Assembly: GCA_030390025.1 (NCBI GenBank)
Contig: CM059432.1
Coordinates: 92,940,001-93,004,000, forward strand
Source: Squalus acanthias
Taxonomy: Eukaryota
Length of the DNA stretch: 64,000 nt
Direction: 5' to 3'
Below the pieces are notes generated by a model that worked only from the letters and a program-made list of their open reading frames with translations, was not told where the DNA came from and searched no databases. The position numbers and the translations under genes are program-made. The first letter of the stretch is position 1; the number at the start of each line of letters is the position of its first letter. Positions 1-64,000 of the stretch are shown piece by piece.

Positions 1-2559
1 GGCCCAAAATCTTTATTTGTTATGGAATCTGTTTAAAATTTCTACTTTAACTGGTTTTATAAGTGTTTGTTCTTTAAAGTTGCAAATTAGCAGTTTTCTT
101 GTTAATTTCTTCATTTTGGTAGAAGCTACTATGTATACTGGCTTTTCCTAAGGTGCTCAATTGATGCAATAGAATGGAAAGCCTCCGTTGTGGCAAAATC
201 CTGGTTCAGTTGAACCATGAAACCGTGTTACTCCTTTGGTTCAGCTTGCAATGTTCATATCTGTTGGTATAATATTCTTAATTACAAATGGGTTTTTAAG
301 AGGGGAATTCTCCTCGGTCATGTAGAGATTAAAGGATGTGTGGAGATTGTCTACAAGGTTGATTTTCCACCCTCAACAGAAGATGTACTGGTGGAGTTGC
401 ATGGCCAAGTAACGGGCGAATGCTCTTGGCCCCACACAGTTGGTCACTAATGCTCACAAATTGGGCCAGCTTTTGGGTTTGGCCATTGGCTTGCTGTTGA
501 GTAGAGTTGGTCACTGTCAACCGTTTTAAGAGCATCAGTGGGGATTATAGTAATTAACCACTCAAGGCTCTCGCCTTGCTTCTGGAACAGATATCAGTTT
601 GAGTTGACCAACATTGAGCCTGAACAGGATGGTGCAAGACATAGAACTAATCATTAGACATCAACATGCTTTTGGCAAGAGAAAGAGCAAGTTAGTTAAG
701 GAATTTTCTAAAAGACTCCTTCAGTGCTGTGTCCTTGGCCATTGAAAGGGCTTTTGCCCATCTCCCAGTTGTCACAGCACTAACACAAGCAGTAGTGTGT
801 TAAACTCAACTTACTGGTACAGAAATCCTAGTGCTAACATTTCTGTAAACCGTGCAGGTTGTCATGTAACATTTTCAGAATGTCTGCTCCTGAATAATGA
901 AATATTCCGGTGGTAGTAGAATTTGCTCTTCTGCATTTGGATTATGCCCAGAAAAAGAGGCTTAAGGTGTGTAACGCTAATGTGAAGTATTAGTGGTTAC
1001 AATGTGGTGGTGTGGTGGGAGTATTTTGAGGTGTTGAATTAAGAGGATTATGTAAGAAGCATATTACTCAAGATTAAAGCTTATTGGTTTAAGTACAGTT
1101 TTCCTATAGCATATAGGTAATGATATGTTAAATGTACCCAGCAATACTACTGGTGTGGGTACTGATTTGATTTGGGTAGCGTGACCAAGGCAAGTGGATA
1201 CTTTTAATACGTTTCCTCATTACCTCTGAGGTGGATTCTGACAGGCAAAGGGTTCCTGTTACAAGGACTCTGTAAAACTTCAGGAATAAGCACTGGAAAA
1301 GATGCTGGCTGAGCAGATATATCATTTCATGAGTCCAATTGCTTCTCTTTTGGGGTCCAACAACGTGTTATGGGGTGAGAAAAGATACATATTTTGTAGT
1401 GCTCCAAATAACATTGCCTGTGTTGACTCCTAAAAATGAATATAGGAAAAAAGAGTTCAAAATAGACGTCTAAAATTTGGAAGGTATCAAGACTGTAGTG
1501 GCCTGCGTGCCTTTTAGAAGGATTTCTGTTTGCACAGCCACGTGCTGCGTCCTTGATTGTCTCAATTGCAGATGCAATAAGGCCGTGTTATCCAATATAT
1601 TAGCCACTAAATACATGTGGCTAATTAGGAATCCAGATGTGACTCATTCTATTTTTGATTAGTAAATAAAAAATTCGTAATGGACACCGTCTGGTGTGTG
1701 ATCTCAATGTTCATATTCGTATGGTGTATGCATGTGTATTTTAACCTTTTTTGTTCATTATATGTGCATTAATTTGGTTACTGCATATTGGTTATCTACT
1801 AAAATGGTGTGTAACATGGGTGAAAATGCATGTTAGTACCAGCAACTTTGTATGGAGAGGGGAGCTGTGATTGCGGTTAAGATCGACCAATCGGAATAAC
1901 TGCTTCAGGCGAGCAGAAGAAAGCAAGCCCAACTGATGATGAGCAGCTTTAACATGGCACAATATAGCAAAGGGCAAGCAACATCCAACTGCGTTCTGGG
2001 TGGAGAGTAGCGGGGGGTGGGGTGGGTCTGGCGCGTCTCACTGTACATGTCACTGAGCATTCACTCTGATAAAGTAAAAGTACTGCTCGCATCTGCTGGA
2101 CAAAAATCTAGAAGTTTCACTAAGATGTGCTGTGTCTCATAAATGCATGCCAGAATCCTAAACTTTGGTAAAAGAGGAAGACTGCAAAGTTTCCTACTGA
2201 ATGGTGGTAGGTGTTTTTTGAGTAAATATACACGTGAAGTATATTTACCTGTATTGTGTGTAAGGCATTTGTTTACTAAAATTAGAGCATGTGGTGAAAA
2301 CGGTGAAGCTGTTGCCTTGCCTGTGGCTAGTCAGCGATTTCTATTGGACAAGACTGAAATAAGGCAAGCCTCCACATCGGGGAAGACTCCAGTTCCACTG
2401 GAAAAGGTGCCTACTAGATACAGTGGTAAATGTTGATATTTGTGGGGTGTATTTCAAATGCATTCTCCATTCCTCAGCACAAACATTCTGTACATATTAA
2501 TTTGGCTACCACTTATCCAGCAATGGCCAGAAGTTCAATGTGTGTTAACATTGCCAAGA

Positions 2560-2868
2560 TGGTTAAACTGCCACAAGGGTGGAAATTGCAGAGACTCTGG
2601 CCACAATTTTCCAATCCTCCTTAGATATGGGAGTGGTGCCAGAGGAGTGGAAGATTGCAAATCTTACACCGCTGTTTTAAAACAAAAAGGGAGAGCGATA
2701 AACCCGGCAACTACAGGCCAGTCAGCCTAACGTTGATGGTGGGGGAATTTTTAGAGGCAATAATCCAGGACAAAATTAATTGGCATTTGGAAAAGTATGG
2801 GCTAATAAATGAACATCAGCATGGATTTGTTAAAGGCAAATTGTGTTTGACTAACTTGATTGAGTTAT
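2560..2868 (+). mobile_element. CR1 LINE ORF2 (RT N-terminal) fragment
   Basis: DKPGNYRPVSLTLMVGEFLEAIIQDKI...QHGFVKGKLCLTNLIE. Confidence 0.85.
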
Positions 2869-2869
2869 A

Positions 2870-3670
2870 AAATCATAGAATAGTACAACACAGCAGGAGG
2901 CCATTCGGCCCATCTAGTGCGCCGGCTCTTCTGAAAAGCAATCCAGTTAGTCCCACTCCCTCGCTCTTTCCCCATATCCCTGCAATTTTTTCTCCAAGTA
3001 TTTTGTAATAGCCTTTTGAAGTCTACTATCGAATCTGTATCCACCACCCTATCAGGCAGTGCATTCCAAATCCTAACCACTTGTTTCATAAAAAATGTTT
3101 TTCCTTATGTCGCCTCTGGTTCTTTTGCCAATCAGCTTAAATCTGTGCCTTCTCGGGCCATTGGGATCAGTTTCTCTTTGTTTACTCATGATTTTTCAAC
3201 GCCTCTATCAAATCTCCTCTTAGCCTTCTCTGCTCCAAGGAGAATAACCCCAGCTTCTCTAGTCTAGCCACGTAACTGTAATCCCTCATTCCTGGAACCA
3301 TTCTAGTAAATCTCTTCTGTACCTCCAAAGCCTTCATGTCCTTCCTAAAGTGTGGTGCCCAGAATTGGACACACTACTCCAGTTGGGGCTGAACTAGTGT
3401 TTTCTATAGGTTTAGCATAACTTCCTGGCTTTTGTACTCTATGCCTTTTATTTATAAAGCCCAGGATCCCATATTCTTTATTAACTGTTTTGTCGACCTG
3501 TCCTACCACCTTCAAAGATTTGTGCACAGACACCCCCAGAGGTCTCTGTTCTTGCACCCCTGTTAAAATTGTACCATTTAGTATGTATGTATAGTCTCTC
3601 CTAATTTTTCCTACCAAAATATATCACCTCAAACGTCTCTGCGTTGAATTTCATCTGCCATATGTTGTCC
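2870..3670 (-). mobile_element. CR1/HER1-type LINE 3' end
   Basis: VVRIWNALPDRVV, GVSVHKSLKVVGQVDK; tail gggccgaatggcctcc-type on the minus strand. Confidence 0.85.
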
Positions 3671-4839
3671 ATTTCAGATTATTTATTTGTAGTTTTTAAA
3701 AAGAAACAAATTAAATGGCAAAGCCTCCTCTTGGCATACCTTTTGTTTTCCTTCTGACCTGTAGTGGCTGTGGTTCTAGTTATGGCTCTGTGCTTCAGTG
3801 TTCTCGCTGTTGGAAATTCGCTCCTCTAGGCAAAAAGGTAAGGACCCATCCGAGCAAGATACAGCAGAATGGAGTAAAGATTGCCTGATAGACACAATTT
3901 TCTTGGAGCAATTATACCAGGTGACCTCACCACCCCCAGCCTCCCTCCAGCGCAGTGTGATGGGAGCATTCTATTTCTGTGTATTTCAGAAAGTAGGAAC
4001 AACTGTACTTGCGATATGAGATCTTTAATACTTTCATGAGTTTATGTTTAGTTCAAAAGGAGCCCAAATTAATCATGGTGTTTTAACAGCAGCTGACCAA
4101 ACCTGGCCATACCAGTTCACACTTGTAGCCCATTTATGTTTGGGAACATTTTGAAATGGGTGAACTTCGACACGTGAGAGAAACTAGTGACAAAGCCACA
4201 GTGAAGGGTAAACCTGAATAGTATCTCTCCTGTTATCTGCAGTGTCCCAGCTGTGATCAAGAAACGAAGTCCAGATGGGGGATGAAATGTGAAACACATG
4301 TCTCCGCTAATTGCTGCTTTAATTTTTGATAAACTTGAGCACAAGTTTTATTTTAAAACGTAACCACTTGTAAGCTTTTCCACCAAGCATGGGCTTGAAA
4401 TTGTTCATGTTTCTTGTAATAACTCAATATTGTGTAACAATTGAAGTAATTGCTTTGATGTACTTTCTGTGGATAAACGTTCATGTTTTGGTTAAATTGA
4501 TCAGTTATTGCAAAGAATTAAATTCTGAGCTTTATCTTCTGAAGTAAGCTTTTCAAAATTATTTTAATGTTCAACAGGGGTGATCATGGGAGGAAGAAGC
4601 CTTTTTCTATTGGTAATCTTGGTACTAAATTTGTTGTAAAAATTACAGTGCCAAAAAGCACTTGTATGGAGCAGGGAGGGGGAGAGACAAAGTGGATTTT
4701 TTTGGATGGAACACAGCTCATCATCTCTTTTGTTCTATTATGTCCAGTCAGATGGTTCTTGTCAACAGCAGGAATAAAAGTATCAATTTCAATTTAGGTG
4801 CTCTAGCCTGCAGGGCAGCTTTTCTTTGTAAGATCACGT

Positions 4840-5575
4840 ACATATTTGGGTCTGAGTTGCGACGCAGGTTAGCAAGGCCATAAAAAAAGCAAACCAAGCA
4901 CTCGGGTTTATTTCTAGAGGGATAGAATTGAAAAGTAGGGAAGTTATGCTAAAGCTGTATCGAACCTTGGTTAGACTACACTTGGAGTACTGCGTGCAGT
5001 TCTGGTTGGCATATTATAAAAAGGATGTAGAGGCATTGGAGAGGGTGCAGAGAAGATTTACATGAATGATACCAGAAATGCGAGGGTTTTCATATCGGGA
5101 AAGGGTGAACAGGCTGGGTCTCTTTTCTCATTTTGGGCGGGGTGGGGGGAGGCTGAGGGGTGACCTAATAGAGGTCTTTTAAAATTATGAAAGGTTTTGA
5201 TAGAGTGGATACAGAGAGAATGTTTCCACTTGTGGGGAAGAGGCAAACCAGAGGCCATCAATATAAGATAGTCACCAAGAAATCCAATCGGGAATTCAGA
5301 AAAAATTTCTTTACCCAAAGAGTGGTGAGAATGTGGAACTCGCTGCCACAGGGAGTGGTTGAAGCGAATAGTATGGATGCATTTAAGGGGAGGCTAGACA
5401 AGCATATAGGATGTGGGCGTCGTTGGCAAGGCCAGCATTTATTGCCCATCCCTAATTGCCCTTGAGAAGGTGATCAGATAGATTTGGAGGAGGCTCGTGT
5501 GGAGCATAAATGCCAGCATGGACTGGTTGTGCCGAATGGCCTGTTTCTGTGCCATATATTCTATGTAATCCTATA
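4840..5575 (+). mobile_element. CR1 LINE 3' end, interrupted at ~5410-5471 by an antisense tail of another LINE/SINE family
   Basis: MKGFDRVDTERMFPLVG...RKNFFTQRVVRMWNSLPQGVVEA. Confidence 0.85.
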
Positions 5576-5699
5576 ATTAAATTTCTTTTTAGTATAAGAA
5601 CAAACAGTTAGAATTCAAATGCACTTTTGTGAACAATTACAATATATTCAAAGTCTTGTGCATAGCGTGCACTTCCTGTGTTACACTTACTTCCTATAA

Positions 5700-6680
5700 C
5701 ACTCTCCCTGTTGTACTTCCCAATCCATCCATGGCTCATTCCTCTTCCTCATCTACATGCTGCCCTTTGCCATCATCATCTGCCGACATGTCAGCTTCCA
5801 CATGTACGTTGACGACACTCAGCACTACCTCCACCACCTCTCTCAACCCCTTCTCTGCGTCTGTGTTGTCAAACTGCTTGTCTGACCCAGTCTTGGATGA
5901 ACTGCATTTTCCTCCAGCTAACCCTTGGGAAGACCAAAGCCATTATCTTTATCCTCCGCTATAAACTTTGTACCCTTGCCACTAACCATCCTCCTTCTTT
6001 GCCACTGTCTTAGGCTGAACCAGACTGTTCACAGCCTTGGTGCCCTATACAACTCCAAGCTGTGCTTCTGATCCCAAAGACCACACACATTTCCGCTTAA
6101 ACATAGACCCCAGCTCAGTCCATCTGTTGCTGAAACCCTCATCCATTTGTCACCTCCAGATGATCATCCAACCGCCTCCCATTCTGCACCCTCCATAAAC
6201 TTCAGCTCATCCAAAAATCTGCTGCCCAGTCCTGTCCTGCATCCCTGTTCCTGTTCTTGATGACCTACACTGGCTTTTAGTCCCACAATGCTTCAAATGT
6301 AAAATTCTCATCCTTCAGTTTAAATCCCTCCATGGCCTCACCCATCTCTTTTTTTTTCTCTCTCTAATCTCCTCCAGTGCTCCCCTGCCTTTTTTTTTTC
6401 CCCCGCCCCCTGTCCCCATCTTCCAAACGCTCTGTTTCTCTGACTCTGGCTTATTCAGCACTCCCTTTGCCCCACCATTGGTGGCTGTGCCTTCCACCAC
6501 CTAGGCCCCATGTGCTGGAATTCCCATCCTAAATTCCTCTGCCTCTCTCACCTCCCTCCTTTAAGACTCTCTTTAAAACTCACTTCTTAATATCTTTTGC
6601 TTGACCAATTTTTTTCTTTTCGTATCTATTAAGTGCCTTTCTATATTGAAGGCACTATATAAATCCAAGTTGTTGATGGC
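5700..6680 (+). mobile_element. Degraded L2-type LINE 3' portion
   Basis: Similar to 30590-31920; ends in aaggcactatataaatccaagttgttg. Confidence 0.7.
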
Positions 6681-7904
6681 TACTAAGGACACTCGCTTTA
6701 GTTGTGAACTGCAGCCAGTCATAACATTAGAGTAATTTCTTGAAGATAAACACCCTGTCCTTGTATGAGAAGACCTTGCAGTGATTTGCTCACTTCTCAC
6801 TTTTTTTGGCCCTCCCTCTTGGACAAAACCTGTTAATGAGGTTCCTAACAACAGCCTGTTGCAAATGTCATCCAGGCCTCAATAATGGTCTTGGCAACAG
6901 TTTAAGCAATCCTTTATCCTGAGGGCTGATGAAGAATGGCAAATCTGCAGTGTAAGTTGCACAGCTTAGTGATTTGTGCAAAAGCACTCTAACTAGCTGT
7001 ATATTATGGGCTGCAATGTCACCTGCCAGAAGAAGGCTCTGTTGCCACATACATGTAGTGGGGAATCTTTGGTAGATGGGATAGTTTTGAAATTGCATTC
7101 CATTATTCAATCCCGAACATAGAATGTTGCCGTGCATCTGAATATGAGTAAACCATTGCCTGTGTTAATTTTTGTGTGATGCATATAACTTGGGCTTTCT
7201 CTCTCCTCAATCAATTGAATTTTAAGCAAGATCAATAAACCATCAAGTTTACCCTAGTAATATGACTTCAAAGCCAGATCCTATTTTGGCAATGCCTTAA
7301 AGCATAGACTGACTTCATTTTTCATAATTCAGGCATCTATTGGAAGTTGTCCAATTTTGATTTGGTTCTAGGGAATCGCTTTTATTTTTGTTTAGATGTC
7401 ATGTGGCCATTCCTCTGCCCCTGTGCGTGTGCGCTCTTGCACGCTTTCTTTCTCTTACATTCCCATTCTTGTGTACAGGCCCAAGATGTGTTCCATATTG
7501 CTAGTTTTGATAAGTTTCTAAAAGTTCTTGGCTGCACGTCACTTTTATTTGACTTCTGCAGTTTTTTAAACGGGCTTTAGGAAAGACTTGTACCTATTTA
7601 AACTTTTTTTGAACAGTATTATTTGTTTCTCTCAATAAATTCTTCATGTGTAAGGTTGGGCGAGGCCAATGACTCCAGTCTTTTTACATTCATCTGGCAA
7701 AATCTACTGTTCTCAGTCTCTGGTTGTTGCATCTTCATGCCTTCAACATGACAGGCCTATAAAGGAATAAATACTTGATATTCTTGGGCAATCCAGTGAG
7801 GTTTTTTTGTTCCATTAGCAATATCACCAGAACATAGCTTCTGTCGATAATTAAAAAAGTGTCCATTCGGTGGCGGCTGCAATCCTTCAAGTTGGAGCTT
7901 GGTA

Positions 7905-7947
7905 CCCCGGGTTCATCCCTCGGACCCCGGGTTCATCCCTCGGACCC
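7905..7947. repeat. Two-copy 20-bp tandem duplication (ccccgggttcatccctcgga)
   Basis: Direct inspection. Confidence 0.8.
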
Positions 7948-8319
7948 AGCTTCATAGATGCATATAAAATTTGGAGCTTCGTACCCTGGTTTTGAGCAGT
8001 GACTTAGATTGTAGCTCAAGAAAAGAATACAATGGGGGTAATTTTAACTATTATGAACAGATGAAAAATGGATGTTAGTGAACAGGCAGCCTGTTTTACA
8101 CCTCACTCGATTTTCTTTTCCATTAACTTCAATGGATGTCCCTTTTTGGTTTACTGCTGTTGTGCCTAAGGTATCTTTGAGAAATCTGGGTGTGGTCTTA
8201 GTGTGTAAGGAAGCTTCCTTGCGCCCTTCCATTGTTGAAGAAATGGGATGTACAAGACCCTTCACAAGGCAATGTTCTAGTTGCCAGGTTGATGATCACA
8301 AAGTCAAACTATCACAAGA

Positions 8320-9180
8320 TAATTAGGTATGAGAAAAGCCATTTGGCCCATTTTAATTCACCTATCTAGAGAGATTATAAACTCCCTCGCCTCACTTCAA
8401 TATCCAACTGTTTCTTCAGAGTCCATGATTGTTGCTTCCACGACTCTTCCTGGAAGTCTATTCTATATGTCGATCACTCTATGAAGAGTTTCCTGACATC
8501 AGTTCTAAATTCACCTACTAGCTTGAACTTGTGTCCCTTTGTCCAAAACTTTCAGTTTAATTTAAAGTATTATTCTGGATTTACAGTTTGCATTTCGCTA
8601 ATTAACTTGTATATTTCTAAGATCATCTCTCTCTCGCCAGATTTAACATCTTCTGAATCCAAGTATTTTATGTAACGTGGAACCTGTAGTGGTCCCAATA
8701 ACAAACTCCTGGACACTCTACTCAGCACTTCCCTTCTCCACTTCTCCCATCTGGTGTATTGTGTTCAGTTCTGGACACCGAACCTCAGGAATGATGTATT
8801 GTCCCTGAAGAGGGTACAGCACAGATTCACCATAATCATACCAGCATATAAAGGGTTAAATTATGAGGACAGGTTGCATAAATTTGGGTTGTATTCCCTT
8901 GTGTTTAGAAAGCTAAGGGATGCTCTGGTTGAAGTGTTTAAAGTGATAAAAATGATTTGATAGAGTAGATACAGAGAAGCTATTTCCTCTGGTGGGTAAT
9001 CCAGAACAAGGGGGTATAATCTTTATTAGAGCTAGGTCATTCCGGATTGAATCAGGAAGCACTTTTCTTTACACACAGGGCAGTGGAAACGTGGAATTCT
9101 CTTTCTCCCCCACCGCCTTCCTAAAAGGCTGTGGATGCTGGGTCAGTTGAAATTTTCAAGACTGACGGATAGATTTTTAT
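8320..9180. mobile_element. Two CR1 fragments (minus ~8320-8660, plus ~8750-9180)
   Basis: YCVQFWTPNLRNDVLSLKRVQHRFT on plus; complementary CR1 3' sequence on minus. Confidence 0.7.
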
Positions 9181-9189
9181 CTGTCAAAG

Positions 9190-9490
9190 AACAAGAAAGA
9201 TGTCGCATTTATATCGTGCTTTTCCTGACCTCAGGACATCCCAAAGCGCTTTACAGGCAATTAAGCATCTTTTGAAGTGAAGTTACTACTGTAATGTAAA
9301 CACGCAGCCAATTTGCACGCAGCTAGATCCCATAAACAGCACTAAGACAATGACCAGATAATTTGTTATGGGCATTGGTTGAGGGATAAATGTTGGTCAG
9401 GACGTCTGAGAGAACTCCCCTGCTCTTCAAATAATGCCGTGGGAACTTTTACATCCACCTCAGTTTAACATCTCATCCGAAAGACAAAGT
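9190..9490 (-). mobile_element. Deu-domain SINE (SacSINE1/AmnSINE-like)
   Basis: gggaactttttacatccacc...tttaacatctcatccgaaagac is the reverse complement of the recalled Deu core; L2-like tail. Confidence 0.7.
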
Positions 9491-10655
9491 TAAAAATTTG
9501 TCTTCCAGGTGTTAGTTTCAGCCTGCAGGGTTAGTGACCTGGAGGTTTTAGTTTGTAGATCAGCCTATTTTATTTAGCATGAGGATGGAGTAGTTCTTGG
9601 ACTCCCTTAAGGTTTTTCCTTTAGGTAGCCTCAGTTTCATTCTGGGCAGGAATTTGTTCCCTCTTTGTCAGCTGCCTCATCAATTTGATGTGGATTTAAG
9701 GTTAACTGTAAATAGTGTTCTTGCATTTATGTTTTCCAAACTCAGGATTTTAGGGAAATCCTGGCAGTTATTTGTCCCATGTAAAAAGATGTTGGGTAGC
9801 TTGGTGTCAAAGCAGTATATAGCAAAGTGACTAATCGAATGTATTGTGCATTGTATCAGTCATGTTACTGAGGTCTGGGCTCCACAGTATTTTTCCAAGT
9901 ATCATCAGCCTGTTTGTTTGACCTTCTACCATATGTGTGTGCGTGCTGCTCACTTTTTGTTGCTAGTGTAGAATGCTTTTTGGATGTGAGATTGCCATAT
10001 TTTTCTACGTACTCAGTACAGGCATTATGTTTTTAATGTCTAACTTTAAGATGCTACGGTCTTCTGTAATTTTATGGTTTAGAGATATTGCTGCAGTTTT
10101 TAAAAGCCCATATTTGTAAAAATACTAGGTTAGAGTAAGCTCAATATTCTAGCGTTTGTCATTATAAAAGAGGTTATTCCTACTGCTTCCACTTTTGTTA
10201 AAGCAGAAGTCCAGGTAACCTAGCCAAAAATGATATTCGTGATTGCGTATAATACTCTGCCTTTTTGAGTGTTCGCCAATCTTTTAAGTAATCAATATTT
10301 TTCCATTCCCCCACAAACATTGTATCGCTCTTTGCTGGAGGTGCCCACTTGGCAAGTTAGTGTTTTGTTGGTTTAGTTCAGCAATGTCGGTCAAATCTCT
10401 TGACACAATACATAGACAGGGGAGCTCATTCAAGAAAACCTATTAATCACATGCACAAAATGTGACTGAATTAATTAGCTTTTGTTTTAAAAAAAAAAAT
10501 GTTCTCCTCTTCCAGTATATGGCAAGTATAAAGTTATATATTGCATGGTAATGATTGTAAGATGCTCCATTAGAACAAATAGTTTTCCTTTTAACTTTGG
10601 GGAAATGAGATTTTAGTAGTCACATTGTGCACTGGTTTGAAGAATTGAAGTTACT

Positions 10656-11669
10656 GGCCTTGAGTTTCTGCTCGATTGTGCTGGAATTTTCGACGCAATT
10701 CCCCAATAGCGCAAATGATCGTGGAATGTTAAGCGCAAATTGCACTGAGCGCAACTCAATCTTTTGTGCTAGTTTAAAAAAAATCGCGCTAGAAGCAGGC
10801 CCCGCCCAAAAAACTGGCTACGTCCCCAGGGTGAATTAATCACCACTGTGAGGTTGCAGGCCTTTGAGGAGGCTCCAAAAATTAAGCTGGAACTTTTGGT
10901 GCAAGGACACCAATGGGTGCGTTTTGAATTTTTTTTTTAAATGCCTAAGGAACTTAGTACTGTAACTGAATCTAACTTGCAAATAGTTTGGTGTATTTTT
11001 TAAGTCATTTAAAATCGGGGTACTCGCAGATGGTGAATTGACACTGATTTGAAATGCTTATTTTTTTGTGGAAAACCCATTTTCAGCTGTATTAATCAAA
11101 CATTATCCACACTTTTGGTTTGTGCCTTTTCCCTTTTTTTCTCTCTCCCCCATGGCAGCTATCTTTCATTCTGCCAGCACTTCACACTTCTGAGCCATCT
11201 TTTGTTTCTTAACCTGTCCTATTACCATCTCGTCTTGCCTTGAGCATCTCTTAATGTCTCTTTACTTCTCACAGACCTCCCCTTTTGTTCTTTTATTCCT
11301 TCCCCCAGCCTCCCTCTTGCTTTTTTTTAATATCTGTTTCATTTCCTGTTTTTTCTCCGTTCTGACGAAGGGTCTTCGACCTGAAACGTTAACTCTGTTT
11401 CTCTCTCCACGGATGTTGCCTGGCCTGCTGAGTTTTTCCAGCGCTTTCTGTTATTTCAATTTTCCAGCATCTGCAGTATTTTGCTATTGTACTACTATTA
11501 AATGTTTGAAGCTACTCGATTGTGCTGGTTCATGGCAGATTTTGCTTTTGGTGATATGCAAATGAGTTTGAGCAGAAACTTGGGTGGGGGAAACGGGTGG
11601 TGGGCACTTCAAAATGTGCGCAATTTGCACCGGAATCGGCAATTGCGCCCAAAGCGGAAACTCTACCCC
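10656..11669. mobile_element. PIF/Harbinger-like MITE, copy 1 (contains a Penelope insert)
   Basis: Imperfect TIR (GAGTTTCTGCT ... AGCGGAAACTCTACCCC); 3-bp TSD ACT on both sides; homologous to 51231-52617. Confidence 0.65.
11200..11490 (+). mobile_element. Penelope-like element terminal fragment with hammerhead-like core
   Basis: ttctgacgaagggtcttcgacctgaaacgttaactctgtttctctctccacggatgttgcctggcctgctgag, the typical fish/shark Penelope end. Confidence 0.7.
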
Positions 11670-12949
11670 ACTGCTCTTTACCATGGCTTTGAGGACCAGT
11701 GAGTTATCTTGGTGTTGAAGGGGCAGACATGACTATGCTATACAGCAAGTACTTTTTCCACAGTTTCTAATCTTTGTAACTGTTGGCAACTCGAGCTTCC
11801 AGGGCCTTGGCCATTGGGAATTTTTTTAAAAGATTGCACACTTGAAGCTGAAGAAAACAGTAGTATTTCAATAATACCTATTTGTGTCTGTACTAGTTCT
11901 ACAGCAGTGATGGTAAACCCGTGCAACTAAGCACTTAAAAAAAAAAAATGTTTACTTCTATTTAAATATAACACTTTTCATCTCCCCTTCCTTCCCCCAT
12001 TCTCCTATTAATCTTCTCATTCTTCTTCCACATTCTCCTAATTTAGTAGGTTGGGAAAACTAAAATTTGATGCAGCAGGTCCAGAGAACAGACTCTGGGC
12101 TGGGTGATTTTGTAAGTTTCCAACATTGAGGTGCTGGAACAAATACTAATTTATGCAGTAATTATGCTACCATTTAAAAGCCATAAGTAAGATTTTCACT
12201 GGTGATGGCAATATAAACACTTCCGTTCTCATCTCCCTGCCTCTCTTCCTACTTTCCCTTCCCCTCCTTTTTTTATTTTTTGGAGGTTATTACAGAAGGA
12301 TGAGAAAAACAATGCGAAAGAGTGTCAAAACAATGCATTGTGTAAATTTAAAAAATTCAGGGTGGATTAGCAGCCATTATAATGGTATTTAATTACTTTA
12401 AACTTCATTTTTAAATTTCTCCTCAAGCAAATTTGTCATGTGTGTGTATATATAATTTCTCATTTTTAAGAAGTAAAATTTAAAATTCCTTTTGCCTTTC
12501 CTTCCTTCTGGCTTGAAACTTACATTTTGGTAGTGGGAGCAATTTACAAAAAAATAACTGGCTGCAAGGTCAATTTTTGGGTAATCAAAACCCAGAATGG
12601 TGGCGATTGGCTTGCAAGCAGGTCAGCCTGGCCCTTGTAAATATAGGAAGGGGCTGTCACAGGAAGAGTATACTTGGCAGTTCATAGTACAACTGTGTGT
12701 GGGTGAATCGGCTGGTGTATAAAGCAGTATGGATTGTCCTTTTTCCCCCCCCCCCCCCCCCCCTCTACCACCCAGGCCATTCCATTAATTTTGGAGATGA
12801 AAAGGCTTTTAACTTGCTGAAACCAGTTCCATGGGCCTGTTTTTCAACCTGTTAATATCTTGAAATCCAAACATTGACATTTATGTGAAATGGTCATCTT
12901 TGATGCTATAAAATTCAACAAATCAGTAATAGAATATAATGTTTTTATT

Positions 12950-14870
12950 TTGTCCATGTTGCTTGTGGATAACATTGCTCTTCCACAGTGCTCTTAAAGT
13001 TTAATTTCTTGAGTTTTATATCAGAACCTCTTAACACATTGTGAGCAATACCACAGGAGATCTACTAATATCTATATATTAAAAATATTGTGTGTACTTC
13101 CGACCTGTACAACTTGACTTGTCACATTTGTCTCACTTTTTGTCAACTTTTTTTCCCATTATAAATTCCTTTGGCCACAAATATAATGAGATTGTGAAAT
13201 CTGGCCACCAGGTTCCACAAATTGCTCAAAATGCTTTTGAGTTTTTTTTATTTTGCCATTTTTTTTGTTAGAAACAGATCTAATACCAATAGCATGATGA
13301 AATGTATCTATTAAATTGTCTTGTCTTTTAATATTTGCATTAAAGTTTTCGCTTGAAGATTTTAGCCTCTCCCAAAAGCCTGGGCTTGGTGTTAATATTT
13401 TTGCCCAGAGTTGAATTTGGAGTGTGCATCACGAGAGGGTCCAGTGTACCTAATTTGCTCGGATGCACATATATCATGCAGTCAGCTGTACTGATGAAAT
13501 ATTTTGTTAGTTCCATGCAGTTTCTGGACAAAATTTCAAAAATCATTACATTCAGGTAAAATTTTTGTGTCGTTTAATCAGGCTGTGTGTGAGTGAGGGG
13601 TGTTCAGGAGAGACAGGCTACTGATAACACTTGTAGCTCTTGTTTTGTATTCTATAAACTTCAGTAAGTGCATTAAACTCAGAGTACCTTTTTTCATTTT
13701 GTAATTGAGTTCATTTTTCATAAAAGCAATTTGTTACATTTTTGAAGGCAACAGTTTCTAATCATCTCGCCTGATGTTGTGTTGCCAAAACAGCATGATA
13801 TCACCTGTTACTTTGACCGTTAAAAAATGTGAACAATTTAATTGCTGTCAGTTGTCGGAAACAGAGTCACAGTCTTTCCTTATTTCATTTCAAAATTAAA
13901 AGCATAAATGAGTTGAACTTTGAAAGCTGTAACTACTACCTGTGTTTTGTTGATGGTAATTATAAAGTTTACATTTTCTTACAACATGTACACACGTATT
14001 TACAGGGATCCCTATGAAAGTCACAAACCAGTGCTGCCAAAAAATAATTCTATTCTTTTCACCCATGCCCTCCCCCCCCCCCCCCCCCCCCCCCCACCAC
14101 CACATCTGACAGGTGCCAAGAATCCACCAGTGAGCCAAAAACCTGACATTCTACCCAGCTGTGACAAACCTCAGCTCTGCCTTCTACAGTTCTGCCAAAC
14201 CCAAGGTCCCCCCTCCTCAGTGATGCCAGATCAAAGACCTTCCCACCCTCTCCCATGCAGTTCTGCCAAACCCCAAAAACATTCAAGCCCTAAGAACATT
14301 CTCTGTTCTACCAAAGCCCAGGGCTGCCCCCAAGTGCTGCTAGACCCCATTATCTCACCTCAACACTGCAGTCCACATACATCTACCTCCAATTAGTGAT
14401 TATTTACACACCATCTTTGTGTTGTTCAGCATTAACAATGGTAAAGGATAAATACATTGGTTAAGCAATTTGTATATATAGAATGCATTTTAATAAACAT
14501 GAAATAATGATTTATTCAGTCACTGTAAACTAGTTGCCTAGATGTTGTCCCATTCATTGAATAAACATCCTTATCATAACAGTGACTCCTCTGACTGGTG
14601 AGCAACGCCACTGGAGATCTAGTAATATATTAAAAGTCGTGTGTGTGTGTGTATAATGTGCACTTCCAGTAAGGATCACACTTTCTGTCGCATTTAATTG
14701 ATAACCGTCCTGTTGTAAAATATCATATCCTCTGATTCACCACGAGGAATGCCACGAGATCTGCTTGTGGTGTATGCAAATATGGAGAGCTTTTTATAAT
14801 AATGAGACTGTTAATTTTGTTTTTTGATTTTAGAAACTGACTATAGAAGCCATTCAAGATGCAAATAAAT
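12950..14870 (+). mobile_element. Helitron-like tandem (unit ~13065-14622 plus flanking partial units)
   Basis: Hairpin GTG(A)GC-AAC-GCCAC then CTAG|T at 14598-14623, followed by TAATATATTAAAA; a degenerate equivalent junction at 13041-13085; the sequences downstream of both junctions are homologous. Confidence 0.5.
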
Positions 14871-15554
14871 AACTTTAGAATAGGGTCTGTCATGCAACAC
14901 TTTTTAAAGAGGATGATGAATGAGAAAACAATGGAGAGATTAAGAATAAGTAGTAAGAAAACATGACTATAAATGACAATTTTACAAAATCTTTCCTCTT
15001 TTCAAAAACTGAAATCGTTTTTTAAAATAAAATCAGTAAGACAAATGGAAAAGGAAGCAATAGAAGGAAGGTTTCAAAATAGAAGTATCAGTGACTGAGA
15101 TAATTGCACAAAAATGGGTGTCCTGACTGGTGATCTTGTGTTGAGAACCAATAGATTTCAGTGCCGACTTGTGCTTAGACCACAGTGGTAGGAAAATATT
15201 TTTCTGTACCCCCAACCCATTAAACATGGAAATGGTGTAGTTCTGATGCACTTCTGTGCCCATTTATAAATGCATTTTATGCTGCCCTTTTTACAAGTAA
15301 ACACTTAATTGTGGATAGAATTTATCTCGGGCAGTATGCATGCCACTAAGCAGTTTTGCAATTCAACTGTATATCGAAGTGATTGTTTCTTAAGGGTTCA
15401 ACAGGGTGCACTACGGTCCATTTGTCCACATCTGAGCATTGGTTGATAGCATCTAATCAATCTGCCTACAGGGGGGTTTCATTATATTAATGAGAAAACT
15501 GAGCAGTGATGAGTAACACTCTTAACCAAGCTCCCAACCCTGTCAGACAGTGTG

Positions 15555-16000
15555 TTACATAGGAACGGGATAAGCTATTTAACCCCTTGAGCCTGATCCA
15601 CCACTCAATTACATCATGGCTGATCTGTACTTCAACTCCATTTCCCTTGAAAAGCATTAATGTTCTAAATCGTAATGGGTTTTGATAGAGTAAATAAGGA
15701 GAAACTGTCCAGGGGCAGAAGGATTGGTTATCAGAGGACACAGATTTAAGAGGCGAGATGAGAAGAAATTTTATAATGCAGCGAGTTATGACCTGGAATG
15801 CACTGCTGAAAGGGTGGTGGAAGCAGATTCAATAATAACTTTCAAAAGGGAATTGGCTTAATATTTCGAAGGGGGAAAATTTGCAGGGCTATGGGGAAAG
15901 GGCAGAGGAGCGGGACTAATTGGATAGCTCTTTCAAAGAGCTGGCACAGGCACAATGGGCCGAATGGCCTCCTCCTGTGCTGTATCATTCTACGATTCTC
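15555..16000. mobile_element. CR1-type tail (minus, ~15555-15640) adjoining CR1 3' end (plus, ~15640-16000)
   Basis: tggaatgcactgctgaaagggtggtggaagcagattc...gggccgaatggcctcc. Confidence 0.75.
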
Positions 16001-18639
16001 AGCATGTGACTGCAAATGTTGACAACATTTGAAAGTTATAAAGTTGGCACTGGATTTAACCAAACTTCATAAATATGTGTATATGTATCTCGATGGGAGT
16101 GATGAATTTCTTGAATTCATAATAACAGCATAACTTTAAATGCTTAGATTTCAGCCAAGCTTCACAAATGAACTTCTCTGGCCAGAGACTAGGTAAAATA
16201 TCTTCTTTTGTGGGGGGGAGGGAGAGAGAAGATATGACTGAGACATTCTTAATACATTTTATTGCTGATTATCATGGCAAAATAAATGCTTGTCAGGTTT
16301 ATCCAAGACTGTTTTTAAGTATATATTTATTTGAATGGGAAAAAAATCTAAGGAGCATTAAAATAGAACTGATTAACTTAATATTTTCATTTTATGTCTG
16401 GGTGGTTCTAACAATTTTTCTACATAAAATGTATTATTGTTTCCACTCCTGCTATTCTCCATTACCTGGTTGAGAGGACAGGATTTGTGAATACTGTTTT
16501 TGATTTTGCAATTATTAAATATATGAAGTTGGGTAGAAGTCCTGCACACCAATTTTGCTCTCCAGTGGGGAAGGTGAGAGGGATGGTGAGAGGACATATG
16601 TTCAGATAGTTGCCTGATAACATGACTACAAACGGACTTGTGTGAGAAAATCATGGGTGCAAACTTGTATCATCCTACTCCATAGCACAGCAACACAGCC
16701 ATGTGTTGTGTTCATTTATAGAAGAGAACAGTGAGGCTGCTTGAAATGGTGAGTCGTAGCATAGAAAAGTATTCTTTCTGTCTATGGTGTCCAACTATGA
16801 CGAAGAAAATATACTTCCAAGTGTAAGTAGCAAAATGTGATTTGCTTTTGAATTTTTTAAAAAAAAAATCCTGTTTTATTTTTCTTTCCAGGAGTTAGCA
16901 ATTACTGTACATCCAAACTGACATGCATACACAAGCCTCCTCTGGTACAAAAGGAACACTGCTTGCTTTATTTCTCTTTTTTTGGAGAAAGGGGGCAAAT
17001 TGTCTTTCCCTCCATATCCGCGTGTTTATTTGCAGGGCGGGATGATCTAACCTCCAGGCACATCTATAAATAGTAATGCAACTCCTTAGCCAGCCCTCAG
17101 GAAGATATTCTTGAATGGAACACGTAGAAATTTCAGCATTGTTTCTCTCTTTACGCCCCCCCCCCCCCTCCCAATACCATCTATGTATCTGGTAATAAAA
17201 ACATTTGTAAGCAAACTGGAGTATGAGCATGCAAGTGTTCACACTAGCCCTTGTTAATAATTAAATCAATAAATAATTGCGATTTAGCATTGTTTTGCTT
17301 TTGTAACTTTGGGACTGTTTTTGTGTACAGGTGAGTGCTAAAGAGATCTAGATTCCCTTCCAACACAGTCATTAGTCCAGAGTGCTTCATATATTCTATT
17401 TTAATTCTGTCCCCTACATTGTAATTCCTCCAGACAAGGTTACCTGTATTTTCCGTTTAATCTGAATCATGCCAAAAATTGGTACAAGTATATCGAACAA
17501 ATTTTCAGGGTAATTTTTTAACTCTGGTTTTAGGTAATTGCAGTGAGATTCTCCAAATTGCTGTAAGTTTTAATTATCAAAATCATTCATGTTTTGTAAT
17601 GTATCTATGAATTGTCTGAAGATTTAAGTTTCTTCATTTTATAACTTTTTTAGAAAAACTGATGTTTATTTGTGAAGTTTATAAAAAGTGTCGAGGAAAA
17701 AATATTTTAAACTGATCAGAATGTGCTAGTGTTATAAAATTTAATAGATGGACAAACAATATTTCTTTTCAGTTCATGCCTTGTGATATTCCATATGATA
17801 CTGATATTACATTACCGTAATAAAAGCTACTAAACAGTGAAGGAAGAGTAGTAGCCAGGCTGTTGTACAGCTCTTCCTGACAACTGGTTCAATGACACAG
17901 ATGGTGGAGGGAAACTAAGTCGCCTGTTTCTTGCTTGTAGGAAGTCTCCAGTAGGAACAGAACAGGGAAGGGGAGAAAAACAAGAGGGTAATACAGCACA
18001 TTAAGAATTGTGGCAAATATTGTAGAAACAAAGTTGTGTTCTCAATATATTGCACTGCATTTCCAAATGTTTTCCAAGTACAGATAGATGTATTTTTTAA
18101 AACTGCTCAAGCACTCTGCTGATTAATTCCCGTGCTGTATTAGATGACATTAAACGCTGAAACTGTTGCATAGCTCAAGTAAATAATTAACACACGGTGA
18201 GAGATGCAACTTGATCATTTACATGGTGTTCTGAAAAATGCCATATGACTGTGGGAATTTGCATTACAAAATGCATAAAGTAGGCTCTGCCTCTCTTAGA
18301 TGCTCTTCAGAAAGATGTAAACTTTTGGTAGAGCCTGATTAGACAGTCTCTGCTGGATCTAGCAATCCCTGGGCGAGAATTATCTCTGGTTCATGCTCCT
18401 AAATGTTATCCAGTGCCTTCCACAAGTAGTACGCATGTTAGTGTTGCCTGACAACAGGGTCAGACATAACCACTATGGATGAATAGTCTGTACTGCAGTA
18501 TATGGGAGAAAAAATGGCAGTTGGGTGAGCTATTGATTGGAGGATAACTAGCACCCAAAAACCTGTACCCAAGAATGTGCCATTGCCTTCACGAAGGGGA
18601 TGGAGCAGGAGAAAATTGGAGGCAGGGGAAAACCAACCT

Positions 18640-20090
18640 ATTAAGCAGAACTAGCCGCGCCTCTAGTCAAGCTGTTCCAGTACAGCTACAACACTGGCAT
18701 CTATCCGACAATGTGGAAAACTGCCCAGGTATGCCCTGTCCACAAAAAGCAGGACAAATCCAATCTGGCTAATTACCGCCCCATCAGTCTACTCTCAATC
18801 ATCAGCAAAGTGATGGAAGGTGTCGTCAACAGTGCTATCAAGCGGTACTTACTCACCGATGCCCAGTTTGGGTTCCGCCAAGACCACTCGGCTCCCGACC
18901 TCATTACAGCCTTGGTCTAAACATGGACAAAGGAGCTGAATTCCAGAGGTGAGGTGAGAGTGACTGCCCTTGACATCAAGGCAGCATTTGACCAAGTGTG
19001 GCATCAAGGAGCCCTAGTAAAATTGAAGTCAATGGGAATCGGGGGGGGGGGAAAACTCTTCACTGGCTGGACTCATACCTAGCACAAAGGAAGATGGTTG
19101 TGGTTTTGGAAGTCAATCATCTCATTCCCAGGACATCGCTGCAGGAGTTCCTCAGGGCAGTGTCCTAGACCCAACCATCTTTAGCTGCTTCATCAATGAC
19201 TTTCCCTCCAACATAAGGTCAGGAATGGGTATGTTTGCCGATGACTGCACAGTGTTCAGTGCCATTCACTACTCCTCAGATAATGAAGCGGTCGATGCCC
19301 ACGTGCAACAAGACCTGGACGGCGTTCAGGCTTGAGCTGGTGTGTGGTGCGCATGTTACCTGCCACTTAAGTGCCAGGCAATGACTATCTCCAACAAGCA
19401 AGAGTCTAACCACGGCCCCATGACATTCAACGGCATTACCATCGCCGAATCCCCCACCATCAACATTCTGGGTGGGTCACCATTGACCAGAAACTTAACT
19501 GGACCAGCCACATAAATACTGTGGCAACAAGAATAGGTCAGAGGCTAGGTATTCTGCGGCGAGTGTCTCCCCTCCTGACTCCCCAAAGCCTTTCCACCAT
19601 CTACAAGGCATAAGTAAGGAGTGTGATGGAATACACTCCACTTGTCTGGATGAGTGCAGCTCCAACAACACTCAAGAAGCTCGACACCATCCAGGACAAA
19701 GCAGCCAGCTTGATTGGCACCCCATCCACCACCTTAAACATTCACTCCTTCCACCACCGACTTACTGTGGCTGCAGTGTGTACCATCTACAAGATGCACT
19801 GCACCTCCCAAACCAGTGACCTCTTCCACCTAGAAGGACAAGGGCAGCAGGCACATGGAAACACCACCACCTCCAAGTCACACACCATCCTGACTTAGAA
19901 GTATATCGTCGCTGGGTCAAAATCCTGGAACTCCCTCCCTAACAGCACTGTGGGAGTAGCTTCACCACATGGACTGCAGCGGTTCAAGAAGGCGGCTCAC
20001 CACCACCTTCTCCCGGGTAGTTAGGGATGGGCAATAAATGCTGGCCTTCCCAGCGATGCCCACATCCCATGAACGTATATATATAAAAAA
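18640..20090 (+). mobile_element. 5'-truncated CR1-group (Zenon-like) LINE with RT domain and 3' tail
   Basis: NYRPISLLSIISKVME, QFGFRQDHS, LDIKAAFDQVWH, GVPQGSVL and MFADD motifs with stops/frameshifts; tail gggcaataaatgctggcc. Confidence 0.9.
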
Positions 20091-20504
20091 AGTTTGAAAA
20101 CACAGGACGCACTATTGTCCCAAATGAGCATTGTTATTTCTGATCTTGCTCCTTACTTCCTGTTGCAAGTCTTTGATTTACCACTTAACAATCGTTATAC
20201 CTTATTTCTTTTAAGTATGGTACCCGAAAACATTTTCCAATCCGTTTGTTGCAATGACATTGTAGCATTCTAGCTAGGTAGAAGAAAATGGATGTAACAG
20301 TGATTACCACACCACCCATTGTTTCTGGGGCCCGAGTTTGAATCGAGCCGAAAAGAATGGAATTAAAATCTGCTTTCTGGCTTCTAAGGGCCCTAATCAG
20401 TTTGTTATTAGTTTACTCAGCACAAATCGATGTTATATCAGCAATCTCACATTGTAAATGTCAAATGGAATGATTTGCACAGATGTAGCAGGAAGATTGT
20501 TTGT

Positions 20505-20635
20505 CTCGCAGCACATAACAGTGCAATGCTCCCTCAGTACTAGTGTGTCAGCCTAGATTTTTGTGCTGGAGTGGGACTTGAACCCACAACCTTCTGACTC
20601 CGCGGTGAGAGTGCTACCAACTGAGCCACAGCTAA
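20505..20635 (-). mobile_element. tRNA-derived SINE head
   Basis: gggacttgaacccacaaccttctgactc...gctaccaactgagcc (B- and A-box-like on minus). Confidence 0.7.
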
Positions 20636-20639
20636 CATG

Positions 20640-20945
20640 GCTGAAGGGTCGATAACCAGAGGGCACAGATTTAAGGTGATTAGCAAACGAACCAGAGATG
20701 ACATGAGGAAAAACTTTTTTTTTTACTCCTTTAGTGGTTAGGATTTGGAATGCACTGCTTGATGGGATGGATACAGTTTCAGCAGTAGCCTTGAAAAGGG
20801 AATTGGATAAATACTTGAAGGAGAAGTAATTGCAGGGATATGGGCAAAGAGAAGGGGAGTGGGACTAACTGGATTGCTCTTCGAAAGAGCCGGCGCAGAC
20901 TCGATGGGCCAAATGGCCTCCTTCTGTACTGTTCTATGATTCTAA
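20640..20945 (+). mobile_element. CR1 3' end
   Basis: Homologous to 62080-62400 (reverse complement). Confidence 0.8.
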
Positions 20946-21154
20946 AATTCTATTATTGGAGCAGCGTAGAGCACTTTATGTTGCATCTAAAGCATGCACA
21001 ATCTAGTTTGAAAAAGCAAGTTTTTTTTATTCAGTTCTGATGCCCCTCACTTTACTACAGACCGAAGAAAGAATACTTCAAAAGATTTGTAGTAGAACCT
21101 AATTTGCTTTTAAATTTTTTTTAAAAATCCTCTATGGTTTGTTTTTCTTTTCAG

Positions 21155-22127
21155 GAGTCTGCGATTACATCCAAATCAACAGATGAGATGTACAGTGAGT
21201 ACAAAAGTGATCGAAATGAAATTTCCTATTGTTATCAACTGCTTCAGGAACTGAACGAACAGCGGCAGCAAGGCATTCTGTGTGATGTCAACATTGTGGT
21301 GAAGGGTCAGGTTTTCAAAGCCCACAAGAACATATTAGTTGCAGGCAGCCGTTACTTTAAGACTCTCTATTGCTATACTCCGAATGAGAGTTGTGACCAG
21401 GTCACAGTAACTCACCTCGATGTCGTTGCAGTACAAGGTTTCACAGTTATTCTTGATTTCATGTACTCTGGACATTTGGTTTTAACCAGCCAGAATGTAA
21501 TTGAGGTAATGTCTGTAGCAAGCTATCTACAAATGACTGACATTGTTCAGGCTTGCCGTGGTTTTATAAAGGATGCCCTAAACATCAGTACAAAATCTAA
21601 TGCGGCAGAGAAAATAATAATGCAGTATGAGAAGGTAAAAGTCTCCAACAGATCCCATAGAGACAACACAGTAGCCATGTTGAAACATGAGCCCAGCAGT
21701 CCTTGGATAGTCAAAACTACAAGTACAGTGAATAACTGTGCTGCAGGAGGCCTGCATGAAGAAAGAGCTAGGTATGAAATGGAGGGCTATAGTTTTGATA
21801 TGGGTTCAGTAATGGACCAGAATGAGAGCTACCAGATTAATGATTCAGCCTGGACTCAAGATAACTTTTCAGATTATGGTGGAAAAGATCTGCAGATGGG
21901 GCTACCTCAAGATCAGAGTTCTGCTTTTTCGTGGGGAAGTTTGGGAAAACTAATGTTGCATCAGACAGTGCCTCGAAGCGGACGAAGGAAAAACCACATA
22001 ACCAGAAGAATTGTCTACAATGTTGCACCAAAAGTTGAAGAGGGAGTTGGAGATAACTTGATGATACAGCCACCCATGGCATTTTCTGAGGATGGATTAC
22101 AGGAAATTCCTGTAGACGCATTTGCAG
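21155..22127 (+). CDS. ZBTB10: ZBTB10(-like) BTB/POZ-domain exon (phase 0 start, phase 1 end)
   Basis: Encodes EISYCYQLLQELNEQRQQGILCDVNIVVKGQVFKAHKNILVAGSRYFKTLYC...FIKDALNIS, matching the recalled ZBTB10 BTB domain, plus ZBTB10-like linker motifs (YQINDSAWTQD, RRKNHITRRIVYN, IQPPMAF). Acceptor tttttcttttcag|GAG at 21154/21155; donor GCAG|gtactg at 22127/22128. Confidence 0.9.
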
Positions 22128-22289
22128 GTACTGTATACGTAGGTCAGTCAAGAAATGTAAGAAAAGCATGTAACACAAGAAGTCACAGTGCATTGGTGTT
22201 TTTTGTTTCCTGTACAAAGTTTCTCCCTTTTCCTGAAGGCAGTAACTTATGGAGTATTTCCACAGGTGCCAGGGAATATTTAGAAATAG

Positions 22290-24200
22290 AAGACACAACA
22301 TGAAAATAGGCCATTTGTCAGCGTTTATCATCCATGCGAGCAAATAACCCAAATCATATTTACCTACACTGTTTCCGTATCCCTTTTCTTTTGTCCACCT
22401 ATCCAATCTAATCTTGAATATTGACAGTTCCTGCCTCTCTCTCCAACCCTGGCAGTGAATTCCATAACCTCACAACTCTGTGTAACATAGTTTCTCCTGT
22501 CCTCTGTTCTAAATCTCTTGCATGTAAACTTGCATGTATGGTCCCGAGTTCTTGACTCCTCAACTACTGGAAACAGTCTGCTTCTGTCTACCCTGTTCCA
22601 TCCTTTCAAAATTTTAAACACTTGTATTATACCACCCCATAATCTGTGTTGTCCTAAAGAAAAAAGCCCCAATTTTTCAATAATCTTCCTCTAGCGTGGA
22701 GCCCAATACTATACACAGTACTGTAACCAAGATCAGTAACAATAATGTTTTATATAGACTCTTATTTATCTCTTCGCTTTCTATTCTATACCTCGTGCTA
22801 AAAGCTAGGATTCCATAAATTTTTATTTAACCCGAGGTGCTGTCTCTAATGTCCTGTGAACTTGTACCTCCAAATCCTTTTGCTTTTCCGCAGCACTGCA
22901 CCTACTTTCATTCAGAGTATAGTTACTGCTAAAATTTTTTTACCAAAGTGTATCACATCGCACTTGCTGACATTGAATTCCATCTGCCACAATTTGGCCC
23001 ATTCCCCTGCCTTATCAAAATCCCCATGTAGCTTCCTTGGGGCTTTTAAAGAATTAATTACACCTTCTATTTTGATATTGCATGTAAATTGTGACCCCAC
23101 ACCCTAGGCTTAAATCCAAATAATTGATATACACAGTGAACGAAAGCAGCCCCAGAACTGAACCCTTTGGGACACCGCTACCCACTTTCAACCACTCTGG
23201 AAAAAATCTTCCCTTTAATGCCTACTATCTGTTTTCACTCTTCTAACCAGGTTGCCATCCTCCCCCTAATTAGGTCCCCTTCAATCTCTCGTAATTTGCA
23301 GTGTAGTACCTTGTCAAAAGCTTTCCTAAAGTCCATTCACACTACATCCACTGCATTTTCCCCATCTACCATGTCTGTAACCTTCTCATAATTCTGAGGT
23401 TTATAAAGCAGGATTACCTTTTTGAAATCCATCCTGGCTACTTCTAGTGGTTTCTCTTTCATCCTTAATTAAAGACTATAATTTTTTCCTACCACAGATG
23501 TTAAGCTAACTGGCCTGTAGTTATCCAAATTCATTATTACTTTTTCCCCCCCATTCTCCAGGTCTCTGGCACTCATCCACACTCAATAGAGCCCTGAAAT
23601 ATCATTTCTAGGGTCTCTGCAATTTCTGTCCTCGTCTCCTTCAGAATCCTAGGATGTATCCTGTCCAGCCCTGGTGCTCTGTCTTCTTTTAGCCTAACGA
23701 ACTTCCCTAAAATCTTTCTTTTCTTCATAATATTTCTCACCTCCGTCACAGCCACTTCATGATTCACCTCCTCTTCGATATCCTCCGATGCAAAGTGCCA
23801 CCTCTGCCATTTTCTGATCATCAACTGCAAATTGACAATCCTCTCCTCGGGTCCTACCTCTCTTTGAACAATTCTCTTTTTACTGATATACTTGCAAAGC
23901 AATTTACTGTTCCTTTTGATTTAAAAAAAAAAAATGTCCTCATATTCAGCCTTAGATTTCCTTATCCTGCTCTTAACCTCTTTTCTAACATTCTTATTCT
24001 CTAGTTTTTTCGTTGCTATAATTCTTGTAGTCCTCATTGGTTCTCTTCAATTTTAATTGGTTCATAACTTTCATGGCATCCTAATACTACCAGTAGTTTC
24101 CTTTTTTAATAGAATATATTTATTCTGTAGCTTTGATTTAAAAAAAAAAACCACACCCCACTGTTGCTCTACAGTCCTTTTCTGGCAATGTTTCCTTCCT
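22290..24200 (-). mobile_element. Degraded CR1 LINE ORF2
   Basis: WAKLWQMEFNVSKCDVIHFG, RAPGLDRIHPRILKE and GLFSLGQHRLWG on minus. Confidence 0.8.
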
Positions 24201-26699
24201 CCTCAACTCGGCTAGCTTGCTCCGAGTCTATTATTTTGCCCGAGTGGCTATTTTTTACAGGGGAAGTGTTTGCGTTGAATTGATCCTCAGCCCAACAGGG
24301 ACCATTGGCAAGAGATGAATTTTCCACCGCCTAGCCTGGGGTATGCTATAGCCAATTGTAGTGCCTGGAACTCTGCACAAACCCAGGATTGCACCAAGGG
24401 TCCTTTGGTCCGAATGGCTCAGTCCCATATCATGTGGTGTGCCTATTCAGTGAACCATAATGGAAAAACCCATTACTTGTTTGATTTAAAAATATATGTA
24501 TATCGAAAACTCTCCATCTGTTTGTCTGCCCCTCCCACTAGCCAGGAAAAAATTCAAGAAACTGGAGGATAGATTGTTCGGCAAGGGTATTAAGGGATAT
24601 GGAGCCAAGACAGATGGATGGAATTAAGATACAGATCAGCCATGATCTAATTGAATGGGGGCACAGGCTCAAGGTGCTGACTGGCCTATTCCTGTTCCTA
24701 TGTTACTAAGCATCTGGGGAATCATTCAAATGAGATCTGCTTACAGAACCTGTTGGGTTGTATTCTTCCGCAAATAAGCTACCACTAAGGCTCAGATGTG
24801 ATCGTCAGATAGTTCTCAGAGTAACATGGCTATTATCCAGACGCCTTAATTGCTTCAGGGGTTCACATTTGACTACAGGTACGGGCCCAATTTACTGTAA
24901 GAAGCATTCTACTTTGCAGATAAATCCTGCTGAGTTTATCTAGTTCTCTTGTAGACGTAAATGGTCATAAGTCCATTTTGATATGTAGAAACTACTTTGA
25001 AAGGCTTCATAAAGTGATGGCAAACCTAAAGCTATCCTAGTTGTGATTCCCCCCCCCCCCTTTTTGCATGCCTCCATCCACCAAAAAAACTGTTTACCAA
25101 AGCCGGCAGTGTTGCTTCTGTACGAGAGGAGGCTTTACTTGTACTTTAGAATATCGGGCAGACTTCAGTTCACAGATTTCCCCCCAAGTTCAAGACTATT
25201 GTTTTCTCAGGCCAGTGAGTGCTCCATCCATTGACCTGATTGCTTTTGAGCTACCCTCAAACTGGTCTCAACATTTAGACCAAAGAATTTTGCTCCAGTT
25301 TCTGTTTCCATATTGCTTCAGGATAATTCAGTTTAATGTGGACATGTTGGTGTTAAATTTGTTGTTAGAATAATTTGCCATTTTTGTAGTCCAGTCTCTA
25401 AATACGAAAATGCTCTCTTTTCTGCTTCTCATTTCTCTTTTGGACTTGGTGCAACTTGAGCTTTCTGATTTAAAAAAAAATCTTCCAAGAATTCTTGTGT
25501 GTAATGTTAATTGCTTATGAAAATGATTGCCCTGCTATGAAACTCTATAAAGACCATTATCACTAGGTGTTCCCCATCTCTGACTTGAGTATTCATTTGT
25601 ATGTGGAAGTTGAACTGCATGTAAGTTTGAGTAAGACCATACCTATGAGAATGAGTAATCCCATATCCATTATGGTAACTTAACATTCATTCTCTTTGCA
25701 AACAATACTGGTGTATCTGACAGTGTTTATAATTGCATTAAGATTGCTTTAACTTGTCTTCCCCATCGCCTCCTGAGTAAAATTTGCAGAATTAAGTAAG
25801 AGATCTCAAATTTGTTGAGTTATGATGCCCAAGCTCAAAATATAACCCGTTAATATTCTTGCCTTGCAGTATTGTCTAGCAAAATTGTGTAAATTGCTTC
25901 AGGTCGCTAGCCACCTTACAGATAATGCCAAAAGAATCTATCCGTATATTGGTTATAACTTGGGCAGTATGGTTCTTAACTAGCCAGAGAGTAACAGAGG
26001 AAAGAAATTGTTAAATTAGCTAGGTGTTATCAGGAACAGTTGTCTGCACTTGTTTTTCCAATTTTTTTCACCACTACCACTACCTTCTGTTAAATAGCTG
26101 AAAATATGAATATAATATCAGTTCATAATATGATTTGCCAATATCATAGTTATTTCAACAAGAGTACTTATGACTATTGTGATTTTTTTTTAAAGTGTTA
26201 TGCAAAGATGTTTTGTAAAATAGAAGTGCTCATTTCCAAAATATAGCTACCAATTATACAACCTTTTAATTTGTAGCAAGAGAGGGCACATAATGGTCTG
26301 CCTCTGTGAGCCATTCTAACTGATGACAATGATACAGCTACATTGCAGGATGACTTCAAAATTGCTATCATTGAAAGGAACAAGATAAAAGTTGAACAAG
26401 GATTGTTTTATTTTTTAAATTCAAAATAAAATTGTACGTCAGAAAATTCCATTATATCGTGGAACTCTACAGGACTGGAAAATTGGTCTCTAATGTCTAT
26501 AGATTTTGTGATGGTTGGCTAAACAGCTGGAGCCTATATTTACTCTGCTTAGTTCTAAATTCCAGTTCGTGTCAGTCCCATAGTTGAAATGCATATATTA
26601 AAAATTGGTTTGGTGAACTTTAGAAATCAGAAAATAAGTATGGGATCTTTAAATTATGCATGTGGCAGCACTCCCCACCCCCCAAGATTGCTAAGTAAA

Positions 26700-27050
26700 T
26701 TTAACCATACAGATCAGGTTTCATCCCTGGTTTGTGCACAATTAGCTAAATGCAGCTGAAGCAATGGGTAGGGCACTAATAATTGGCTTTACACCCCTGG
26801 GTTGGAGAAGGGAGTAAGAGTCAGGATTGCTGCTTCTGAGCACTGTCCAGTAACACCTGCTGAAAATGCATATCTCCAGATATGTGGTGAGAGGATAGGT
26901 TTGGGCTCTATTGTGACGTGTTCTATTTGTAAATAGCCTATCAATATTCATTAGACACTTGGGCAAGGTTCTGCTGGGTGCTTGCGGAATAATGCCCCAT
27001 GAATTAATCAATGCTTTTGGGAGAGGAGGTTGGAGAGGGGGAATCTGGAA
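26700..27050 (+). mobile_element. Old tRNA-derived SINE (related pieces at ~18330-18570, ~24250-24460, ~37730-37815, ~44390-44640)
   Basis: Shared motif ccatacagatca(a)gg...ctggtttgtgc among copies. Confidence 0.5.
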
Positions 27051-27093
27051 GCCATAAAACAAAATGTTATTGATGTAATTATTCTCTTTCCAG

Positions 27094-27162
27094 CTGGAAC
27101 TTCAGATCAATTCAGATTTGGACTGTTACAAGAAGCGCATAATAGAGAAACCTGGTTAAATG
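27094..27162 (+). CDS. ZBTB10: ZBTB10 69-bp internal exon (AGTSDQFRFGLLQEAHNRETWLNG)
   Basis: ctctttccag|CTGGAACT...TTAAATG|gtaagt; phase 1-1; joins the flanking exons in frame; resembles recalled human ZBTB10 GTSHDFKYGL...QETWENG. Confidence 0.85.
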
Positions 27163-28139
27163 GTAAGTATTTTTCCAAGTAACTCTTGGAGAAATTGCTG
27201 TGTTTAACCCAAAGTAATAAGCAGATACTACATACATAAATGTGTATTTAAAAAATGTTGTGAATGGAGTACGCTTCCTGTCCACAAACTGGTACTTTTT
27301 TATATCATGATTTCACATTGCAAGATGCTTTGTAAACATTTCTAATGGGAATTCCAATGTAAAAAAACAATGTAAAGTGGAATTTCTATTTCAAAGATGA
27401 AAAAAAAATTACATGTTCCCCAATAACACATTTATCCATTGAATTCTTTTGTATCTTTAATGCCTTCAATAGAATTTTTAATTGAAGGCAACAGCCGCTC
27501 CTAAAAACTTGAGCGTAGACTTGATATTTTTGTGCAGAGCTATGACTGAGCTGAAGCCAAATAATGCAGTCTCATGGTACGCAGTGTACCAATTTCCCAC
27601 GATCCGTCATTACTATTTAAGTATCCAAACTGGAATATTTTTCTAAAGCTTCTAACAGTTTCTGGTCAGTTATTCAGAATTTAAAAAAAAAATGAAGATA
27701 AATTTCTAAAACATGAGTCAAAGTTTATATTTGCTTAGCACAGAGAGGTTGTGTGTGTGTGTATATACATGTGTGAGACAAATAAGAGACAATACTGATT
27801 GCAAACCTGATGTAGCTTTTATGTCTATAAACATCAGAAAATCTATTAGATGGCGTGTCTTTATCTCGCCCTAATTTATTTCCCCAAAAAATGTTGAATT
27901 ATTACGCAAATGGAATGTCTTCAGTGTCACATGATTATCACATTTGTTTCATTGATATTGTATAATTACCATTATTTAACCTCTCTCGCCCACACACCGC
28001 AGCCACCCACACCAGTCAGTGAGTGTCTTTCGGCATAATTTGACTCCATTTTTAAATTTAAAAAAAAACAAAGCAAGCCGAAATATTCTATATCATTTGT
28101 GGCTTGTGTTTTATTGATAGTAATTTTCTTACAGCTGTG

Positions 28140-28715
28140 ACAGAGGGAGAGATGGAGGGGTGAAACAGACATCCAGGAACCAATCGTGAAACACCAAATT
28201 CAATGTTTGCAGAGATCCCTTAGAAGGTCACTAACTAGTGCCCCACCAAACATGGAATCCCCTCGCTAAACCTCCGATTTCAGCCTCCGGTTTGCTTTCC
28301 GCTGTGATGCTAGACCAAAGGAACCATTCATGCTTGTAAACCCCAGGAGTAGCACTGCAAATTCCATGACCCCTGCCCAAATACGCCAAAGCCTAGGACC
28401 ATCCCCCAGTGCTACCAAAGCACATGCCTACATTTTGCATGTATTCAGCTTATGGTAAGGGAGAAAAATTAAATACATAATAAAGGAAAAAATATATAAA
28501 AGGAGTGGTTTTCACAAAATAATGGACAGAGTTGTGGAATTCAATCCCCAAAGCACCAGTAAAGATTCCAGAGTACCATTTAATAAAAAGTAGAATGTGA
28601 CTTATTCAGTCACTGTAAATCAGTGTTATGATGTTGTGCCCTATATGGTATAAATAATCGTATTATAAAACAGTTAATTCTCCTACTTGTGACCACACCT
28701 CAGGAAATCTACTTT
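28140..28715 (+). mobile_element. Additional degenerate copy of the Helitron-like 3' half
   Basis: ttattcagtcactgtaaa shared with ~14512; ends gtgaccacacctcaggaaatctact. Confidence 0.5.
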
Positions 28716-28899
28716 CTTTTATTTTATGTTTTATATATTTTGTTCTTGGATAATTGTGTAACTGCACTGCAGTAAGGCAAATGGAATTTTAATGGGTAAG
28801 TGTTTTCAGTGTGGTCATCGCAGTCTTAATGCCTCAATTGAGTTAATGGTTTTAATGCAATATATTGAGGGAAAATATAAAAACTGTATGATATGGTCA

Positions 28900-29580
28900 T
28901 AAGAACAAAAGAAATAGGAGGAGTAGACCATTCGGCCCCTCGAGTCTGCTCCGCCATTCAATAAGATCATGACTGATCTGATCTTGACCTCAAATCCACT
29001 TTCCTGCCTGCTCCCCATAACCCTTGATTCCCCTGTTTTTCAAAAATCTGTATCTCCGCCTTGAATATATGCAATGACTCAACCGCCACAGCTCTCTGGG
29101 GTAGAGAATTCCAAAGATTCACAACCCTCAGAGAAGAAATTCCTCCTCCTCTCCGTTTTAAATAGGCAACCCCTTATTCTGAAACTATGCCCCCTAGTTC
29201 TAGATTCCCCCACGAGGGGAAACATCCTCCCTGCATCTACCTTGTCAAGCCCCCTCAGAATCTTATATGTTTCAATAAGATCACCTCTCATTCTTCTAAA
29301 CTCCAATGAGTATAGGCTCAACCTTTCCTCATCAGACAACCCCTTCAACTCCAGAATCAACCTAGTGAAAATTCTCTGAACTGCCTCCAATGCAAGTATA
29401 TCCTTCCTTAAATAAGGACACCAAAGCTGTACGCAGTACTCCAGGTGTGGTCTCGCCAGTACAGTTGTAGCAAGACTTCCCTACTTTTACATCCCCCTTG
29501 CAATAAAGGCCAATATTCCATTTGCTGTACCTGCATGCTAACTTTTTGTATTTTCTGTACAAGGACACTCAGATCCCCGG
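28900..29580 (-). mobile_element. CR1 LINE 3' end
   Basis: EAVQRIFTRLILELKGLS...RGDLIETYKILRGLDKVDAGRMFPLVGESRTRGH. Confidence 0.9.
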
Positions 29581-30589
29581 TCATGGTGGCAATTGTGCTG
29601 CATATAGGATTGCCTCGAAATGAACACTTTATTTGCATGCCTTCACACAGTTTGAATATCTATCTTATTGTGGTGTACAGTTCTGAATACTTTCATTCTT
29701 TTTAAAGGACTTTCTTTGTTATACTAGACTGTAATTTTGCTCTGCAAATTTGTTTACAAATAAAAATTAAAGATGAGTATAAAAATGTACCAAGTAGATT
29801 CCAATTCTCTGTTGGTTTACTTCTGAGATTTCTAAAATAGAGTGCTCTAAAATCTGATTCTGTTGTCAGTTTTAATGTAGAAAAACATTTTGCAGAGGGT
29901 TCTTAAAAATAATCTGCAGACTAGTTCCTAAAAAAAATACTGACCATTAACATGATAATACAGTCCATTTCATCTATGAAACTGTTTTGTGATGGGCATA
30001 TGGATTTTTCCCACAGAAAACTAATCTAACCAAGTTGTTTGATAGATCAGAAACTGTAGTCGCTTCACCAGATTTGGAAGTTGCACTTTTTACCTAGGCC
30101 ATCTTTATTTGCCACTTTCAATCCCCTGTGAGTGCTGCCAGGCCTCCTCCTCTGAGTTTCCCAGCTGCCATCACCCATGAGATTTGGCGCACCCAGACCA
30201 TCTGCTCTGCTCTGCACCCACACCCTGGCCCGACATGGAGGCTGTCTACTTTCTTTCAGTTCCTACTGTATCTGTCTAGAAGAGACGGAGGGAAGGAAAG
30301 ACTTGGCAAGCAAGGAAAAGTCAGATGCAAGCAGTGAGAAGTGTCTGCAAGAGCTGTACACAAAAAAAATGACACAAACAAAAGGGAGTGGGACAAAGAA
30401 TCAGGCAGCAGGAAAGAAGCACAAATAGTTATAGAAAGACACCATTTTTGGGGCACATGCATAACGCACTGTGTTACTGGGGACAATGCTCCTGTATAAC
30501 AGTAGCTTTGTGAGAAATCTTTAGGGAGGTATACATTTTTGATGTTTCTGCAGAGTGTAAAGCCTCCCAAATCCATGCCCATCTTTCAT

Positions 30590-31920
30590 GGAGCTCCATG
30601 TTTGAATCCACCCATCCATACCGAAACTGCTCTTATCAAAGTCACAAATGACATCCTTTGTGACTGTGACAAAGGTAAACTATCCCTCCTCGTCCTTCCT
30701 GATCTGTCTGCAGCCTGTAATACGATTGACCACATCATCCTCCTCCAACGCCTTTCCACCACCGTCCAGTTGGGTGGGAATGCACTCGCCTGGTTCCATT
30801 CTTATCTATTTAATCGTAGCCAGAGAATCACTTGCAATGACTTCTCTTCCTGCTCCTGCATCATTACCTCTGATGTCCCTCAAGGATTTATCCTTGGCCC
30901 CCTCCTATTTCTCATCTACATGCTGCCCCTCTGCAACATCATCCCAAAAACACAGCATCAGTTTCCACATGTACGCTGACAACACCCAGCCCTACCTCAC
31001 CACCACTTCTCTTGATCCCTCCATTAAATTTTCAGACTGCTTCTCCGACATCCAGTACTGGATGAGCAGAAATTTCCTCCAATTAAATATTGGAAAGAAC
31101 GAAGCCGTTGCTTTCGGTACCCCCCATAAACTCCGTTCCCTCGCCACCGACTCATCCCTCTCCCTGGCATCTGTCTGAGGCTGAACCACACTCTTCGCAA
31201 CCTTGGTGTCATATTTGACCCTGAAATGAGCTTCCAACCACATATCTGTGCCATAACTAAGACTGCCTATTTCCACCTCCATAACATCACCTGTCTTTGC
31301 CCCGCCTCAACTCATCTGCTGCTGAAACCCTCATCCATGCCTTTGTTACCTTGACTATTCCAAGGTACTCCTGGCTGGCCTCCCACTTTCTACCTTGCGG
31401 AAACTCGGCTGCCCGTGTCATAACTCGCACCAAGTCCCGTTCACCCATCACCCCTGTGCTCGCTGACCTATATTGGCTCCCGGTTAAGCAACGACTCGAT
31501 TTTAAAATTCTCATCCTTGTTTTCAGATTCCTTCATGGCCTCGCCCCTCCTTAACCCTGTAATCTCGTCGTCTCTCTCCCCCCCCCCCCCCCCCCCCCCC
31601 CCCCAAAGATATCTGCGCTCCTCTAATTCTGGCCTCTTGAGCATCCCTGATTTTAATCACTCAACCATTGATGGCTGAGCCTTCAGTGCCTAGGCCCTAA
31701 GCTCTGGAATTTCCTTCCTAAGCCTCTCCGCCTCTCTACCTCACTTTCCTCCTTTTAAGACGCTCCTTAAAACCTACCTCTGACCAAGCTTTTGGTCATC
31801 TGCCCTAATTTCTCCTTATGTGGCTCAGTGCCAAATTTTTGTCTTGTAACACTCCTGTGAAGCACCTTGGGATGTTTTACTACATTAAAGGTGCTATATA
31901 AATACAAGTTGTTGTTGTTG
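30590..31920 (+). mobile_element. L2-type LINE, RT to 3' tail
   Basis: TETALIKVTNDIL...DLSAA..TIDH..LLQRL, VPQG.ILGPLLF, YADNTQ, LYWLPVKQRLDFKIL; (gtt)n tail. Confidence 0.9.
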
Positions 31921-32989
31921 TTTGGCTCAGGGTTGTGCATGCATGGGCCTACCCTGCCCTTGCAGATAGTATTTTTATGCAAATATCTGGTGGCAGTTTA
32001 TTTGGACCATACTCAACTTCTTTTATTTAATTATTTTATGCTTTACCTTCCTGGTTTTATTTAAATTACATACATTTCCATGTACTTTTGCAATAATTGA
32101 GAATCGGGGGGCAGGGGGTGGAATTAAAAAGTGTTACAAGTGAAGATTCTTGCATTTCTTTTTCTTGATTACTAGCCACTTCAAATATTTTGTCTACGAG
32201 GAGCAATGTATCCTTAATATACAAAGTTCACTTTCCAGATTCCTCACCTGGTCTATGACAATTAACATATTAAATGATTACCAGATGCCAGTTCCCCATT
32301 TTTGGCCCAACTCTGCAGCCAGTCGTCTCATTCCTATCTGTCAGGTTGCCTGTTTGTCACCTCTGGTACTCTGCCTCCAGCATATCTCCAGCTTCCTTCA
32401 ATGTTGTGCTCCTGTGAATGTAAGGCAGTAGTTGCTGTTTTCAACTTTTCACCCAGCATTCCTCTCCTAGCTTCTTCCTGGCTTTCCTTCTTGGTGTTTC
32501 AGTCCAGCCTGTGCTTTCTTCTAGGTACTGGTGTCCTGGTCTCACCTGCCTCCCAACCGCTGTGTTTTCTCACACCCACACGTTGCAGCAGCTCTGAGAT
32601 ATGTCAGTAGTACTGGAGATCGTGGCTCCAGATCAATGCAACAGTGACCGGAAGGCCATATAACCTTGAGTAGCGATGCATTCTATCTCAGTTCCCAGCC
32701 CCCATTCCCTCCCAAACCCACTTCCTCTTGGCCTAGATTTGCTGACCCCTGCCTGGCTCTTTCCTTCATGTCTAGCAACAGATGAAATTATTTCAGCTGC
32801 CTGTGGGTCAGAGCCCAAAATCTAGTTGCACATCTCCTTGGGAGGTGAGATGAAAGAGTGAGAGACATACTAATTAAATTAATGGGTCTGACATAAAAGA
32901 TATTTTTCAGGAAATCACATTGAAATGTAGTTGACACTATTTATAGATTTCTAGAATGCATTTGGTGAGGTGCCGCATTGGTAATCTGT

Positions 32990-33960
32990 TATGAAAATTA
33001 AGGCACATAATATTAAAAGGAATATAATTGTATGGACAAAGAAGGGTAGGGGACAGAAAGCAAAGAGTAGTAATAAATGAATGTTTTTCAGATTGGTGAG
33101 ATGTGGCTAGAGGTATACCCTAGGGATCTGTGCTTGGAGTTCTTTAGTTTTCCACTTATAGAAAGGAAAAGAGGAACGATGGTGAAGTTTGCTGATACCA
33201 TTTAGTGGGTATGGCGAACTATGAGGGAGACTGCAGATTTTGCAGGAAAACAGAAACTAGTGGAGTGGGAAGGTCGGTGGTAGTTACAGTTTAAAGCAGA
33301 GAAATGGAAGAAGTACACTTTTGGAAAAAGAATAGTGAAAGAAAGTGTGCCTTAAATGGTAATCCTCTTAACCAAATAGAGGAGCAGAGAGTTCTACGGC
33401 TGGTGATGCATAGATCTTTCAAGGTGGGAGTGCAGGAAGTAAAGGCCATAAAAATGCCAATGAGCTTCTGGGTTTAATACTTGGGGACATTGAATGCAAA
33501 GGCAAGGAAATTATATTGAATTTGTACAAAATATTGGCTGGGCTACTGTTGGAGTATTGCATGCAGTTTCAAACACCTAATTTTAGGAAGGGTATTAGAG
33601 CTATGAAATGCTTTAGCAAAGCTTCACTAGATTGATCAGCCATGATCTCATCGAATGGCGGAGCAGGCTCGAGGGGCCGAATGGCCTACTCCTGCTCCTA
33701 TCTTCTATGTTTCTATGATGCCAGGAATAGGAGGTTATAGTTGTCAAGAAAAATTGGGGGTGGGGGGGAATTTCTCACCGGAGATTTGCAAAATGATGAA
33801 TGATTTTGAGAGAGTAAACAGTGGAAGATTGGTTTTTCTTGTGGTTATATCTGTGAGGAGGGGGCTTAGACTGAGGATTATCATGGTTGGGCAAATTAGA
33901 TAATTTTCACACGGTTCTACCACAAGTGAAGATGATAACATTTAAAAGGGAATTAAGTAA
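32990..33960 (+). mobile_element. Old CR1 LINE with a short younger tail inserted at ~33633-33716
   Basis: Degenerate GVPQGS/KFAD/LEYCMQF-like motifs; the insert is flanked by TGAT. Confidence 0.65.
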
Positions 33961-34009
33961 TTATGATGGAGGGAAGGTCATTTAATGTCAGAAATGGGGT
34001 GTTCGGTGC

Positions 34010-34885
34010 TGAGTGTTCAGTTCCGTTCGCAACTCCTCAGATAATGAAGCAATCCATGCCCGCATGCAGCAAGACCTGGATGACATTCAGACTTGGGTTG
34101 ATAAGTGGCAAGTAACATTCGTGCCACACAAGTGCCAGGAAATGACTATCTCCAACAAAAGAGAGTCTAACCACCGCCCCTGACATTCAACGGCATTACC
34201 ATCGCCAAATCCCCCACCATCAACATCCTGGGGGGGTCACCATTGACCAGAAATTTAACTGGACCAGCCACATAAATACTGAGGCCACAAGAGCAGGTCA
34301 GAGGCTGTGTATTCTCCAGCGAGTGTCTCACCTGCTGACTCCCCAAAGCCTTTCTACCATCTGCAAGGCACAAGTAAGGAGTGTGATGGAATACTCTCCA
34401 CTTGCCTGGATCAGTGCCGCTCCAACAACACTCAAGAAGCTCGACACCATCCAGGACAAAGCAGCCCGCTTTGATTGGCACCCCATCCACCACCTTAAAC
34501 ATTTACTCCCTCCACCACCGGTGTACCGTGGCTGCAGTGTGAACCATCTACAAGATGCACTGCAGCAAATCGCCAAGGCTTCTTCAACACCTCCTCCCAA
34601 ACCCGCGACCTCTACCACCTAGAAGGACAAGGGCAGCAGGCGTATGGGAACACCATCACCTCCAAGTTACACACCACCCTGACTTGGAAATATATCTCCG
34701 TTCCTTCATTGACGCTGGCGCAAAAGTCTGTAACTACCTCCCTAACAGCATTATGGGAATACCTTCACCACACAGACTGCAGTGGTTCAAGAAGGTGGCT
34801 CACCACCACCTTAAGGGCAATTAGGGATGGACAATAAATGCTGGCCTTGCCAGCGACGCCCACATCCATGAACGAATATTTTTTT
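34010..34885 (+). mobile_element. Zenon-like LINE 3' fragment (same family as 18640-20090)
   Basis: AQVRSVMEYSPLAWISAAPTTLKKLDTIQDKAAR and the same tail. Confidence 0.9.
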
Positions 34886-36708
34886 AAAAATTAAAAAAAA
34901 TTTGGAAAGGATAAACATCATAATACGTAGAAACAGCAGGGAAATGCGATTTGAGTAGTTGGCTCCAGTTGAAGGGTTGATACTGTCACAGACATGATGG
35001 ACCAAATGGGCTCCCACTGCCATAATTTATGTAAGAAACATTTTCTACTGAAATCAGAGTTTTAGATTTGTTTTCGAGTAACATATTTGAAAATTTGCAA
35101 ATGGACAGCTAATTCTCAACAGTCTATCCTGTGAAGGTTAAGTTTAGTTTACATCTTTCAACAAGTGAAGCAATCTATAGAAGGCAAGGTATTCAGATAA
35201 CTTAAAGGTGATGCAAAATATATTGAGCATTCTTGGAGTTTGAACAGCTGGACCTAAATGGAAATCTTGCTTGTAAGCAGATTGGCTTACTGAATTTGAA
35301 GTTTAGTTATGTTGAAATGGAAACCAGTAGCTGAAACTCGAATTCTTAAGTGCAGCTTCATAACTCTTTTGCATTGAAAGAGTAATACCTTATTCAGAAT
35401 CCAGTGGGAAAGACTGTTCTGACAAATTGGGAGAGTAGCTTCGCACAAAGTGGGAGGAATACTACAAAATTCATTATTATCTAAATCCCATTATTGACCA
35501 ATTCTATATTGTAACGTCCTTGGATTAGGAACAGAAGATGGTTCTTGCATTGAAATTTTATGCATGAGTTGGAATTGTCCTGTCTTCAGTTACTGCTACT
35601 TGTGAATAAAACTAATAAAAATAAAACATTGGTATACTCAAGAGTATTGTGCATTTGTTGCAGATAGAACATGCCTGAGCAATTCTGCAAGTGAACAGGC
35701 TGCAATTGTCCTTGTAATTATAATGCAATCTCTGCTGGCTCCAGATTCTGTGATCATTCTGTTAAATTTCAATGCACAGCAGAATTAATTCATTTAACTT
35801 TCACTACAACCAGATCTATTGTATGACTTTTTTGGAAATGCAAAGCCTGGTCTAGACTCATTGCTGAAAGATGATACAAGATTATCAAATCTTGTTTCTT
35901 CATGTAGAAATCAAATGGTCTGGGTCAACACGCCACTTCTTCACTCCCAGGTCCGATAGAATTGGCAATGAGCATGGTGTTTAGAAGAGCGTTGCACTGA
36001 TTTTAAAAGGCACTGACGCTTCTGCTCCCAAAAAGCAACCTCCCACAAAATCTGTCAAGTCAGTCCAGTTTGTAGATTCAGCTGTCAATCAAGTCCATTG
36101 CTAACCGCATTTGTCTGAGTTATGACCAATTGTTTTGCTGGGAGAGGGGGTGGGTGTCAAACCCACCTCAAAATAATTTCAAAGGTAAGTGCTACAAAAG
36201 CCAGTAGCTTCCACAAACTGTAGGTAAAATTTTAATAGTTGCATTTATCTGAGGAGAGGGAAGACATGCAAAATTGAGATGACGATAGTTATGTTAAAAT
36301 TTCTGCTTTTTTCGGTCCATTCTATGGCCAAGCAGTTTTAGGAACATTGCTTGTAAAGCCTACCATATATAGTAAGTAGTCCGCTTAAACCTGTTGAACG
36401 CACTAGGTCCCCTATACTCCGTATATATGCAAAGAATAACGGGGGACTGTTGCAACTGACTGAATTGTGTCTCTAATGCATACTTTTTATGCTGTGTGCA
36501 AAATGATGTGCAGTCTATCCAGATATCTGAATTCCAAGAATTTTCAGTTGTACAAAAAGGCTTGATTAACATAGTTTTTTTTGTGCATCATGTAGAGAAA
36601 GTATTTTCATTGTTGGCAATATCGTGCAATATCAGTAACTGAAAATAAAATATTCAAAGTTTTAATAGAAATGTAGTAAATATACTGTACATGAATTCTG
36701 TCTGCTAG

Positions 36709-36884
36709 GTGATGCTTCAATTGGTAGTCAAAACAAGTTCAAGTGCCCGCATTGTAATTACATTGCCAAGTATCGACGCACGTTGAAGAGGCATCAGCTA
36801 ATACATACTGGAGTGCGGTCCTTTGCTTGTGACATCTGTGGAAAGTTATTCACTCGAAGAGAGCATGTAAAGAGACATTCCTTG
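36709..36884 (+). CDS. ZBTB10: ZBTB10 exon encoding the two tandem C2H2 zinc fingers
   Basis: tctgctag|GTGAT...; encodes [50 protein letters not shown]; donor TTG|gtaagt; 176 bp, phase 1-0. Confidence 0.95.
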
Positions 36885-37814
36885 GTAAGTACAATTGCTG
36901 TTTTCAAGAATTATACTTACGTGGATGAAGATTTTAGAATCTTGTGCTTCAAATTGGGCATAAGTTTATTTGAAGACAAACATGGTTGTATATCATACAG
37001 GTTTCGTTTTGCTCGAATCAATGAATGTTCCTTCCCTTAAATGAAAACTAGATAATGCTGAGCCATTTATTTCAGGGGCTATTTTTATTTTGTTAATTGT
37101 ACTTTACATAGCAAAAGATTGGTGAGGGGGATATATTTAATTTATAATAGGCAGCATTTATATTGCTATTCAACAAAATTTAAAAACCGGACAAAGTAGT
37201 AAATGAGCTCCTTGCACTTGTTCGAGGTGAGGGTGGAGGGGAAAGGGGTTGAAGAAGACTGTTGGTAATGGAGTAAAGCAGTTAGGGCATTATCTTTGTT
37301 TTCCAGGATTATGGAGTAGTGGGAGGTTTTGGCAGAGCAGAGTGAGGCCCAATAATGCTTGATGTGTCTGGATGATACTACTAGTTGCGCGCCAGATACA
37401 CTCAAGTCTTGCCCCTTGGCTTGGACTTGAGGAAAGGAAGATGGGGGCTATATCGGGAACAACCAGGATGGGAGAGAATAAATGTTTTGCTGTGGACAAG
37501 GGCATCAAAGGTGGAGATGTGAAAGTGGTTGGTTGAGCAAATCAACCACTGCAGAAGTATTGAGGCAAATGGAGGACCAAAGACTAGGCAGTTGTGGGTT
37601 TGAAACTGTGTTTGTAAGTGACTAGGGAGAGATGCTACACATGCAGTTTCCAATGAGCAGTCATTGGAGAATGAGCAGGAGCAGAAATTCTGGCCAATTT
37701 TTCTTAACAAGGAGACACCAGCGCAATTGTATTCCCACCATCAACTGAGATTGGCTAACTCATCGTGAACCAGGTGCTAGACTTGGAACCACCTTATTCT
37801 ATAATGCTTAGCTA

Positions 37815-38460
37815 CAACTGGACTGGGCCAGCCACACAAATACTGTGGTAACAAGAGCAGGTCAGAGGCTAGGTATTCTGTGGCGAGTGTCTCACCTCCT
37901 GACTCCCCAAAGCCTTTCCACCATCTACAGGGCACAAGTTAGGAGTGTGATGGAATACTCTCCACTTGCCTGGATGAGTGCAGCTCCAACAACACTCAAT
38001 AAGCTCGACACCATCCAGGACAAAGCAGCCCGCTTGATTGGCACCCCATCCACCACCTTAAACATTCACTTCCTCCACCACTGGTGTAACGTGGCTGCAG
38101 TGTGTACCATCTAAAAGATGCACTGCGGAAACTCGCCAAGGCTTCTTCGACAGCACCTCCCAAACTCGCAACCTCTACCAGCTAGAAGGACAAGGGCAGC
38201 AGGCGCATGGGAACACCACCACCTCCCAAGTTCTCCTCCAAGTCACACACCATCCTGACTTGGAAATGTATTGCAGTTCCTTCATTGTCACTAGGTAAAA
38301 ATCCTGGAACTCCCTCCCTGACAGCACTGTGGGAGTACCTTCACCACAAGAACTGCAGCGGTTCAAGAAGACGGCTCACCACCACCTTCTCCAGGGCAGT
38401 TTGGGATGGGCAATAAATGCAGGCCTTGCCAGCAACGCCCACATCCCTGGAATGAAATAA
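37815..38460 (+). mobile_element. Zenon-like LINE 3' fragment, apparently inserted into a SINE
   Basis: RAGQRLGILWRVSHLLTPQSLSTIYRAQVRSVMEYS. Confidence 0.9.
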
Positions 38461-38499
38461 AACAAGCATTTACCCACTGAGCCATCAGATGAGTTAAAG

Positions 38500-38715
38500 A
38501 AAGAAAGAACTTGCAGTTATATAGCGCCAACCAATTTACACACAGCAAGGTCCCATAACCAGCAATAAAATAAATGTTGGCCAGGACACCGGGAGAACTC
38601 CCCAACTTTTCTAATAGTCCAACTGAGAGGGGAGACGGGGCCTCGGTTTAACATCTCCTTTGAACCCACAACCTTCTGACTCAGACGAGAGTGCTCCCAC
38701 TGAGCCAAGGCTGAT
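38500..38715 (-). mobile_element. Deu-domain SINE
   Basis: ggccaggacaccgggagaactcccc...gacggggcctcggtttaacatctc. Confidence 0.7.
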
Positions 38716-38859
38716 GATGTCAATTGAGTTGGATACTAATTTCTTTGAAGGGCGGCTTTTCCATATAGGAGGTGGAAATTCTTGGTTATGCGTGAAGGAT
38801 GAAAGAATGAATATTGTGCATTTGGATGTCTCTTCCTGACATTTCACACTATCTCTAAA

Positions 38860-40515
38860 TATTATAATCTCTGCAACTCTTGTCAGTAAATTTGAGACCA
38901 TCTATTCAACTGCATCTGCTGCTTCCCCTTCCCCTTGTCCACCAAGCCAAACCTCTCCCCAGGCTCCCTTCTGCCCTAGCCCTGAACCCTTTCTTTAGTT
39001 TATCCCCAGTCTCCCTTCATGCACTCTACAAGCTCACTTCACCCCATTTCCATTAAACTGCTGACCACCTAACATTCATGCCAGCTGACACTGTAAGTGG
39101 TTCCTTCTCAGGAATTGTCCCCCTCCCTGTCAAAACTACTGTCATTACCCCCACCTCAAAAAAGCCACCTTACCCACTCTGTCCTTGTAAAGCACTGCCC
39201 CATCTCCAACCTCCTCCTCCCTAAAGTCCTTGAACATGTTGCCTCCCAAATCTGTGCCTATCTTTCCCGACTCCATGTTTGAATCGCTCTGATTAGGTTT
39301 TCATTACTGCCACATCACTGGAACAAGCCCCAATCAAAACCACAAATGACCTCCACTGTGACCGTGATATACTATTAAAGGTCACAGGTGAGGAGAGATA
39401 ATGTCAACCACACCACCTTCCATCAACGTTTCTCCTCTGTTGTCCAACTCGGTGGGACTGCCCTTGCTTGGTTCCACTCTTAACTATTTGATCATAGCCA
39501 GAGCGTCTCCAGCAATGACTTCTCTTCCTGTCCCTGCACCACTACCTCCAGAGTCCCCAAGGATCTATCCTTGTCCCTTACTCTTGCTTATTTACATGCT
39601 GCACTTTGGTGTCATCATCCCAAGACATGGGGTTAGCTTCCACAAGTACGCTGACCAAACCCAGCTCTACCTCTCCCATCACCTCTCAATCCCTCCTCTG
39701 CCTGTTTTATCATACTGCTTGTCCAACATGCAATCTTGGATGAGCCACAATCTCTTCCAGTTAAACATTAGGAAGACCAAAGCTATTGTCTTCAACCCTT
39801 GCCATGATTTCCATTGTCTCAGGCTGAACCAGACTGTCCACAACTTTGGCATCCTCATCAACCCTGCGATGAGCATCTGACCCCATATCCTCTCCATCAC
39901 AAAGTTTGGCTGCTTCCACCTCTGCCTGTACCTCAGTCCATCTGCCACTGAAACCCTCATCCATGTCTTTTTCACCTCCAGACTCACTCTCTTCCAATGC
40001 TCTCCTGGTTGGCCTCCCATCCTCCACCTTCCATAAACTTCAGCTCATCCAAAACTCTGCTTCCCATATCCTTTTCCACACCTGTCCTTGTTGACCTACA
40101 TTGGCTACCTGTCCCCCAGTGTCTTCAATTTACAATTCTTATCCTCATGTTTAAATCCATTCATGGCCATACCCCTTCCTCTCTCTAACCTCCTCCAGCC
40201 TTGCAAACTGCCCCACACTCTGTTCTCCAGCTCTGATGTTATGGATTTCTCCCCCCCCCCCCCCCCCCCCACACCCACTTTTGACCCATCTTTAGTGGCC
40301 ATGTCTTCAGTCGCTCTGGATTTCCCTCCCGAAACACTCTGCCTCTCCACCTTCCTCTTATTTAAGACCCCCCTTAAAGCCCACCTCTTTGAACAAGCTT
40401 TTGGTCACCCCCTCCTAATATCTGTTGGCTCGGTGTCTATTTATTTTGATTATATCTCTGAAGCACTTTGTGATGTTTTTCTACATTTAAGGCGCTATAT
40501 AAATGCAAGATGTTA
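38860..40515 (+). mobile_element. Degraded L2-type LINE
   Basis: PISNLLLPKVLEHV, FHKYADQTQLYLS, LHWLPVPQ; tail aaggcgctatataaatgcaag. Confidence 0.85.
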
Positions 40516-41139
40516 TGTTTTCTGTGTTCTCATTGTGCATCTTGCATTGTATGGTAAGTTTGATATAGCTGGTTATGTAGCACACCTTCCATTTATGATA
40601 ACAGCACCAGTAACCCAGAGTGTTCCAATGTCTTCAGCTGGCTCTGCTTACTCTATAGTAACTACATTTCTTGAACTTAGCTACTTTTTAGGTTGGTGAG
40701 GTAAACAAAACCATCTTTAAGGATGAGTAAGCAGTAAGCTCTCAGCATCAACAGGGAGAGCATTCTAATTTAGCACGCTTTACACAGAGCTTCTGTCACC
40801 TGTAAGATAACGTTTATAATTCCACAACCTCAGCTGAAGGTCCTTGGTCTGAAAAATGTGCTCATTGTAGACTTGGAGGATTCTCAACGGAGGCATTTTC
40901 AGGATTCCAACTTCTTCTATACTGTCCAACAAATTCAGCAATTTTTTCTTTGTAAAAACATACATTTGTATATTCAGTAGAACGGCTGAATAATTGTTGT
41001 GGTGCACTAGCAGTCAATACTTCAACCACTAGCTTAATCAGAAAACAAATATTGACTGCAGGATTTGCAAGTTTATATTCTGTTTTGTAGAAATGTATTT
41101 CACACGTTAATATTGTCTGATTTGCTTGTTGTTCTTCAG

Positions 41140-41484
41140 GTCCACAAGAAGGATAAAAAGTACAAGTGTATGGTTTGTAAAAAATTTTTCACTCTGGCTG
41201 CCAGTGTTGGAATTAGGCATGGATCTCGGCGTTACGGCGTATGTTTGGATTGTTCTGGGGGTGACAGACAGCCAAAAGGTGACCATGATGGTATGGACCT
41301 GATGGTTGATCCAGAATTTTTTAAGCAGGAAGAACCAGAAGAACCAGGAGGACTGGAGCAGGAAGAAAATGAGAGAATGGTTGACGAAGATGTAGCAGAT
41401 GAAGAAGGAGGAGGGGAGATGGATAGAGAGCAGTGGGAAAATGCTGGGGCTAGTGAGACATATGTCATATTAGACAATGACTAG
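41140..41484 (+). CDS. ZBTB10: ZBTB10 last coding exon (end of ZF2, atypical Cys-rich module, acidic tail, TAG)
   Basis: gttcttcag|GTCCAC; VHKKDKKYKCMVCKKFFTLAASVGIRHGSRRYGVCLDC...YVILDND*, matching the recalled ZBTB10 C-terminus. Confidence 0.95.
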   Translation, partial: VHKKDKKYKCMVCKKFFTLAASVGIRHGSRRYGVCLDCSGGDRQPKGDHDGMDLMVDPEFFKQEEPEEPGGLEQEENERMVDEDVADEEGGGEMDREQWENAGASETYVILDND

Positions 41485-41899
41485 CTGGCACTTAAGCCCT
41501 TGTTATAAAACTGAAAAGTGTAATTATGGTTGTTCACTGTATAGACAAACCCTATGAATTTTATCTGAATTGCAATGATTATGGATTGGCAACAAAACAC
41601 TAAATTTTCCATATTTTGCTGATAGTTATGAATATTGGATAATTATTGATATTTTAATTGTAGTAAGCATGGTTTCACACCAGTAATGATGAAAGTATAT
41701 TGGAGTCAGTGATGGGCAATTCCTTAGAATAACTGGGATTGAAATTTCAATTTTCTTTTCCCCTGAGAATCTATTTGGAAAACTATTGTACGAAAATGCA
41801 GTAGTGTGCGACTTGAACTACAACTATTGTACAGGAGTGCAGGAGACTGTCTCACTGACTGGGGTACAAAACAAAATACAGTTTGAGAACAAACACAAT

Positions 41900-42410
41900 T
41901 TCTAATAACAGGAGAAGGCCATTAGGCCCAAACAAACCTGTCATTTCTGCATAGGCCAACCCTGCTTTTACCTATCTTTTCAACGAATTCCTTCTCTCAA
42001 AAATAAACTCATCTCGTTGTCTCTTGAACCCATTTATATTGTCTACTTTACTAGCCTTTCCTGATTATTCCATAATTAATGTTATCCTTTAGATGAAACA
42101 AATCTGCATGCCGTTCCTTCTAATTGCTCTCATTTTTAAGTTGTCCTCTAGTATTCCTTTACCATAGTGAAGCATTTGACTGGATCAGCTTGTCGATTCC
42201 GTTTACAATCTTGAAAACTCCACTTGGGTCACCTTAAACTCGCTCTTTTATCCAAAGAAAATTATTTCAACTTCCTTAGCCTTTCCTTATAACTTAAATT
42301 CCTGTACTCAGGATCTTTGCTCACCTTTCTACTTGGGGACAATAATATCCTTTCTATGATAAGTGAGCAAAACTGCACACCGTACTGCAGTTGGGGTCTG
42401 ACCATCACCT
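41900..42410 (-). mobile_element. Old CR1 3' fragment within the putative 3'UTR
   Basis: aaaactgcacaccgtactgcagttggggtctgacc reads VRPQLQYGVQF on minus. Confidence 0.65.
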
Positions 42411-45400
42411 AAAACAGTGATGGAGGTATGATTGGGGGTTGAAATTTCTGAAAGGATTGGGTCTGAAATTTGACTTCTGAGGTATTTGTCTTTCTATGCA
42501 TTTTCAAGTCTCAAACTTCCAGACAAGAAAACCTGTCTAATGATTATATTGTGTAGGTGCTAGTGACTTTTAAGTTTTTAAAGTTTTTTTGTGCTCTTTA
42601 AAATGAATAATGCCAACATACAATCTTATTGCAGCTCATGGGGAAATAAACTGCAAAATGAATGGCAGCTTAAGTAAATAACTGCTGATTGTAGCATTTA
42701 AACAAAAGTAATTCACTGTGTGGCATAGTTAATGGAGACCATGCTATATATAATCTTATTTCTGAGAACTGAGAAACAGTTGGATGTCTACTTTTTAAAT
42801 AGTCATTTACTTGTTATGAAGCAGACTAAGTCTGGGTCTTACTGAATAAATTAATCACCAGTGTAACTGAATTCTGATTAACCAAAAAGCAATGAATACT
42901 ACTTTCTCCCTTTTAAAGGAGAGGAAAAAGCAATGTTGTATGGGATGTTCTGTCTTAATTAGGTATGAAATATAAAAAAGCTTACCACCTTACTTAATGA
43001 CCTATTTAATGTATAAGTTGCATGCTCCTCCCCTGGCATTCTTGATTCTGGATATCTTTACACACTACATTATGAAAATACTACTGCATAATAGTGGTTT
43101 AACAAAAAAAACACTTGAACTATGGACCTTCAGTTTATCTGTATTATTGAGTCTGGCCTTGTTCTAAACTCTTGAGAAAGATGATGGGCTGCAAATATTA
43201 TGTTTATATGTTTGCAGCTCTCTTCAGTTTGCACTTTTGTTTAAAAACAAGACATGTTATGTTAGTATTTTCTTTTCTTTCCCTTGGATGTACAAGCGGG
43301 GTCTGTAGTATCACAGATCCTATGTGAAAAGTGAAATTGCTGGGGATGGGGAATAGGAGGATTATTTGATCTAATCGGGCCATTTCTGCTTGTGACCCAC
43401 TTCAAATTAAATGAGCGTAATATGGAGACAGATCAGTATCAAATAACTAACAATTTATTGAATTAAACCTAAATGATTTGATACAGTCTTAAAGTGGAGC
43501 TGCTTCAACAGACATGGTCTGCTTAACTAGTATGCAATTGTGAGAATTTTGGGGTGTTGCTTCAATCCAGGCATTTTGAAGGATAGATATAGTAGGACCT
43601 AAAAACTATAAGCCCTATGTAAAAGTTGCTTGTTCCCCCAACAAAAGCACTTCAGCTATAGCTGCAGCTGTGCTTTTGAGTACTCCATAACTGATGACAA
43701 TGGTGTAGTTGAAGGGGGTTGGTATAAGAAAAGGCAGAAATTTGCTTTCATTAAGATTTTAAAACTGATGAGCTACAGTTATATCAGTAATTTATTTCCT
43801 GATTTTTGTAGATGATGAAGTCTCTCAGTTAATTGTTTTCCCTCTCGTGTCATCCTTTGGGGAAGATGCTCCTACTTTTGGAGCAGATGTTGATTTCAGA
43901 AAGCTTTGTGCACTGAGAAATGATGAACAAACATTTTATGATAGTGATCTAAAACACCTTGAGACTGAAATCATGAGTCCAATCTCAGCAAATTATTATA
44001 GAAAAGAGATAGTACAGGCTGAAATGGAAACAATTAGATGCTAGTGATAGCTGCCATTTATTGTTGCTATAAATGGGCAGACATCCAATGAGAACGGCAT
44101 CTTGTTGGGTAAACTGGATTTTTTCGCTATATGGCTACAGCCAGTTCTATTTTACTTCTAACATGTCCAAAATTTCCATAAAGGCATTGTACACATACCC
44201 ACTTGACTGAATAAGGCAACCACAGTGTTAATTTCTTTAAAGACTGCAGCATTGGAGAAAATAAAAGACCATTAATTTAAAGGGAAATTGTGTTCTGTTA
44301 AATAGTTCCCTTTATGTTTTTTATTTTTCCATGTAGGTTTTCTTCTGTCCTAATCTGAAGATATGATGTATTGTTCCACAGGCTCCAGCATCTCTAGTAC
44401 CTTGAGCATGTGGCCAGTCTTCATATGTGGGCCTGAGAGGCATCAAAGCTGACCCTAACCCTACTCTCACCAGACATCGACACATATGTTGTTTTCAGTT
44501 GGTGTTGCTGGAAGTGATCAGAAATGCTGCCTGATTTTTCTCCCACAGTTGTCCTGGCTGAGATCAACTAATTCAGCACAAATCAAGCTTGGTACCCCCT
44601 GGTCTGTACAAGTACAACTCCGTGCCACATCAGATGTAATATTTCCTGAATTAGCTATGGAAGGAACTCTGCATTGTACTTTAGAACTGATTTAGAGGCA
44701 CTCTGGAGTGTGTGTGGGATCTTTTTCAGTAACATTAAGTTCTACCTATAGATACAAGGACTGTGGCAATGTATTTGGTATAATTGGAAATTTCTGGACT
44801 CCACCATACAGATCAAGGTCCCAGGTTTGATCTTAGCTTGTTGAATTTTTTAATTACAGCGCAAAATGAGGCCATTTGGCCCATCGCGCCTCTTTTGGCT
44901 CTCTGAAAGAGCTAAACGCTTTGTCCCATTCCCCTACCATTTCCTTATACCCCCTTTTTCAAATATTTATCATTTTTCCTTTTAAAATATTTAATACCAC
45001 TTTTTCTGGCAGTATTCCATCTCTTTGTGTTGGCTCTATCACTGATGTCATCATGATGTTGCAGGAGAGGTTTAACACAAAATGTCTGTTTCCTGCCCAT
45101 TTGACAATTCTAAAACCAAACAAGAGGTAACTGATAGCATAAGTGTATATGTAAATCCCTTTATTACTTTTAGGATTCTGAGGAGTGTCTTTCCCTTTTA
45201 ATATTAGAAGCAGTCTTATGGAAAATTAAGGTAGTTGATAATTTTGGAATTGCATGAAGTAACCCTTTATGCAGTCTTGACTATTTATACTATTACAGGT
45301 GGTATTGATGCACTTTGCCATGTTTGTAAACGGGGGCACAGTGATGTCACCACATTGAGAATTGTGCATGTTGCAGTAAGCTTTTACCTTGGCTTTAATA

Positions 45401-48400
45401 AATGTAAGTACAGAAACTACAGTGTAAATGTTTGAGGCCCCTTTGATGTCAAGTCTGCATAAAATGCTATTTTGAACAGTTCCTTTTTACAGCTTATTTT
45501 TTTCAGAATGTAGTGCAGTCTCTCAGATCATCCCCAACACTAGAGTTTTCCTTGCCGTCTAGCCATGGTTGTTTTTATTTGCTACTCAGAACATTTTAAT
45601 GTTCTTCCCACTTTTAAGATTCCACCTACTATCTGCCAACTGACATTGTGGGTGGACATGCAACTTCCTCTTTGTTTTCTACAAATGTATTAGATCAGTA
45701 ACTAGAATTTGATTGTGTTCTTCCTTATTAATAAGCATCTTGCCACCCACTCAGTAAATTTAAGAGTTGCAGACATCACTTTTTGAGTTCATTGGTGCAC
45801 TAATGTTGGTTCAGAGGGAATTCCTAGTCGTCTTATATTTGTTTTTTCTGTGTTGGCCCTTTCCCTGACCTTTGATAGAACTTAATTTCTCAATGAGTCT
45901 TAGTTTTCAAAAGTGTTGGTGCATATTGGTGTGGGCTAAGCTAAAAATGGATAATTTTATATAGCATATTGTCAAAGCCAGTGCCATAATAATTCAGGCT
46001 ACTGCTGGTAAGGTAAGATTTTATGTTCCAAAGGTGGACTGTAATCCATCTTCCTCAACTTTAGATTTCAGTAACCATAACTACCAAAGATATGTGATGA
46101 CAGAGTACATTTACAATATTAGAGTTATTCCAGTGTGTCCAGGACAATTATTCTGAAATGCAAATTGCAAAATGCTGAGTCATCGTTTCTTGGATATTCT
46201 TCCATTTACTTGTCATTTGAGTTTATTAAAACAATTTTATTTTTCTTTTGAAGGGTAATAACAGGAATTGTTTTGAAATGTTTGATGTGAATTAAATATT
46301 TAAGTGTATAAATTAGGATCAAACAAATTAGTGTATTAATTGTGATTTTATTCTGTGAAGAAAACATGTTTATTATACATTAGGATACTGTCTTTAGCTG
46401 TAATTTTACGTTTGATGTTGACAAATGTTTTTAGTTTAAATTGGGGTGTACCAAAACAACTGATTGAATTAAACCTCTTTTGTCTGGGATGTGACAATTT
46501 TGAAATGTTTGGGACTAAGCAAGATTTAGGAACATCATAATGCCAAGGATTGGGACCTGTGAGGATTTGCCCACCACTGATTACAGTGGAACATAGCATT
46601 CTATTGTTTAAGGCAGTTCTGTGTCTAATCCATAAACAAAGTGTATATTGTATATTGTGATCAGCAAGTCTGACAGTTTGTAACACTGCAGTTATGTTAA
46701 TTATCCATGAGACAAAATTAACAAGCTGTGCTTTTGAAAGTAATTTTTGCAAACCTTTAAACATAGTAAATTTTAGTCCCATTCTTGTTTCCTATCAATT
46801 ATTTATTTAGCATAATGGATTTATTTCCACTGTATAGATTGCTGTGTATATTAAATATCTAGTTTATAGTGGCAGCATAAAACAGGTGATTTATTTATAT
46901 TGGGGGAGGGGGAAGAGAGGGAGTATTTGTGACTAGAAAAATGAGCTGATTGAATCTTCACATCTGCAGGCTTGATCTTAAATCCTAACTGTAGAAAGGA
47001 AATGAAAATGTCCTCATTGTGAAGGATTCTAAATCAATTGAATTATGGTAATCCTAATTAGCCCATGGAATTTACCTCAGATTTAGGAGTTGCGGCTTTT
47101 GAATGACAGGCTGGTTGACCTGTTCAGCAGAGTACTGATGTTTGGACTATTTTGTGACTGAGTGCGCAGACCAAACATCTTCAATTTTTTTTGTACCAAA
47201 AGAGGAGAAAAAATTGACAAAAGAGCAAGCACTAGTGCAAATGATATTAAAAGTCACTTAAGAATTGACCTGTGAGTCATTTCCAAAAGGATAAATTAGG
47301 AGGAGCTTCTGCATAGTGCATCACATTCAACTGATGTAGCTTAATACAAGTTTGAAAATTAAGCTTTTTTTTTTACACTTTATACAAATAATATATACAC
47401 TGCAACAACTATATATTTTCCTATTTGTATGATTGCAGCTCAATTTAAACCATCTTTTTTAGTTGTAAGAAAAACATTCATTCTTAAAAGGATTAATGAT
47501 CTTCATATGCATTTGTGTTTTGTTCTGAAGTTACTTAATAGCAGAGTTAAGGGCAGAGGATTTTCTTTCTGTGCAAAAATGGTTTGCAAATTAATATATT
47601 TGAGTTCAAAAAGCCCACCGGTCAATGTTCAGATTTTGTTGGGTCAGAACTGAATAATCTATTCTTGAATTGAAATCTTAATTTCATTATGTTCCTACTT
47701 CCTGGCAATAGTAGATGGTAATTGTGGAAAATTAAAGACAAATGGGGAAAAAATAATTTGAGGGAAAGTCGAAAACCAGGAGAAAGAAATGCGAACCATA
47801 AAGGGGTGGTTGTGTGTGTGTGTGTAGGTTTGTTGGGAGAGGGGTGAAAAATTTGTAATTTTAAATGAATGGGAGAACCATTGTGGTTCAGATAGTCACA
47901 AGAAAGTTAGCATTCTACCACTACCTTTGTAACAAACACTATTGGATTTCAGTGCACATTGGTCAAGAGCAGTAACCCAGAAAGTGAAAGTTTCCACACA
48001 CAGTTGGAAAGAAACAGAAAATAAAAGCCATAGAGCCTGAATCCAAAAGGATTGTGTGCATTAACATCTACATAATTGCCTAATGGAAGATTTAATCTTA
48101 CTGTATTGCTACAGTTCCAGAGGATTACTGTTTTGTAAACATTGACTGGGAAACTATGCATGTTAATTTTCAAAACCCAGATCAACCTTTTTGTTGTAGT
48201 GTCAAAATATATAACATACTTGGCACCAAGTGTGTACACATTCCTTCCTTTAGTGGCTTTTTGTACCTAAATTTGTGCATTTTTGAAGCACCAAACAGAA
48301 CACAAAATATTTGTTAATATGAATTAACAAGTTCACCAAGGCAAATTCTTTGCTGTGGGAGGGGAGCTTGTATGTAAAATTATGGAAATACTTTTCTTTG

Positions 48401-48714
48401 GAAAATATTGATTAGCAATTTCTGTATGTTTTAAATTTTGGAACTTGTTAAAGAAACTCCAAGCTCTAAACCACTTGTATTTAATACACTGAAGTCTGCT
48501 GTATATTGTTGTGCAATTTTATGCCTTCAGTTGCACACTAATGCAGTTTCACTATTTTAAATTTTACAGTTTACTAGTGATTAAACCAAAGTAGTTTTCT
48601 CTTTATTTTGTTCAAAATAAGTTAACCCTCAGGAAGCAGTCCAAGGCACAGTTTTAAGAAACAGATAAAAGATGTTCCTGAGAGCCCAATTTGGGGGTCA
48701 GCTTGTAAATGGAG

Positions 48715-48980
48715 ACACTGTCTATTCAAGAAGATGTTAAACATCCCGTGACACTATTCAAACAAGAGCAGGGGGTTCTTTCAGCATTTATGATCATGCC
48801 TCCCGCAACCAACAACACCATAAAAGGTTGGTCATCTCTTGCTGTCTGTGGAATCCTGTTGTGTTCAGCATTTATGTTATGTTCATAACAGTTACTGCAT
48901 TATTGAAGTAATTCATTATATGCAAGGCACTTTGAGACATTTGAAACATAAGGTGTTAAAGTATATAAAAGCAAGTCTTT
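48715..48980 (+). mobile_element. Degraded Deu-domain SINE
   Basis: gatgttaaacatcccgtgacactatt...gagcagggggttc...gctgtctgtggaatc; tail tatataaaagcaagtc. Confidence 0.6.
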
Positions 48981-50349
48981 TTAATCTGAAGGTTTGTTCT
49001 TTATGCAAAACGCACATGCGAGCACACACTGCAAGCCACAGAAGTTGTAGTTTCTTATTTTGTAGCCGGGAGCAAGTATCCTGGAATCATCCAGTGACAG
49101 TGACATAAGGCGATTAGTCTTTTTGAAGTACTTTATGGCTGCCCTCAGGTAAGATAAAACATCCAGTTTGAAACCTGTTTTTACTTTTGCGATGGAATGA
49201 TAACATTGAGTTAGAACCAGGAGTGTTTCTGTGTACTAAATAAGTTGCATTAAAGCCTGGAGCTTTCTTTAAAAAGATTTTTTTTTAGTTTGAGAAATAA
49301 ATGATTTCCTTCTCTTTTCAACCCTTCCTAATCTTTTCCAAAGGCCTCAAGGTAACCACAATTACATGAATCATGGATATGTGAGATAAAGGGTTCACTT
49401 TAAATAATGGAAAATGGTTCTGTGTTGCACATTCATTTTTTTCTTATCACTAATTTTCATTTAAATAGATTTGATGTGATTTAATAATCCTGTAAATTTG
49501 ATAAATGATAAGTTTGTAGATTGTATGCAGTAAACTGTAAATTCTTTTTGTACAGACTTGCCTATTGGTGACTATTTTTGCTTGTCTAAGCTGGTGCTAT
49601 ACTTGTACTAAACTCAACACAAATGTTGAATGATTTGTTTTTGATATCTTGGACCTTTTAATCAATTTTTTCATATGTTTCACCATTGAATAAGAACGTA
49701 TGATTTTAATCAGATAGCTGTGTTGAATTTGTGATTTCCACCATCAATACAGACAGTTGGTGTGTCACATATATTGAAGTGGCTGATTCTGATAATGTAT
49801 TAAATCATGTCCAGGGAACAGAGTTAATATTTAAACTTAAATTTTAGCAATTTTAATGAAATAGGGTTGTTAATTATCTATTCAGATGCTTTCTAAAAAA
49901 TTTGTGTCCTGCTTCATATATCTGCAATTTGCTGCTGCTTTAATTTGGTTTTTTCAAACTCAGCCCATGCATACTTACCACAGAATTTGCACTTGCTCCC
50001 AGCAAACTTGTGCATTATGAGGGAGGAGCAGTGAAAATCACAATTATGGTGGGGGTGGGGGGGAAAAGAGGAAGAAGTCCAACTTAAAGGTATGGATCAG
50101 GTAAAAGAAAATATTTGGAACAGGCAAAAAGAAATTTTGTGAACCATCTAAAGATTAGTTCTAAAATTAGCCCAAAAACTCAACAGCGGCACACAATGTA
50201 ACAAACAAAAAATGTGGAAATATGTAACTGGTCTGTTGGCATCTATTGGGGGAAAAAAAGGTTTGGTTAATGTTTCATGTGCAACCTTTCATCAGAACTA
50301 AAAGCAAAGATTAGCATTTTAATGGAGTTGTGGAAATAAGCAGGGGAAG

Positions 50350-50790
50350 TGGAGAATTTTAGCTATGAGGAAGGATTGGATAGGCTGGGGTTGTTTTCTT
50401 TGGAACAGAGGAGGCTAAAGGGAGACTTCGTTGAGGTGTATAAAATTGAGGGGGCCTAGATAGTGGGTAGGAAGGACCTATTTCCCTTAGCAGAGAGGTC
50501 AATAACCAGGGAGTATAGATTTAAAGTAATTGGTAGAAGGATTAGAGGGGAGTTGAGAACTTTTTTCACCCAGTGAGTGGTGGGGGTCTGGAACTCACTG
50601 CTTCAAAGGGTGGTAAAGGCAGAAACCCTCATCGCGTTTAAAAAGTACTTGGATATGCACTTGAAGTGCCGTAAACCACAAGGCTATAGACCAAGAGCTG
50701 GAAAGTGGGATTAGGCTGGATAGCTCTTTTTTGGCTGGCACAGATACAATGGGATGAATGGCCTCCTTCTGTGCTATAATTTTCTATGAT
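50350..50790 (+). mobile_element. CR1 3' end inserted into the Penelope remnant
   Basis: gctatgaggaaggattggataggctggggttgttttctttggaacagaggaggctaaaggg...gaatggcctcc. Confidence 0.85.
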
Positions 50791-51230
50791 TCTAAGGGAA
50801 GAAATAACATTCCAGTCACAGAAAGGAAGTTAATGGATTGAATAACTTGCAAACTGCTTAATAGAAAGGGGAGCTGATGGATCATATAAAAGATTATCAC
50901 TGAGGGGTGATGAAAAGCACAAAACATGATGCAAGTAGCTAAGACAGTGTCCAAGCATGCGAAAGGCCCACAAGGAAAAAGTCCAGAAAGTTGGTAGATG
51001 CAGGAGGTCTTAAATGATAGAAAATGTTTTAAATGTGCAGGAAATCTGCCAATCCTGAAAAGCACAAAAAACAGGCCAATATCCTTGACCATGGACCCGA
51101 CCCCCCCCCCCCCCCCGGTGTGTTTTGATTAAGGATCTACACCCGAGATGCCAACATGTCACTACCCACACTCCACATTGCCTGCTGTAAAGAAAAAGGG
51201 GGTGGGGTAAGAGAATATAGCTAAGTTAAT

Positions 51231-52617
51231 GGAGTGCGAGTTTCTGCTAGGTTGAGCTGGTTTTGCCATCTCAATTCACCCAAAATTGGCCAAACCAGCA
51301 TAAAAGGTCATAAATTTCAAGCGCAAGTTATGTCCAGTGCAAATCAAGTTTCCGTGATCTTTTACACTGGTTTAAAAACACCACCCTGGAAGCTGGCCTG
51401 CCCCCAGATTGAATTAATCACCATGGCAAGTTTCTGCCAATTGTGCCCATTTGCGGTCCTTCGAGGAGGCTATTCAAATTGAGCTGTTTTATTTTTAGGC
51501 ACTAGCTGGCACCTTTTTTTAAAAGTTTTTAAATATTAAATATTTAACTTACTAAGAAAACTGAGTATTGTACACCAATGAAACTAATAAATGGTTCCGT
51601 ATAGTTTTTTTTAAATGATTTTCAGTTATTTAAAATCTAGTTTTGAACTAGACACTTATTAAAAATGCATATTTTTTGTGACCAACCCATTTCAGCTGCA
51701 TTAATAAAACTATACCAGGTTGCCACTCTTAAATACATCAAGGAATATTTATTTAATGGAAGGGGGGAAAAAATAAACAGTTTCATTCTAAAACTCCCAA
51801 TTGTCATGAAGATTTTGGGCAGAATTTTCATTGACCCGTGGAGGCGGGTTTGGAGGCGTGTGGGGGGGTTAAAATAGCGAAAATTGGCGGGCGGGCACAA
51901 GCCCGCCTCCACGCAATTTTCATTAAATAGTGTCTGCTGGTCCCGACTCCGTCCCGCCTCTAAGAGGCGGGATAGGCTGTTAAGGCCCTTAACAAGCATT
52001 AAATTGCCTCTCTAATGCCATTTTGAAAGGCCTTTGTGATTTTAACCCTTTTTCTACGTGAAGCACGCCAGTTCTGAACCACGAATATGAAACCTGGCGG
52101 GAGCACATTTGGATAGCTGACGCTGGCTGGCTGGCTATGGGGATGCATATATGGATGGATGCATATATGAATGGATGGGGAGGAGACATATCTGGGAGTG
52201 GTGGTGGTGTAAAAATATCTGGGAGCAGACTTAGGGCTGCTGCTGCTCATTTTGCATCCAGGTCCTCTCACAGCAAAGGCCAGGCAGTCTCTGAAGACCT
52301 TCAATGCAGCAGCAATGATGACCTCATCAGAGGTGACTTTCAGACTGAAAACACTAATTGGGTCATGGGTTCCCACATGCTGGAACTCAATTGCCCAATT
52401 AGGTGAAAATTGCATCAATCTCCCACATCCAATTGCAGTTGGGTGGATAACACGAAAAGTGGATGACACGACCCCAACCTGCCCCAGTATCAAAATCCAG
52501 CCCTTTGTTTGATTATGCAAATGGCTTTGAGCATAAACTTGAACCTTAACTTCAGTTGGGAAAACCAGTGCAATTTGCGCCCAGATTGCTGATTGAGCCC
52601 AAAGCGGAAACTACCCC
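51231..52617. mobile_element. PIF/Harbinger-like MITE, copy 2
   Basis: Same ends as 10656-11669; 3-bp TSD AAT on both sides. Confidence 0.65.
51817..52503. mobile_element. Second Harbinger-like MITE nested in copy 2
   Basis: TIR GGGCAGAATTTT ... AAAATCCAGCCC; TTT on both flanks. Confidence 0.6.
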
Positions 52618-53369
52618 AATGTTCAGACCATAGAGCTGCAGAGAACCCAGGAGAAAAATGAAATTTTGTTCCCAAATCTTACATTGAGCTTAGGTTGAAC
52701 AGTGTAAGAGGCGACCGACTGAGATGTCAGAGTGGGAGGGGAGATTAAAAGTGGCAAGCTACAGGGAGGTCAGGCTCACACTTATAGGTCGAATGGATTT
52801 GTTTTCCAAAGTGATCACTTAAGTGGGAAGTGTTTAGTCTTCCCAATGTACAGGAGAATGCACCATAAGCAGTGGATACAGTATATTAGGTTGGAGGAAG
52901 TCTATGTTGTTGCTGCCTCATACTAAAGGAGAGGTTGAGGTTTTGGGCAATGGTGTAGAATTGGTAAATAAACAGGTGTTGGATTACTATGGTTGCGGGA
53001 CAACCGGCAACTGAAAGAATGAACAAGGGTATTCTGGAGGAACAGTCCTTTTGGAAGATTGGGTGGGGGAGGGGTGGATGGAAAATGTGCTTGGTGGTGA
53101 GATTATGTTGTAGATGATAAAAGATGATCTGGCAAATACTGAGGGGATGTTGGGTATAATTGGGATCCTGTTGTCAAGAGGAAATGCAGAGGTGTGGGAA
53201 CTGGGGTGGATGTAATCAACAAAGTATAAACCAGATAGTTTGGGGAATCTTGCATTGTAATAGATGTCTTATGGAAAGTCAGTGGACAGGGAAAGAGAGA
53301 GAAGGCTATGAAGGGAAAAGTCTGGGGTAGACTGCATAAACGTGAGGGATGGAAATTGGAAACAACCGT

Positions 53370-55300
53370 AGAAATTTACAGCACAAAAGCAGACCATTCA
53401 GCCCATTGTACCTGTGATGGCTCTTTACGAGAGCAATCCAAACCTAATCCCACTGCCACGTTTTCCTATAGTCTTGTATCTTCTTCTGCTTTAAAAATTG
53501 TCCAATTTTCCTTTAAAAGATGCAATGGTCTCTACCTCAGCCACTCCCCTTGGCAGAAGCATTCCATGCTGCAATAACTCATTGAGTAAAGACATTTCTG
53601 CCCACTTGCTTATGGCAGTTTTAAATTGATGACCAGCTATCACTTTTTCCCTACCCAGACAAAATAGTCTCTTTATTCACACTTGTTCACTAATGTCTTT
53701 CAGGGAGTGACCTGCCATCTCTACATAACATACTTGTGACTCCAGTTTCATAATACATTGTTGACTCTTAATGCCCTTGGAGCAACAAGGGACAGAGAAT
53801 ATGTGCTGCCTTGTCAGCATCACCACATCCCAAGAACAAATATTTTTTTAAAACATCCAGAATTTTAAAAAATACTTCTTGTCTCCTTTGCTCGCTCCGC
53901 TCCAGTGGAAATAGTTCCAGTATCTCAAGTTTCTCTTCATATCTATAATTCCCCATCTGTGGCATCATCCTTGTGAATCTACCCTGTATGCTCTCTGACT
54001 TTATTGTGCTTTTTGTAAAGGAGCACCCAAAACTACACACACTACTCCATTTATGGCCTCACTAGGGGTACAGTAGCATAGTGGTAAAGTTACTGGACGA
54101 GTAATCCAGAGGCCTGGACTAATGATCCAGAGACGTGAGTTCAAATCCCACCACGGCAGCTGAGGAATTTAAATTCAGTTGATTTATTTAAAAAGCTAGT
54201 ATCAGTAATGGTAACCATGAAACTCTTGGACTGTCGTAAAAACCCATCTGGTTCACTAATGTCCTTTTTAGGGAAGGAAATCTGCCAACCTTACCCAGTC
54301 TGGCCTATATGTGACTCCAGACCCACAGCAATGTGGTTGACTCTTAACTGCCCTCTGAAATGGCCCAGCAAGCCACTCAGTTGTATAAGGCGGCTCACCA
54401 ACACAATTCGGGATGGGCAATAAATGCTGGCCTTGCCAGCGACGCCCACATCATGAACGAATAAAGTGTTCTTTACTCTTGTACTGTATGCCCCTATTAA
54501 TGAAACCCAAAATGCTGTTGGCCTTTTTTATAGCTTTGTCTTCAGCACTTGCACTTTCATCCACACCCTTCAGCATCTTTCCATTGAGTGTATACTCTTG
54601 TGTTTCCTCCCAAAATTATTACTTTTCACTTATCCACATTAAATTCCACCTGTGTGCCGATGCAGCTAACCTTTATCTTCCTGAAGTCTTTTACAGTACT
54701 CTTTGCTTTGCCAAACCCCCTAAATTTGTGTTGTCAGCAAGTTTTGAGATTTAGTTCCCTATGCTCAAGTCAAAATCGTTCATATAAACCAAGAAACCCT
54801 GTGGTACACCATTTCCAACCTTCTCCAATCCAATCATCTACCATTTACCCTTTGTGTTTCCTGCTTATTAAACCACTTTCTATCCATGCTACATTTCTTA
54901 CATCAAACACTTCAATTTTTCGCACAAGCCTCTGAAAGATCTTATCAAATGCCTTCTGAAAATCCATATACACTACATCTACTTTAATTGCATTATCTAT
55001 CCTATTGGTCACATCTTCAAAAGGTTTTGTTGAATTTGTCAAACATGACTTACCTTTGCTGGCTGTCATTTGACTAACTGGTCTACAGTCCCCCAGTTTA
55101 TCTTTCCCCTCCCCTTTCTTGAACAAAGGTGCTACATTGGTTACTCTCCAGTCCCATGCTAGAATTTTCATATTTAAGGATGATTGAAGAATTAATGGCC
55201 AAAACCTGTACTACCTCCTCCTTGACTTCTATTGTAGTCAAAGGTGCATGCCATCGGTTGCATGGCATCAGTACCTGATAACTTATCCACATTGAAATCT
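53370..55300 (-). mobile_element. Degraded CR1 LINE interrupted by SINE pieces
   Basis: DWRVTNVAPLFKKG...VDVVYMDFQKAFDK and IQGRFTRMMPQM on minus. Confidence 0.8.
54065..54465 (+). mobile_element. Near full-length tRNA-derived SINE with Zenon-like LINE tail
   Basis: A-box-like tagcatagtgg, B-box gagttcaaatcc; 3' end ggatgggcaataaatgctggccttgccagcgacgcccacatc shared with the LINE copies. Confidence 0.8.
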
Positions 55301-55314
55301 GCTAATATTTTGGA

Positions 55315-55990
55315 TAACTTGCATTTATATAGTGCCTTTAACATGCAGTAAAAGTCTCAAGTCGTTTCGTAGAAGCGTAATCAAAAAATGGAGTCGAGCT
55401 ACAGAAGGAGATATGAGGGGGAAAGAGGTGGGTTTTTAAGGAGGGTCTTCATTGAAGAGATGGAGGTGTAGAGGTGGAGAAGCTGAAGGAGAGAATTCCA
55501 GATTGTGGGGCCCATGTGACCGAAGGCACAGCTGCCAGTGGTGGGTCAAAGGGAGGTGAGATACATAGGAATTCAGAGGAAATGAGAGTTTGGGGGTGGG
55601 GAGGGGCTGGAGGAAATTCGAGATGGGAAAGGGTGAGGCCTTGAAGGGGTTTAAACACAAGATTGAGAAATTTAAATTTGAGGTGGTGTGGAACCATGAG
55701 CCAATGTAGGTCAGTGAGGATAGGGATGCTGGGCGAGCAGGACTTGGTGCTGGATAGAATGCAAGCAGCAGAGTTTTAAATCACCTGAAGGTTATGGAAG
55801 GTGGACAACGAGTGGCCAACCAAAAGCACATTGGAATGGTTGAATTTGGAGATGAACAGGGCACGGATGAGGGTTTTAGTGGCAGATGGACTGAGGTAGA
55901 GAGGGGGGTGGTCGATGTTACGGAAGTGAAAATAGGAAATCTTTGAGACTGAGAGGATATGGGGTTGGAAGTTGCATCAAGATCAGAGCA
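55315..55990 (-). mobile_element. L2-type LINE 3' fragment
   Basis: Tail aacttgcatttatatagtgcc; reverse complement of the L2 copies above. Confidence 0.75.
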
Positions 55991-56478
55991 ATATTTTATT
56001 CGGACTTTTTCCTGTTTTTGCAACTTAGCTTTACAACCAAATACTGAAAATGATGAGTTTGTACAGCATAGCTGTATATAAGTCACACTCTTTCAAATCG
56101 CACAACAATAACTTGAAATGTCCCAGACAGTAAATTTATCAACATAATATTTATTGCTCAGAACTGAGTATACACTTACTAGGCTGAATTCTAAAATAAA
56201 GGACAGTTTTTAACTTATTGCCATGTTTGGAAATGTTTCATTTGAGCTTTCATGATATGGAAGGCCTTAAAAATAAAGATTTGCAGCCCACCTTCGTATG
56301 CATACTGTAAATTCAGAAATGTTCTACCAGTTTCCCTTCTTCATTGAGTCTACTTTTATCACAGGGTTGAAAACTCCCACTCCCTCCCCACCCCTTGATT
56401 TTATGACTCTAAAAAAATTTTCATTGAAAGACTACTCAATACTCAAACCATTAAAATAGCATGCATTGGTTGGCAAAA

Positions 56479-56688
56479 TTAAGAAATAATTGAAGTGGGG
56501 TGTTTGTTCCTTTTGTTTATTGTGCTTGCTACTTGTTTCATGGTGTCAGCAATGCTAGAAATCTCTCTCCAACTTTCTGACCGAAGAGAGCTTTCCATCT
56601 TGAGTTGGGATTTCAGGCTGCTTAGGTCCTGAGCTAGTGTATGAACGTGTCCTTTCATATGAAGAATTTCTTCATCTTTTTCAGAGAT
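56479..56688 (-). CDS. Terminal coding exon of the same coiled-coil gene
   Basis: Minus strand aaatacag|ATCTCT; ISEKDEEILHMKGHVHTLAQDLSSLKSQLKMESSLRSESWREISSIADTMKQVAST...* is in frame with the upstream exon; minus-strand AATAAA at 56150-56155. Confidence 0.78.
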   Translation of the reverse strand: MSEKDEEILHMKGHVHTLAQDLSSLKSQLKMESSLRSESWREISSIADTMKQVASTINKRNKHPTSIIS

Positions 56689-57417
56689 CTGTATTTGGCA
56701 ATGCAACAAACATCACACAACAAACGTCAGAGAAAGCACGGTATATGAACATGTAATTAGTCCTACATGAATATTTCCACCTAGTTGAATATATCCTTTT
56801 TGACAATTACAAGATTCGACGACTTCTCCCCCACTGCAGTTGGGCACTTTCATTTAATCATGCACACTGCAGCTTGCCTGCTATTTTACATTATGATCAA
56901 GTCCATGTTAATTCAATTGCAGTTGCTACTATCATAACTTACATTACTAAAACAGAATAAATAACTACCAAAATCACCACTATTACTCTGCTGAGGTATC
57001 TTTTTCAACCCATTCTTTGCTCAGTGTGAAAGATATTCGACTCATGCATCAGGTAGGACTAGCTAGATCAGTTGTGGGCAAAACACGGCCCACGGGCCAT
57101 ATCCGGCCCGCCAGTTCATTCTATCCAGCCCGCTTGAGCTGCACATTTGTCTCTGAGTCTTGTGGGGAGGGAGCATGGGGGCCGAGGGAGCATGGGGGCC
57201 GAGGAGAGCTCGCTCAGGGTTACTGTGGCCTGGGAGTAGGCTGTGACCCTGAACCAGGGCAATTAAAAAATAAAGCTGCCAGGACTCCTGAAGCAGATCT
57301 GTTTCCCTTTTGTGTCTCGGAGACGGCCTAACATCTGTCTGCGGCTGTCTCCCACTCCGGCTCTGTGAAACACTTTTCTAAAATTTGCTGCACATCGCTA
57401 GCTGATGGGGGTGCTGC

Positions 57418-57429
57418 TGCGCATGCGCA
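57418..57429. promoter_or_regulatory. Perfect NRF1 palindrome TGCGCATGCGCA
   Basis: Exact motif ending 26 bp upstream of the TPP2-like ATG, in a CpG-rich segment. Confidence 0.6.
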
Positions 57430-57454
57430 CTGGATGCTCCTCCTCTGTCGAGTT

Positions 57455-57583
57455 ATGGCCGCTCATCTCAATGACTCTTTTACCGATGTGTCTTTCCTCT
57501 CCTGGTACCCAGAGTACGACAGCAGGGGAGTTCTCGTCGCCATCTTAGACACTCGAGTGGATCCCGGAGCACAAGGACTCCAG
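57455..57583 (+). pseudogene. TPP2: Isolated, degenerate copy of TPP2 (tripeptidyl peptidase II) exon 1
   Basis: [43 protein letters not shown]|gtaacg versus recalled TPP2 N-terminus ...[31 protein letters not shown]. The PFHGLLPKKETG segment is missing, DTG is DTR, and no other TPP2 exon was recognised in the window. Confidence 0.85.
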
Positions 57584-57785
57584 GTAACGCAATTGTAGTT
57601 CAGGCCTTGCCTCGGGTTTCGGTACTCAGCCCACTTAAAAGAGAACACCTCGAGTCTGAGGCCCCGCAGACTCGAGCCACGCAACATACGATCGATCAAT
57701 CATTTCATTCATTCAATAATGGAAGATTTTACTATCTTACACTACATTTTGTGTATTTAAGATGGTATCTGAAATTATGTTTATG

Positions 57786-57947
57786 TAATGTTCCCTCTAA
57801 TTTTTTTTCGTGCACAGTCCCTTTAAATTTGCTGCGTGGCCGCACATGCCACTTGCGCATTATCTCTTCCAGTGGCAGGAGCTGGTGAGTGGCCTGCGCG
57901 GGACCTTGCAATTGGTGCGTGGCCACGCACCTTAGGGGGAAACGCTG
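57786..57947. mobile_element. Small hAT-like MITE nested in the outer element
   Basis: Imperfect TIRs TAATGTTCCCTCTAA ... TTAGGGGGAAACGCTG. Confidence 0.5.
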
Positions 57948-58269
57948 GTGTGCGGCCCGCAACAGCTCACCAAAACTTAAGTAGCCCTCCAGCCCAAATA
58001 ATTGCCCATCCATTGATGGGGGGTGTAATTTTTTTCAAGTGGTCATTCCACAAAGCTATCTTACTTTATAATTAAGTATATTGTAACACCGAACATAATA
58101 TAGTTGCGAGAATTGAACAGTCTGGCGTCTTGGGTATCAGAGGTGTGTGAAATCGGCCTGAAATTACTTCCCTCTGTCCTTTCCGTATCTGCCCTCGGTA
58201 GCATAACTGATATTGAGATGTCGGAATGAGAAGGAGAATTTGAACTTGTACACAATTCCCAGCATTAGG

Positions 58270-58720
58270 AATGATTGGGGGTCACCAATGATCAGAAACT
58301 TATCTTGATTAGCCATATCAACACCATGGCCATAAGGGCAGGTTAGGGGCGGGGTGCTTTGCAGAATGTGATGGAATACTTGCTTGGATTGGTGCAGTTT
58401 CACCAAGTCAGGAAGCCTGCACCATCCAGAACAGACCATCACTGGTGCACTGTGCCTGCAGTGAGTACTAGCTACAGGTATACACTGCAGCAACTCAAAA
58501 GTTATTTGAATGGCACCTCCTTCCCCATCTTGACCTTTTACATTGAGAATGATAGGAGCAGCATCACCTGCAAATCACACCATCCTGACTTGGACATGCA
58601 TCGCTGTTCCTGGGTCGATATCCTGCAATTCCCTATGTAAGACCATCGTAGGAGTACTCGTGGTTCAATGAGAAGGCCCATCACCACCTTTTCAAGACAA
58701 CTAGAGATGGCACTCCTGCT
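58270..58720 (+). mobile_element. Highly degraded Zenon-like LINE fragment
   Basis: ggggtcaccaatgatcagaaactta, gtgatggaatact and cacaccatcctgacttgg shared with other copies. Confidence 0.6.
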
Positions 58721-59176
58721 TAATCTGATGAATTGTTTTCTAAACCACCTCCCCATTCCAATTAGCCTTCTCCTCCAACCAGAACATACATGCAGCATTC
58801 AATCCAGAGCAAAAGCTGTGAGGGGCAAGTGGTGACAGATTGAAATAGTTTTTGCCAGGGTAAAAGGGTGGAACATTCAAGAAATCTGCAATAAAAATGA
58901 GTTCCAGTAGCCCTGCTTGATGAGTAGGAATCCTGTTCCACGAGTCTTATTAATATTGGACTGTAGATATTACCAGTCAAGCCAAAATTATCTGAACTAC
59001 TTCAAAAACTGTCTGTAATTTCAGCAATGTGGGAAGCACTTTTGGTTTCAAACCTATTATGCATTTTGATTGATGCAGGATGAAATGTGATTATATTAAT
59101 GGCTTAAAGAAATTTAAGTTTCACGATGCAAAATACTACCATCATTTCTGATTTATTTGGGCCTTTATGAATTAAT

Positions 59177-59847
59177 GGCCCAGAAGTTGCAGGAGTGCCG
59201 TGAATTGGATTTTTTTTTACCTCACCCTTCAGATCGTATTTTTACGCTGCAAATTGCTGGAAATGCAAATTGATAACGGTGCATCTGGGACATCATGAAT
59301 GTCGGGTCTAATGGTCTTGTTTCCGTAATAAATTAAACTTCTGGATAAAGCAGCAGAGCAAACAGTGAAGGAAATAGGGTGACTTAGAGTCAAATTAGAA
59401 ACCGAGAAATAAAAAGAGGGCAAGAAAGATTGGATAAAGAGACAAAGGAAAAATAAGAAAAATTTAAATTAAAAAAAAAAAAAATCTCTTGGAACAATTT
59501 ACTACCTGCAGGAGTAAGACTCCACTGTTCTAATTGTTCCCTTTCTAGGCATTCAAGGTTGAGTGGCATGTCAGGACCATAAATCGTGTCATTAACAGGG
59601 TCCTTCCGACATAAAATACCAGCCCTAAATGGCTGCGGCGAGATTCATTTGTACTTGCGGCCCAAATCCAGCAATGTCTTGACACTCATGGGAGGTTGAT
59701 GGCGGAGTGGCGCAAACTGTCCAGCAATTTGTGGTGATTCGCTACTCCTGGCGTATCTCTTCCTTGCCATAGATTACTGTTCTTTTTATGCACTAATAAT
59801 GGCAGGCGTTGTGAACTCGCCATTATTTTTTGAACAATTTCTGGGAA
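59177..59847. mobile_element. Harbinger-like MITE
   Basis: TIR GGCCCAGAAGTTG ... CAATTTCTGGGAA; AAT on both flanks. Confidence 0.55.
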
Positions 59848-59873
59848 AATCTACATATAATATATCAAAATAC

Positions 59874-60041
59874 CTGTTTATGTAATGCAGAGATATGCTC
59901 AACTAGACTAGCTTTCTCTCTCTTTAGCTGGGTATTTTCCAGCTTAATATTGGAATGTCGATTCTCCATTGCGGCCAGTTGGTTCCGAAGTGATAGTCCG
60001 TTCAGCTCTGCAGAGCTCTTCCCTTGTTCTAGACGATGAAG
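59874..60041 (-). CDS. Penultimate coding exon of an unidentified coiled-coil protein gene
   Basis: Minus strand cctttgcag|CTTCAT...AAACAG|gtattt; 168 bp, phase 0-0; LHRLEQGKSSAELNGLSLRNQLAAMENRHSNIKLENTQLKREKASLVEHISALHKQ has a heptad pattern. Confidence 0.8.
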
Positions 60042-60084
60042 CTGCAAAGGTAATTGCATATCACCTGAATTAAGTTTTTATATT

Positions 60085-60440
60085 TATTAACACTGTGAAG
60101 CGCCTTGGGACGTTTTACTACTTTAAAGGTGCTATATAAATACAAGTTGTTGTTGTTATGAATGGAGAGACAAGTCGATAAATAAAGAGGTGAGCGACAT
60201 GAGGGAACATTCTTTTGCACAGCGAGTTGTGATCTGGAATGCACTGCCTGAAAGGGGTGTGGAAGCAGATTCAATAGTAACATTCAAAAGAGAGTGGGAT
60301 AAATACTTGAAGGGAAAAAATCTGCAGGGCTATGGGGAAAGAGCAGAGGAGTGGGATTAATTAGATAGCTCTACCAAAGAGCCAGCACAGGCATAATGGG
60401 CCGAATGGCCTCCTGTGCTGTTTCATTTTTATGATTCTGA
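60085..60440 (+). mobile_element. L2 tail (~60085-60160) followed by CR1 3' end
   Basis: gtgaagcgccttgggacgtttt...gttgttgtt; tggaatgcactgcctgaaagggg...gggccgaatggcc. Confidence 0.8.
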
Positions 60441-61524
60441 TTCTCTTCACTAATTTCCGCTGCCCCCCCCCCCCCCCCCCAAAAAAAATTGTACATAATT
60501 TTTCATCCTGTTCTTTCAGGCCCCCTTATACCATGTGCAGCATTCTAAAATGGAGAGTGTAAAGAGACGACCAGTGCCCAGGCAATTGAGTTAACATCTC
60601 ATAGGCAAAAGAGACGATTTTTCTCCCATTGTGGATGGATTAGCTGAGATCAGGAACACACTATGTAGGTAATCTATATCCCATTGTATAGTGCAGTAGT
60701 TCAAATCTTAATCTTTCTATTCCAATGTGGTGTGTAGCCAATTACCATTATTAAAGCAAGTGTCCATAGATTTAAAGGATACATGTTTATATATCAAAGT
60801 TCCACAAAAGGTTTTTTCAACACCCTGGTGAATTTCCGATAAGCATGATAAATGGTCAGCTCCTCTGAGCTCTCTTATAAATTGTTGTAGATTGCTGATG
60901 AGTGTCACCCTTTGTTACGACTGTTGTCATAAATGCAAATAAGAAGTTATAATCTTGGGGTTCATTCACAAATGCCCTAATGTGTGACAAAATAAGCTTC
61001 CTGGTTTTCAAGGTTTCATTTTTCGCAGTTTTGATTTTTTGATATGGTTTCAACAAATTTGGTATTTTTTGGGGAGGGGGGTTTAATAAAAGCTGGTAAA
61101 GTTTCACTTGCCGATGCAGTATTGCTGAAGTTATTATTGGTAGAACAGTAAAAGTAATATAAATTTAAATGAATCATTCTTAACAAAACAAACTTGTAAA
61201 AAATTGTCTATTTTTGGAGTTCATTCAGCTATTTTTGCGCTCTCTCTCGTCTCTGTTAAAGATTTTCATTTGGGAGAGTGACCTTGCAACATCAATACTT
61301 GATGCTGGCAAAGACAAGATAACTAAAAATAATGACAATTCCAGCCACTACTGGTGCCAAAATTAATGGTACTTGAAGGTCCTTGTACATCAGGATGGGC
61401 ACAGGAAGCTACTCAACAAATCGTGTTCATTATATCAATGCACTAAAATGATGAAAAACTTCAAATTTTGGAAAGAATTTAGCCTTATATTGGTCAACGA
61501 TGTGATGAAAATTACAACAGTCTA

Positions 61525-61790
61525 AAAATGTGCGGGTTAGGTTGATTTGGCTATGATAAATTGACCCTTAGTGTTAGGGGGGATTAAATATGTGGGGTTA
61601 TGGGGATAGGATGGGATATGTTAGGGGGAATTAAATACGTGGGGTTACGGGGGTAGGGTGGGATGTGTGTACTGTGGGGATTAAAGCAGGGACAGGGTAC
61701 TGGATTTGGATGATCAGCCATGATCGTATTGAATGGTGGAGCAGGCTCGACGGGCCGAATGGCCTACTCCTGCTCCTAGATTCTATGTTT
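61525..61790 (+). mobile_element. HE1-like V-SINE remnant with internal ~48-bp duplication and CR1-type tail
   Basis: gtgcgggttaggttgatttggctatgataaattgacccttagtg (V-domain-like); the ttagggg..taaata.gtggggtt unit is repeated. Confidence 0.6.
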
Positions 61791-62079
61791 CTATCCACTT
61801 CAAAAGGCATTGCAGATGATAAATGTCACATCAGTGCTTGCCATTTGACATGCCTGCTTGCCAAAGAGCTCTAAAATTGGCTTCTAAGTTGTGCTGCCAG
61901 TCAAATACAAGCCGACCAACAGTATACAGATAGCAGGCCGTAACTCAAACTCTTCCCCAGCTTACTATCAGAATTCTGCCATAGACCCCAATTATTTCAA
62001 TACCTTATGCATGTAGATACTCCAGCCTGTTCTTGATTTCCCAAACAGGTGTCTCATTCTCTTAGAAATTGCAGCATAC

Positions 62080-62890
62080 ATAGAATCATAGAATGGTCAC
62101 AGCACAGAAAGAGGCCATTTGGCCCGTCGAGCCCATACCGGCTCTCTGCAAGAGTACTTCAGCTAGTCCCACTCCCCTGCCCTTTCCCCGTAGACCTGCA
62201 ATTTTTTCTTTCAGGTACTTATCCAATTCCCGTTTGAAAGCCACGATTGAGTCTGCCTCCACCACCCTTTCAGGCAGTGCATTCCAGATCATAACCCCTC
62301 GCTGCGTAAAAAAGTTGTTCCTTATGTCGCCTTTGGTTCTTTTGCCAATCACCTTAAATCTGTGTCCTCTGGTTCTCGACCCATCCGCCAATGGGAACAG
62401 CTTCTCTCTATCTACTCTGTCGTGACCCCTCATGATTTTGAATACCTCTATCAAATCTCCTCTCGACCTTCTCTGCTCTAAGGAGAGCAACCCCAGCTTC
62501 TCTAGTCTATCCACGTAACTGAAGTCCCTCATCCCTGGAATCATTCTTGTAAATCTTTTCTGCACCCTCTCTAAGACCTTCACATCCTTCCTAAAGTGCG
62601 GTGCCCAGAATTGGGGACACTGCTCCAGTTGAGGCCGAACCAGTGTTTTATAAAGGTTCATCATAACTTCCTTGCTTTTGTACTCTATGCCTCTATTTAT
62701 GAAGCCCAGGATCCCATATGGTTTTTTTTAACCATTTTCTCAACCTGCCCTGCCACCTTCAATGATTTGTGCACATCTACCCCCAGGTCTCTCTCCATGC
62801 ACCTCCCTTTAGGATTGTACCCTTTAGTTTATATTGCCTCTCCTCGTTCTTCCTACCAAAATGTATCACTTCGCACTTTTCTGCATTAAA
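62080..62890 (-). mobile_element. Relatively young CR1/HER1-type LINE 3' end
   Basis: Uninterrupted 192-codon frame LYKTLVRPQLE...FFTQRGVMIWNALPERVVEADS. Confidence 0.9.
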
Positions 62891-64000
62891 TGGTGTTCCT
62901 TTTTACAGTTAATATGATTGCACAGAGCTTCATATTTCTGTGTTTATTGAGCAAAAATTCTGTGATGGGAGTACCACCTGAAAGCAACATTCCGGTTGCT
63001 TCAACAATACCATTTGCTTTGTGTAGATGAGTCTTGGATTAATTCTGATTTGATATAAAATTGGGAAGGAGTTTATGTATACTAAACAAGGCTCTAAATG
63101 AATGAATAAAATCAAGAACATTTGTGATCATACTAAGGAATTTAAAAATTGACTTAGGGGCATCAAAAAATCTTGAAATCTGGCTAGCTTTACGAAGTTG
63201 TCAAACAACTAATTTGCAGACTCGCTAGATAGGCACAGCATTTCAGTGTTTTTCAGCGTTTTCTGGATTGGAATAGCAACAGTGGTATATCTGGTCCCTC
63301 CATTATGTTTTGAAGAGTACAGCAATTGCTGGGTCTTCATGTATTTTAGGGATTTCATCAATTGAAAAGTAAATCTCATTTGTGGGACATGAGTTTGACA
63401 TGCTTCAGGCAGGTAGTTTTCATACAATTGAGTGCCTTTTTGTACTTAAAATATTGAAGTTTATGTTTTGATGATTATGCAAGAAGAAATTCTGGCTGCT
63501 TTCACTGCTTGTAATTTTCCATTGATGCACTGGAGTGGAGAAGAGGGCAAAGCTTAACAGCAAGTTCAAGCACCTTCTGCAAATGCCAATCTTGCTGTCA
63601 ATCATCTTAACATCCCCCCACTCCAAAATATGGCTGTGTTTATTAGACCCAGAAGGGAAGCATGCTAGGAGTTTTCTCCACAGACTGCCAACACAGTCAC
63701 AATGGTGCATGCTGTTGCTCATTTTCTTGGGGTTTCCTTTGCGCTGACATCTCTCAAGCCTCATGAACTCCAGCTTCTCAGAGAACCACAGACCACTGAT
63801 GAAAATTATTAGAGGCATTTCAAAGTTCAATCACTTTCTTGTGAGTATTGTATTTTTTTTTAAATTCTGCTACAAACCTTATTTTCAGGAGTGAGTCCTT
63901 TAGATTATGGCAATAACCAAAATGGCAACTGAAACGATTTTCAAAAATTATCTGGAGTGATTTAATTGGCTCTCCTTTTATTGGTAAGCGTTACATAGAC

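Follow-up and report, generated by a model that had tools for sequence, protein, structure and literature searches.

Positions 57069-58015 of the window, the 64,000-nucleotide stretch of Squalus acanthias DNA analyzed here, hold one old, decayed copy of a non-autonomous hAT transposon family of the Buster type. In the account we consider probable, this is a Buster-type family of several hundred copies, whose TPP2 piece likely came from genomic DNA during the repair of a break and whose MYBL2 piece was added later from spliced mRNA. The first-pass annotation had proposed a Pack-hAT that captured the promoter, first exon, and splice donor of TPP2. The hAT identity, the exon, and the donor hold, and intron sequence follows the donor, but the promoter does not survive: the captured stretch begins just 66 nt before the ATG, and the GC-rich block at 57159-57446 is MYBL2 sequence with no alignment to TPP2.

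The copy opens with a hAT left end on the plus strand (57069-57133), a terminal inverted repeat with subterminal repeats common to a decayed autonomous family, whose last four nucleotides, CCGC, form a microhomology with TPP2 at -66. The ends are of a kind we take to be Charlie/SPIN-like. Next come a 25-nt remnant of the TPP2 leader, from about -30 to -8 (57134-57158, plus strand), positions -66 to -31 having been lost from this subfamily by a short internal deletion, and the MYBL2 5' leader (57159-57446, minus strand), which lies antisense to the TPP2 piece and matches the gene on contig C11 at 197 of 255 aligned bases. MYBL2 exons 1-3, present in spliced form in longer copies, are deleted here save for 5 nt. 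TPP2 resumes at -8 and runs to the end of exon 1 (57447-57583, plus strand; ATG at 57455), then through the splice donor and intron 1 to +400 (57584-57785, plus strand); the founder form extended to +699. A deletion fuses intron position +400 to the left end of a nested inverted-repeat element of about 160 bp (57786-57947), which in longer copies has its own 8-bp target duplication. The hAT right end (57948-58015, plus strand) has lost its last 4 nt to decay. A left target site of the nnnTAnnn type occupies 57061-57068, and its right duplicate is unrecognizable, as had been reported: AGCTAGAT on the left and ATGGGGGG on the right agree at 2 of 8 positions.

The TPP2-like first exon was called correctly in its ATG (57455), its end (57583), its GT (57584), and its peptide, which matches Drosophila TPP2 (PDB 3lxu, E 3.3e-5) and is 79% identical over 34 aa to shark TPP2 (P0004). 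The closest proteins are those of sharks and rays. At the nucleotide level, 307 of 350 aligned bases equal those of true TPP2 exon 1 and intron 1, a match above chance, and the sequence after 57583 follows intron 1 rather than exon 2. A search of the window with shark TPP2 found no further TPP2 exon, and the real gene lies on contig C7. The reported deletion of about 12 codons is real and can be refined to 11 codons, composed of a family-wide loss of 17 nt and a copy-specific loss of 16 nt. The 17-nt stretch is retained in 0 of 169 start regions (places fetched twice included), and the frame was therefore already dead in the founder; the 16-nt deletion restores it in the window copy by chance. 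The change from DTG to DTR is likewise present, as decay at the level of single copies (108 motif matches with DTG and 6 with DTR, duplicates included). The copy is thus non-coding, as had been claimed, although the cause is the family-wide 17-nt frameshift instead. Its 70-aa frame matches 0 Pfam families. Nothing points to any role for this copy, which is real, old, and non-coding, and whose product is non-coding cargo.

The element does appear to sit inside an unrelated gene, as first described. Splice motifs and phase place it in a putative intron (56689-59873) whose flanking exons are in phase and belong to an unnamed coiled-coil gene on the minus strand. A Pfam scan for this gene (the 150 longest of 462 unmasked frames) gave only weak matches below the cut-off. 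The TPP2 donor is on the strand opposite to the presumed host gene and is therefore unusable by that transcript.

Copies of the family are numerous. With the window element as query, 58 matches were obtained (40 candidates scored of 3232). A genome pattern search with a 19-nt motif from the end of the TPP2 exon, allowing at most one mismatch, found 267 matches, one of them the TPP2 gene itself, against 3 for a control. The motif matched in 82 of 140 distinct fetched copies covering the site, from which we estimate about 450-490 exon-carrying copies, so the copy count suggested earlier as a check comes out in favor of a family; among loci chosen by other modules, 55 of 101 copies have the motif. 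The hAT right end has 519 genome matches against 0 for its control. The first 30 retrieved break down as follows: TPP2 sequence lies within 1.5 kb in 18, the transposase family accounts for 2 and apparent deletion derivatives of that family for 3, another interior is seen in 5, and 2 are unassigned.

Target duplications of 8 bp (7-8 of 8 matching) flank 63 of 97 two-ended copies, compared with 1.5 after shuffling, where the best left end was used if several were in range. These 63 represent 59 distinct target sites, with T at position 4 in 58 and A at position 5 in 54, a central TA that agrees with the nnnTAnnn consensus given for Buster elements in the available text of PMC3517528. The family as a whole thus has the 8-bp duplication, the nnnTAnnn target, and terminal inverted repeats shared with a transposase-encoding element that mark Buster-type hATs, in which such repeats are short (5-27 bp). 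It also has the features of a Pack-TIR: internal host sequence whose parental loci, TPP2 (C7) and MYBL2 (C11), are unflanked by the element, and distinct target sites, which show transposition after capture.

The hAT-type ends proposed at 57069 and about 58015 both occur in a Buster-type transposase family of the same genome. One member, L280, carries both family ends and is flanked by a perfect 8-bp duplication; its decayed transposase shares 68% identity with GTF2IRD2-like hAT proteins (E 2.8e-70). L280 and its relatives share about 62 bp on the left and 205 bp on the right with the non-autonomous family. Homologs of the L280 transposase carry PF14291 and PF18658, and often PF05699; a frameshifted read-through of the transposase itself returned no Pfam family. 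The transposase search gave 31 candidates. Among the 20 loci fetched, 11 have the same right end and 6 the left end, and all 20 show stop codons in their alignments, so that the transposase family looks extinct among the loci examined.

At non-CpG positions, 120 copies differ from the family majority by a median of 5.6% (range 1.7-10.4%), compared with 6.1% for the window copy and 5.2% for the TPP2 gene. A tree of these copies is star-like, which fits one burst. Only 8 of its 118 branches are well supported and the subfamilies are not recovered, so the order of events has to be read from structure alone. The search for an empty orthologous site found none among four other organisms, all of which carry the window insertion: contigs span the boundary between left flank and element in all four, and in two of them the right boundary as well. 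The insertion therefore predates their split. In addition, the cargo keeps residues common to other sharks at places where the present genes differ (a His and a Cys in MYBL2, a Leu in TPP2).

The TPP2 donor gene has its ATG at C7:79,129,509 and its exon 2 at 79,120,955. The founder capture begins at -66, takes in exon 1, and stops at intron 1 position +699; it is contiguous at about 85% identity and lacks exon 2. Long copies, about 1,420 bp in length, start with 62 bp of left end and TPP2 from -66 to +699; a 410-bp piece comes next, and the right end makes up the last 205 bp or so. The left TPP2 junction lies at the CCGC microhomology, 62 nt inside the element, and the right junction is unreadable because no donor is known for the 410-bp piece. 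Run contigs show that the real TPP2 transcript splices at the captured donor into different sequence, namely exon 2. No RNA record holding the TPP2 stretch is on record. Two zero-mismatch contigs from runs guessed to be RNA (two studies) end at TPP2 -49 and -53, a DNA run continues beyond, and one contig from a run guessed to be RNA extends to -206. Cover beyond +699 was absent in one DNA run, and this was not used as evidence.

Rarer long copies hold an extra 200 bp, whose antisense reading is the N-terminus of Myb. A search with this part gave 7 matches from 7 candidates: five are element copies, among them a near-identical pair of duplicates separated by 17 kb, and two are exons that lie 7 kb from each other on C11. 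The latter are exons 2 and 3 of the MYBL2 gene, which matches P0133 (MYBL2b by its source name) along its length. The insert spans the leader from about -300, exon 1, exon 2, and most of exon 3, stopping 10 nt before the end of exon 3. Both introns are exactly removed, although two or three copies have small later deletions at the first junction; there is no poly(A) and at most 2-3 nt of duplication, so that of the usual marks of a processed retrocopy only the intron removal is present. A single junction is common to all five copies. Since exons 1-2-3 are spliced, this piece did not come from the genomic gene and represents a second, RNA-templated capture. Copies without any insert at this spot exist. 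The leader-only form, to which the window copy belongs, arose by later deletion of the MYBL2 exons and was further amplified (98 search candidates, 43 distinct copies). The leader contains an E2F-like motif by our own reading, and Mybl2 is described as an E2F/CLE gene in the accessible part of PMC5716687. The motif is exact in 13 of the 43 copies examined, and a 9-nt deletion has removed it from the window copy.

Further modules record other events. Close to the right end sits the nested 160-bp inverted-repeat element, bounded by an 8-bp duplication of its own, and the transposon was shortened by deletions from intron positions +622 and +400. Insert B, about 205 bp long, lies no more than 4 nt from the MYBL2 site in a different subfamily (L096, L122, L200-L249) and has promoter-like motifs, presumably of the ZNF143/YY1 kind. 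Two independent inserts at one spot suggest a hotspot for breaks. Near-identical insert-B copies are clustered on C26, C1989, C2164, C3245, C3370, and C3876 (L114-L147), and are probably segmental or tandem duplicates, not transpositions. Insert C, of about 430 bp, occurs in a sub-branch; after it comes an inverted piece of the right end, whose 8-bp flank is fixed (L209, L214, L218, L219, L227, L231, L238, L243, L245). A composite subfamily (L268:73-1526, L287-L316; 204 candidates) has two left ends, a fixed inner target, and about 530 bp of captured DNA, segment D, with an exon end and a GT donor. Its outer duplications match at 6-8 of 8 positions in 14 of 14 copies with both outer ends, while the old target site at its inner left end has stayed fixed (14 of 25 exact). 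This subfamily is two neighboring insertions around captured DNA. A sister family with the same ends has a different, GC-rich and promoter-like interior (L269, L275, L276, L258, L267).

Donors for these modules were sought in the same genome and not found. For the 410-bp piece, 310 candidates were obtained, of which 40 were scored and 30 fetched, and none is a donor; the piece has no match in the fetched TPP2 regions or transposase copies, and no Pfam family in six frames. For insert B, 50 of 51 pattern matches were examined and all are element copies, the 51st lying in copy L015. For segment D, the 30 fetched of 40 scored of 204 are all element copies. The corresponding search with insert A, the MYBL2 leader (98 candidates, 40 scored, 30 fetched), likewise failed to reach its donor, which was found solely through the rarer exon part; the other misses therefore say little. 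One locus considered as a donor, L161, was rejected as an ordinary element copy.

The nested structures suggest an order of events. The founder would have comprised the left end, TPP2 from -66 to +699, the 410-bp piece, and the 205-bp right end; the small element would then have nested in it, MYBL2 cDNA would have entered at TPP2 -7, and internal deletions would have led to the 947-bp form. Transposase supplied in trans may have excised the element and left breaks, with gap repair switching template to TPP2 through the 4-nt microhomology. A later break within the element would have been patched by reverse transcription, primed in MYBL2 exon 3 and run to the 5' end of the RNA, which would explain a piece that is 5'-complete, 3'-truncated, and free of poly(A) and duplication. 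The RNA templating of the MYBL2 piece is shown by its exact intron loss, whereas we infer internal priming at a break from that shape together with the mouse zygote insertions in the accessible text of PMC4516963. For TPP2 we prefer DNA gap repair, with unspliced RNA or neighboring insertions also possible.

The earlier argument for capture at the DNA level and against retroposition thus applies at most to the TPP2 piece, the MYBL2 piece being a spliced copy. Even for TPP2, intron retention fits either DNA or unspliced RNA, so the latter may have been the template. Priming in intron 1 of an unspliced transcript and a run to its 5' end at -66 would give the observed piece; the MYBL2 piece proves RNA-templated insertion into the same element, and the contig ends at -49 and -53, near the -66 start, while DNA reads go on, are a weak hint in the same direction. 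One such contig nevertheless reaches -206, the 4-nt microhomology fits DNA repair, another subfamily has a DNA-level capture between two insertions, and insert B carries promoter-like motifs, which are usually located upstream of start sites. An RNA origin of the TPP2 piece therefore seems to us unlikely, though not strikingly so. Capture of TPP2 between two neighboring hAT insertions moving by their outer ends, with later loss of the insertion-bearing allele, is quite unlikely. That Pack-CACTA route is described in the available text of PMC6379663 and seen in the composite sister subfamily, but in the founder the TPP2 piece is bordered by neither an inner end nor an inner target, the fetched TPP2 gene has no hAT end beside exon 1, and the left junction, with its microhomology, is 62 nt into the element.

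It is rather improbable that the MYBL2 piece derives from an earlier processed copy at the DNA level, or is an ordinary retrocopy that LINE machinery inserted into the element. The part of PMC4224331 available describes, in bat Helitrons, both the capture of existing retrogenes and retroposition into the elements, yet none of the 7 candidates is a free copy of exons 2-3, and the 5'-complete, 3'-truncated piece, with no poly(A) and a duplication of at most 2-3 nt, is the reverse of the hallmarks given there. The notion that the segment is a TPP2 gene, processed pseudogene, or segmental duplicate with chance termini is refuted and retains practically no credibility. Although the genome has two TPP2 genes, both are on other contigs with their own exon 1, the two genome matches to exon 2 are both in those genes, and the element copies differ in flanks and target duplications. 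The termini, moreover, match a Buster-type transposase family, and are thus not without a hAT relative.

Known systems share parts of this history. Tan et al. (2021, PMC8277862), in the text available, report four multicopy Pack-TIR cases in 100 animal genomes, mostly hAT, intronless cases having been discarded by design; one, Pack-hAT-N8_XT, took a piece of 5' UTR and has three copies. The shark family resembles these in being a non-autonomous TIR element, as most are of hAT type, with internal host sequence and distinct target duplications, and differs in its several hundred copies and its serial captures, one of them from spliced RNA. In the 12 supplements of that paper searched, TPP2 and MYBL2 are absent and elephant shark scores 0. 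The bat Helitrons HelibatN3, N217.1/N22, and N211/N424 (Thomas et al. 2014, accessible part of PMC4224331) likewise acquired a first exon and then a retrogene, but they are rolling-circle elements rather than cut-and-paste hATs, and what they hold of retrogenes is the 3' part or a 5'-truncated copy with poly(A), whereas the MYBL2 piece is a 5' part without it. A fungal hAT with histone H3 also captured a housekeeping gene and left hundreds of dead copies, but involves one gene inactivated by RIP, and its abstract (PMC6710886) mentions neither serial nor RNA-templated capture. Pack-CACTA elements, as presented in the available text of PMC6379663, capture DNA between neighboring insertions, an anatomy that one sister subfamily matches; they are plant CACTA elements, and their route is seen here in that subfamily, not for the TPP2 step. 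In mouse zygotes (PMC4516963, part available), intronless reverse-transcribed mRNA pieces enter double-strand breaks as the MYBL2 piece may have done, but as single CRISPR-induced events, without the transposon amplification of the shark family. No RNA-templated TIR case is found in the accessible portions of PMC5753468 and PMC13317346. Among open papers, in the text available, we found neither a report of this shark family nor one of a vertebrate hAT that amplified spliced cargo; repeat libraries were outside this scope, and the family may already have a name.

Multicopy capture by cut-and-paste transposons is thus reported as rare in animals, in a survey from which RNA-derived cargo was filtered (PMC8277862, available text), and the shark family is a case of high-copy gene capture in a vertebrate hAT. 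One genome keeps intermediates of at least three routes, namely intron-containing, spliced-RNA, and between neighboring insertions, so that how Pack elements gain sequence can be tested by comparing sharks. The scattered TPP2-like exons can mislead annotation, and the family has also scattered copies of the MYBL2 leader, some with the E2F-like motif.

Contigs from two runs of one study (X6, X10, guessed to be RNA; L077:9462) join the segment D exon of the composite subfamily to an acceptor inside the TPP2-derived exon. This acceptor needs a base seen in 73 of 74 copy matches and absent from the TPP2 gene, and the joined form occurs in 0 of 336 DNA loci examined, which suggests that some family copies are spliced into chimeric RNA. 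A broader conjecture, which we regard as doubtful, is that the family acts as a trap for transcript 5' ends: its breaks would be patched by internally primed reverse transcription of spliced (MYBL2) or unspliced (TPP2) RNA to the cap, and first exons, E2F-type sites, and splice signals would be spread by the hundreds, some into spliced chimeric transcripts.

Three observations stand apart from this history. To our knowledge, TPP2 is single-copy in most vertebrates; here another, divergent TPP2 gene, its set of exons nearly complete, lies at G000:C6:130,982,905-131,099,240 (L039-L050), with about 45-85% identity per exon to shark TPP2. In the C7 gene, exons 2 and 3 are 1.78 Mb apart (77.34-79.12 Mb), likely a scaffolding artifact, with assembly gaps at 79,110,527 and 77,341,620 near each exon. 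The window itself contains, on the plus strand at 21125-22300 and 36669-37037, BTB and C2H2 zinc-finger exons of a ZBTB-type gene.
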